NCBI GenBank assembly: GCA_951406725.2
Contig: OX597816.1
Location: forward strand, 159,216,001-159,280,000
DNA length: 64,000 nucleotides
Source: Octopus vulgaris
Taxonomy: Eukaryota
Reading direction: 5' to 3'
The notes beneath the pieces are model-generated. The model worked only from the letters and a program-made list of their open reading frames with translations. It did no database searches and was not told where the DNA came from. Below are positions 1 through 64,000 of this stretch, one piece after another. A program made the translations under genes and the position numbers. Numbering within the stretch: the stretch's first letter is position 1; every line of letters begins with the position of its first letter.

Positions 1-530
1 TTTTCGACACAAATCCCACCTTTTCGGCTACGCGGAATACGAATCTGCAAAAGAATTGACAAATATCGGCATTTTTATATTAACCCATCCCCCCACCCCA
101 TTTCCATCATCTTTTTACATTTTTCAGAATTTTTTTTTTTTTTTTAAATATGCGGAAAAATACGAAGATTATGATTCTGAAAAATATTTCCAAATATTTT
201 TGTAAAATTTTTTTTTTAAGAATTATTTTTTTCTAAATATGCGGAAAAATACGGACATTATAATTCGGACAAAAATTTCAAAACATTTCTGTAGTTACGG
301 TTAGGGTTTTAGGGTTAGGGTTATGGTTTTAGAATTAGGGTTAGTGTGGGGAGAAAAAGTCAAAATTGAAGAATTTGGGAGAGAAAGGGGTGGGGGGATT
401 TAATGATGCCGATTTTTGTCAATTTTCTGGAACCTTCGTATTCGAAAACAGGGGGTTTGGGCAAGAAAAAATTTTAAAACAAACAAATTTGGGAGAAAAT
501 GGGGCAGGGACAGGCGGAAGTCTTTCTGAA
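1..530. mobile_element. Non-autonomous inverted-repeat element (MITE-like) with internal TTAGGG-like repeats, truncated by window edge
   Basis: 1-75 (gaatacgaa...aattgacaaatatcggcat) is the imperfect reverse complement of ~405-470. ttagggttttagggttagggtt at 301-322. A related fragment lies at ~31740-31890. Confidence 0.55.
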
Positions 531-2002
531 AATGGTGTAAGTGAATGACTCAAGGGCCACAAGTTTTCTGCATTAGCACTTAACAAACTGGTTTCAAGTA
601 AAGGGGATTACACTTACATTGACCAGTTAAATTCTCTGGATTGTTCTAGACTCATCATTTTCATTTAACGCCCATTTCCATGCTGGCTTGGGTCGGACAT
701 GTGATCAGAGCAAACAAGACCAGGAGCTGCACCAAGTTCCATAGTCTGTTTTGACATGGTTTCTACAGCTGGATGCCCTTCCTCATGCCAACCACTTTAC
801 AGAGTGCACTAGGTGCTTTTTATTTGGTACCAGTACCAGAGTTTTTTTTATATGGAACTGGCACCAGTGCTTTTTATGATGCACCAGCACCAGTACTTTT
901 AATGTGATATCATCAAAAACTATTACAAGATCATGTGAATAATGTGTATCGTTTTCAATTCAATAATGAATATATAAGTAAGGAAACTTATGACTAATAG
1001 TATTGATTTATAACATTAGTAGATGGTTTACACGTTTTGGGATTGGCTTGTAATTGATTAAGTTACTCCCAGTATTTGGTTGGTATTTATCATTACATTG
1101 AATCACAGATGGATGACAAGCAAAATTACTTAACTACTTGTTTCTAAAATAGGTACAGGGTTTTTATGGAGGAAGGATAGCATTCACTTATATTAATTTC
1201 AAATTTTGGCACACAAGACCAGTAATTTCAAGGAAAGGATAACTCAATTACATTGACCCCAGTGCTCAACTGGTATTTTATTTTATCGACCCCAGAAGGA
1301 TGAAAGGCAAAGTCAACTGCAGCAGAATTTGAACTCAGAACATAAAGACAAAGTGCTGTTAAGCAATTTTACCTGGCATGTTAACAATTCTGCCAGCTTG
1401 TTGCCTAAGCATTCACTTATATTGATTATTGTACTTGACTGGCACATCTGTCCTTGTTTATCAAGAGTGCTTGGTTCCAGAAACAACAACAAAACAAAAG
1501 ACTGTTAAATCATCATCATCATCGCTTAATGTCTGCCTGCATGAGTGGAACGGTTTGATAGGAGCCATCCAGGCAAAAGCCTGCACCAGACTTCTGTGAC
1601 TGTTTTGGCAGGACTTTTACAGCTGGATGCCCTTCGTAACACCAACCACTCAGCAAAGTGAACTTAGTGCTTTTTACATGGCACAAGCACAGGCAAGGTC
1701 AGTTTTGGCAAGGTTTTTGCAGCTGGATACCCTTCCAAATGCCAACCACTTTACAGTGTAGACTGAGTGCTTTTAAGTGACACCTGTACTGACAGGGTCA
1801 CCAAGTACTTGCAAGACAAAAACAATTACTTCTGAGAGGGGAGGGGGCATTGGAGGAAGTGATGGAGGAAATAGGTTTTGTTCCAAGGCTCCAAGTTGTC
1901 CCCATAACTTATCCAAATAACCCCTCAAAACAATATTAAGCACACATAATTATATGGTCTCACGTTTGGAAATTTACTTAGAGTAAAATTTAATAACAGG
2001 TG

Positions 2003-2360
2003 AAGGCATGGCTGTGTGGTAAGAGGTGTGCTTCCCAACCATATGTTTCTGGGTTCAGTCCTACTGTGTGATATCTTAGGCAAGTGTCTTTCAGCATTAG
2101 CCACTAGCTGACCAAAGTATTGTGAGTAGATTTGGTTGATGGAAACTGAAAGAAGCCTATTGTGTGTGTGTTTTTCCTCCATCACTGCTTGACAACTGGT
2201 TTTGTTGTGGTTATGCCTTAGCAGTTCAAGGAAAGAAATTGATAGAATAAGTATCAGGCTTAAAAAAAGTACTAGGGTTGGTTTGCTTGACTAAAATTCT
2301 TCAAGGCAGAGTGTCCCAGCATGGCCACAGTCAAATGACTGAAACAAGTAAAAGATAAAA
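2003..2360 (+). mobile_element. Family B SINE
   Basis: Same head, core and tail as 29545-29895. Confidence 0.8.
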
Positions 2361-2419
2361 GAACATGCATATAATCAGTAAATAAAAAATATATTGAGGC
2401 CTCCTTTGGTCACAACACT

Positions 2420-2735
2420 GATCATGGGATTGGACCTAATAAGTTACCCTCCTAGGCACAAGTATGGGCAAGGTATTTTATGGAAGACCAGCAGTCGCCC
2501 ATGCATAGCGCGCCCCCCCCTCTCCATGCCACCAGTGTTATCCAAGGGAAAGGCAAAGGCCGATACAGCCTGACACCTGTGACGTCACAACTCATTTCTA
2601 CAGCTGAGTGAACTGGAGCAACGTGAAATAAAGTGTCTTGCTCAAGAACACAACATGCAGCCCGGTCCAGGATTTGAGCTCACAACCTCCCAATTGTAAG
2701 CTCGATGCTCTAACCACTGAGCCATGCGCCTTCAC
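2420..2735 (-). mobile_element. tRNA-derived SINE (family D)
   Basis: Minus-strand head ggcgcatggctcagtggttagagc...gagctcaaatcc, then gttgtgttcttgagcaagacact. A related copy lies at ~58030-58257(-). Confidence 0.75.
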
Positions 2736-3234
2736 TAAAAAAAATATATATAGCTGAAAAATATCGTAACTAATATCTTTGACTGATTGCCAATCCATGT
2801 TATCACAAACCAATTTGTCATAAGCATAACGCAGAAAACAAATGAGCATATCATGTTATATGAGACTGGTGATGATTGAATTAGTGATAATTGAGGATAG
2901 ATGTACTTTAATTCATTGTCCTGCCACCTTCCCAGAGGGATGAAAGTAAAGTTGACCTTGGCAGGCTTTGAACTCAGAATGTATAGAATTATAACTAAAA
3001 ATAGCACGGCATTTTTCCTAATGCTTTAATTAACTACGAATCCACTGCCAAACAACATTAAGCTATTATTTACATAGATATTTAAATAATTGTTACTGTG
3101 TTAAAACACTACAATACCCAATGTTTATCTATTGTGTTTTTCTTTCTTTTATTCATGCTGGTAGAGTTCTTAAGTGATATACACTTAATTATTGCTTAAC
3201 ATTTTAAACAATGTATGCTTTGTTTGCTTTTCAG

Positions 3235-3384
3235 GAAGTCCTGCAAAATTATGTTACAGCTGCAGCTATACATACACAAATACTCGTATTGGAGAAGAAT
3301 GCCTGTATGCTCCAATGAATGTATCAACGGCAAACCTTGTGGCTTGTAACTCAAAATGCTATTCAAGGGCTGTTTATACAAGAG
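3235..3384 (+). CDS. Ly6/uPAR-like gene, internal coding exon (N-terminal half of LU domain)
   Basis: Acceptor tgtttgcttttcag|G, donor AG|gtgcgt, 150 nt, phase 1-1, five Cys. Confidence 0.8.
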
Positions 3385-6300
3385 GTGCGTAACCATTTAA
3401 TAATTTGCTGGTGAAATGTAGAACTAGGTTAATCTTTAGAAAAGAAATATTATATAACTAATGTTAGTAATTGTCCTAGCATAATTTAACCCTTTTAATA
3501 CCAATCTGCTAGAGATCACCCCTGCTTCTCTGTTACACTCCTACTGTTTTAAAGTGCTTTAAACTAAAACCCTCTATCAAAATATCATGTTAATTTATGA
3601 ACCAAATGGTATTTGGTTCATAATTCTTCATTAATTACAAACTCAATTGAAACAAAAAGGGTACAGTATTTCATCAGAACTAGGGTAACAAAAAGGTTAA
3701 GATCTAAATAGGAAATGGTTTGGTGATTGGGGTAAGAATTAAATATTGAATTACAGGAATTGAGAGTTAAGTTTAGTAGGAAATGATTTCAATCAACTAA
3801 TGACTGACTATGTATTTATTATTCTATAATGTTATAGAAAAAGACCTTAAGTTTAGGTATAGATTTATCCAGAAAGTTTTTGCTATTAATGCCTATGTTA
3901 GATTTTGGGGCAGTCAGATGAGGTACATACTATTAAAATTACAGTTTTTACAGTATTATTATTTTCTTTTTAACACAGGTTTTGTTGGAGCCCCTGGAGT
4001 CTTGCATGCATAATGGGCTTGCTACCTGCAGCCTACAGTACCATGCTATTAGTTCTTTTTCAGCTATCAAATATTTTTCTGATTATTCTGGCTACACCAA
4101 GGAGGCAGACCTTTTGCAACAGTTCTACTGGGCACCCTATTCCAATTTCTTTTATATTCCCCTTGATACCTTCTGATACTGTTCCCAAGGGCCCAACAAT
4201 AATCGGCACTACCTTCACCTTCTTCATTTTCCATACTTAAAAGCGTTGTATCTATCTATCTTTTCACCTTTCTTCTTGACTATTCGTAGGTCAAAGGAGC
4301 ATGCAACATCAACTATATAGCACATGTGGTGCACCTTGCCCACCACCACTTAGTCTGGTCTGTTATGTTCTAGCACCTGATCTGTTTGGATTGGGAAATC
4401 CCAGAGGATTTTGCTAGTCTCCGACTCCGCCACTCTCTGCAGTTTGCGCTCATACCATGTCTTGCCTCTCTCTAGCTCCCACTTTTTGCACAGTTTCCAA
4501 TGTAGCACTTTCACTACCTGGTCATGTTGCCACAACTTGTAATGGTTTGGGCAAGTCTAGGGCATTCATTCATGATATGGGAAATGGTTTCATCCACTCT
4601 ATTGCAGATGCGGCACAGCAGAGACACTTGCTCATTCCTAAGGTTGACCCTCCAGGTCATGGCCAAAGCTTGGTCTTGCCCTGCCAGTATAGTGCTCTTA
4701 TTCTCTTTTTTTAGTGTTCCTTTCATCAGCCAATCCCACCTGTTTTTTCCCACAACTTCTGTTGTGGCTACATAGAATTGATAGTGTAGTCCCTTCTTGC
4801 GTAATTCTTCATGTCTTTTTTGAACTTCTTCCTTTGTTTTCCCTTTTTTCTCTGCTCTCAATACTTCCTCGTTCCTAACTGTCACTAGCAAGGTTTCCTT
4901 ACTTTGGGTTAGGTATCTCATATGAGCTCTCTACTTTGATATGCATGCAGTCTTCCACTTATCAGTCCCCTTCCTCCATTTGCTCTCTTCATGTATAGGC
5001 AATCAGTGTCTGCACGTGAATGATGGGCTCCATGCATTGTTATGAGTTTTCTTGACTTCCTGACCATCTCCTTTAGCTCCTCCTCTGTCGACTTCAAGAT
5101 TCCAGCACCATACCAAACCACTGCAACTGCACACGAGTTTTATTGCTGAAATTATGTTTCTGGCATTCAGCTTTGAAGCCAAAATTTTTCTCACTCACTG
5201 CAAGTACTCTCTTTTTTTCTTTTCCTTCATGTCGTGATGTTTGATTCCATCTGCCTCAAGTATTCCCAGGTATTTATAACTGTCTTGAGGTTGAATTGCC
5301 TTCATTATTTCACTACTTGGAAACCATATGACTTCTGTCCTGGTAAACTTTCCACATCTTATCACCATCGTAGCACAATTTGAGAGTCCAAGTTATTATT
5401 ATTATTCAGTAGTCTTATCATGTGCTTTCACTGCACTACCAAGCACAGCTCTGTGTGCCTTAGGTATGTGCTGTGGTTTGTTGTGATGCTCTTATTTTTA
5501 CTGTATTGAAAGTGTTTTATGTAGGATGTGCAGTGCCTAGTAGTGCTATTTTCTGTATGTTATATATACTTGTTAGTCCTGGTGTTTTTGTTATGTATTT
5601 GTCTGAATATTTTTTATCATACCTTATGCACCTACTATGATAGGAATTGTTTCTGTTTTTAGACCCCACATTCAAGTTACCTCTTTTACCAAATCTTTGT
5701 ATTTTTAAGTTTCTCCGTTTCTTTTAGAGAAACATTGTCATCTATTGGTATTGATACATTAATTAGAAAGCATTTTTTTTCTTAGTGATCTCTGACAACT
5801 ATATCTGGCCTATTAGCCTTAATTTCTCTAACTGTATGTATTATCATTATGTTCTTTTCTAAACAAAAGAACATAATGATAAGCATTTCCTTCAAACTTT
5901 CATCTCTTATTTTTTAAAAATAATCAGACAGTTGATATTTCAAAAGGAAACCAGATTTGCTTTACCAGCTGATGATTGGAAATGTGTAACTCTTGAGTCC
6001 TGGAAAGCTGAGCAGCCTTTCAGTTATAATATTCTATATTTGTATTGAGTCCTGGGTTTTATTGCTTCCAGTGAATCAACATATATCAATGTCATCATCA
6101 TCATCATCATCGTTTAACATCCATTTTCCATGCTAGCATGGGTTGGACGGTTTGACTGAGGGCTGGCAACCAGATGGCTGCGTCAGGCTCCAGTCTTGAT
6201 CTGGCAGAGTTTCTACAGCTGGATGCTCTTCCCAATGCCAACCACTCTGAGAGTGTAGTGGGTGCTTTTTATGTGCCACCGACACAGGTGCCAGTGAAGC

Positions 6301-6449
6301 GACGTTGGTAACGATCACGCTCGAATGGTGCCCTTTTACGTGCCACGGGTACAGAGGCCAGTTGGCTGCTCTGGCAATGATCACAACAATCACGCTCGGA
6401 TAGTGTTCTTGGCACCCTTCTAGCACAGGCATAAGTGCCAGTAAGGCGA

Positions 6450-6489
<40 letters not shown>

Positions 6490-7648
6490 CAAAATGGGAC
6501 AACAAAACATCCAGATAGACGATACAAAGAAAACAAGGTTGGGTCATTTGAAGTTTTCTTTTCTCAGTCGAGTACCAGATTATCTTCGCAATTTTCACTG
6601 ATTATACTCAAGATTGCTCCAATTTGGCCAGCCCCAAGGAAAAACTAAGCTAAGAGCATTAGATTCCTTGGAAAAGAGTAGTGAATGTATACAAAAACAA
6701 GGATGGGAAAAAACGAACAATATTACACAAATACAATAAAAATAATAGAGTATAATAATAGGTGTCTTTCGACTAAGGACGAATTAAATTAAGCTGGCGT
6801 GTGTGATATATATATATATATATGTATGTGTATATAGGATCTATTCCATCTCAATCACAGATTTTTTAATTAGTTTTTTTTTAACTAAACAGTTTGAAAC
6901 TTTGAATACTGGTAGAATTTCTCATGTAGAACACGGTTTACTCTGAACATTTTTGACAAAATTCCCTATTTTAGAAGTTATTTTGTTAAAGTTGTCATAT
7001 TTGGGTAATTCCAACCAATCAATGACATGTATTTGGTTGAAGAAAGCTACTGCTGTTTGCGATAGTAATCGAAGAGGAACAACTTCCGGGTCATCTCTAC
7101 TAAATGTCACCACTCTGTTCTATTCGTTACCTGTATCCTTTCTTCTTTTCTAGTCAGTACTGTGCATTTATGTGTGTGTGTGTAAATGTATGTATGTATA
7201 TATATGCTTTCTTTTGTTCAACTAAAATAAAGCAATATTTATAATTATCCTAAATTTCATTCTACTTCCTATCTTCCATTGTTTAGCTTATTAAATTATT
7301 CTTTACAAAACTGCTGTATACATTAATAATGTTAGGAACTCATTGCTAAAAATATCTTCATCACTAATTGTTATTAATTATATGACAAAGGCAACGAGTT
7401 GGCAGAATCATTAGCACGCTGGATGGAATACCTGTCATTACGTTCTGAGTTCAAATTTTGCTGAGGTCAACTTTGCCTTTCATCTTTTTGGGGTCGATAA
7501 ATTAATTACCAGTTATGCACTGGGGTCGATGTAATCGACTTAATCCCCTCCCACAAGCTGCCCTTGTGGCAAAAATTTGAAATTGTTATTAATTACATAA
7601 CATCTGCTTATTTAGCTCTGACAAAAATTTGTTCATTCAGATTTTACC

Positions 7649-7692
<44 letters not shown>

Positions 7693-9394
7693 GGTGGGAA
7701 GCTGGCAGAATCATTAGCATGCCGAATGAAATGCTAAGCAGCATTCTCTCTGTCTTTACATTCTGAGTTCAAATTCCACCGGAGTTGACTTTGCCTTTCA
7801 TCCCTCTGGGGTCGATAAAATAAGTACCATTTGAGTACTGGAAACAATGTAATGGACTCTCCCACTCTCCCAAATTTCAAGCCTTGTGCCTATTGTAGAA
7901 AGGACTATTGTTATCATAATTATTATTATTATTATTGGGCATTCAGCCAAAATTTGATATTGTCACGTGCAGTGGATAGGAATTGAATAAGAAGCACTGG
8001 TATTCGTGCACCATCCGAATGTGGTCAATGCCTGACTGGCCCCCGTACTGGTGGCACGTAAAAAGCACCTACTATATTCTCAGAGTGGTTGGCGTTAGGA
8101 AGGGCATCCAGCTGTAGAAACTTTGCCAGATCAGATTGGAGCCTTGTACAGCCCCCAGTTTACCAGTCCTCAGTCAAACCGTCCAACCCATACCAGCATA
8201 GAAAGTGTCTATCAAACGATGATGTTGATGATTATGACCCAGATTACCTTTAACAAGTTGTTTATTAGCTTCTAGATGTAGCTTAGAGAGTTATGGCCCC
8301 TGTTTGGCTTATTTATCTAAAATACACTTTTTGTCACCTAGTCTAACACCAACATATGACCTTTGGGCTGTATGTAGATGTCAAACTGGGTGGAAGGTCA
8401 GGTTTCCAGCTTCTTCTTTCTCTCCCACCAGTTTCAGCAGCCTTGTAAAAGGTAGGAAGAAAACAAAAAGCCTTTCCTTTTCGTTTTGATATGTACATAG
8501 ACACACGGTGTCATTTGTTTGCAGTTCTCTATGAAAGCACGTCCAGGCTGTCTGTTGTTCAATAGACTGGAGGATTATTTGGTGCTTTCCTTCCTTGGAA
8601 ACAGATGAACGACATCGGATGATATGTCTTCTGTAATGGTTACCCGTGCATGCACACAGAACAGTAGATTCTAAAATAATGATGATAAAAAAAAACAGTA
8701 ATAATTGTATCTCTCTCTCTCCTCTTTCTCTCCCCATACTTTTTCAACCTTGGAACACTGTTCTTCTTTCTCTTGCATCATGTTAATGAACAACTTCTTG
8801 TAATTTCTTTAACAAATGCTGTGTGTTTGTCATGGAATTATTATGGGAGTATACAACAATGGTTTCCTGTATGTTAATGTTAGTAATCAATTTAATGTTT
8901 TTTTTATTTTTTTAATATCAACAGGATCAAAGGAAAGACGAGTCAACTCAGCTGTTCGAGGATGTTGGACGGATGGCCTGTATGAAATGTACAAGTCATG
9001 TACATCGAGTTTACATGAAGAAACCTGTACCCGGACTTGCTACGGAGCAAAGTGTAACACATGGAGTCTCTATTATATTGCAAACGCAGATGGAGACCAA
9101 CACATTGGTGACGACAAGGATCCATACAATGAGCCAGAAAATGAGAATCGACCAAACATGAAATCGGAAAATGGGAATGACTCAAATTTCAAAGAAGGTG
9201 AGAATGAGTCAAATGTGAACTCGGAAGAGAAATATGGACCATACCCAGGAATGGTAAATGAAACAAATTATGCAAAGGAAACAACTTCTCCGAATTCTTC
9301 AAACATCACTTTATCCAGTCCTGGTCCACAAATCTGTTACAGTGTTTTATTGATGGTTTCGACTATTGTACTTAGTTTTATAGTTTGGGTATAA
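3235..9394 (+). CDS. Ly6/uPAR (three-finger, quiver/sleepless-like) protein, 3' partial gene: join(3235..3384,8925..9394); signal-peptide exon not found
   Basis: Phase-1 GT-AG intron joins xSPAKLCYSCSY...CYSRAVYTRG to SKERRVNSAVRGCW...CTRTCYGAKCN. Ten Cys, beginning LCYSC and ending CN, as in LU domains. Followed by an acidic/Asn-rich stalk and a hydrophobic C-terminus (ICYSVLLMVSTIVLSFIVWV*). AATAAA at 9667-9672. Confidence 0.8.
3954..5392 (-). mobile_element. 5'-truncated, decayed R4/Dong-clade non-LTR retrotransposon (end of RT, CCHC finger, restriction-like endonuclease)
   Basis: Minus-strand fragments YKYLGILE, LYMKRANGGRGLIS, ILAGQDQAL, CRICNRVDETISHIMNEC, HDQVVKVLHW, ILWDFPIQTD..EHNRPD, with frameshifts. 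Ends in an AAT-repeat tail at ~3954-3963. Confidence 0.85.
5393..5840 (-). mobile_element. 3' end of a second, different R4/Dong-clade LINE
   Basis: Minus-strand IKANRPDIVV...INVSIP...ETIPIIVGA...IQKIALLGTAHIL, then 3' UTR and (AAT)n tail at 5393-5406. Confidence 0.8.
8925..9394 (+). CDS. Ly6/uPAR-like gene, terminal coding exon (C-half of LU domain, stalk, GPI-signal/TM)
   Basis: Acceptor after a T-rich tract ...tcaacag|GA, in frame with ORF 8816..9394, stop TAA 9392-9394. Confidence 0.8.
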
Positions 9395-12300
9395 TACTGA
9401 TGTGTGCTGTGGTAGGTTGTCGACTGGTTGTTGGTTGGTTGGTTGGTTGGTTGGTGATGTGATTGTAGTTTCTTTGGCAAAACAAATCTGTGATTGTATT
9501 TCATCTCAGCAGGAAAGGATTCGCTTAACCTCACTTTACATTTGGGCTAAGCTTGAATTTTAAAAACTCCTCCTCGTCCCCCCCCTCTCCCCCGTCTGCT
9601 TCTTATAAAAAAAAAACGGAATTATTATTATTATTGAGAATATTACTTGTTTTATTTTTTAACAAAAATAAATTTTTATCCTATACAAAAAATTATGTTT
9701 TAAAATTTATTTTTGTTTTACAGCATAAATGAACTTATTAAAATTTCAAGTTGACAAGAAATGACAAACTGACAATCATAATTTCTGAAAATTACTTCAT
9801 TTCTTATCAAACGTCTTGTCACCAAGCTATTTAGTCTCCAATCTTGTTATCTACAACATTATAAAACAACCAATGATTTGTGTCCATTTGTGTACTTGAT
9901 TAAATTTCACTGGATGCTACAACAATACATATATCTCTCACATTCATTAAGCTTTCTTTTGTTCTCAGGAATCCTTCTTATCCACTTGAGATTTTATGCC
10001 AGTAACATCTGATATATTCCCATATACAAGCACCTGTATTGGTGCTACATAAAAAGTACCCATGCTGGTGTCATATAAAAAGCATCAATTGGAATTTACT
10101 GGAAAAGTGCAGACCTTTTTTTAACAGCAGTAGGAGATGCAAACTTTGCTTTGCAGAGAAAAGAATTCCCTCCACCCAGAGGTATATCTGAATTCTAAAA
10201 GCAAAGTTTATCTTAACCAACTGATTAATTCCCTCCTAGCAGTAACGATTGGCTCTTGCTTCGTTAGAAGTCTTCTCATCATAAAAAACACTTTATTCTT
10301 CTCATAGCCAGTACATATGCACCTACACATATTCTTCAAGAAAACCTTACTTTCATCTCTCTATTTCATTCACCAGCTAGCTACTAACATCACATGCTTT
10401 TTTCTCTTCTGTTACTAATATAACAACCTCTGCTCCCCTATATTAGTTAACTGTATAACCTCTGTCCTACCCCTATACATACATATATATTCCCTCTCAA
10501 TACACTCATCTGTCATCCTCCTCTTCCTCTTACTAGGTGTTACTTTCCAGATCCTGTACTAAACAGTTCTCTTTGCAACCCTCTGAAATTTTGACCTCTT
10601 CCCTTGTTTTCCATCATACATCAACCTACAATGCAATGCCTGTGCCAATTACTAGTTTAGAAATACCTTATATTTCTTTATATACACTTGTAATTATTTG
10701 TTTAATCCTTTTGATATCAACCCATCTGAGACCATCCCTAGTTCTATGATACAAGCTTTGTTTTAGAGGAATCAAAGTTAAAACATACCATCAAAATTTT
10801 ATGTTCATTTAAGTTACAAAAGCCAGATTAATAATCCTCATTATTATCATCTTTTACCTTCCATCTTCCAAACTGGCATGGGTTGGATGGTTCCAATAGG
10901 TCGAAGGACTGCATTTTGCTACAAAGTTATTTTACTAAATTCTTCATTATTTTCAAAATTAATTGAATCAAAAGCAGTGTATTTCAACAGAAATATAGAA
11001 TCAAAAGAGTTAAATTTAAGCTTTAATTATTAAAGGCTTTCCAGTCATGACCATCCTATGTTTGAAGTAAGTACAGTTGTATTTAAGACAGAAATCCAAT
11101 TGATTTCACTGGTCTGGTAAGATTTTCAAATATCACAGACACTGCCCTGGAGGTGGTACCACGTAAAAAGCACCCAGTACACTCTGTAAAGTGGTTGGCA
11201 TTAAGAAGGGCATCCAGCTGTAGAAACCATGCCAAAACAGATAATGGACCCTGGTGCAGCCCCTCACCTTACCAGCTCCTGTCAAAATGTCCAACCCTTG
11301 CCAGCATGGAAAATGAGCATTAAATGATGACGATGATGATGATGAGTGCCTCTTCACAGGGCTGGTGCTATACTTTTGGCAAAGTGATCACCTAGGGTGC
11401 TAAGATCTGAGTAGCGGGGGTGGCGAACCCTGTTGTACTCTTTCTCTCAATCTTTCTTCCTGTTTCTTGAGTAACACTGTGATGGACTGGCGTCCCGTCC
11501 AGCTGGGGGGAACACATACACCACAAAAACCGGGAAACCGGGCCCATGAGCCTGGCTAGCTTTGAAAAGGTTGCATAAATAAGACACTTTGACAGGAACT
11601 GATGGGTCCAAGAACTGCATCATGCTTCAGTGTTTGCTTTGTCCTGGTTTTGTTGGCTGGATGCCAACCATTTTACAGCTGCAATACTACAAACCCAAAA
11701 ATGTTGGGGTGCAGTTTATGCAAAGAGAGTGAGGAGTAAAGTATAAGAGAAAAGGGCTGGAGCAGAATAGGTTTTTTGCTGTAGAGGAGCTCCATAACAA
11801 CCCACATTTTAGAAGAGGTGGTTAGGGCGATGAGGAGGAACTGGAAAGCAATAAAAAATAGTGGTGAAAGGTGTCAGGGTGTACCTTTAAAATATGAGGT
11901 AGGTAGGTAGGAACAAGTGAGATAGAGGTGCCTGGAGTGAGGGGGAGAGGGTAGAGGATATCTGATAGTGCAGAGCGGCAGAGTAGAAATGATGGAACAG
12001 TAAACAGGGAAAGGATGAAAGAGAGATGACATGCTGTTGGGGAGGTTACAAGAATGAATGAGGATTTTTATCTGTATAAAATGTATATCTAAGGAAACAT
12101 TATGTCCTTCCCTTTCATTAAGATAGTAGGAAGGATTTAGTTTCTATCTTTAGCAATCTCAGTGTGTTGAGATTCCCTTAGCTTTATAATGCAGCATGCC
12201 AAATGTAAGTCACGTTATTGACATATACAGGATGTAGGTGTTGCCATATTTCTTACAAAATAACTTTGTAATGTTATTTAATCCATTAAAATCTCAACAA

Positions 12301-15300
12301 AAGGCAAAAGTAATTGTGTTTCTGAATAGAGGTTACATTAATTCCCCTCAATAGACTTGTTGACTAAAATTTAAGCAATAGGAAGATCATTTCCTCCCAG
12401 GTGAACAGCAAAATAGGAGTGGGGACAGCACGCTCTTCTCAAGCAGCCAAGTGTATCAAAATCTAAAATTAATGCAGCCACTATTTAAAAAAGCTTTCCC
12501 ATTGTGTGTTTATATATAAACATCAGACTTGCTGGCTTTGAATAACAACTTATAAGTGTTATAATTATATAGTTATAAAATATTTATAGGAAGAACTGGA
12601 ATAAAGTTAAGCTCTCAACAAAGGGAGTTCGTGAGTGGATTTCCATTCTTGGTTGTTGCTATTTCCCTTCACTTACACTATTTACCTCTTTCTAAAGGCA
12701 ATGAACACCACAAATGCTTATCCTACCTTCTCTATGAATTTTAAGCTCTGTTCTCATGTAAGCAATCAATATTGTTGATGAAATGTATTTCCTTTAAAAT
12801 GTTTCAGCTGCTGAGAATCATCTATTGAACTCATTTATCAAATATTTCTTAATAAACTCATCATGCTTTAAAATAAGGACCACATGTTTAACACTGGTGT
12901 GTTGATACCAACCCATCTGCAACTACCCCTGGTTCTAAACTTGCTATTTTAAAGTAATCTAAATTAAAATCTTCCATCAAAATTTATGTTAATTTGTTCC
13001 AGATACCAGCTTAATATCACTGGTTATTTTATTATGGTCTCAAAAAAGGGTTAGAGTGATCTAAGTAGAAGCTTGCCATCAAACTCTCATGCTAATTTAT
13101 ATCCCAAACACCAGCCAACAATTCAGTGAAGAGAACACAATAAGCAGGGTCTAACTTGGAAAAATCAAGCAACAAGGCCATACAATCTGAACTGCATCAT
13201 ACAAGCAACAAGACACATCCCATTGGTTAGACATAAAATCCAACCAATAGTAAATCCATAATCCTGCAAAGCGTTCTGGTACCAAAGAAATGCAGTTGAC
13301 TCCTGAAGGTCCCAAACAGTATGAATAGCAACATAGAATGTATAAAATATATTATTACAAAATAATAACAGAAACTGAAATATAGATAAGTCCACAGTAA
13401 ATGAACTTCATGATGATGATTTTCATTGGTTCATTGTTTAAATGAAATTATGTATGGCCGATTGGTTTGAATGTTAGGCTTATGATAATAAAGTTTAATT
13501 CCTGGACCAGGCACTGTACAGTGTCTTTGAGTAAGACATTTTATTTCCAGTTTATTCTGCTGTTAAATGGGTACCTGTCTAGTGGTGCAGGTGCAGTATT
13601 CTCTCCCTCCAGCTGTCACAGACTCAGTGTTCTGCCAAGTCATAGGTATTAAGGCCAAGAGAGTGTCTATGTCTGCTCTTGACAACCTCGAAGGGTTTTA
13701 GCTGAGCAAATTGCCCCCAGTACTTATTTTTTAAAGCTTAGCACTTAGCCTAGTCTCTTTTACAAACTGCTAATTACAGAGTTACAGAAATGTAAACCAA
13801 CCAACAATAACCGTCAAGCAGTGGTAGGGGACAAACACAACGGCACACACACGCACATATATACCTGTGCCGGTGGCACGTAAAAAGCACCAGCCAATCA
13901 TGGCTGTTGCCAGCCTCACCTGGTCTCCGTGCCGGTGGCACGTAAAAAGCACCATCCGATCGTGGCCGTTTGCCAGCCCCGTCTGGCACGTAAAAAGCAC
14001 CCACTACACTCACGGAGTGGTTGGCGTTAAGAAGGGCATCCAGCCGTAGAAACATTGCCAGATCAGACTGGGCCTGGTGCAGCCTTCTGGCCTCCCAGAC
14101 CCCAGTTTAACCATCTAACCCATGCTAGCATGGAAATCGGACACTAAATGATGATGATGATGATATATATATATAGACAATAATCTTTTTTCAGTTGCCA
14201 TCAAGCAAATCTATGGTTCTCATATATACGATAACCTTCTACATTGTAAAGATGAACAGCCACTGTATTAGATCACTGATCAGATGCTGAAATTCAATTA
14301 AAACTTAACAACTCAAACTGTAGATTATTCCTTAATCATTCAGTGTTCTACAAGTTTGCCAGCTTTTCAAATATCAAGAAATAAAGTTTAAATGCTGTCC
14401 AACTGGACACTTTGACACCTTTTAGAAGCTAAAGAAGCTATTTAACAACAATAACCACTTCACAGCTAAGCAGAACAAAAGCTTTTTGATTTTTTCACAA
14501 TTAAAAAAAAACAAAAAAACATCTAAATTACTCAGTAATGATGTGTGTGACTTGATAGAACTCGTTGACAGAGACACTAATTAATGGTTGTCAAATGTAG
14601 ACACTTGATGCTTGGATGGCTTTAAATGAGGAAATGTAATCAATATATGTAAAGTTGATTAGGAGAAACTGTAACAGCCAACAACAGCTCCATGGACCAT
14701 TGTTTATGTCTTTTAATTCTTAGTTAGCATGAATGGTCTGATCTGGTTGGTCTGGTGTGGTCAGTCAACTTAGATTCATACTCGGTTAAAAAATAGCAAA
14801 AATATTTGGAGAAAGGAATTCTCAATACTAACCACTTGCATTGTTGATTCAATGTCTTTTTGAATATAGACTCCCTAGATCTGAACCTATGACATTGACC
14901 CTTTTCATACCAAACAATTTGAGCCCAACCTAGTTCCATGATAAAGCATTACTGTTTTAACCCATAAGTATTTAAAGTGGCCACATCAGGCCCAAATAGT
15001 CCTCCTGTTTTATGTTCAAACTTTCTATAATCAAGTCAAGATAACTTTCTATTTGGTTACCTAACCTGCTAGTAATAGTAGCCAAATCGCCTTTAAATTG
15101 TCCCCAACTATCATAAATAAGGTAAGGACATAGAAAATGTAATGCTGGCTACATAGCTGTAAAGAACAAAAAAATGATTGATCACAGCAGGAATACCTTT
15201 GACCACAGATCTATTCAACCTAGGGTTAAACAACAGTTCCTTACAACCAATATTGACTCTTTAATTCCTTATGGTCAGTAGAAACTCAATCCGATTCCTT

Positions 15301-15384
15301 ATGATCCCAACATCAGTAGGAACTTTAATCCAATTCTCTATAATATGCCTGTATTGAAATAATCATTTGGGTATGTCTTTCCTG

Positions 15385-15674
15385 AGGAAAACAGCACAGC
15401 TCCCGTGACTTTCGGAAACATTTTTTCACACTCAAAGTTGAAGCATGGAACAAACTACCTGCATCAGTTGTTAGCTGCCAAGACATTGCATCCTTTAAAA
15501 CCTCCATGCTTCCTGAAATTCACCAACACTACACCTGATATCCCCTACTCCATATGCATCCACACATGTATATCATGACTCATACACTATTCACTTTTCT
15601 GACTTTTGTACATAATTCTATGTACTGTACATGCACCTGAGCACTATACACAATGATTTCATTATTATTATTAT
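15385..15674 (+). mobile_element. 3' end of CR1/L2-type LINE
   Basis: Encodes RKHFFTL...AWNKLPASVVSC...SFK, followed by 3' UTR and (ATT)n tail. Confidence 0.7.
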
Positions 15675-16865
15675 TTAAAATAAGGGAAGTGACTGCAATA
15701 AACTATGCTTGCATACACAGCTTATTTACACATTAACAAGATCCTTTAACTATTATAAGATGCTAAAAAAGAAGAGAGGGTTTATCTCTACAAAAATATT
15801 TTTATCTTTTCCTCAAGATTTAGAATGATTTTTTCTTGAAAATTTAAATAACATTGTGCTGATGCCACATAAAAAGCACCCAGTACACTCTGTAAAGTGG
15901 TTGGTGTTAAGAAGGGCATCCAGCCACAGAAAGCATGCCAAAATAGACAATGATGCCTGGTGCAACCCTCTGTCTTGCCAGCTCCTATCAAACCACTCAA
16001 CCCATGTACCCCATGAAAAACAAATGTTAAATGATGATGAACCATAAATATGGTTCTGTTTTCTTCAATTTAGAAACATCAATGGACTTCATCTCCAAAT
16101 ATTGAAATATTGGCAAAAGAGGTTCTTCAACAAACTCTCATTTGCATTTCATATTCTGATTGTATAACCTTGAATAGCAGCTTTGTTCCCCTAATTCAAA
16201 TGTGTCCAAGGATTTACTGAATTCATTTATCATGGAAACATCCCAAAAGATATTTTCTCTTTCTGAAATTGAATTTTTTCTTTTGAAACTGCATTACTTT
16301 TCTTGAAAAATTACATCATCATCATCATCATTTAACGTCCGCTTTCCATGCTAGCATGGGTTGGACAATTTTGACTGAGGACTGGCGAACCAGATAGCTG
16401 CACCAGGCTCCAATCTTGATCTGGCAGAGTTTCTACAGCAGGATGCCCTTCCTAACGCCAATCACTCCAAGAGTGTAGTGGATGCTTTTTACGTGCCACT
16501 GGCACGGGGCCAGTCAGGCGGTACTGGCAACGACCTCGCTCGAATCTTTTTACACATGCCACTGGCACAGGTGCCATTAAGGCGACGCTGGTTACAAAAA
16601 ACAAAGAAGTAAAATAAAATAAAAATATAAACAGATTAAACATACATCAATAGGTTAGTAAATAGATTTGGCTTTTATTGGTGGTTAAAGAGAAAAAAAA
16701 AACTAAATATTATTTAAAAAATGAGGTGATGAAATTTGTTGATCCCAACTGTAGGTTTTGAGAATGCCACAGCCAGAGCCTGCTTAACCAGGCTCAGTAA
16801 TTAATGATAAACTATAAGGAACTAATTCCTTTCGATTAATGTCAGCAAGTTTTGAAGAGATGATT

Positions 16866-17245
16866 TCAAATAGAAAGAGTATTTATACTAGTTGTAGCAG
16901 AAGAACTAATGCTAAGTGATGTGGGGACTTCGCTTGTAGTTGCTGTAGTAACTGTTGTAGGTGTGGTAGCTCCATTGTCAACTGAAACATTTAGAGATAC
17001 AGTAGATGCAGAACTAGTTGCAGACGGTAGAGAAACAGCAGTACTGGAAGGTAATGAAGTTGTCGGGCATTGCAAAGGTTGTGTTAAAACATCGTCGCAT
17101 TCTTCCATTTTCAGAATTTCATTCTTGTATTTTAGTATTGTCTCTTTGCTTTGTTTTAAGCGTTCATTTAATTCAGCTATTTCATAACGGATTTTATTTT
17201 TAGCATTCAAGATATTGTTGACTGTTTTCTCTCGTTTTTCTTCAA
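16866..17245 (-). CDS. YEATS4: YEATS4 terminal coding exon (coiled coil plus Ser/Thr-rich tail)
   Basis: ttctttacag|TT, in frame with ORF 16866..17210, stop TGA at 16868-16866. Confidence 0.93.
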
Positions 17246-18589
17246 CTGTAAAGAAGGAAAAAGTTACATCAAGTTTACAGAGAAATCCACGAAACAGTTT
17301 AACATTTACATTCTACATGTTTTATATCAGGCACAGGCATAGCTGAGATACAGTTAGAGCTGAATCACAGGGTGGGTCAAGGAACAAGCATGGTCAAAAT
17401 GATTTTAAAGTTAGAAATTTATGAGCGTCAGCCACATTTTTCTTTTTACTTAGAGGAAAGTGAGTCCCCATGACCCTTTCCAAGGTTTCCAAGATGGATA
17501 GGAGGAAATGAGGAAGTTATTCTCAAACCAGAGATATTGCAAAAATGCTTGCAACAGAGTGGATTCTGATAAAAAAAAATATCCAAGGATCAAATGATGG
17601 TATTTAACTGTGAAACATCAAGTATGTATCACTCAAGAACAAGAAGAGTCATTTTAAAAGGTTTCCAAACAGCCATTACACATCATAATTCAATGTCTGT
17701 TTTCCATGTTGGAATGGGTTGGGCAGTTTAACAGGAGCTGATGAAACAGAAGACTGCCAAATTCTAGTGGTATGGTTTCTAAGGCTGGATACCATTCCTA
17801 AAACCATCCTCTTTACACAGTGTATTGGTTGCTTTTTTTCACATGGCACTGGCACTAGTCAGATCATCGAATAACACACAAGACTCAGTGGGGAGCAGTA
17901 CTGAGGGAGGTGGCTTTATACCAGGTAATGAGAGGCCAAAAAAAAATTGAAGGACAGGTACAGGTGTCTTGCTGTATGGAGATACATGGTTACTGTCAGT
18001 TGAATTTTGCTCACAAAGCTTTGGTCAAGCTGAGAGTATGGAAAACATACTCAAAGTGCTGTGCAATGTGATTGAACATGGAATTATTACATCAAATCTA
18101 TATGAATTGTTTATATACAATGCCTCTACCACTCACCAAACCTATACATTTACATATCTGTCACATCAGATCAATATACCTTTTATATTCATGCCTCCTC
18201 CATATCAAATTTATATGCCATTTATATACATCCACACCAAATCTATATATCATTTATATACATGCTTCCACTATTTCCAATCTATATATCATTTATAATA
18301 TTTCCCCTATATCAAATTAATGTCATTTAATTACAATACTTCTATCACAATAAATCTGTATGATGCTTAAAATAGCTGAGATATTCTCTATATTTGAGAG
18401 ATTAAAAGAAACTGCTGGCAAATACTTACAGTCATTTTCATGGCGATACGTTCCCATCATAATGGGACGAACATTGGTTAATAATTGGTGCATCATTTGG
18501 GTTGGATCTTGAAACATCTGCAACAAAGGAACCATCAGAAATGAAACAGAGAAGTTCTCTTCAAAATATAGTCATAAACAATGTTGAAA

Positions 18590-18628
<39 letters not shown>

Positions 18629-21600
18629 GTGAGAGAGCTGAGCTTGCCATCAAAGTGATACTGGGGTAAAATATACAAAGCCCAGTATATGCATCATAAC
18701 TACCCGTCTGATAAGGGTACACCAGATACATGCATTACAACTATATGTGCACAACATGGTGATCTCACATCAAAATAAACAGCACATGACCTTGCAAGTG
18801 GGGCCCAGTTAAAATTTTCTTCGGGTCAAGTAACCCATCCCACTTAAATGGTCCGTGAATAAGGGTTGTTTAAACATAAAACAGGTAGAATATTTGGATC
18901 AGATATGGCCGGCTTGAATGCTAAATGGTTAAAAGCAGTGAGAGATTAAGCCTACCACCCAAGAACAGGTTTCTGCCCACCCACTTTTATTCTCAAGGTT
19001 TAAGTTGACCCATAGGCTGTAGTAAAAAAGATTTGTCCAAGGGTGAACCCGAAACCAAATACTTGTAAAATGAAATTCTTAAACCCCACAGCTATAGCAA
19101 GGAAATAGAAATAGTTAACTAACACTACGATTAAGGCAGCGAGGTGGCAGAATTGTTAGCACACTGGGCAAAATGCTTAGCAGTATTTCACCCATCTTTA
19201 CGTTCTGAGTTCAAATTCTGCCTTTCATCCTTTCAGGGGTTGATAAATTAAGTACCAGTGAAATACTGGAGGTCTATGTAATTGACTAGTCCCCACCCAC
19301 CAAATTTGAGGCCTTGTGCTACCAATAGAAAGGATTACAATCATCATCATTGCTTACATGGGGTCAGGTGGAGATTTCCTAGGCTGGATGCCCTTTCCTG
19401 TTGCCAACTCTTTCTTACCTGTTTCCAGGCCAGACATATTTTCATTCATCATCATCATCATCATTGTTTAACGTCCATTTTCCATGCTGGCATGGGTTGG
19501 ACGGTTTGACTGGGGTCTGTGAAGCCAGGAGGCTGCACCAGGCCCCAATCTGATCTGGCAGTGTTTCTACAGCTGGATGCCCTTCCTAACACCAACCACT
19601 CCAAGAGTGTAGTGGGTGCTTTTTACATGCCACAAGGGGCCAGAGGAACTGGCATCGACCACAATCAGATGCTGCTTTTTACATGACACCGGCACAGAAG
19701 CCAGTCAAGGTGGCACTGGCATCAACTATGTTCAGACGGTGCCTTTTACATGATACCGGCACAGAACTAAGACAAGGAAACAAACATATGCATACATTCA
19801 TACACCTACACACACGACAGGCTTTTCCATTTCAGGCAACCAGATCCACTTACAAGGCTTTGGTGTCATCCTGGAGAAGACACTTGCCTAAGGTGCCACA
19901 ATGCAAATAAACCTAAAACCATGTAGTTGGGAAGCAAACTTCTTAACCAAGTGCACCTATCCAATACCTGTACCTATGATTAAATTGAAAATTATTTAAA
20001 ATAATATCGTAATATGCTTGAAGTTTTGTAGTATGTGTAAATGAGATGTTTGCAAATACTTTAGGGAATTGTTTTCTGAATTATCATAAGCTCATTAAAC
20101 AACATACATAGGATAATACCAGATCTTTTCTCTGTATTTTCATTCATTGATATCACCTTACTTCTTTTGCTTAACTCCTCACCTGCATTATTTGTGGTTT
20201 GCTGTGACAGATACCCTAGTTTTAGATTAGATAATAGGTGCACTGTATTCCTGCCTGATGTAAGAAGGGGGCTAAAAAATATAGGTAACAAGAAGGGCAT
20301 CTGATTGTAAAAACATTACCTAAAAGTTGGTAACTATGATGAGTATGATTAAACTGTTATGAGACCCACAAGACTAATAATCCTAATTGTTGCAAAGAAA
20401 ACAGCCTTAAAATGTTTGCTGTACCGATGGGAAATATAGACTTACCAATTCATCATAGAATTCACAAACTAATGATTTCTTTCCCAACATAATGTCTGTC
20501 TCACTTTGGAATAATTTTAATAAATGATACAGTGTTACCTGAAAGAAAAAGAGAAAAAAAATATTAAAAAAACAAGTCAATAGAATGAGGTGTGATTTGG
20601 TGGATGGGGATGGAAGAAAAATTGAAAAGGGTCTTTCAAAGTACCATATTTTAACACACATAAGGAACCCTTTTTTTGTCAAAAATAAGGTTAAAAAATA
20701 TGGGAGTTTCTTATACATGGATAGTATTATAATCCCTTACAAAACCTTTTTTCCAAATTTTAAGCCCAGAAAATTAGGGGTTTCTTTATACACAAGGGTT
20801 CTTTATACACGTTAAAATACAGTAATTTGTCTTGTGAAATCTGCATCAACCAAAATCTAAAAAATTAAAAATACCTAGCAGGATTTCAGTTAGTTTTAAT
20901 AACAGCTAAGGACACTTCATAGATGATAGAATGGTCTACGAATAGGACATGTTAATAAATACGTTTCCTAATGTTAACCACTGGAATATTATTATTAAAT
21001 GATACAGATTTTCAAAAAGGGTTCTTTGAACAAATTACTGGACCTCATAAATTCTGTGCCATGTAAAAAGCACCCTGTACATTCTGTAAAATGGTTCATG
21101 TTAGGAAGGACATACAGCCATAGAAAGCCATTCCAAAACAGATAATTGAGGCCTGGTACAGCTCCCCAGGTGTTCAGTTCTGGTCAAACTGTCCAACCCA
21201 TGCCAGCATGAACAACAGACATTAAATGATGATAATGATGGACATATCAGAACAGTTAACTGCAATTATAATAGCCATCTATGTATCATGCTTAATTACA
21301 GTTTAAAATACTATAGTTTTTGTCCAAGATAAAATCTCTTATAGACATACTGTCATAAAAAAACATGACATATTTGAAGGAAGACATAAAACTGTCTTGG
21401 CAGTGGCAAGAAAGAATACCAGATGCATTTTTGTCTTCTTGAGCATTGTCAATGAAGTGTTCTTGTTAGTCACACGCCTTAGAGGAAATTTGTTGCTTCC
21501 TATATAGGAAACAATGAATAATGAATAACTGCCAGGCTGTATAAAAATCTGGTGTACACACTCGAAGCAGCATTAAATTAAAATAGCCAACCAAATTCGA

Positions 21601-24600
21601 TGACTGGCACCCGTGCCAGTGGAGTGCTAACAGCTCCATCCGAGCGGGATCACTGCCAGAGCAGCTGTCTGGCTTTCGTGCCGGTGGCATGTAAAAAGCA
21701 CCATTTGAGCGTGATTGATACCAGCATCACTTTACTGGCACTTGTGCAGGTGGCACATGAACAGAACATTCGAGTGAGTTCGTTGCCAGTGCCGCTGGAC
21801 TGACTCCTGTGCAGGTGGCATGTAAAAAAACACCATTTCGAGTGTGGCCGTTACCAGTACCGCCAGACTGGCCCTCATGCCGGTGGCACGTAAAAGCACC
21901 CACTACTCTCTCGGAGTGGTTGGCGTTAGGAAGGGCATCCAGCTGTAGAAACTCTGCCAAATCAGATTGGAGCCTGGCGCAGCCATCTGGTTCGCCAGTC
22001 CTCAGTCAAATCGTCCAACTCATGCTAGCATGGAAAGCAGACGTTAAATGATGATGATGATGATGATGAATAAAGCAAGAAGGCAACAAAGCATCAATGT
22101 TCTCCCTAGCCACTGTCAGGAGGATTTGTCATCTTCCTCCAGTTTAACACAGCACATTCATAACAGTATAGAGGTAGACCACAATATCTTGCCTGTCGAC
22201 AGTGTATATATGATAAATATGATACAAAGTAGGATATATTAATTTAATATTGCTTCAATTGCATACAAAAGATTTTTAACACCAATTATACCCAAGGGAT
22301 AAAAATCATTTCTCAAGAACTACAAGGAATTGTTTCCAATGTTAGACCATTTTTCCGGGGTTGATATAATCAACTGTAAATTCCATCAAATGTGTGACCT
22401 CATGGCCATGTTAAAAACCAATATTATAATCAAACATTCAGCAGTGACCTCAGTGAAATTTGACAATCTCGAAGACTATTCTATTTGTTCTAACTGGCCT
22501 ATTTCATGACTATTGAGTGTAGTAATTTTGCTAACAGAAAAAACACTACCACCAAATGACATGGGAGACCACCCTGCTTTACTTAATTCACTGCTTCAAC
22601 AAGACACCTGCTCCTGTTCCTCTATTATACTTTCATATTGCACAATAGTATATTCCACTCAGTTGAGGGTTCTTGTCTTGTGAGTACTCGGTGACCTCAC
22701 CAGTATTGATGCCATGAAAGGCAGCGAGCTGGCAGAAACGTTAGCATGCCGGGCGAAATGCTTTGCAGTATTTCATCTGTCTTTATGTTCTGAGTTCAAA
22801 TTATGCCGAGGTCGATTTTGCCTTTCATCCTTTCAGGGTACCAGTTACGCACTGGGGTCGATGTAATCGACTTAATACCTTTGTCTGTCCTTGTTTGTCC
22901 CCTTGTGGGCAATAAAGAAATAAGTATTGATGCCATGAAAAAGCACCCAGCTGTAAAAACCATGCCAACCCATGCCGGCATGGAAAAGGGACATTAAATG
23001 ATGATGATGATGATAGCAGGCTATTTCAACATCATCATATTTTGGGATGATATCTCACTGTCAATAAAGACATCAGTTGTGGCCTATTCTGGGTTTGGTT
23101 ATATTATAAATGGTGTGCTTCTTGGCAGTACAACTTTCCTTGTGAACAAGAATGCTAAAGTGTTAGACCAATTATGTAAATATTACTGTAGGTGTGCTGT
23201 GTATAAGAAGCTTGCTTCTCAGCCACATGGTTCCAGGTTCAGTCCCACTGTGTGACACCTTGGGCAAAAGTCTTGTTATAGCTTGGAGCCGATCAAAGCC
23301 TTGTGAGTGGATTTGGTAGATAGAAACTGAAAGAAGCATGTCGTGTGTGTGTGTCTCCCACCAATACTTGACAACTGGTGCTGGTGTTAAAATCCCTGTA
23401 ACTTAGCAAAAGAGACCAATAGAATAAGTAACCAGGCTTAAACATTTTTTTAAAAAAATTAATGACTCCTGTCGATCCATTCAACTAAAAATTCTTTAAG
23501 GCAATGCCCCAGGATGGCAACAATCTAATGACTGAAACAAGTAAAAGATAAAGATTATCATTTAGTTCAATTCAATTTTAGGCTGTCTCCAACCCATTTT
23601 TATAGGGTTTTGCTCCAAATGTATTCTAATGCTTCTGGAGTTTTATTTCTATGTAAATTGTGAATTAACATAAAAAGATTAAAGATAATCTTCTTCAGTA
23701 TTGAGAAAAACTGCCACTTTTCTCAGCTGAATTTAATAACTTTCTCTCTAAAAGCAGGGAAATAACTTTGTCTTGCTTTGTTTTACATAAGTAATCAACA
23801 AACAGACAGAACAAGTGAAATAAACTATGAAAGTCACTGGTCATTAAACATTAAACAATATTAAATCTGGCAATGATGGTTTTTATCAGTTATTAATACT
23901 ATTCCCATGGTCCTTTGTTGCTTAATGCAAAACACACCAATAATATACCACTACTATCATTTTATTCAGACAATTAGACTGGAAGGGTCATGAAACACTA
24001 ATGGACTGAGGAAATTTACAAATATCTAAATAATCCTAAGAGTAGTGTATTGTTGGTAGAGATGGTGATGATAGTGATTGCTGATAAAGGCAATGAGAAT
24101 GGTGGTGATTATGATGAAGCTGATGATGATATAGCTCGGTCAACTTTTTAGAAGTAATGGGGGGAAAAGACAAGAATGTTGTTGATATTTTACTTACAGG
24201 TCTTTCATTACTGTCATTGAAATAAATCTTAATAACCACTTCAAATTCACCCCATCCTGTTTCTGTGACTTCGTAGGGAGGTTTTGTAACAACTGGAAAA
24301 GAGACAAAATATCATTTACAAACAGCCAAGCAAAAGGCAGACATAAGTAGTCTACAAGAGATAAATACAAGTTTGGTTGTGGGGTTAAGATGTTTACTTT
24401 GCCACTGTGTGATTCTGAGGTCAATCCCAGTGCCTTAGGCAAGTATACTACTGAATCTACAATGTATTTAGAGAAGTTCCAAACATGTAAGCAAACCATA
24501 GAATTGAGAAGTCTTGAAGTAAACTTCTCAAAGTCTGAAGTTTTGTTATGTATAAAAGAAGATTAGACCTTGCTAACATCAGGGAAACAGTTGTGTTTGA

Positions 24601-27600
24601 AACGGAGTAAATACAAACTCCATACAGTATGTCCAATGTAAGTTAGGGACACATAAAAGTTGAAGTGGAATCAGAGGCAGATTAATGGAGAAGATAGACT
24701 TTACTGTTCTATATTTAAGAGATGAAGAATTACATATATTATTTACATTTCACGGATATTTGAACTCATCCTGTTTGTTGTTAACACAATGTTTCATCTG
24801 ATATACCCTCCAGCCTTCATCAGGTGTCTTGGGGAAATTTCGAACCTGGGTTCTCATTCCTAAGGTATTTTTTGATGTTATTATTATTATTACTATTATT
24901 ATTATTATTCAGGTCACTGCTTGGAATAGAACTCAGAATCTTGGGATTAGTAGCCCGCACTCTTAACCACTACGCCATATGCCTGTGGGCATATGGTGTA
25001 GTGGTTAAGAGTGCAGGCTGGAGAGTATATCAGCCGAAACGTTATGTTAACAACAAACAAAATGAGGACAAATATCTGTCAAATGTAAATTTTCATCTCT
25101 TAAATATAAAACTGTATATCCTTTTATACCCAGGTCAGTTTTGCCCAACTCCCCCTTCAAATTCAATAAAATATGCAACAGTCAATGTAGTGAGATCAAT
25201 ATCATGTATTCAACCAGACTATTGGATGTGTTATACATTGCTGATCATTATGTGCTTTGCATCGTTTTAGCTTTTGAATAATGCCATTCTGCTGATTCCT
25301 CTTATCCCTACTTTATCTCTTAGCTTACTTACACCACACTGCTCATGATCATCAACATTTTATTGTCTGTCTTCCATGCTGGCATGGGTCAGACAATTTG
25401 ACAGGAACTGGCAAGCCAGAGGACTGTACCATACTCCACTGTCTGTTTTGGTATGGTTCTCACAGCTGGATGCCCTTCCTAAAGCCAACCACACAGAGTG
25501 GACTGGGTGCTTTGTATGTGGCATCAGCACTGGCATGGTTTGCTTTGGTATGGTTTTCACAGATGGGTGCCCTTTCCAAACCCATCCAGCTCACACACAA
25601 ATTTATATACCCAATATCTATATCAAGTTTTAATGCAGTTAGTGGTTGCTATGGAAACAAAAATCACTTATTTCTGAATGATTGCTGAAACACAAAGATA
25701 ATAAAATGAAAGAATACCTCTGTTTTGATTTGGATAACTTTCATGTAATTTAAAATGAACCTTCTTCACATAATTTGATAAATCCTGAAAGAGAAAGTAA
25801 ACAATATTAAAACTATATTAATACTTTACATAATTTATAAAGCACTGAGATGTTAATTTCATTTTCAAAAATCAAAAATTATTAGCTTTTTCTTTTTTTC
25901 ATGTCTTCATTACAAGATAATTAATCCTGATTACTGAAAAGCTTAAACTGTTGCCATATCATAATCATCATCATTTAACACTTGTTTTCCATGCTGGAAT
26001 GGGTTAGCTTTGGTCAAACCTATTTCTTTACTACCCACAAGGGGCTAAACACAGAGGGGACAAACAAGGACAGACAAACGGATTAAATTGATTACATTGA
26101 CCCCAGTGCGTAACTGGTACTTAATTTATCGACCCCGAAAGGATGAAAGGCAAAGTCGACCTCGGCGAAATTTGAACTCAGAATGTAACGGCAGACGAAA
26201 TACGGCTACACATTTCGCCCGGCATGCTATAGTTTCTGCCGGCTCGCCGCCTTTGGTCAAACCATCAAACCCATGTCAGCATTGAAAATGGACATTAAAC
26301 GATGATGATGATGAGAAGGAGGAGGTTTTAAGTTTTACAGCAATCAGGATTAATTATCTGGGGATGAAGACACGAAACAAAAAAATCTAGGTGCAGGTGA
26401 TAGATATATGTGAGAGGGGGGTCAGTGTATCTTTGTGTCTGTACGTGTCCCCCACCACTGTTTGACAACCATTGTTGGTGCATCTATGTCCACGTAACCT
26501 AGCAGTTTGGAAAAAAAAACTGAGACTTAGAAGAGTACAAGGGCCGATTCATTTGATTAAAATTCAAGGCAGTGCTCTAGTATGACCACAGTCTAACGAC
26601 TGAAACAAGTAAAAGAAACTAAAAGAAAAGAAATAGTCACTTTCATGAAAACTTTTTTTTAAAAAAAGCATGAATTCTATTTATGCATTTCATTTTTATC
26701 AATCTCTCAAATTCATCATGCATAATAATTTTCTTCAATTTTCAAATCTGTTTGATGTGTTCAGTATTTGAAAGACTATTTCATGTTTATTTTTATATCG
26801 TAGCTCAAGGAAGAACAGCAGTGTCCATGACCTTTCGCAGAGCCTCCAGGGCTGGTGGCATCGAAATGGAGTAAGAAACCACTTCTCATATGCTTCAGCA
26901 CATCAAGGTATCAAAATAGAGTGGCTAAGGTTAAAAATAAAGTTAATTAATCTAAACAAACAGCTTCAGGGGGGAGGGGTTAAGTCAATCACATCAAACC
27001 CAGTACTCAACTGTCGTTACCGATCCCCAAAAGGAAGAAAGGCAAAGTCGACCTCAGCAGAATTTGAACCCAGAATGCAAAATAGATGAAATGCCACTCA
27101 GCATTTTGCTCAGCATGCTAACGATTCTGCCAATTCACTACCTTAGCTTTTTATGAAAGTATTAATCAAAAAGAAACCTAAAAGGAGTAAGGGTTGGATC
27201 ACTAATCACAAGAGCAAAAGTTCTGATCATTCTATAGTGAAGTAAAATAAAAGTATATTAGGTAGTGGGGGGGGGGGCTCCCCAAAAGGGGTCTCAGGGA
27301 GTAGCGTCCCTGCCTTCCTGAGCTAGCTTCTCACATTTCTTAAAAATTGTGGTAGAGGCCTTGGTCTCAGGACCACTCATGTCTAGAAACTGAGGCTGGG
27401 GATAAGCAAGAGCATGCTCCCCATAGAAAATCCAGCTCCAAAAAAGCCTCATGATAGCAAGGGAGAATGAGCATCAGCCAGCCTAAAGGTTGGAGTGGAC
27501 TGCACCTGACTACCTCAGTTGCTATGGCACTGAGGTAGATCTGGCCACGCCTGTTAACAGGGACAAAACTCAGATTTAAAACACTGGATGAGGATGATGA

Positions 27601-30600
27601 GTGAATAAGATATTTTGAAGCCCAGGAGTTCTGAGTTCTTATCTTTTATAAATGTTTTTCTGCCTTTATTGGAAGTATATGAAATTTTTCATTACCAAAG
27701 TCCACTTAATTCGTTTGTTTACTGCCCATTTTGCCATGCTAATATGGGTTATTTGAGGCAGGATATTTACAGCCAGACCCCTCTTCCTGTAGCCAACCCT
27801 TACTTGTTTTCCAAGGAAATGCTTTCTTATTCTGTAGGTCTTCGAAAGTACAGAGCAACTGGATGTGATATGAACAAGTTAGAGACAGCTGCAGTTGTGG
27901 AACATCAAAATTTATGCACACACACACATAAATGACAAGCTTTTTTCAGTTTTTTGTCAACAAAATTCACTTGCAATGCACTAGGACTGGAGGCAATAAT
28001 AGCAGACACTTGCCCAAGACATCAGGTAGTGAGACTGAACTTGAAACCAAGTGGTTACAAAGTGAAATTCTTAACCAAACATCCATGCCTGTACCTCAGG
28101 TATAGATACTAGATCTGGTATGGTTCAGTCTAACACTATGGATTCTAGTGATCCAGGAATGGATTAGTGAAGTTGTTCAGAAAGCTACACTAGACATGTT
28201 AAAAGATTTAGTATTGTTCTTGAAAGAGTTGCATTTAAATACCACATACAGAGTTGTTGCAGTCTAACCCTAGGCCAGGTCATGACTGTGCAGACCTACA
28301 ATCAAAGGCATACTAACCATGACTACCCTGTTTTATTTTCAAGCATAGTTTATCTTGAACTTTATATGTTTATTAATATAAGTCACGATATTGAACTATA
28401 CTGTGTCCTTCCATTTTTAAGATAGTAATCATTTGAGTGAGAATTAGCTGTTATTTCCAGCCACAGAGGGGCTCCTTCACTGACCAGCCTGACTTATTAA
28501 AATAAATATTGTGGAACAGTGAAATAAATATTGGGTATTTAATCTTTCTGTTACCATTTATCTGTTGAAATACACAGCATTTGCTTCAATTCATCATCAT
28601 CATCATCCTTTAACGTTCGCTTTCCATGCTAGCATGGATTAGATGATTTGACTGAGGACTGGCGAACCAGTTGGCTGCACCAGGCTCCAATCTTGATCTG
28701 GCAGAGTTTCTACAGCTGGATGCCCTTCCTAATGCCAACCACTCCGAGAGTGTAATGGGTGCTTTTACGTGCCACCGGCATGAGGGCCAGTCAGGCGGTA
28801 CTGGCAACAGTCAGGCTCAAATGGTGTTTTTTTTATGTGCCACCTGCACACTGGCACAAGTGCCAGAAAGGCGACACTGGTAATGATCATGCTCAAATGG
28901 TGCTTTTTATGTGCCACTGGCATGGATGTCAGTTAGCTCTGGCAATGATCATGCTCAGATGGTGCTCTTAGCACTCCACTTGCACGGATGCCAGTCATCG
29001 AATTTGATTAATTTTGAAAATTATGAAGTTATTAAAATATCTTAGTCATTATTTACCTGGTGTTAGAAACATAAATTAGCATGAAATTTTGATGGAAAAT
29101 TTTAATGAAGATTGCTCAAGAAAAGGACTTTTGTACTGTAGAAGCAAGAGTGGTTTTCAGGTAGGTTGGCATAAAATTGGTTAATATATATAGCCTCACT
29201 TCAAATGGTTCTTACACCAAAGAAAAAGACTAGTAAATTCTGATCAGGTTCTTAAATAACAAAGCAAAAATGTCTTACTTCATTTCGGAATGATTTTACA
29301 TAAACTGTCCATTGGTGAGTGTGGCCATCTTCTTCTCGCTTCTTCCCAAAGTATCGGGCAATATTTCCATAGACAATTGGCTTAATAATGGTCAGTCCCT
29401 GGAATAAGAAATGAAATCATAAGAAAGGTGTAACTGTGATAAGCTGATGCATGTTGACCAAAAGAACCTTATGTATTGTTGTTACTCAGCAAAGCCGTTC
29501 CAGCTGTGACCATCACAACTTTCTTTCAAACAAAGTGTATTCATTCTTTTACTTGTTTCAGTCATTTGACTGCGGCCATGCTGGAGCACCGCCTTTAGTC
29601 AAACAAATCGACCCCAGGATTTATTCTTTGTAAGCCTAGTACTTATTCTATCGGTCTCTTTTGCCAAACCACAAAGTTATGGGGACGTAAACACACCAAC
29701 ATCGGTTGTCAAGCGACACGCAAACACACACACACATATATTATATGGGCTTCTTTCAGTTTCCGTCTACCAAATCCACTCATAAGGCTTTGGTCGGTTC
29801 AAGGCTATAGTAGAAGACACTTGCCCAAAGTGCCATGCAGTGGAACTGAACCCGGAACCATGTGGTTGGTAAGCATGCTACTTACCACACAGTCACGGGA
29901 TTAAATTATTCAGTGTGTATGAGATTGCATAAAGGTTATGTCATTGTCTTGGAAGTTACAATACTCGGTGATAATACAAAATAATTATCCCCAAACAGCC
30001 CCAGCAAATTAAGGAGCAGGGCTGTTTTAGGCATAATATCAGGAAATTGGAAACGAATGAGAAAACTCTTATGTGGTCACTCGACCTGCTAAAAATAGTA
30101 GCCACAAACACCCTAATGTTTTCAGAAAGACATTGGATAATGTGGTCCTGGATATACTGTGAATAGGGTAATAGGTGGTATAGTCTAATATCAGAACTGT
30201 GGGTGAATGAAATGCTGTAAAATGAATACTTGCAAAGAATAAAACAAATTTCAAACAAGGGTTTCACATCAATAAATCTGAAGATTTTAGATTCATTCTC
30301 TAATATAGATGAGATTCAGAGAAGTCACACAACTTTAAACCTGTTAAACCCGTTGAATGAAATGCCTATTAGTTCTTGATTATTTGTTAAACAGACGAAG
30401 CAAAATACAAATAAACTGTTACAAAGAGGCTTTATCAAAGAGTAAGATGCATTTGAGAAGGTGTGACGTCCGTGCAAAGTTGGTTCAATCGTGGATCGAA
30501 ACTGGTTTCTCGGAGAAGCTAGGAGGGGATGTAACTCAAATTTACGTCGTAACTGTAACTCGGATAAAAAAATAGACAATGAAATAATTGCCGAATGTCA

Positions 30601-31179
30601 AGGAAGGGATAAAAAAAAACGTTTTAGAGAAGTTTATTCGACTTATTTAAGTATAAATTATCTGGAATATAACACTTAATATTTATATCAAATATACGAA
30701 TGACTAAACATTAACTTTCGCCTACAAAACCAAAAAATCAAACTACATTATATCAAATATCCTTAAATCCTTAAAAATGTTTTAGTCCGAAGGCCGTGGC
30801 CATGCTGGGGCACCACCGCTGGAAATTTTTAATAAACTAATTTTTTAAAATTGTTAATTTAGTTGTAAAAGTATATCGTTTTCATTACTTGGTATGAAAT
30901 CTTTTCGTTCCCTTTTTAAAGAATTTTCTAGTCAATGAATTGCTCAACAATTTTGTTATTAAGAAAAAAATTCGGGAATAAAATATGTGTTTTGAGTTAC
31001 GTAAAAAGAAAAAGGCTTGCCTCGTGTCATTTTAGATTTTATGCTTAAAAATTAAAGATTATCGGCAAATTATTGTGAAAAATTGTTAATCAAGATTAAC
31101 AGCAAGACGAAGTCTTCGAAAAGATAGGGAAAATATTTACCTTAATCCTTCCACCGGAGTCTGGTCCGAAGTCCCCCAT
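16866..31179 (-). CDS. YEATS4: YEATS domain-containing protein 4 (GAS41/Yaf9), complete: complement(join(16866..17245,18430..18517,20446..20538,24198..24292,25718..25784,29279..29398,31141..31179)), 293 aa
   Basis: Spliced translation [151 protein letters not shown]...-FEEKREK...[16 protein letters not shown] matches the YEATS4 sequence as I recall it. All six introns are GT-AG with consistent phases (882 nt total). Confidence 0.97.
18090..18320. repeat. Degenerate ~30-38-bp AT-rich minisatellite in YEATS4 intron 6
   Basis: Recurrent ca(c/t)caaatctatat..catttatatacat units. Confidence 0.55.
18430..18517 (-). CDS. YEATS4: YEATS4 coding exon 6
   Basis: ttgcag|ATG...GACT|gtaagt, 88 nt, [13 protein letters not shown]. 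Confidence 0.96.
20446..20538 (-). CDS. YEATS4: YEATS4 coding exon 5
   Basis: ttcag|GTA...TTG|gtaagt, 93 nt, [10 protein letters not shown]...EFYDEL. Confidence 0.97.
20642..20824. mobile_element. Tc1/pogo-type MITE
   Basis: TA-flanked imperfect TIRs taccatattttaac / gttaaaatacagta. A similar element lies at ~45003-45197 (ccgtattttc / gaaaatacg). Confidence 0.55.
21595..22068 (+). mobile_element. (GAT)n-tailed short retroposon (family C) with internal tandem ggcacgtaaaaagcacc units
   Basis: Core gagtggttggcgttaggaagggcatccagctgtagaaac...aacccatgctagcatggaaagc..cgttaaa(tga)n. Other copies at ~654-900(-), 1509-1830(-), 6092-6449(-), 8000-8233(+), 11145-11345(+), 13866-14164(+), 15855-16040(+), 16315-16592(-), 19446-19765(-), 21055-21240(+), 25347-25580(-), 28591-29005(-), 47232-47442(+), 48080-48348(+), 48381-48660(-), 50730-51100(-), 61280-61645(+), 63450-63665(+). 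Confidence 0.85.
24198..24292 (-). CDS. YEATS4: YEATS4 coding exon 4
   Basis: ttccag|TT...CCT|gtaagt, 95 nt, [13 protein letters not shown] acyl-lysine-binding motif. Confidence 0.97.
24702..25116. mobile_element. TA-flanked palindromic element with divergent tRNA-like heads and Penelope-type hammerhead motifs; right arm has a ~140-bp deletion
   Basis: Arms are reverse complements around 24985/24986. Termini tactgttctatatttaagagatga / tcatctcttaaatataaaactgta. A-box TGGCGTAGTGG and B-box-like GAGTTCTATTCC on the minus arm. Confidence 0.75.
24783..24828 (-). ncRNA. Minimal type I hammerhead ribozyme motif (degenerate copy)
   Basis: Minus strand gacac-CUGAUGA-a-ggcug-(loop)-cagau-GAAAC-auu-guguu. 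The opposite arm (25016-25048) keeps ggcug/cagcc stem II and GAAACGUU but has lost CUGAUGA. Confidence 0.6.
25718..25784 (-). CDS. YEATS4: YEATS4 coding exon 3
   Basis: ttcag|GAT...AGAG|gtatt, 67 nt, [13 protein letters not shown]. Confidence 0.96.
26020..26251 (-). mobile_element. Family A (Nin-type) SINE, young copy
   Basis: Near-identical to the copies at 35338-35560 and 43413-43643. Confidence 0.85.
29279..29398 (-). CDS. YEATS4: YEATS4 coding exon 2
   Basis: ttccag|GGA...GAA|gtaag, 120 nt, KPIVYGN...[10 protein letters not shown]. Confidence 0.97.
29545..29895 (-). mobile_element. tRNA-derived SINE with CORE-like segment (family B)
   Basis: Head ctgtgtggtaag..cttaccaaccacatggttccgggttcag, CORE-like gcac(c/t)ttgggcaagtgtcttc, tail gcatggccgcagtcaaatgactgaaacaag. 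Other copies at ~2003-2360(+), 23192-23552(+), 45560-45960(-), 59810-60222(-), 60362-60730(+). Confidence 0.85.
31141..31179 (-). CDS. YEATS4: YEATS4 coding exon 1 ([13 protein letters not shown])
   Basis: ATG at 31179-31177, donor AAG|gtaaat. Confidence 0.93.
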
Positions 31180-32094
31180 CACAGAAGTTATTTGTTAAAG
31201 AAGAAATCATAAGACAACACGAGTTCCACAGTGATTATTTATCAATTAGAACTAGTCAGAAAATATTAAATTAATGTTCTGAAAACAAGGAGGGAAAAAG
31301 ATTAAGGACAAAATTGAAATCTCTTGTGAAAAACCGCCTTTTACCTCAAGCTCAGAAATAATTCGTAAAAAAGCAGTGATGAGTTTAATTCATTAAGTGG
31401 GGTTTGTTTGTTTTTTATCTTTTATCCTACGTTATAATAATCGAGTTATTAAATAAACTTATTTTCCTGGGTTTAATAAAATGCTTATGTTTTGTATTTG
31501 AAATATCAAAATAATTTATAAATAGAGAGTGCCATTTCACAATCACATATACCACGCAACCATTGAATACGGGCATTCGGGCATTCAAACGAATGATAGA
31601 CGCAAAATACAGAAGAATGTAAGAATAAATCTTTAAAAAATGCTGTTTTTACTACGCTGGAAGATAGAAAATTATATCATATTAAAGAAAAGGAAAGACT
31701 TCCTCCCGTCCTTCCACTTTTCCTCGCAAATCATTATATTTTATTTGCCAAAAACCCACGTTTTCGGAAACGGAGATTCCGGAAAATTGTCAAAAATCGG
31801 AATTTTGAAATTGCTTGCCCCCCAGCCATCACTCCCTGCCCCCAATTTCTTCATTTTTCACTTTTTTCGTAACCCTAACCCTAACCCTAATCCTTTTGAT
31901 GTGAAGATCTTGCGGTTTTAATGTCTGAAACGGATTTCTTCTATAGTTTAGTCGAGTATCCCAAATACTGATATTACTTACAGGTACAGTAAATGTCTTG
32001 TGAGATATTGTCTTGTAAGAGAGAAACTCTAATGGCCATATCTGTTTTTTTTTATTTTAGTCTGTTATGATATTCTTTGATTACTCTATCTTTT

Positions 32095-32240
32095 GTTAGA
32101 AGCTCTATCTAGGAGTAGGATATTCTAATATAAAACTTGAGAATCAACCATCTATTGGTCGTACTAGCCAGTGGTGGGCCACCAGAAGGAAAGGTGTTCT
32201 AACCGAAAAGTTAAGTGTAGTTCTGTGCATGCCTCACTCA
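32095..32240 (+). pseudogene. Highly decayed LINE ORF1/gag-like zinc-knuckle fragment
   Basis: KLYLGVGYSNIKLENQPSIGR, then after a frameshift VGHQKERCSNRKVKC, resembling the pre-C2HC/CCHC region of LINE ORF1. Confidence 0.4.
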
Positions 32241-32370
32241 TTTCAGTAATTTTTATTGATTTCACAGTGTTTACCGTTTTACAAAATCAAATTAGGAAAC
32301 TGGACAAAACAGAGAACACAACTGAAAAAATTAAAAAGAAGGAGAGAGAGAGAAAGAAGAAAGAGAAAAA

Positions 32371-33074
32371 ATGGACCCCTTCCCAAATCAATTCACCATC
32401 TTGGGTTGAAAAGCTAGGGGCGCTGAGAAACCTTTCTAATGGCTATTGAGACACACTAGCACGCTTGCAGCGTCGCTGCGAGTGATGGTGAGGCTGATGC
32501 GCTGGAACTGCTAAGCGTCCTCACGAACTTCACCAGTTACCTCTGCACAATTTTCACAAACATGAAATTCTTGGGGGGAAAAAAACGCTGTAGAAATAAA
32601 TCCTGCAGCAATAAGGAGTTTTCGAAACATAGTGGCTTGTACTTGCAGCGGTTTTCACTCGGGGTGGGTTGCGCCGGCTCTGACCAACGAGTTCACCACG
32701 TTCTTACCGAATGCTGACCGTATCCGACGAGACAAATGTCCCTCTGGGGGAGTAAGCGCGTCGGATAACGTCGGCATTCGCTGTTGAGGTATAGAATTCA
32801 TGTTCGGTGTTTCAGTGGGAATACAAGTTCACATATGGTTCACGGTCACATGCATACACACTTTGGGATAGTGTGACCCGTAGCAACTCATCTTGCCGTC
32901 AATTGTCGACCGTCACAGAGGGTTAACTGATCAAGCCACCGCTGATTATCGGAGCAGACGTGATTGGGTTTGAAGCGGGTTCTAGAGACACGCTTTAACA
33001 AAATCTAAGGGGTGCCTCACTCCTAGTAGCCTTTCAGCACAAAGGACACCAACCCGGAATCTCTGAGGGTCCAT
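32371..33074 (+). ncRNA. Candidate ~700-nt highly structured RNA or structured mobile element of unknown family
   Basis: Ends pair (atggaccc/gggtccat; 32401-32416 with 33027-33042). At least eight internal helices, many with G-U pairs on the + strand. GC/CpG-rich relative to flanks. Confidence 0.5.
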
Positions 33075-33325
33075 GTTATTATTAGATTGTCGTTGAACCT
33101 ACACTAGTTTCATCCGTCTTGTTTTTAGGGCGGCGAGCTGGCAGAAACGCTAGCACGCCGGGCGAAATGCCTAGCGGTATTTCGTTCGTGCTAGCGTTTC
33201 TGCCAGCTCGCCGCCCTAAAAACAAGACGGATGAAACTAGTGTAGGTTCAACGACAATCTAACAATAACATGGACCCTCAGAGATTCCGGGTTGGTGTCC
33301 TTTGTGCTGAAAGGTTACTAGGAGT
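33019..33325. repeat. Near-perfect fold-back inverted repeat, 139-bp arms, 29-nt spacer
   Basis: 33019-33157 versus 33187-33325, with two mismatches seen by eye. Confidence 0.95.
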
Positions 33326-33327
33326 TA

Positions 33328-33712
33328 GGCGGCGAGCTGGCAGAAACGTTAGCACGTCGGACGAATTGCGTAGCCGTATTTTCTCTGCCGTTACGTTCTG
33401 AGTTCAAATTCCGCCGAGGTCGACTTTTCCTTTCATCCTTTCGGGGTCGATTAATTAAGTACCAGTTACGTACTGGGGTCGATGTAATCGACTTAATACC
33501 TATGTCTGTCCTTGTTTGTCCCCTCTGTGTTTAGCCCCTTGTGGGTAATAAAGAAATAGGTATTTCGTTTGTTATTATGTTCTGAGTTCAAATTCCGCCG
33601 AGGTCGACTTTGCCTTTCATCCTTTCGGAGTCGATAAATTAAGTACCAGTTACGCACTGGGGTCGATATAATCGACTTAATCCGTCTGTCTGTCCTTGTT
33701 TGTCTCCTCTGT
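33328..33712 (+). mobile_element. tRNA-derived SINE with Nin-type central domain (family A), near-consensus copy with duplicated 3' part
   Basis: ggcggcgagctggcagaaacgttagcac...gagttcaaattccgccgaggtcgactttgcctttcatcctttcggggtcgat..aagtaccag. Other copies at ~1200-1405(-), 2900-3050(-), 7388-7580(+), 7693-7905(+), 19135-19335(+), 22719-22925(+), 26020-26251(-), 26965-27142(-), 35338-35560(-), 36040-36253(-), 36288-36490(+), 37665-37822(+), 43413-43643(-), 48813-49025(+), 55870-56010(-). Confidence 0.85.
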
Positions 33713-33908
33713 GAAGATTGCAGAATTTAATGCATGAAAGTACTAGTTCAATCAGAATGAACATTTAACATTCTACTATTTTATTTTATTCTATTATATT
33801 ATATTATCTTATATTATATCATTATAAGATTGTAAATAAAACGTGAAAATCAGACAAGGTTGGAATTCCTTTTATTAATATATTCTTCTATACACAACCA
33901 CACACACA

Positions 33909-35282
33909 TATATGTCGTCCTGATGTCACCAATGTCTTTGGCCCATTGTTCTACGATTGTGTATTGCTGTTTCAGCTGCGTGTTATACCAAAATGAACAG
34001 CCGCGAACATAATATCAGGTTTTTAAGCTAAATCTTTTAACGCTTCATTGAACACACCTAAAACTTAACACAGTTAAAACTTTGGCGTTGCTTGAAGTGG
34101 TAGTGTATCTCTTCTTTGTTGCTGACTAAAAATAGATTTATCTTTCATTCCGGTTACCCTTCATTGACATTTGAAATGGATAACCAAAAATTTCATATTC
34201 ACGTTGTAATGCTTTTCTGTTTTTTTAAGAAAGGAGAAAATGCTGCAAAGACTAGCAAAAACAATTGTGAAGTTTATGGTGATGATGATGTAGGTGAATC
34301 AACTGTTCGAAGGTGGTTTGCAAAATTTAAAGCCGGAGAGTTTAGCTTGGAAGATGACAGTCGTAGTGGAAGACATTCAAAATTGGATGAAGATGTTTTG
34401 AAGACAAAAATAGAAGACTCAAATATCACGACTAGAGAACTTGCAGAGGAGTTGGAAGTTTCTAAAGGTACGGCTCATGAACAACTAGTGAAGCTAGGAT
34501 ACATTTCTCGCTATAATGTATGGGACCCTCACCAACTCTCAGAAAAGAATTGCTTGGACCGGTATTCTGTTTTTGATATGCTTTTGAAACGGAATGAAAG
34601 CATGCCTTAAAAAAAAAACCTGTGACTGGAGATGAAAAATAGATTGTGTACGAAAAGGTAGTGTGGAAAAGATCCTGGAGTTTGCGTAATGATCCCCCAA
34701 AACAGCAACCAAAGACGAATATCCAAGCTCAAAAAGCTATGCTTTGTGTTTGGTGGGTTCATAAAGGCATTATTTATTATGAGCTTCTCCCACAAAACCG
34801 AACCATTAATTAAGATGTGTACTGTCGTCAGCTGGATAATTTGAACAAAAAAAATCAAAGAATTGAGACCGGAGATTGCCAACTGGAAAGGGGTAGTGTT
34901 GCAACAAGACAATGCCCGACTACATGTGTCTTTAGCTACCCGAACAAAGTTACATGAACTTCACTGGGATCTCTTAACCCATCCACCATATTCTCCTGAT
35001 ATTGCGCCATCTGACAACCACTTGGTTTTTGTTTCTACAGAACTCATTGCAAGGAAAAACATTTAACGATTTAGATGAATCTCAAAATGCATCTAGATAA
35101 TTTTTTTCTTCAAAACCAGTCAATTGTTATGCTGAAGGAATATTTAAGTTGCCTGATAGACAGGCAAGGATCATTAATAATAATGGAAAGTATTTCATTG
35201 AATAACATTTGTTGAAAGGTCAGTTATTTATATTTCTCTTTGCATATTAAAAAACGCTCAGAACTTTCCGGACAACATAATA
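33909..35282 (+). mobile_element. Near full-length mariner DNA transposon, transposase pseudogenised (ATG 34176 to ~35204)
   Basis: MDNQKFHIH...VGESTVRRWFAKFKAG..LEDDSRSGR, WDPHQLS, VTGDEK*, LQQDNARLH, HPPYSPDIAPSDNHL, with stops/frameshifts. Right end gaactttccggacaacataa-TA; left end tatgtcgtcctga is a partial match. Confidence 0.9.
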
Positions 35283-36974
35283 TATATATATTATAAGGTT
35301 ATATATATAACCTTACAATACAAATATACATAGTATATATTTCTTTACTACCCACAAGGGGCTAAACACAGAGGAGACAAACAAGGACAGACAAACGGAT
35401 TAAGTCGATTATATCGACCTGGTACTTAATTTATCGACCCCGATGAAAGGATGAAAGGCAAAGTCGACCGCGGCGGAATTTGAACTCAGAACGTAGCGAC
35501 AGACGAAATACGGCTACGCATTTCGCCCGGCGTGCTAACGTTTCTGCCAGCTCGCCGCCTTCAAATATACAATATTTGTATTCTAAGGTTTATTGAACAT
35601 ATTTATATAAAGTTCTAATGACTTCTGGTAGAGACGGAGGAGATTAAAATCGAGCGTCAATGTAACAAAAATACATAGCAAATTATTTGTAATGCTCAAA
35701 GCAGGAATGAGTTGACGTTTGCGGTGAGAGGTTAAAATGTGTGTTCTCTGCTGACATTCTCCAAGTCTGCGATTTTTCTTGGTGGGCTTTCGCCTTAAAA
35801 CTAAGAAAAACACAAGAAAAGGTCATACAACATTCGATTAGGTTCTATATGGCGTGATATCGTTGCAAGCTAATTGGTTTATAATCAGAACAAACCGCAT
35901 GGCATGAGCGGACCAGCTTACAATTTAAGCTGTGGACCTGGTAACTGAAAAATGTAAGGTTCAATTCTTGGTCTCGCCAAATATATAATGTCTATGCGCG
36001 TGTATAGAGAAAACCTTTTACCATAATCATGATTCATATTGGTTTCGAATTTTGGCACAAGGTCAGCAATTTCGGGGGATGGTGTAAGTCGTTTAAGTCG
36101 ACCCCAGCGTCCAAATGGTACTTATTTTCTCGACCCCGAAAGGATGAAATGAAAGTCAACCTCGACGGATTTCGGACTCAGAAACATAAAATCTGACGAA
36201 ATATTACTAAGCATTTTGTCTGACATGCTAACGATTCTGGCAGCTTGCTGCCATATAATCATGCAAGATAATATTAGTTATAACCAAGGAGCGATCTGGC
36301 AGAAACGTTAGCACGCCGGGCGAAATGATTGAACTGTCTTTACATTCTGAGTTCAAATTCCGCTGAGGTCGACTTTGCCTTTCACCCCTTCGGAGTCGAT
36401 AGATTAAGTACCAGTTGCGTACTGAGGTTGATCTAATCGACTGGTCTCCTCCCCCAAAATTTCGGGCCTTGTGCCTGAGTAAAAAAGAATATTAGTTGTA
36501 ATCTTTTATTTGAAATGAATTATCCACTTTTTACAACTAAATATCCAAGTAGTTATTTCCTTTGCTTAATGTGATCAAACGTTTATTGTTACAATCCAGT
36601 TATCTGTATCAAAAATGATCACAATAAGCGGATTTTCATAGCATATTTTTTTACATAATTTTTTTTAAAAATTGAATAACATGCATAATTTATTCAATAA
36701 TTTTAATTAATATAGTGTTAACTATTTAATCGCATGCAGATTTAATTTGGTATATTTAATTAAAAATATTTTTCGCACCCTCGTTCAACGCACATAAAAT
36801 TTTCTGCGCACATTTCTATCGTATGATTTCCTCTCTCAAAGACTTTATACATTTTTTTTGTTAACAAATGGCATTCTTAATGCTGTTTTGTGTTCTCAAG
36901 CAGCAAATTTTAATAGCCAGCATGGGGTCATCTGCTATAAATGCACATTGTTCTGGATTTTTCTGGATTTCACC

Positions 36975-37312
36975 ACAACACCACCAGCATCACCATCATT
37001 TTGCATCGTCAATGCATCGTCGTCATTGTCAGTGTCGTCATTAAACATCATCATCATCATCATCGTTGTCGTCGATGCCAATGTCGTCATCATTCATCCT
37101 AATCATCATCGTTATCGTCATCATCATCACCATCGTCAACTTTATCCTCATCAACGTATCGTCATTATCTACGTCATCATTATCGTCGCCGTTGTAGATG
37201 TCGTCATCATATATCATCATCATCGTACATTATCGTCGTCATCATCACCACAATCTTCATTTTATCATCGTCGTCATCGTTACTGTCGTTGTCGTCTTTA
37301 TCATGATCATCA
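36975..37312. repeat. Degenerate (CAT/CGT)n trinucleotide microsatellite
   Basis: Continuous catcatcgtcgt-type array. Confidence 0.9.
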
Positions 37313-37424
37313 TTTCTTTTTCCCCATTTTGCGTTTCCTGATCCGACTCAACAAGATACAATATCCTGTAGAGCTGAAGCCAAACTATGGGCCTAAGGCA
37401 TTATAACAGAAGTGACATGCTTGA

Positions 37425-37590
37425 CGGCGCTCCTGACTGTAATACGTAGGCTATTTCTAGTGGGGTGATCTTCTGAACTGCGTAAATGCTGCTGATGTTG
37501 CCTAGGAAAGGGATTGTGACCTTCTCCATCCCCTCCTTTATGAATCCTGAAGATCGACTAACCACTAGCAATATTTTTACATTCACAGGG
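37425..37590 (-). mobile_element. Decayed 3' end of R4/Dong-type LINE
   Basis: VKILLVVSRSSGFIKEGMEKV...IYAVQKITPLEIAYVLQ resembles the RLE C-terminus seen at 5500-5660. Confidence 0.5.
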
Positions 37591-38307
37591 AAGTGGGGAA
37601 TAAATTGATTGTCAAAATCGTTTGGGTTATATCGCAAAAAAAAAAAAAAAAAAATTGGCTCGGCGTCATTTGTCCCAGCTCTTTACGTTTTGAGTTCAAA
37701 TTCTGCCGAGGTCAACTTTGCTTTTCATCCTTTCGAGGTCGATAAAATAAAACATCAATCACTTACAGGGGTCGATGTAATCGATTATTCCTTACCCTAA
37801 AACTGCAGACCTTGTGCCAAAAATATATATTGAATGTATGTAGAAAAATGTAAGTCATAGTATTATGTCAAAAACTCTTGTGTAAATATATATTTAGCTG
37901 TAAAGGCAAGTATTTTATTCGGTGCAATTAAGAAATATTTTCTGTGTAGCTTATATTTGCGTTGTTGTTGAATCATATTGTACTCGGAGATTTGCTCTTT
38001 CATAATTTTAAAATTATATTTGATGAGCTGCAATTAACAGTGGTGAAACGTTGGTCAAAAATGTTATTACATTATATTGCTGGAGAATTAAATTATTATT
38101 ATTATTATTATTATACATTAATTGAATAATTCCTATTATTTTACCTCATCATGGAGCCTCGATGCTATAAATTGTGGGCAAATCTCCCAATTGCACTCTC
38201 ATTTCTTAAACAGAACCAGCGAACAGAAACACCCTAAACAATCTGGTACGATCCGCCCTCTCATTAACGGCATAAACGTAAATGAACAATGACATAAATA
38301 TAAATAA

Positions 38308-38700
38308 CTAGCAGTATCGCCCGGCATTGCTCGGGTTTGTAAGGGAAATAACTATATAAGCATTTTTAGAGAGTTATAGCTAAAAAGTAGCAAAAAATGC
38401 ATTAAAAATGGAAAATAAATGATGGTAATTTTTTTTTTAAATCGTTGACTCATCGAAGACATTTTTAGAGAGTTACTTCCCTTATATATTAGCGAAAAAA
38501 TACATTAAAATGGAAAAAAATTATGGTAATTTTTTTTTTAAATCGTAGACTCATCGTAGACGCGCGCTAATACCCAGAAGGGCTCGATCTGAATCACGAC
38601 TATAAGATACCCGGTTTTGGTTAAACTGCACCGCAAAATGTGGGAGTAGTTAGGAATCTAAATCGTAGGAGACACACAACTTCTCTTTTATATATAAAGA
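38308..38700 (-). mobile_element. Non-autonomous Helitron
   Basis: Minus strand starts A|TC (tctttatatataaaa) and ends with the hairpin cccgagcaatgccggg, then CTAG|T. No TSD. Internal ~100-bp tandem duplication (38363-38460 / 38461-38560). Confidence 0.8.
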
Positions 38701-38723
38701 TGACAACATAAAACATAATTTTT

Positions 38724-39323
38724 GGCGAAGTTTCGCATGTCGTAGCACAGATTTCCGTCGATTTCCGTAAAAAACTTTTATTTTTTTACATAAGTAATGA
38801 GAGCGAAAGAGACTAAGAGGAAGCGATTTTATGACGAGAAGGTTTCACTTTGAAATCGGCCTGTGTGTGTTTGATGGGGTGTGGGAGACAGACAGTATGT
38901 TGTGTAAGTGAAGTGCTTCTGTTAGTGTGTGCGAAGAGACAGAGAGAGTAATGTGTGAAAGAGAGAGATAACTGATTTTTTACTCGGTGTATGTGTATAT
39001 GTATGTATGCATGTATGTGTGTGTGTGTGTGTATGTATCTATGTATGTGTGTGTGTGTAAGTATGTGTGTGTGTATGTATGTATGTATGGCCGATTCATC
39101 GTAATTTTTTACTCGGTGTATGTGTATATGTATGTCTGCATGTATGTGTGTGTGTGTATGTATCTATGTATGTGTATGTATGTATGTGTGTATGTATGTA
39201 TGGTCGATTCAGTGTAATTTTTTACTCGGTGTATGTGTATATGTATGTCTGCATGTATGTGTGTGTGTGTGTATGTATCTATGTGTGTGTGTGTGTGTAA
39301 GTATGTGTGTGTGTATGTATGTA

Positions 39324-39356
<33 letters not shown>

Positions 39357-39666
39357 GTGTATGTATCTATGTATGTGTGTGTGTGTATGTATGTATGTAT
39401 GGCCGATTCATCGTAATTTTTTACTCGGTGTATGTGTATATGTATGTCTGTCTCTTCGCACACACTAACAGAAGCACTTCACTTACACAACATACTGTCT
39501 GTCTCCCACACCCCATCAAACACACACAGGCCGACTTCAAAGTGAAACCTTCTCGTCGTAAAATCGCTTCCTCTTAGTCTCTTTCGCTCTCATTACTTAT
39601 GTAAAAAAATAAAAGTTTTTTACGGAAATCGACGGAAATCTGTGCTACTACAACCGAAACTATGCC
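38724..39666. mobile_element. MITE with ~220-bp TIRs, GGC..GCC termini and 8-bp TSD (Merlin- or MULE-like)
   Basis: 38742-38943 versus 39447-39648 is a 202-bp inverted repeat with two mismatches. TSD TAATTTTT at 38716-38723 and 39667-39674. The interior is a (TG/TATG) microsatellite-containing tandem array. Confidence 0.85.
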
Positions 39667-39714
39667 TAATTTTTAATTACCCCCCACCAAAAAAAAACAA
39701 AAAAAAACACCAGC

Positions 39715-40465
39715 TACAGGGTGGCATACGAAAAAGTAACCCGGATTCCGTAGCATAGTGTAAATATAGAAATAAAGGATCTTTCGGTTTGAACGGCAGT
39801 TTTTTCGGATCTTTTCGGTTTGAATGGCAGCTTTTAACTTAATTTCTAGGTAACTAAACACTTTTAAACTTCGTATACTGGTAGAATGTGTTTATAAAAC
39901 ATCTTTTTCTCTTGGCTTTATTGAGAAAATTCTATAGTTTGTAAGATATTTGTTGTTGTTTTTCTTCAATTTCTGCAATTTCAACCAATCACTGACGTCT
40001 ATTGAGGTAAAAACATTCTGTGCTGTATGAATATGTCCCTCGTTTAAGAAACAGATTGGGTTTATTTACATTTCTGAAGAAAAAAAGATACCCTTCCCCC
40101 ACTTCTTACCCTAACTCTAAAACAGATTGAAATGCAATAGATCGATACTAGGGTCATAATTATGGGTGACAATTTCATATGACATCGCTAGAAAAAACTG
40201 CCGGTAAAATCGAAAAGATCCCATCTTTGTTCAACAGTTACGAGTAGTCTGAATTTCGTAATGAAACTTGCAAACGAAAGGTTGAGTACTTTCCTGTGCG
40301 TGTAAATTTATTTCTGTATTTACTCCATGCAACAGAACCCAGGCTACTTTTCAGGTCGAAATAACACGACATTTGCAAACGAAAGGCTGGGTGCTTTTTC
40401 GTGCGTGTAAATTTATTTTGTATTTACACTGTGCGACGGAAACCGGGTTACATTTTTGTGCGCAA
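39715..40465. mobile_element. Tc1/mariner-like MITE (TA-CAGGGTG start) interrupted by a second MITE
   Basis: 39731-39776 is the imperfect reverse complement of ~40412-40458. Internal tandem duplication at 40268-40350 / 40373-40455. Confidence 0.55.
39777..40221. mobile_element. Nested MITE with ~30-bp TIRs (left TIR duplicated in tandem)
   Basis: ggatctttcggtttgaacggcagttttttc (39777 and again 39807) versus gaaaaaactgccggtaaaatcgaaaagatcc (to 40221). Confidence 0.7.
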
Positions 40466-40744
40466 TATTGTATTTTGACACGAACAACAACGTGACAGAA
40501 ATCAACAACAACGGTACAAAATAATTTAACAACACGAACATTTACATGTGATGTTAACAGAAATTTACAGTAAAGTGAAACAGATTTAAAGACCGTAGAT
40601 CACAGTAAATGAGAGATTTATGAATTGACTGGGAAGACAGTAAAAGATGCCTTTAAAACAGAGCGGCATCAAAGCTGCATTTTTATCAAACTGTAATATA
40701 ACTGGAATTTATTGAACAAAAAGGTTGCTGATATATATGTGTCT

Positions 40745-41010
40745 TCGTCTTAATTCTTCTCACTTCCCATGGTGCACTGGGCATCAAGAGTTCTCACAAA
40801 CGATGTCGGTTTCCTCCTTCCACATGCCTTTATCTTCCAGGCCCTAACAGTGGTCGATCAAGCCTTGACAAGACTACCTCGTCTCCTACGTCCCTTTTCC
40901 AGCGAGGTACTCTCTCGCTGGTCTTTTCAAGAGCAGTCGTGGCGCATGGCCGAACATCTGCCGTCTGACGGTGATGTTACCGCGTAGGTTACTCACTTCG
41001 GCCCCTCATG
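40745..41010 (-). mobile_element. Decayed 3' end of RTE-clade LINE
   Basis: Minus-strand EKGRRRRGSLVKA*STTV...DAQCTMGSEKN* resembles the RTE C-terminal GxRxRGRP..W motif. Confidence 0.5.
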
Positions 41011-42280
41011 AGTTCTTCACGCACTCACACACACACACACACATTACTCGATTTCGAGTAATGCCATTGCTTTCTTAAGCACGAGCAGCATGGATGTGGC
41101 AGTGATAGGTGTCTCTTGCATCAAATGTTCAGAGAGTAGCCATCCACGCTGACACATGCCTTCATTCCATCATGACTTAATCTAGAGTAAGAACAACACC
41201 ACCTGATCCTGGGGTGCCTTTAGCAAAGTCTCCTGAGTTGAAAACATTTAGGCCACGTCTCCGAACTAAGAATAACTTCCTCTCTTCATGTCACCGCTCT
41301 TGGGGGAGGTCTATCCTTGGACTTTACAAATATTTCAAAACAAAATGGGTGTCTTTTTTTTTAAGATAGAAAGATGTTTCTCAAAGAGAAGGGACGGGTA
41401 AAACTTGTTATTTAAATGGTGTTTAATCGCAAGTCAACCCTGGCTGAGCAGACCTATGATCAAATATTTTTCCAGCTGTGATCATGTACATTTATAACTA
41501 CAATGGCCAATGTGTCCTTTTTTTCGAGAGTGACGTAAAATTTGAGGTAATACTGCTGCTGTTTCTAGCAGGTTGAAGGATAATCAAGAAGACATCTTGT
41601 TGCTTTTTATTATAGACTGTTGTTTTCTAACCCAGAACTGTCCTGCTCCAGCGTACTTATGATCAAAGATATTCCATTTGTGATCATCTAGCCTTATTTT
41701 CTAGTGTATCTAGAAATACATTATCCAATGCATTCAGTCTTATTTACGACGATAGAGTGTAATTTGAAAGAGAGCTGGCTGCTATTTCTAGCAGGTCGTG
41801 CGACCACTCAGAAACCTTCTTTAGTTCTTAACTCTTTACCAGTTCAAAGCATTTCCATAAATTTGTCCTGATCATTAGACATTAAATCTAATATTTATGA
41901 ATATTAAATCTAGTATAAAAAACTTGGCTGATTCATTATTTGGACGGATGAAAGAGTGATTCTGTTTTTACTATGTTTTAAACGTGAAGACATGTTCCGG
42001 GAGTTGGAATGGAACGCTGAGATTCTGTTAGAAACGCTGATATTTTACTGTTTGTCTTTGGTTTTAGTGATGTATTCTTCTTATGTGGATATTCACATGA
42101 AAGAACCAGTGAACACCAAGAAGCCAGTGAAAATATGTATTTGAATGTCTGAAGAAAACGCTATGATTACTAGGAAATTCCAATAATAACATTAAGAAAT
42201 TGGTATACAATTTTAACCAAAAGAAAAGGAAAATGTATTTTAGAAACTGAACATTCTGAAATCGCGATATTATTTGCAAG

Positions 42281-43126
42281 ATGGTATTGTTCAAAAGTTC
42301 TTTCTTGCCGATAATTCTTTGTGCATTTGCTGCTGTAAGCTTCGGTTTCGCCAAAGTTTTAATCTTAATCTTTTCGATACTCTTTTTGAAAGATGCCACA
42401 CAGACATTTAAGAAATATTTCAAAGCAACTGAACCAGTCAGAGGCGTGATACGTCGTATGTTATTTAGAATTATTTGGTATTGGCAGACTAAGATTAACG
42501 GGGAAGTGTTCAAACACAAAGCTCTCCAACGTGCTCAGATAGAATGTTCCCCAATATTAAGTATAGATAATAATCTGAGGAAGAGTGGCTTTGACGATAA
42601 TATAATAGATACATACATGGACATTTTAATTAAAACTTACGGTGAAGGAAATGAAAAACTAATACCGACCCGAACCATAACTGATATTGCTAAAGGTAAT
42701 TATTGTCCCGAATTTAATGAAAACTTAGCGATTTATAATACGCTGTTTGGTATAATCCAAATGAGACAGCATTCCGCTTTGATAGTCATCTCGATCGAAG
42801 AGAAATACATTGTTTACTTTGATCCATGTATTCATGAGATGGATAAATGCAGCAAAAGATACATCAACAAATGTTTGGAATTTTTGAAGAATGACCGTAA
42901 GTTGAGAAAAATTCATTGGAAGATTTACAAATTGGAAAATGGCCCTGAAAAGTTTTCTCGTGAAATTGAATGCGATGTTGCTGTGATGGCTTTTGCAGAA
43001 TGTTTACTACGTAATACAGGTCCTTTCATCATTAGCCCACCTTTTCTAAGAAATGAAAAAAATAAAATTCTAAACGCTGTCTCGGCACATGTCCTCTGTG
43101 CCAATAATGAATCAGCGAAAACATAA
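42281..43126 (+). CDS. Intronless divergent Ulp1/SENP-family (peptidase C48, clan CE) protein with N-terminal hydrophobic segment, 281 aa
   Basis: Uninterrupted 846-nt ORF in AT-rich DNA, with start context aagATGG. Motifs GFDDNIIDTYM (~WLNDEIINFYM), QHSALIVI (~HWCLAVV), IVYFDP (~ITYYDS) and PEKFSREIECDVAVMAFAE (~PQQxNGxDCGxFxxxYAD) occur in the SENP order. H164-D181-C231. Confidence 0.8.
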   Translation: MVLFKSSFLPIILCAFAAVSFGFAKVLILIFSILFLKDATQTFKKYFKATEPVRGVIRRMLFRIIWYWQTKINGEVFKHKALQRAQIECSPILSIDNNLRKSGFDDNIIDTYMDILIKTYGEGNEKLIPTRTITDIAKGNYCPEFNENLAIYNTLFGIIQMRQHSALIVISIEEKYIVYFDPCIHEMDKCSKRYINKCLEFLKNDRKLRKIHWKIYKLENGPEKFSREIECDVAVMAFAECLLRNTGPFIISPPFLRNEKNKILNAVSAHVLCANNESAKT

Positions 43127-43412
43127 CCAAAGAGATTATCATTTAAACTAGTTTGAAACTAGATTAAGACTTCAGCGACTGCATGTTTTATTAATTGCTA
43201 ATGAGAGAAGGAAAACATAATATTATTAACAGGTTGTGTTGTGGAGTCTTGACTCTCGCAATAATGAGTGAAATGAATAATTGTGGACCTTTAAGAAACT
43301 TCTTTTTTCTTTAATACTTACCGAATCTGGACGAAAGGACAGTGGTCATGATTTTTGAGATCCGTGAGTTTGATGCGTTAATGTAATGTTTGAACTTTTT
43401 CAAGTTGATACT

Positions 43413-43643
43413 TATTTCTTTACTACACACAAGGGGCTAAACATAGAGGGGACAAACAAGGACAGACAAACGGATTAAGTCGATTACATCGACCCCAGTG
43501 CGTAACTGGTACTTAATTTATCGACCCCGAAAGGATGAAAGGTTAAGTCGATCTCGGCGGAATTTGAACTCACAACGTAACGGCAGACGAAATACTGCTA
43601 AGCATTTCGCCCGACGCGCTAACGTTTCTGCCAGCTCGCCACC
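43413..43643 (-). mobile_element. Family A (Nin-type) SINE
   Basis: Same consensus as 26020-26251. Confidence 0.85.
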
Positions 43644-45525
43644 TAAATTGAACGTGGATGGACTCTCATAACCATTTGATGTTTAAAAATCCTCCTATAT
43701 ATTCATAATTAAATATTATTAGGAATTGTATAAAAAAATTTGTCAGAATATTTTGTGTATTGTAGATGTATAACCAATTTATTGCACATAATTTTTAACA
43801 ACAAAATCTTATATGGACCCCACAGGCCATATGGACTTCTGTTGAGAACCATTGCTCAATATGTAAGACGGCTGGGTGATTTAAGGAAGACGTGGTTGCT
43901 ATTTCTTCAGGTCGCACGGCTTTGTAAAGGCTCCTTTGTTGGCTCGTGGGAGTGTGAATGAAGTTAGTCCCTATGGTAGAAGTTTCAAGTGTGAAGAAAT
44001 ATTCCGTTGTAAGGTTTTTGAGGAAAGCAGTAATGGACAGAAGTTGAGAGGCAGGCGGCACATGTTAGTTAGAGCAATGGTTTATATGTTTTTGTGCTGT
44101 TTCATAAGCGTGGTGGATGACAGCATCTATAAAGTGGCGAACAAAATGTATTGACATATTTAGTTACATGTCTTCAATTCGGTTCTGTGCGTTTGAGTTC
44201 ACATCCTACCGTGGACAACTTTGATTTCATCCATCAGGAGTTGATGCAAAAGTGTCAATCCAGAATGGTGGATTAGCGGAATAGTAAGAACGTCTGACCA
44301 GGTGCCTTGTGGTATTTATGCGGCAGTTGGCGTCCTGAGTTCAAACCCGTCATGGCTCACTTGGAAAGTAAACCCAATCCGTTTCCCTGTTTAACAACAA
44401 CAGCAGGCACTTTGGATGCATTCATTGGGATTTACTCTGTTGCAGGCATTCGGTTCAAACTTCTGGTTTAAAGATATCCAAGTCCCTCTCTTAAAAGTCT
44501 CAGAGGCTCTTTAAAGGGTCATGGGCATTATCCTTCCCGTAAATTTATAGAACACCCTTCTTGATTTCAATGGCTAGTAATTATTTTTCCCCTTTTTTTC
44601 TTGTTTTTTTTAAATTTTTTTCCTTCAGTATCAACTAACCTAATCTCTCAACATGTTGCAAAGGACTTTTCTTCTAGAAAATGGAGGGGTTCTTAGACTA
44701 CCCCTTCACGGAATTTTCTATACCATTTTTTTTTTTTTTTCGTGTTTTATCAACAAATATGACCTCCGAATATCAAATCTTTGTTTAGAAGTCAGATTAG
44801 TTGATAGCACACGACAAAACCGATGAAAAATAATTATTTCCCACTGAAATCGAGAGTGGCGTTCTTTCCATAAATTAACCTCCTTTCCCTCCAAACTAAA
44901 AGATTAAAAAAGAAAATGGGATGAACATATTTCTCGAGATATTTCAACATGTAGATGGGAAATATATATACTCTGACCTTGTATTTCCCAAGCAGAAAAA
45001 TGACCGTATTTTCTAGCAAACAAGTCTACTTATATATATAGTGTAAACATCTTTGGTATCTTTACAAATTCTGTTGCATTTCACATGGAAATTTTTGGTC
45101 CTCCAAATTCGTGTTAGTGTATAAGTCGACTTACCTTTTCTTTTTGGCAGTAAATTATAGTCCGAAAAATTCGACTTATATCCTGGAAAATACGCTATCC
45201 GATTTATGCGTTTTTTCTTTTTCATTGTTTTATTACTGTGTTGTGGCGCTACTATTTTTGTGTCCTATACTTATCTGCTTATTTTTGTTGACACCATTGT
45301 AAGGACGTGAATGTGCGCACGTGCGAGCGTTTTGTTAATGTGTATTTGTGGTTGAGTTTGTGGGTGTTGTTTGCAGTGACGGTGGTGATAGCTAGTTTTT
45401 GTAAGTCCGTTCTTGCTCCAACCATTCTTTCTACTGATCGCGTGTGAGGATCAGTATATGTTTCCAGCACGTACGCCATCATTGCAACTTGCTGTTGTAT
45501 AGACTTATGTGTGTGTATAGGCTTA

Positions 45526-45560
<35 letters not shown>

Positions 45561-48500
45561 TATTTTGTTTCAGTCATTTGACTGTGGCCATGCTGGAGCA
45601 CCGCCTTAACGGGTTTTTTAGTCGAAGAAATCGATCCCAGGACTTATTCTTTGTAAGCCTAGTACTTATACAATTGGTTTCTTTTTCCAAACCACTAAGT
45701 TATGGGGACATTAACGCACCAGCATCGGTTGCCAAGCGATGACCAGGAGATAAACACACACATACATATCATATAAATATTTATATATATATATATATGT
45801 ATATATGACGGGCTTCTTTGAGTTTCCATCTATCAAATCCACTCACAAGACTTTGGTTAGCTTGAGGCTATAGTAGAAGGCATTTGCCCAAGGTACCATG
45901 CAGTAGGACTGAACCCAGAACCATATGGTTGGGAAGCAAGCTTCTTACCCCACAGCCACATTGCGTCTATATATATATATACACACACACAAATAGTTAC
46001 AAGACCAACAACCTCATTACCCCCACCTCCTCTAAATACTGAGCTGGGATGCACACCACTACCAATAATAAATACAGAAGAACAGCCACTTTCGTCCTCT
46101 AAGTCCACCTAATACATATTTACTACGGCAATCACCAGAATCTTCAGGGCATTGTGTACCTGAAGTGTAATGCCACCCAGGGCGGCCCTTCAATCTGCCG
46201 CCCCACCTGGGCTCCTGAACATATATAGCAGACCCAGAATTACCGCCTCCATAAAAGCGTTTCTGGGAGAGGACCAATCCCTCGTTCCCCACATGTAACA
46301 AGCATATACAAGAATAGACTGTATATACAATCCGTCATTGCTTCTTAGTGTGGACCAGGTAAAGGCATGCAGCCAATTAATAATATATAAGATTGCTCGA
46401 TTAGAGCTGACCAAGGAGCAAACAGCAATCCAATTTCTTAGTCAATTTTTAATTAATTGCGCATTATCTTGTAGCTTCAAGATTTCAAAGGTGTTTTTGT
46501 ATATTCTTAGAATGACATGATAGGGTAGGTGTGAAAGGTTGGATCTGGTTGGTTTTAAGATAAAACAGGTAGCATATTTAGGCCGGATTAAGTGCTCAAC
46601 TAATATTAGTTTGCAGTTCCATGTCATACACTGAAGCTAAAGTTAACCAAGGGACACAACTCCACTGTAATCTCTTACGGGTAATGATCATACATAAATT
46701 AAATGTTAAAAAAATAACCTTTTTTCTTTAAATTTACTTTTTTGTTTAATACAAGTCAAAAAGTGTTGCAAATTCTGTATTTCTCATGTCAACACCTTAC
46801 CTGCTAATTTATGCAGGAACTATTTTTCTATATTGTAATTAGATAATTGGGCTCTAGAATAATGAAATCCTAAGGCCCATAATAATTGGTGTTCATCTTC
46901 ACTGAGTCATTGTAATTGTATATCTTTTTACATAGATAACCTCACTCTTCACTGTCAGACAAGAAAAAGTGAAAAGCCATTTGTAAAAGCACAATCTTCA
47001 TAATTTTTTTTTTTTTTTTTCAACATCAAAATTTGTGAACAATAATTGGTTAAAGTTTCCAGCCTGCCAATCACTGATTCTCTGCATTTCACAGTGGGTG
47101 TATTTGTAATATGACGCAGAGCAATTATCTCAAGGGACTTTGGTAAAACTAGTTTATTCAGCTTTCATCACCAATGAATGTCTTTGACTAATGCATATAA
47201 CCTTTGCTGGTATATATACATATATTGCCCAAATGGTCAATGCCAGTGCTGCCTGACTGGCTCCTGTGCTGATGGCACGTAAAAAGCACCCACTACACTC
47301 TCAGGGTGGTTGGCATTAGGAAGGGTATCCAGCTGTAGAAACCTTGCCAAGTCAGATTGGAGCCTGCTGGCTTGCCAGTCCCCAATCAAACCGTCCAACC
47401 CATGCCAGCATGGAAAACAGACATTAAACGATGATGATGATATGGTGGTTTTCTATACAGATTTTATTTTCAAATTCTATTTACAAGTTATTGGTGAATT
47501 CAAACTATGGTAGAAGACCCAAAGGTGTCGTACAATAAGATCAATTGGGATACTGAAGCAAACTTTTTAAACCCACATCCTGCACCATTTTATTTTATAA
47601 TTTCTTTTAATCATAAAAATTTGATTCCTATTTCTAAAAAAATTTAATCTTGCTGTCTACTGAATCATAAAACCACTAACAAATATTCCATATTTCTCCA
47701 CAGCAGGAGAAAGGTCTGAAATCTGGGACAAGAGGGGTTAGTCAATAAAATAAACCCCTCATTACTTAACTGATATTTTATTTAATGACCCCAAAAGGAT
47801 TAAAAGCACAGATGAACTTTAATGGTTTTGAACTCAGAATGTAAAAATCTGTAACAAAGTACTGCAAGGCATTTTGTCCAAAGCTCTAATGATTCTACCT
47901 TAAATTTTGGGGCAAGGCCAGCAATTTTGAAGAGAGTGGGGGCTAGCAACTTACATTGAACCCAGTACTTCATAGGTACTTATTTTACTAATAAAAAGCA
48001 AAGTTGACCTCAGAAGGATCTGGATTTAGAACACGAAGAACTGGAAGAAATACCACTAAGTAATTTGTAAGATGCCACCCAGTCCCATCTGTAAAGTGGT
48101 TGATGCTAGGAGCAGCATCCAGTTGTATAAACCATGCCAAAACAGATCTCACTGGTGCTGGTATCACATGCAAAGCACCTAGTCCAATCTGTAAAGTGGT
48201 CAGCATTAGGAAGGGCATCCAGTTGTAAAAACCATGCCAAAAACAGTGAAGCCTAGGGCAGTCCTCTGGCTTGCTAGCTCCTGTCAAACTATCCAACCCA
48301 TGCTAGCAGAGAAAACGGATGTTAAATGATGATCATGGTGATGATGATTCATGATTCTGCTAGGTTGCCACCTTAATATTCATCATCATCGTTTAACATC
48401 CGTTTTCCATGCGAGCATGGGCTGGACAGTTTGACTGAGGTCTACAGAGCCAGTGGCTGCACAGGCTCCAGTCTGATCTCGCAATGTTTCTACAGGTGGA

Positions 48501-51500
48501 TGCCCTAACACCAACCACTCCCAGAGCGTAGTGAATGCTTTTTAGGTGCCACCAGCACAGGAGCGAGTCAGGCGGGCCTGGCATCGATCACGTTCAGATA
48601 GTATTTTTTACATGCCAACAGCACGGGAGCCAGTCAGAGTGCACTGGCATCGGCCACAATCAAGTAAAACTCCTGAAGGAAGTGCCCAACCATAACCAGA
48701 ATTAAAACAACTGAAACTAATAAAAGAGTACAAAAGAAAAAAAAGTACAAAGCCAGTAATTTTGAAAGCAATTACATCAACTCCAGTATTACAATGATAT
48801 TTATTATGTTAAAGGCAGCAAGCTGGCAGAAACAGCACACTGGGTGAAATGCTTAGCGGTATTTTGTTTGTCTTTATATTCTGTGTCCAAATTCCACCGA
48901 GGTCGACTTTGCCTTTCATCCTTTCAGAGTCAATAACTTAAGTACCAGTTGCATACTGGGTGTGATCTAATCGACTGGACTCCTACACAAAAATTTCGGG
49001 CCTTGTGCCTAGAGTAGGAAAGATATTTATTATGTTGAGCATAGCAGATTTTTAACTCAGAACATAAAGAGTTGGAAGAGTTGTCACTAAGCATTTTGGC
49101 CAGCATGCTAACATTTCTGCCACCTCACCAGCTTTACAAGGCATACAATAATAAAATTACATTAAGAACAGAATACTGATTGATGAAATATGATTTATTA
49201 AAATTTTTATTTAAATAAACTAGATTCCATGTACAAAGATCTGGGGGTTTTTTGTGTGTGTATGTGTGTAACATGTAATCATTTAATTTATATATTTTGA
49301 AAAGTTTCTTACAAACTTTTCACTCAACTAATTAAACAAAGATGCATATGAAAAATCCCGAAGTTTAAAATCATCATTTTAATATACATATATATACCGA
49401 ACCCACTCACAAGTAGATATACAGGTACACAGCTATTGTTGTTTCATATTAATGCAATAATGTGTAAATATGTGAAACACTCAGCAATTACCAGCTGATA
49501 CTAATACACAGAAACAATTGTAGTGATTTGGATTAAAGCCTGTTTGTTTCCATCTTGTATTATAATTGTTTCTGTATGAATTTTACGGATATTAACGGAT
49601 TTCCACATGTGTGTTCAGTACAAGAATTCCTGCTCTATATGATAGCCAATACCTATAGAAGAGCTTTGTAAAGCACACTATAAGGTTATTACCCAAATGG
49701 TATTTTATATATACACACGTTCCCCTGAAGAACTGCCAGGGATCTGTATCCAAATGCATAGTGAAACCCACTACAGAAGATGCAAATAGTCACAATGGTG
49801 AAACATGCTATGGGAACAAAAAGGGTGTGGGTGTATTTTACAATCATAATGAGATTCAGAAACACAGTCAATTTTTAGCTTTTGTATATTTTTGTTATCA
49901 CTTACAAAAGGAAGGGATAGTTCTCAAAACCCTTTTCTAGGGCCTCTCAGATTGGTGAGTAACTTATCCTTAGACTGGGCCTAAAAGCTTGCAACAGAGT
50001 AAACTCTGCCAAAGTCAGTCAAGGACCAAGCAGTGATGTTAAACTGGGTGAGGGACTGAGTCTACCCCTAGAAACAGGACTGGACCTTCTGATGGGATTC
50101 TACATTTCCTGTCTACCAAACTGCACTCACAAAACTCTGGTTGACCAGAAGATATTACAGTAGAAGACACTTGCCTCAAGTGATGTGCAGTGAGATGGAA
50201 CCTTACATAAGCATAGTTGCAATGTGAGGACCAAAATCACAGTAATGTCTGCACTTGTTTACACTGTTTTAATTGGTTCATTTCATAATCTGCCTCAAGG
50301 TGCTGAAATCACAATCATATTTTAATTTAATATCACACACACAACTTAAACGTTCACTGTTTTTTGTGTATAAAGTAATAAAAACCTAAATAGAAGTATG
50401 GATGGTACTGAAAATCTAACAGGAAAGCAGAACAGGGACCTCAGCCAAATAAAAGCCTATTAAAAGTCTTTTATTGGGTTCTGCCACTGGACCATAGTGA
50501 TGTTGGGGCAATGTCTGCAAGGACCTTATGTTGTACCAACCTTAGTACTTATATCTAGTATTTATTTTATTGATCTTTACAGGTACAGAAAACAAGTTGG
50601 GGATTACCATAGAGGTATAAGCAGGTCAGTATGGAAACAAATACAAGATGTATTGTTTGTCCCACCAATTTCTGTCACCCTGCTGATATGTGTGTGTGTG
50701 TGTGTGTAAATATACATAAGTATGTATGTATCATCATCGTTTAACGTCCGTTTTTGATGCTGGCATGGGTTGGACGGTTTAACTGGAGGACTGGCAAGCC
50801 AGTAGGCTGCGTCAGGCTCCAATCTGATCTGGCAATGTTTCTACAACTGGATGGCCTTCCTAACACCAACCATTCTGAGAGTGTAGTGGGTGCTTTTTAT
50901 GTGCCACCAGCACAGGAGCCAGTCAGTGGGGAGTGGCATAGACCACATTCAGGTGGGTTTTTTATGTGACACCGGCATGGGGAGCCAGTCAGGAGGCATT
51001 GGCAACAACCCATGCTTGAATGATGCTCATTACGGACCACCGGCATGGGTGCCAGCCATGCAGCACTGGCATTGGCCACAACTACAATTTCCGTCTTGAT
51101 TTGCTTTTATATATATATCGTTATCATTTAATGTCTGTTGTCCATGATGGCATGGGTTGGACTGTTTCACTGGGCTGGCACGTTGGAAGGCTGCACCAGA
51201 CTCCAGGGTAAAAATATGATAAACATAGTTCACCATTGTGGCAATTTGCATCTTCTGCATATTCCAAGTGTGATTGAATTCTGAACTACAACAGCAGAAT
51301 GGTGCATATATGTGCACACACACATGTGTATGTGTGTGCGCACACATTTGATAGGTTTCCCTAGTTTCTGCCTGCCAAATTTCACTTTCAAGGCTTGGAG
51401 CAATGAAACAATCAATATATTTCTTCCACTATATGAAGAGAGTTGTAAAACTTTAAGGATTAAGGTAGTGATATGGATGCTCAACACTAACGTGTGTGCA

Positions 51501-53956
51501 TGCAAATGTTAAACTACAGCACTTGAAGACAACCGGAGAAGATACTGATTAAAAGTGTATGGTCATGAAATTAATGCATAATATTCTAGTAATAATTCCT
51601 CTAAGAAATATAGATATGTAAATAGATTTTATATGTTGTCAACTATTTTTAGGAAGGCTCGATAGCCTTAGCTGCCATTGTGAAAAAAAGCATTTAAAAA
51701 AATTGACAACACGTAAATCACAATAAATAGTAAGGCAAGGAAAATCAGGACTTTATATAGTTTGAAGGTATAACATATAAGGCAAAGTATATATATATAT
51801 ATATTGAATTATGAAGCTGAGAGCTTTTGAAAAGCTGAAAAGAGTTATCATCAATTATCACTTGTCACTGGATGTTGGTCAGTTTTATACAAGAGGGTAA
51901 TGATATTGACTCTATAAAGAAAATCATAACCTAATGAATTGCAAACAACCCAATTCAAAGTGACTCTATATATAGAGAATTACATTCATCAAACAAATCA
52001 TGCACTGACAATTGTTACAAGAGGCAGTGCTGAGCTATCAAAGCCATCAGACACTGACTAATTGCACCACGTCCAGCACAGCCTTGGGTCATATACAAAT
52101 AAACCAGGTAGAGTTATAATAATCAGTCACACAAACACCCAAAGCTGCTTGGACATTAGCAACAGAAACAACACAAGTTAATCCCAGATTACAGAGTTGA
52201 AGCTGGTACAGCTTGGGTTAAGATTTAGATAATGAATGAAAGACTCAACCACAGATCAAGGTGCACTTTGATTCTCACAATAAGTCTTGTTTTGGTTGTC
52301 CATTCTATGTAGCTTTTTCACAGTATACATTGCTTCAACTCAGACTGAGATTGATAAACTCAGTAGACCTAATGAGATTACTAGTTGAGTTCTGTCAATG
52401 TTTACACAACATTAGAGAAGCAAATAAAGCAAATATGATAAACACCTCATCTTGTATATGAAGGCAAAATCAGTGTTGAAATCAGTAAATATTTAACTGT
52501 AGAGAAATAGTGATTGCCCTCACACTGTATCAACTATCGTCTATATTTAAAAAGATGAATTGGTCATCTTAGCTTTATCTTCATGCCACAATCATTTATA
52601 CAATGATTATGATAGATAATCTGATATTCTTAAGAACAAATCCTACATACTAATGAATAAAGTTACAGAATTAAAGATATCCAAATTATTTCTGAAGTAA
52701 GCTACAGTAAAATATTTTAATGTTTCAAGCTAAGAAAAGCTTTCCTAAGAAAGTAAACTGCAAAATGAAATATATATTTATTTATAAAAAGAGAAAATAG
52801 ATATTTTATGTAATACAACTAGAAATGATTTCAGTTGGTTGGTTAATTCACAAAAAAAGGAAAAAGAAAATTTCTAAGATATCTGTTGTTGGATATGAAA
52901 TTTTTGAAAATAATTTGTTTTATTCTATTAATCTTGTTAAAAGTGGTACATTTTTGTTGAAGACTACAAACAACTGTTGCTTCTTGTATCAGTAACTGGG
53001 GTGGTTTTTAAGAAATTTTTTTTAAGTTGATTTCATATATTTCAGTTGGGAAATGAATATAAAAATTAGGTCTTTTTGTAACAGTGATGTCATTAGATAG
53101 CAATATTCTCCTAATAAAAATTAAATTATTTACAACTAAACCAGTTACATATTCAAAACCCCTACTAGATAATACAGAGCTACAAAATTAAAATACCATA
53201 CAAACATAAAATTTTATTTTTTACTTCAGTTCTATAGTACCAAGTCAAGAACTTAGAGGTTATGTTTACCAAAAATGGAATCAGTCTTGAGTATATGACA
53301 AACAGAACTCTAGATATGAAAAAATTAATTTAGAGATAAATATCTTTGGAATAAGAATCTATACAAATATGTTGTGTAATATTGTATAAACAGAAACAAT
53401 TATAATATAAAAAAAACAATATTATATAAATAGATAATAAAAATGTAATATTTTTTGTAGAAAGTCATTGTCAAATGGTAAGATGAAATAAGATAACAAC
53501 TAAAGTTTTGGTTCTTGTTACTTACAAATGCAGCACCATGTTAAACAATGTGCAAGGAGTAATTTACTATTGTTTAATGAAGAAGAAGGAAAAAACTTAT
53601 TACATGTGATCTCAATTTCTTGAATTACCTTAATAGAATTTCAAGTCAAATGATTCAAGATTAGTTGAAACAAACATTTGTATAAAAATATTTTTGTTAC
53701 ATCTAAGCCTTTTTTCTCTAACTGATTTTTTTTCATCTAATATTATCAAAACAAGTCATTAAAAAGAAAAACAAAAAAAACTAAAATATCCAACTCAAAT
53801 ATATCCACAAAAAGTAGTATAAAAAATAAAATATAAAATTTATAATAACTGCACACCAGTTATATCAGGTAGTAACCTACCCACTTGTGCAGTAATTATT
53901 AACAAAAATAAAGAAAAAGCCATAGCTGTCAAAGCAAACAGATACATTAAACATGA

Positions 53957-53998
<42 letters not shown>

Positions 53999-55747
53999 CT
54001 AAAACAATTCCTGAAAACAGTAATGTTTCAGTATACCTGCAATATCACTTGTCAACATTAAAACTAATATGAGGTAGAAAGCAAACCTTAAGAAAGCCAT
54101 TTTCTATCTCTCTTTTTCTTTGAGAAGAGATTATATATAAGAGGGTGGTGGAGAAGGTAATGAAATAAAATACTTAGAACAGGGAAGTGAGTCAAATTAA
54201 CTGAAATATTCAAAAACCTAATTTTTCTTCTGCAATATACAAATTACATACAAAATCTGTACACATATACACTATTTATGGGTGTTCTCACAAGTAAGGC
54301 AGCATTCCACATTAATTAGTGGTTTAAAATGCTGCTTTACTAATGGGACATGTGTGTTATAATGTTAATTAAATTTGACTTCTTTCCAATTGCTTTAAGT
54401 TTCTTGCTCAAATGGTTAGTGAAAGCAAAATACTCAACAAATGTAAGATATATCAGAAGCTCTCAAGATACATTTGGATATGGTTTCTTGTGACATCAAA
54501 TCTTTAACTGGCAGAGTATAGAGTATAAAAATTAAAGGGTCCAAAAAAAAAAAATTTTTTTTCTTCTGCAAAAACAGAAAGAAAAAACATTAAATTAAGA
54601 AACTGAGAAAAGTAGATGTCTAGTTACCGATCCACAACCATAGAGAAATATGCCAGAGTATCACAACTATATAAATACAAGTTGAAGGGTGTTTTGAGAC
54701 AGGTATTTGTTGTGAGAGCTTATTGTGTAACTTAAGTGAATGTTGTAAATATTAGTACGGAAATAATGGTTTTCAGAATTGGGTGTTCATCTTTTAGACA
54801 AGAACCCAAATATGAAATGAGACTTCCAACATACAGGCAGAAAAGAAATAAAAGAAAAACAAAACATATTTGTAAGTTTGGTCAATAATAAATTGAGGAT
54901 TATTCACAAGTAGACATACAGGTATAATATACATTCTTGCTAAATGAACACATTTCTACACAAGAGTATAAAAACAGTACACATAAATGAATGTTTTATA
55001 TAGTTTCAAATTTTAACAAACTTGGTATAAAAAACAAATATGAAAATTAATTTATTTTGGAAGTATATAATCAGGACATTTGGGTGGATGTAATTGTGTC
55101 AAGTAATAAATAGAAGTATCTTAATATGAAAATCAAAACGTGTGTGTGTGCAGAGTTCTCCAAATGAATGTATACACACTTCAGCAAAGGAAAAACATCT
55201 GTATGAATATTCAACTTCTATAAGTACCTTTATAAATATAGATCCCTCTTTCAATGTTTTATCAAATTGTGATAACACTGAATGAATTGCAATAACACTG
55301 GATTCGAATATTTGTACAGATTTTTCCTTTCCTGAAAGTGTGCATATGTTGTTTTTTTTTTTGTTTTTGGCAGACTCCATATATAAATATATATGTATGT
55401 GTGTGTGCATGTATACATACACACATAAACATACAATGCAGGTGCTTCAAATAACAACAACGACATCATTACAATATTGTTGTTCTCACTAAACCTCCAG
55501 TAAAATCAGTGCAATACTGTCAGGTTCAAAATTCCATGGTATTGTAAAGTTTCATGGCAACAACTTCAGCAGATGACAGACAGTTAAGAATACGAACTAT
55601 ACTCAATGACACCTAATCATTGAAATCAGTAAGTTTAAAAAAAAAAAAAACCCTGAACAACAATTTAGCACATTAAAACTCTGAAGTTCCTTATATAACA
55701 AGTAAAGGCTGAAATAGCAAACTTTTAAGAATAAGGCATTTTAGCAT

Positions 55748-55786
<39 letters not shown>

Positions 55787-56697
55787 CAGAACTTACAGTT
55801 ATACCATCCTGTTACTCACTGTATATTTTGATGAGTAGTCACAGTAACAGATTTCCAGGTTCTGAATAAATTCTTTCTACAATAGGCACAACTGATACTT
55901 ATTTCATCAACCCAAAAAGGATGAAAAGCAAAGTCGACCTCAGCGGAATCTGAACTCAGAACAAAGAACACTTTGTCCAGTGCAGTAACAATCCTGCCTG
56001 CTCGCTGCCTTCAAGTTCTGAATGAATAGCAACAAGCTCTACTACTTGCAACAACAACAAAAAAGTAACAATATATATTATGCTCCTGATATGACCACCC
56101 CACACTGAATCCTGAATAAGAAAATGTATGTAGTGTATATATATGTAGTATATAAATTATATGAAGTGATGTATGAAGGTAAGCAAATGAAAAGATAATA
56201 TATGAGCAGCTGATTAGTGAAAGAGTCTCCTCTATTAGATCTTTAATAGACAAGATATTCTTTCAAAGCTTATATGTAAATAAATACCGGGTGTATCTGA
56301 TTAAGCTGTTTATTTTCTCAATTAAATTCAACTACATCTGCCTAATGCCAGCTGCACATAGTGATATATGTTATACAGAGTTACCAAGTATATACAAACA
56401 TACATGTAAAATGCATCAAAATGGATAAATAATATTCTTGTTTCTATTTGGTTTTAAGTTTGGCAAAAGTTGGTTGTAACAATGTATGGATAAGTATAAC
56501 TTATACACTCAAAATGAGATTCTAGTTTCAATGGAGAGAAAAAAACAACAAAAAACAAAAACTACAGTAACATCAATGCTTGTCATAATTTGCTTTCAAA
56601 GGATCTTCATGAACTGGCAAATCACAGTAATAGAAACATTTTAGGCTTGCTTTTATATATATATATATATATTTGTATATGTTACACGTGCAGGATA

Positions 56698-57222
56698 CAC
56701 AGGCCATTCCAGAAGTTTTTAGACTTTTTTCAGGAGATACAGTTATAACTGTCATAAATTACTGTAATTACTATACATCTAATAAGCTGACCTGCCAAAT
56801 TTTTTTTTATTTAAGGTTTATGGAGACAGTTGCAACATCACTTTGATCACACCCTACTAAACATTGCTTGTCACAACTCCATCCTGGTAATCAACTAATT
56901 GACAAAGATGGGCATCAAAACTGCCCCTCAGCCTCCCTACAGTCCAAACCTTGTTCCCTGTAACTTTTGGTTGTTCCCCAAGCAGAAAGAGAACCTCAGG
57001 GATAGTCATGTTGAAGACACTGAGAAGATGGATTCTGTGACATGGGTCCTAGACACCTTCACTTTCAGGACTTCTATGGGACCTTTAACAAAGTAGCTGG
57101 AGCGCTACAACATGTGCATTAAAATTACAGGATCCTACTTTGAAGGAGATGAGAGTTTTGTATTTCTTTGAAATTAATGTCTTTCCTGAAAAAGTCTCAA
57201 AGCTTCTGGAATGCACCTCATA
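56698..57222 (+). mobile_element. Internally deleted mariner (3' transposase remnant with both TIRs) in the IDH3A 3' region
   Basis: IKTAPQPPYSPNLVPCNFWLFPKQKENL...ERYNMCIKITGSYFEGD. TIRs cattccagaagtttttagacttttttcagga / tcctgaaaaagtctcaaagcttctggaatg. Confidence 0.8.
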
Positions 57223-57613
57223 TATACAAACAGCAGAGCAGAAAACATTTCCCTTTGGTTCTCTACTTTTAAGAAACTAAAATATATGTTAGAGAATGAA
57301 AAGCATGGCTTAATTAGTTAGGTACAAAATGTACAGAAATCCCATCTCTCTGTGAAGGAACGCTATCTTAGCTTATATAAAAAGGAGTAATGCTTTACCA
57401 AAAAGATACTGGTTTCTCTTGAATTTTAATGCACGAGGATGGGAATGATGTAAATTAGAATATATGACAAGAAAGGAAGATATTTTGGAGAGACAGATTT
57501 GTCAGTCTTCAGGTTCTTTTAACAAAAGCAGTAGTATTAAACACAAGACAAAAAAATACATAAATTAGTTACATGGTACACTAAGCATGGAAACTGCTAA
57601 TAGAAAATCTTGG

Positions 57614-63234
<5,621 letters not shown>

Positions 63235-64000
63235 CTAAATAACAAAAATATGGCTGACGTATATAAGAAAGTAAAAACATTTACAAATGTATTATTATTA
63301 ATGGTGAAGTGGAAGAACAAGAAGTTCCAGACTAAATATCCCAAGTGTTTTATTTCATTCTTCTAAGAATTCTGCCAGGTCCACCTTCACATTTTGTCCT
63401 CCAAAAAGGTGATAAATAAGATCTGTTAATGTAGTCGAATTAACTTAGCGTGGCCGTTGCCAGTACCACCAGACTGGCCCTCATGCCAGTGGCACATAAA
63501 AGCACTCACTACACTCTTGGAGTGGTTGGCATTAGGAAGGGCATCCAGCTGTAGAAACTCTGCCAGATCAGATTGGAGCCTGGTGCAGCCATCTGGTTCG
63601 CCAGTCCTCAGTCAAATCGTCCAACCCATGCTAGCATGGAAAGCGGACATTAAATGATGATGATGAAATAATGATATTATATCCTCTTCTCTACAGAAGT
63701 TGGTCAAAACAAATGATTAACATATCTTTTGACTAAACACAACAAAGGTATACAGAAGACAGTGTTTAGTTGAACAAATTCACACTATTATTTGTTTACA
63801 AAACACTTGGCAGATGAAACTGAAAACTGGATATGATGCATACAGAGGATGACAGACGGGCACAAAAAGTGTCCAAGCAATTCAAATGGAAGGGACCTGC
63901 AAAAGACATAGGAAGACGTAGTGGAAGCTAACCATATCAGGATGATGCAGGACTAAAACAAATGTCAAGAGGATATATTGCAGAAATCTAACCAACCCGT

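Follow-up and report, generated by a model that had tools for sequence, protein, structure and literature searches.

A palindromic intronic repeat of Octopus vulgaris that joins a tRNA-like head to a Penelope-like end with a hammerhead motif

A 64,000-nt stretch of the Octopus vulgaris genome (hereafter the window) contains a palindrome in which each arm starts with a tRNA-like head and leads into a hammerhead ribozyme motif. Which kind of mobile element combines these parts, and how does it come to be doubled head-to-head? The first-pass annotation had described a chimeric family in which the palindrome couples two divergent RNA polymerase III (Pol III) transcripts, each carrying a dimer-dependent ribozyme. 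Our analysis points to a different use of the same parts. It is rather probable that the family is a non-autonomous, tRNA-headed retroelement with a predicted Pol III transcript, mobilised in trans by Penelope-like enzymes. The palindrome itself likely arose by fold-back of the cDNA at the end corresponding to the 5′ end of the element.

The element lies inside an intron of roughly 1.4 kb that separates two consecutive minus-strand exons of a YEATS-domain gene (Table 1). It is an interrupted palindrome of 415 nt, with arms that were 94% complementary over 24952-24983/24988-25019, 85% over 24741-24819/25012-25090, and 88% over 24702-24735/25083-25116. None of 100 shuffled sequences folded as stably as the whole element (z = -18.8). 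The first base of each arm is tRNA position +1 (24984 in the left arm, 24987 in the right arm). Summed depth of family contigs climbed at 24685-24719 and dropped at 25105-25139. The palindrome and all motif positions of the first-pass annotation were found where it had placed them, including the tRNA-like head with an A box and a B-box-like word on the minus arm and the transposon-like termini, with TA and terminal inverted repeats at both ends of the local copy. The pLTR part had no second copy within the 64-kb window. A protein search with the plus-strand frame of the element gave no match; an IDH3 exon and an Ulp1-like ORF were also used as queries in the protein searches.

Table 1. Positions of the element, its parts and the neighboring exons in the window
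Feature	Position	Strand	Basis
Whole element, two arms head-to-head, TA flanking each end	24702..25116	.	Palindrome and family depth
Axis, 2 nt separating the two tRNA +1 positions	24985..24986	.	Arm alignment
tRNA-like head, left arm, +1 = 24984, cloverleaf decayed	24912..24984	-	Box matches; ARAGORN negative
A box, exact consensus TGGCNNAGTGG	24967..24977	-	Consensus from PMC8969392
B box, 33 nt past the A box, mutated at 24928	about 24923..24934	-	Family majority GTTCGA
(AAT)n linker	about 24878..24909	-	Bridged to both neighbors in other copies
3′ part resembling a Penelope pLTR: ribozyme, tail, and relic frame starting at ATG 24821 inside CUGAUGA	24702..24877	-	Sequence and family copies
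Minimal type I hammerhead motif; predicted cut 24788/24787; broken in stem II (24797, 24796) and stem III (24790)	24783..24828	-	Motif reading and family majority letters
Optional 33-nt tail, from short family end (about 24735) to long end (24702-24707)	24702..24734	-	Family ends and translations
Right-arm head fragment, including A box 24994-25004; ends at 140-nt deletion junction 25014/25015	24987..25014	+	Arm alignment; X11 loose end before 25015
Right-arm pLTR-like remnant: stem II intact 25016-25035, GAAACGUU 25036-25043, stem I broken at 25044, 13 nt deleted near 25090, tail ending at 25116	25015..25116	+	Arm alignment and family letters
Exon of the host gene following the element, YEATS profile 39-66	24201..24293	-	Pfam profile match
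Exon of the host gene preceding the element, YEATS profile 19-38	25713..25778 (approximate)	-	Pfam profile match

The local copy is a dead, broken member of a high-copy family. Of 129 aligned positions, 15 differed between the arms, including 4 differences of CpG type; if both arms originated together, the substitution rate in PMC13282606 would make them very roughly 16 million years old. The deletion of about 140 bp proposed for the right arm measured exactly 140 nt in the arm alignment, and a further 13 nt were missing from the same arm. A GGCT microhomology had been suggested for the larger deletion. GGCT is indeed present at the junction (GTGC/AGGCT), but the head has a G ahead of its GGCT, so that a microhomology join requires one additional G>A change, which is plausible at this CpG site. 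A loose end in run X11 fell at the 140-nt deletion site, where family copies run on through CUGAUGA. Both ribozymes are damaged, as had been noted: neither local motif matched the minimal-hammerhead descriptor (0 matches in the window, both strands).

Other copies were followed in contigs from 4 of 24 runs and in spurious translations of family members. In all three DNA or unlabelled runs (X1, X12, and X11; flank depths 56, 14.9, and 8, respectively), the contig depth summed over the element was thousands to 10^5 times the flank depth, a ratio that is not a copy number. The repeat is clearly very abundant under each of the three organism labels of these runs. Family contigs were also present in run X16, which is only guessed to be RNA and was kept out of the transcription argument. 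The top translation match (85%, 34 residues) was to Octopus bimaculoides (UniRef), and by this protein-level likeness the family appears to be present in that species as well. Among the 20 translation matches, three (P0125, P0128, and P0136) were judged to be chance and dropped, and no reverse transcriptase was evident, with the possible exception of P0137, which we take to resemble a LINE fragment. No autonomous element with the same 3′ end came to light among these matches. Pattern scans of collections without eukaryotic genomes gave no match in metagenome contigs (two scans), in genome contigs, or, for the two longer patterns, in viral contigs; a 16-mer pattern hit seven viral loci, where the likeness extended over no more than 16-19 nt and was attributed to chance.

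Head, linker, and ribozyme were bridged by contigs from other loci in five records, each with 8-15 other letters, which makes the chimeric structure a property of the family rather than the result of repeats nested at this site. The axis was also spanned by contigs, with up to 24-36 letters to the contig end, and numerous joints from left to right arm with differing deletions were found in other copies. Two-armed copies are therefore common and deletion-prone, and they undergo many different internal deletions, as the local copy did. The loose ends reported here are the 24 best supported, with 1543 more beyond them, and their contig counts are not ratios. Among these 24, one-armed copies had CATGG past 24983 followed by unlike flanks (85, 54, and 53 contigs in three runs), and unlike flanks also lay ahead of 24702/24706.

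The head kept its promoter boxes and lost its cloverleaf, as in SINE heads. ARAGORN found no tRNA in it, even at a relaxed setting. In the family, the B box is restored by 24928 A>C (79% of X1 depth). The combination of a perfect A box and, after a gap of 33 nt, a B box carrying two mismatches arose by chance twice in 20 random 64-kb sequences. The spacing of the boxes lies within 30-35 nt and the unit has no internal T run, both as in tRNA-derived SINEs. The path from head to ribozyme was indeed free of TTTT, as had been claimed; none occurs in the 284-nt left (minus) arm. A second GGTTCGAA motif on the minus arm (24846-24839) had two mismatches to the B-box consensus and lay 120 nt from the A box; at that distance and with those mismatches, it need not be a promoter element.

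The minus-arm ribozyme consists of GACAC-CUGAUGA (24828-24817), GAAACAUU (24795-24788), and GUGUU (24787-24783). Its predicted cut lies 197 nt from tRNA +1, close to the 195 nt estimated earlier. The first-pass annotation had placed its interest in the family, where an intact catalytic core and stem I were to be sought, and the majority letters supplied both: the CUGANGA/GAAA/UH core together with stems I and II was present in the family majority only. Stem II is restored at 24797 (95-98% of depth) and stem III at 24790 (73%, 55%, and 58% of depth in X1, X12, and X11, respectively); at 25044, where stem I of the right arm is broken, 98% of the X1 family depth has G. The arm written in majority letters matched the minimal-hammerhead descriptor with one extra base, a stem II of 6, a palindromic filler of 2 nt, and a stem I of 5, and none of 60 random 64-kb sequences did. 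CTGANGA alone was at chance level in the window (26 observed, 25.5 expected). The majority motif has the extra base after A9, the G10.1-C11.1 pair, and the palindromic 15.2-16.2 described for metazoan Penelope hammerheads (Cervera 2014, PMC4209133). Rfam reported no hammerhead or tRNA in the local copy, its only matches being hairpin-driven, microRNA-type, and below gathering scores, and the minimum free energy (MFE) of the local ribozyme was not better than that of shuffles. In the stem codons, W/Q stood here versus R/R in 4 of 16 related units; CpG decay could explain this difference, which is guessed from codons only.

The 3′ part resembled Penelope elements in its ends as well as in its ribozyme. 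The family had two 3′ ends, 33 nt apart. Among the 24 best-supported loose ends, the long ends fell at 24701-24708, and the loose ends behind 25090 (259, 260, and 242 contigs) lost family likeness after ...AATAATGTA, which corresponds to 24735. The same picture was obtained with eight octopus-type translations: three departed at the short end, one ran through the tail, and four were uninformative (two stopped near that point and two earlier). We rejected a pure alignment artefact caused by mismatches at 24733-24737 as the sole cause of copies ending at 24738: other contigs aligned through, right-arm loose ends decayed at the same point, and the translations agreed. Both 3′ ends start with TACA on DNA, and nested terminal repeats would also be a possible reading. 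An optional tail of 30-40 bp and an adjacent inverted copy are hallmarks of Penelope elements (Craig 2021, PMC8557442), and the tail was 31 bp in the elements of Arkhipova (2013, PMC3846280). Here an inverted copy adjoins the 5′ end both in the local element and in the axis-spanning contigs.

Spacings pointed in the same direction. In the octopus element, the distance was 34 nt from ATG to the cut, 120 nt from ATG to the long end, and 86 nt from the cut to that end. In the Anolis element PAc, the ORF starts at stem II, cleavage falls at +26, and reverse transcription starts internally at +111-118, hence 85-92 nt from cut to end (PMC11167929). Related units without a head made up 9 of the 20 translation matches, and 7 of these 9 were head-to-tail tandems with a period of 40-43 codons that extends from the ribozyme to the end of the tail; one terminal unit in these tandem relatives had no tail. 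Penelope-like elements occupy 6.83% of the O. vulgaris genome (190 families).

The tail and TA stand at both ends of the local copy, as they would in a Tc1/mariner MITE; in Penelope elements the tail is frequently at one end only (Craig 2021, PMC8557442). The first-pass annotation had indeed offered a MITE as an alternative. An old Penelope/SINE chimera would then have been doubled once and spread as DNA by a transposase recognising TA-CAGT-like ends. Terminal repeats of Tc1/pogo elements typically begin with CAGT, the local copy has TA on both sides and symmetrical termini, and a mariner transposase remnant (34107-34607) lies in the same window. The family ends argue otherwise: many copies were one-armed or ended 33 nt inside the terminus, without a single fixed outer terminus, and the terminal part was homologous to the units in head-to-tail tandems. 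In addition, orthologous contigs of the left flank (X11 and X12, about 94% alike) broke off at exactly 24702 rather than past the TA at 24703, and had a further 182 and 190 letters beyond that point. Neither run allowed a clean TA empty site to be read, 25140-25174 being without cover in both. At the local copy, no duplication of the target site beyond TA was found. The short-end and one-armed copies leave the MITE alternative weak, and we consider it quite improbable.

A third form of the family bears on whether the short unit is the master copy. Among the 24 best-supported loose ends, conserved sequence unlike the arms stood upstream of the head, behind 24991, in all four runs (60, 40, 48, and 7 contigs). 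It may be the flank of a source gene or part of a longer element, and in the latter case the short unit may have arisen from it by truncation. The copies would then be inverted solo pLTRs or 5′-truncated copies of a longer Penelope-like element, whether autonomous or not, the tRNA-derived piece being incidental and the short unit never a master; transcription would come from upstream (Pol II or tandem arrays), and the cDNA would fold back on a short palindrome located at the 5′ end of the pLTR. The conserved sequence, which forms a short imperfect palindrome with the head, is the main support for such a longer element. Adineta pLTR 5′ ends carry palindromes of 18 and 38 bp (PMC3846280), and minimal hammerheads on opposite strands, 100-700 bp apart, have been described in Schistosoma. 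Pieces without a head also exceeded heads: depth on the pLTR part was 4-7 times that of the left-arm head bin, with head reads split across two arms, and this excess indicates many copies without a head. Against a longer master, the majority A and B boxes were near consensus at canonical spacing while the cloverleaf had decayed and the unit stayed free of TTTT, and both arms began exactly at tRNA +1. The upstream sequence had an AT-rich, TATA-like word approximately 30 nt before +1, as the flank of a source gene might. On balance, we judge descent from a longer element to be unlikely.

We next consider whether the ribozymes drive the cycle. Because the two motifs are on opposite strands, the ribozymes of the two arms reside on separate, identical RNAs. 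The palindrome thus favors no particular partnering, and the coupling of two dimer-dependent ribozymes proposed in the first-pass annotation was not upheld; what stood of its chimeric family is the tRNA-like head joined to a Penelope-type minimal hammerhead with an intact majority core. In a retrozyme-like cycle, divergent Pol III RNAs would dimerise through their hammerheads and cleave to unit-length or circular RNAs, which would then be reverse-transcribed. The intact majority core and a palindromic stem III suited to dimers are consistent with such a cycle, Schistosoma has SINE-like elements that pair a Pol III promoter with a hammerhead (PMC6765202), and animal retrozymes have been proposed to derive from Penelope elements (10.64898/2026.07.22.740005). 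Nonetheless, no family end fell at the cut site among the 24 best-supported loose ends, MFE folds of the majority motif, single or paired, contained no active dimer, and minimal hammerheads cleave poorly even as dimers (PMC4209133). One ribozyme per RNA also yields no unit-length circle. The two start sites are only 2 nt apart. TFIIIB leaves its footprint upstream of the Pol III start, so that the upstream TFIIIB region of each unit would be the A box of the other. We give a retrozyme-like cycle a very slim chance.

For the tRNA-headed retroelement mobilised by Penelope-like enzymes, the following steps are proposed. Pol III would start at tRNA +1 or a few bases before it, read through the TTTT-free unit, and reach the first T run of the flank (24658). 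By analogy with the Anolis element, a Penelope protein would bind the pLTR-like part and nick AT-rich DNA, and reverse transcription would start internally at one of two sites. Internal starts would give two 3′ ends 33 nt apart, without a poly(A) tail or a defined RNA 3′ end, and would explain how sharp DNA ends can be copied from a Pol III RNA whose 3′ end is ragged. A cDNA 3′ end reaching a few bases across the axis (CCC-nn-GG) could fold back and prime the second arm, yielding the palindrome, and failure to fold back would leave a one-armed copy. The RNA would start a few bases across the axis, and fold-back would take place on CCC. Cutting would part the head from the reverse transcription start sites, which makes the uncut RNA the likely template. 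In PAc, hammerhead cleavage is dispensable in vitro and requires protein (PMC11167929); together with this separation, the ribozyme would be an inherited or regulatory part rather than the engine, that is, either pLTR baggage or a protein-assisted switch.

Several known systems come close to the family. The minimal type I hammerhead with an extra base and a palindromic stem III is that of endonuclease-positive Penelope pLTRs (PMC4209133), and the ATG where stem II begins and the similar spacing from cut to end are also Penelope features (Frangieh 2024, PMC11167929). Penelope insertions share the optional tail (33 nt here), the inverted head-to-head copy, and the junction palindrome (PMC3846280, PMC8557442), and such palindromes have been interpreted as self-priming (Arkhipova 2013, PMC3846280). 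Penelope elements that are short and non-autonomous have been described before (PMC8557442). In contrast to Penelope elements, the octopus unit has no reverse transcriptase or endonuclease ORF, its 5′ half is an A/B-box head with an (AAT)n linker, and its inversion is exactly at tRNA +1, not at a random truncation.

Animal non-LTR retrozymes are tandem direct repeats with circular RNAs (PMC7229834), whereas in the octopus family tRNA-headed units stand singly or inverted; tandem direct repeats with a type I hammerhead, the mark of that class, were found solely in its head-less relatives. The terms "tRNA" and "polymerase III" are absent from a recent retrozyme preprint (Li, Clavereau & Pollet 2026, 10.64898/2026.07.22.740005). 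The closest precedent for the combination is Schistosoma Sm-alpha/Sj-alpha, a repetitive retroelement in which a Pol III promoter is followed by a hammerhead; those elements differ in being arrayed in tandem, their canonical hammerheads release copies from multimers, and neither a Penelope tail nor palindromic pairing is described in the available text of that source (PMC6765202).

SINEs are normally defined as LINE parasites. Like tRNA-derived SINEs, including the octopus OK, OR1, and OR2 families (Ohshima & Okada 1994), the family has an A/B-box head, is dispersed, and reaches very high copy number; OR1 and OR2 are cited as CORE-SINEs, and the comparison with all three was made by citation, not by sequence. 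Unlike them, it has a 3′ part that is pLTR-like, not LINE-like or poly(A), its simple repeat is internal, and it showed no duplication beyond TA. The family therefore works like a SINE and is not classed as a LINE-dependent SINE. A comparable logic is that of TRIMp3 elements (Cassandra, Helenus, and Ajax; Kojima 2024, PMC10886601), which likewise captured a small-RNA gene as their likely Pol III promoter and are non-autonomous members of a non-LINE class. TRIMp3 elements depend on LTR retrotransposons (LTRs, PBS, and a TSD of 4-5 bp), and the octopus family would be their Penelope counterpart.

Each part thus has a precedent. A tRNA-headed, Penelope-tailed, palindrome-spreading family was undescribed in the literature searched, a search that did not cover Repbase, Dfam, SINEBase, or the Zenodo O. 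vulgaris library; so abundant a repeat probably has a library entry. If the preferred reading is true, then the "shared tail" rule would be extended to a third retrotransposon class, as TRIMp3 elements did for LTR elements. Thousands of short natural insertions of an approximately 280-nt unit would provide test material for the origins of the Penelope tail and inversions, which have been termed undefined (Craig 2021, PMC8557442).

A bolder version, which we find possible but doubtful, is a SINE driven by Pol III and dependent on Penelope elements, in which transcription starts a few bases across the axis and cDNA self-priming rebuilds the palindrome at each jump, giving hairpins of approximately 570 bp with their own promoter flank. 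Such a self-rebuilding family would offer a minimal substrate of natural origin for showing how Penelope tails and inversions are made. In frog, ADAR is known to act on self-contained intronic palindromes, and both the hyper-editing signal and the double-stranded RNA (dsRNA) potential are exceptionally high in octopus (PMC5625713). If the hairpins do rebuild themselves, then thousands of them in introns would be a major source of the dsRNA behind octopus hyper-editing.

The element (24702-25116) and about 60-70 bp of its right flank were apparently absent from the orthologous alleles of two other organism labels (runs X11 and X12), the interval concerned being 24703-25190 of the window. Such alleles may reflect either an insertion in one lineage or a palindrome-driven deletion in other lineages. 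Variation within the family was also seen in the loose ends of contigs (the parts at which likeness to the window ceases): one variant carried a 9-bp tandem duplication at 24741-24749, directly ahead of the short 3′ end.

Upstream of the tRNA-like head (at 24991), some family copies carried a differing, conserved AT-rich sequence, found in contig loose ends among the matches listed for all four sequencing runs. This sequence contained a TATA-like word approximately 30 nt before +1. The AT-rich sequence is possibly the flank of a source gene or part of a longer element.

Other features of the window are listed in the table; for the Ulp1/SENP-like frame, a further protein search found no close relative. 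A second tRNA-like head with A and B boxes lay on the minus strand at 58195-58256 (A box at 58249, gap of 33 nt); it was weakly similar to the head of the element and had no hammerhead part. Another short, high-copy repeat was located immediately to the right of the element (25200-25290), with a peak of contig depth and loose ends at 25229, and a second inverted repeat occupied 25889-25947 and 26327-26385 (arms of 59 nt, 85% complementary, 379 nt between them).

Genes, open frames and transposon remnants in the window.
Feature	Position	Strand	Basis
YEATS4/GAS41-like gene, intron-rich	~16866-29400	-	Pfam YEATS matched by two exons
NAD-dependent isocitrate dehydrogenase subunit, exons	59501-60924	-	protein search
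Open frame, 288 codons, Ulp1/SENP protease-like	42260-43126	+	protein search
Mariner transposase remnant, Mos1-type HTH	34107-34607	+	
LINE zf-RVT remnant	4514-4930	-	

Seven protein-database matches (P0123, P0124, P0129, P0131, P0132, P0138 and P0140) were spurious translations of a related hammerhead unit devoid of the tRNA-like head. The head-less unit formed tandem arrays with a period of approximately 120-129 nt on ENA contigs of 65-358 kb. These tandem units are a retrozyme-like sister family.
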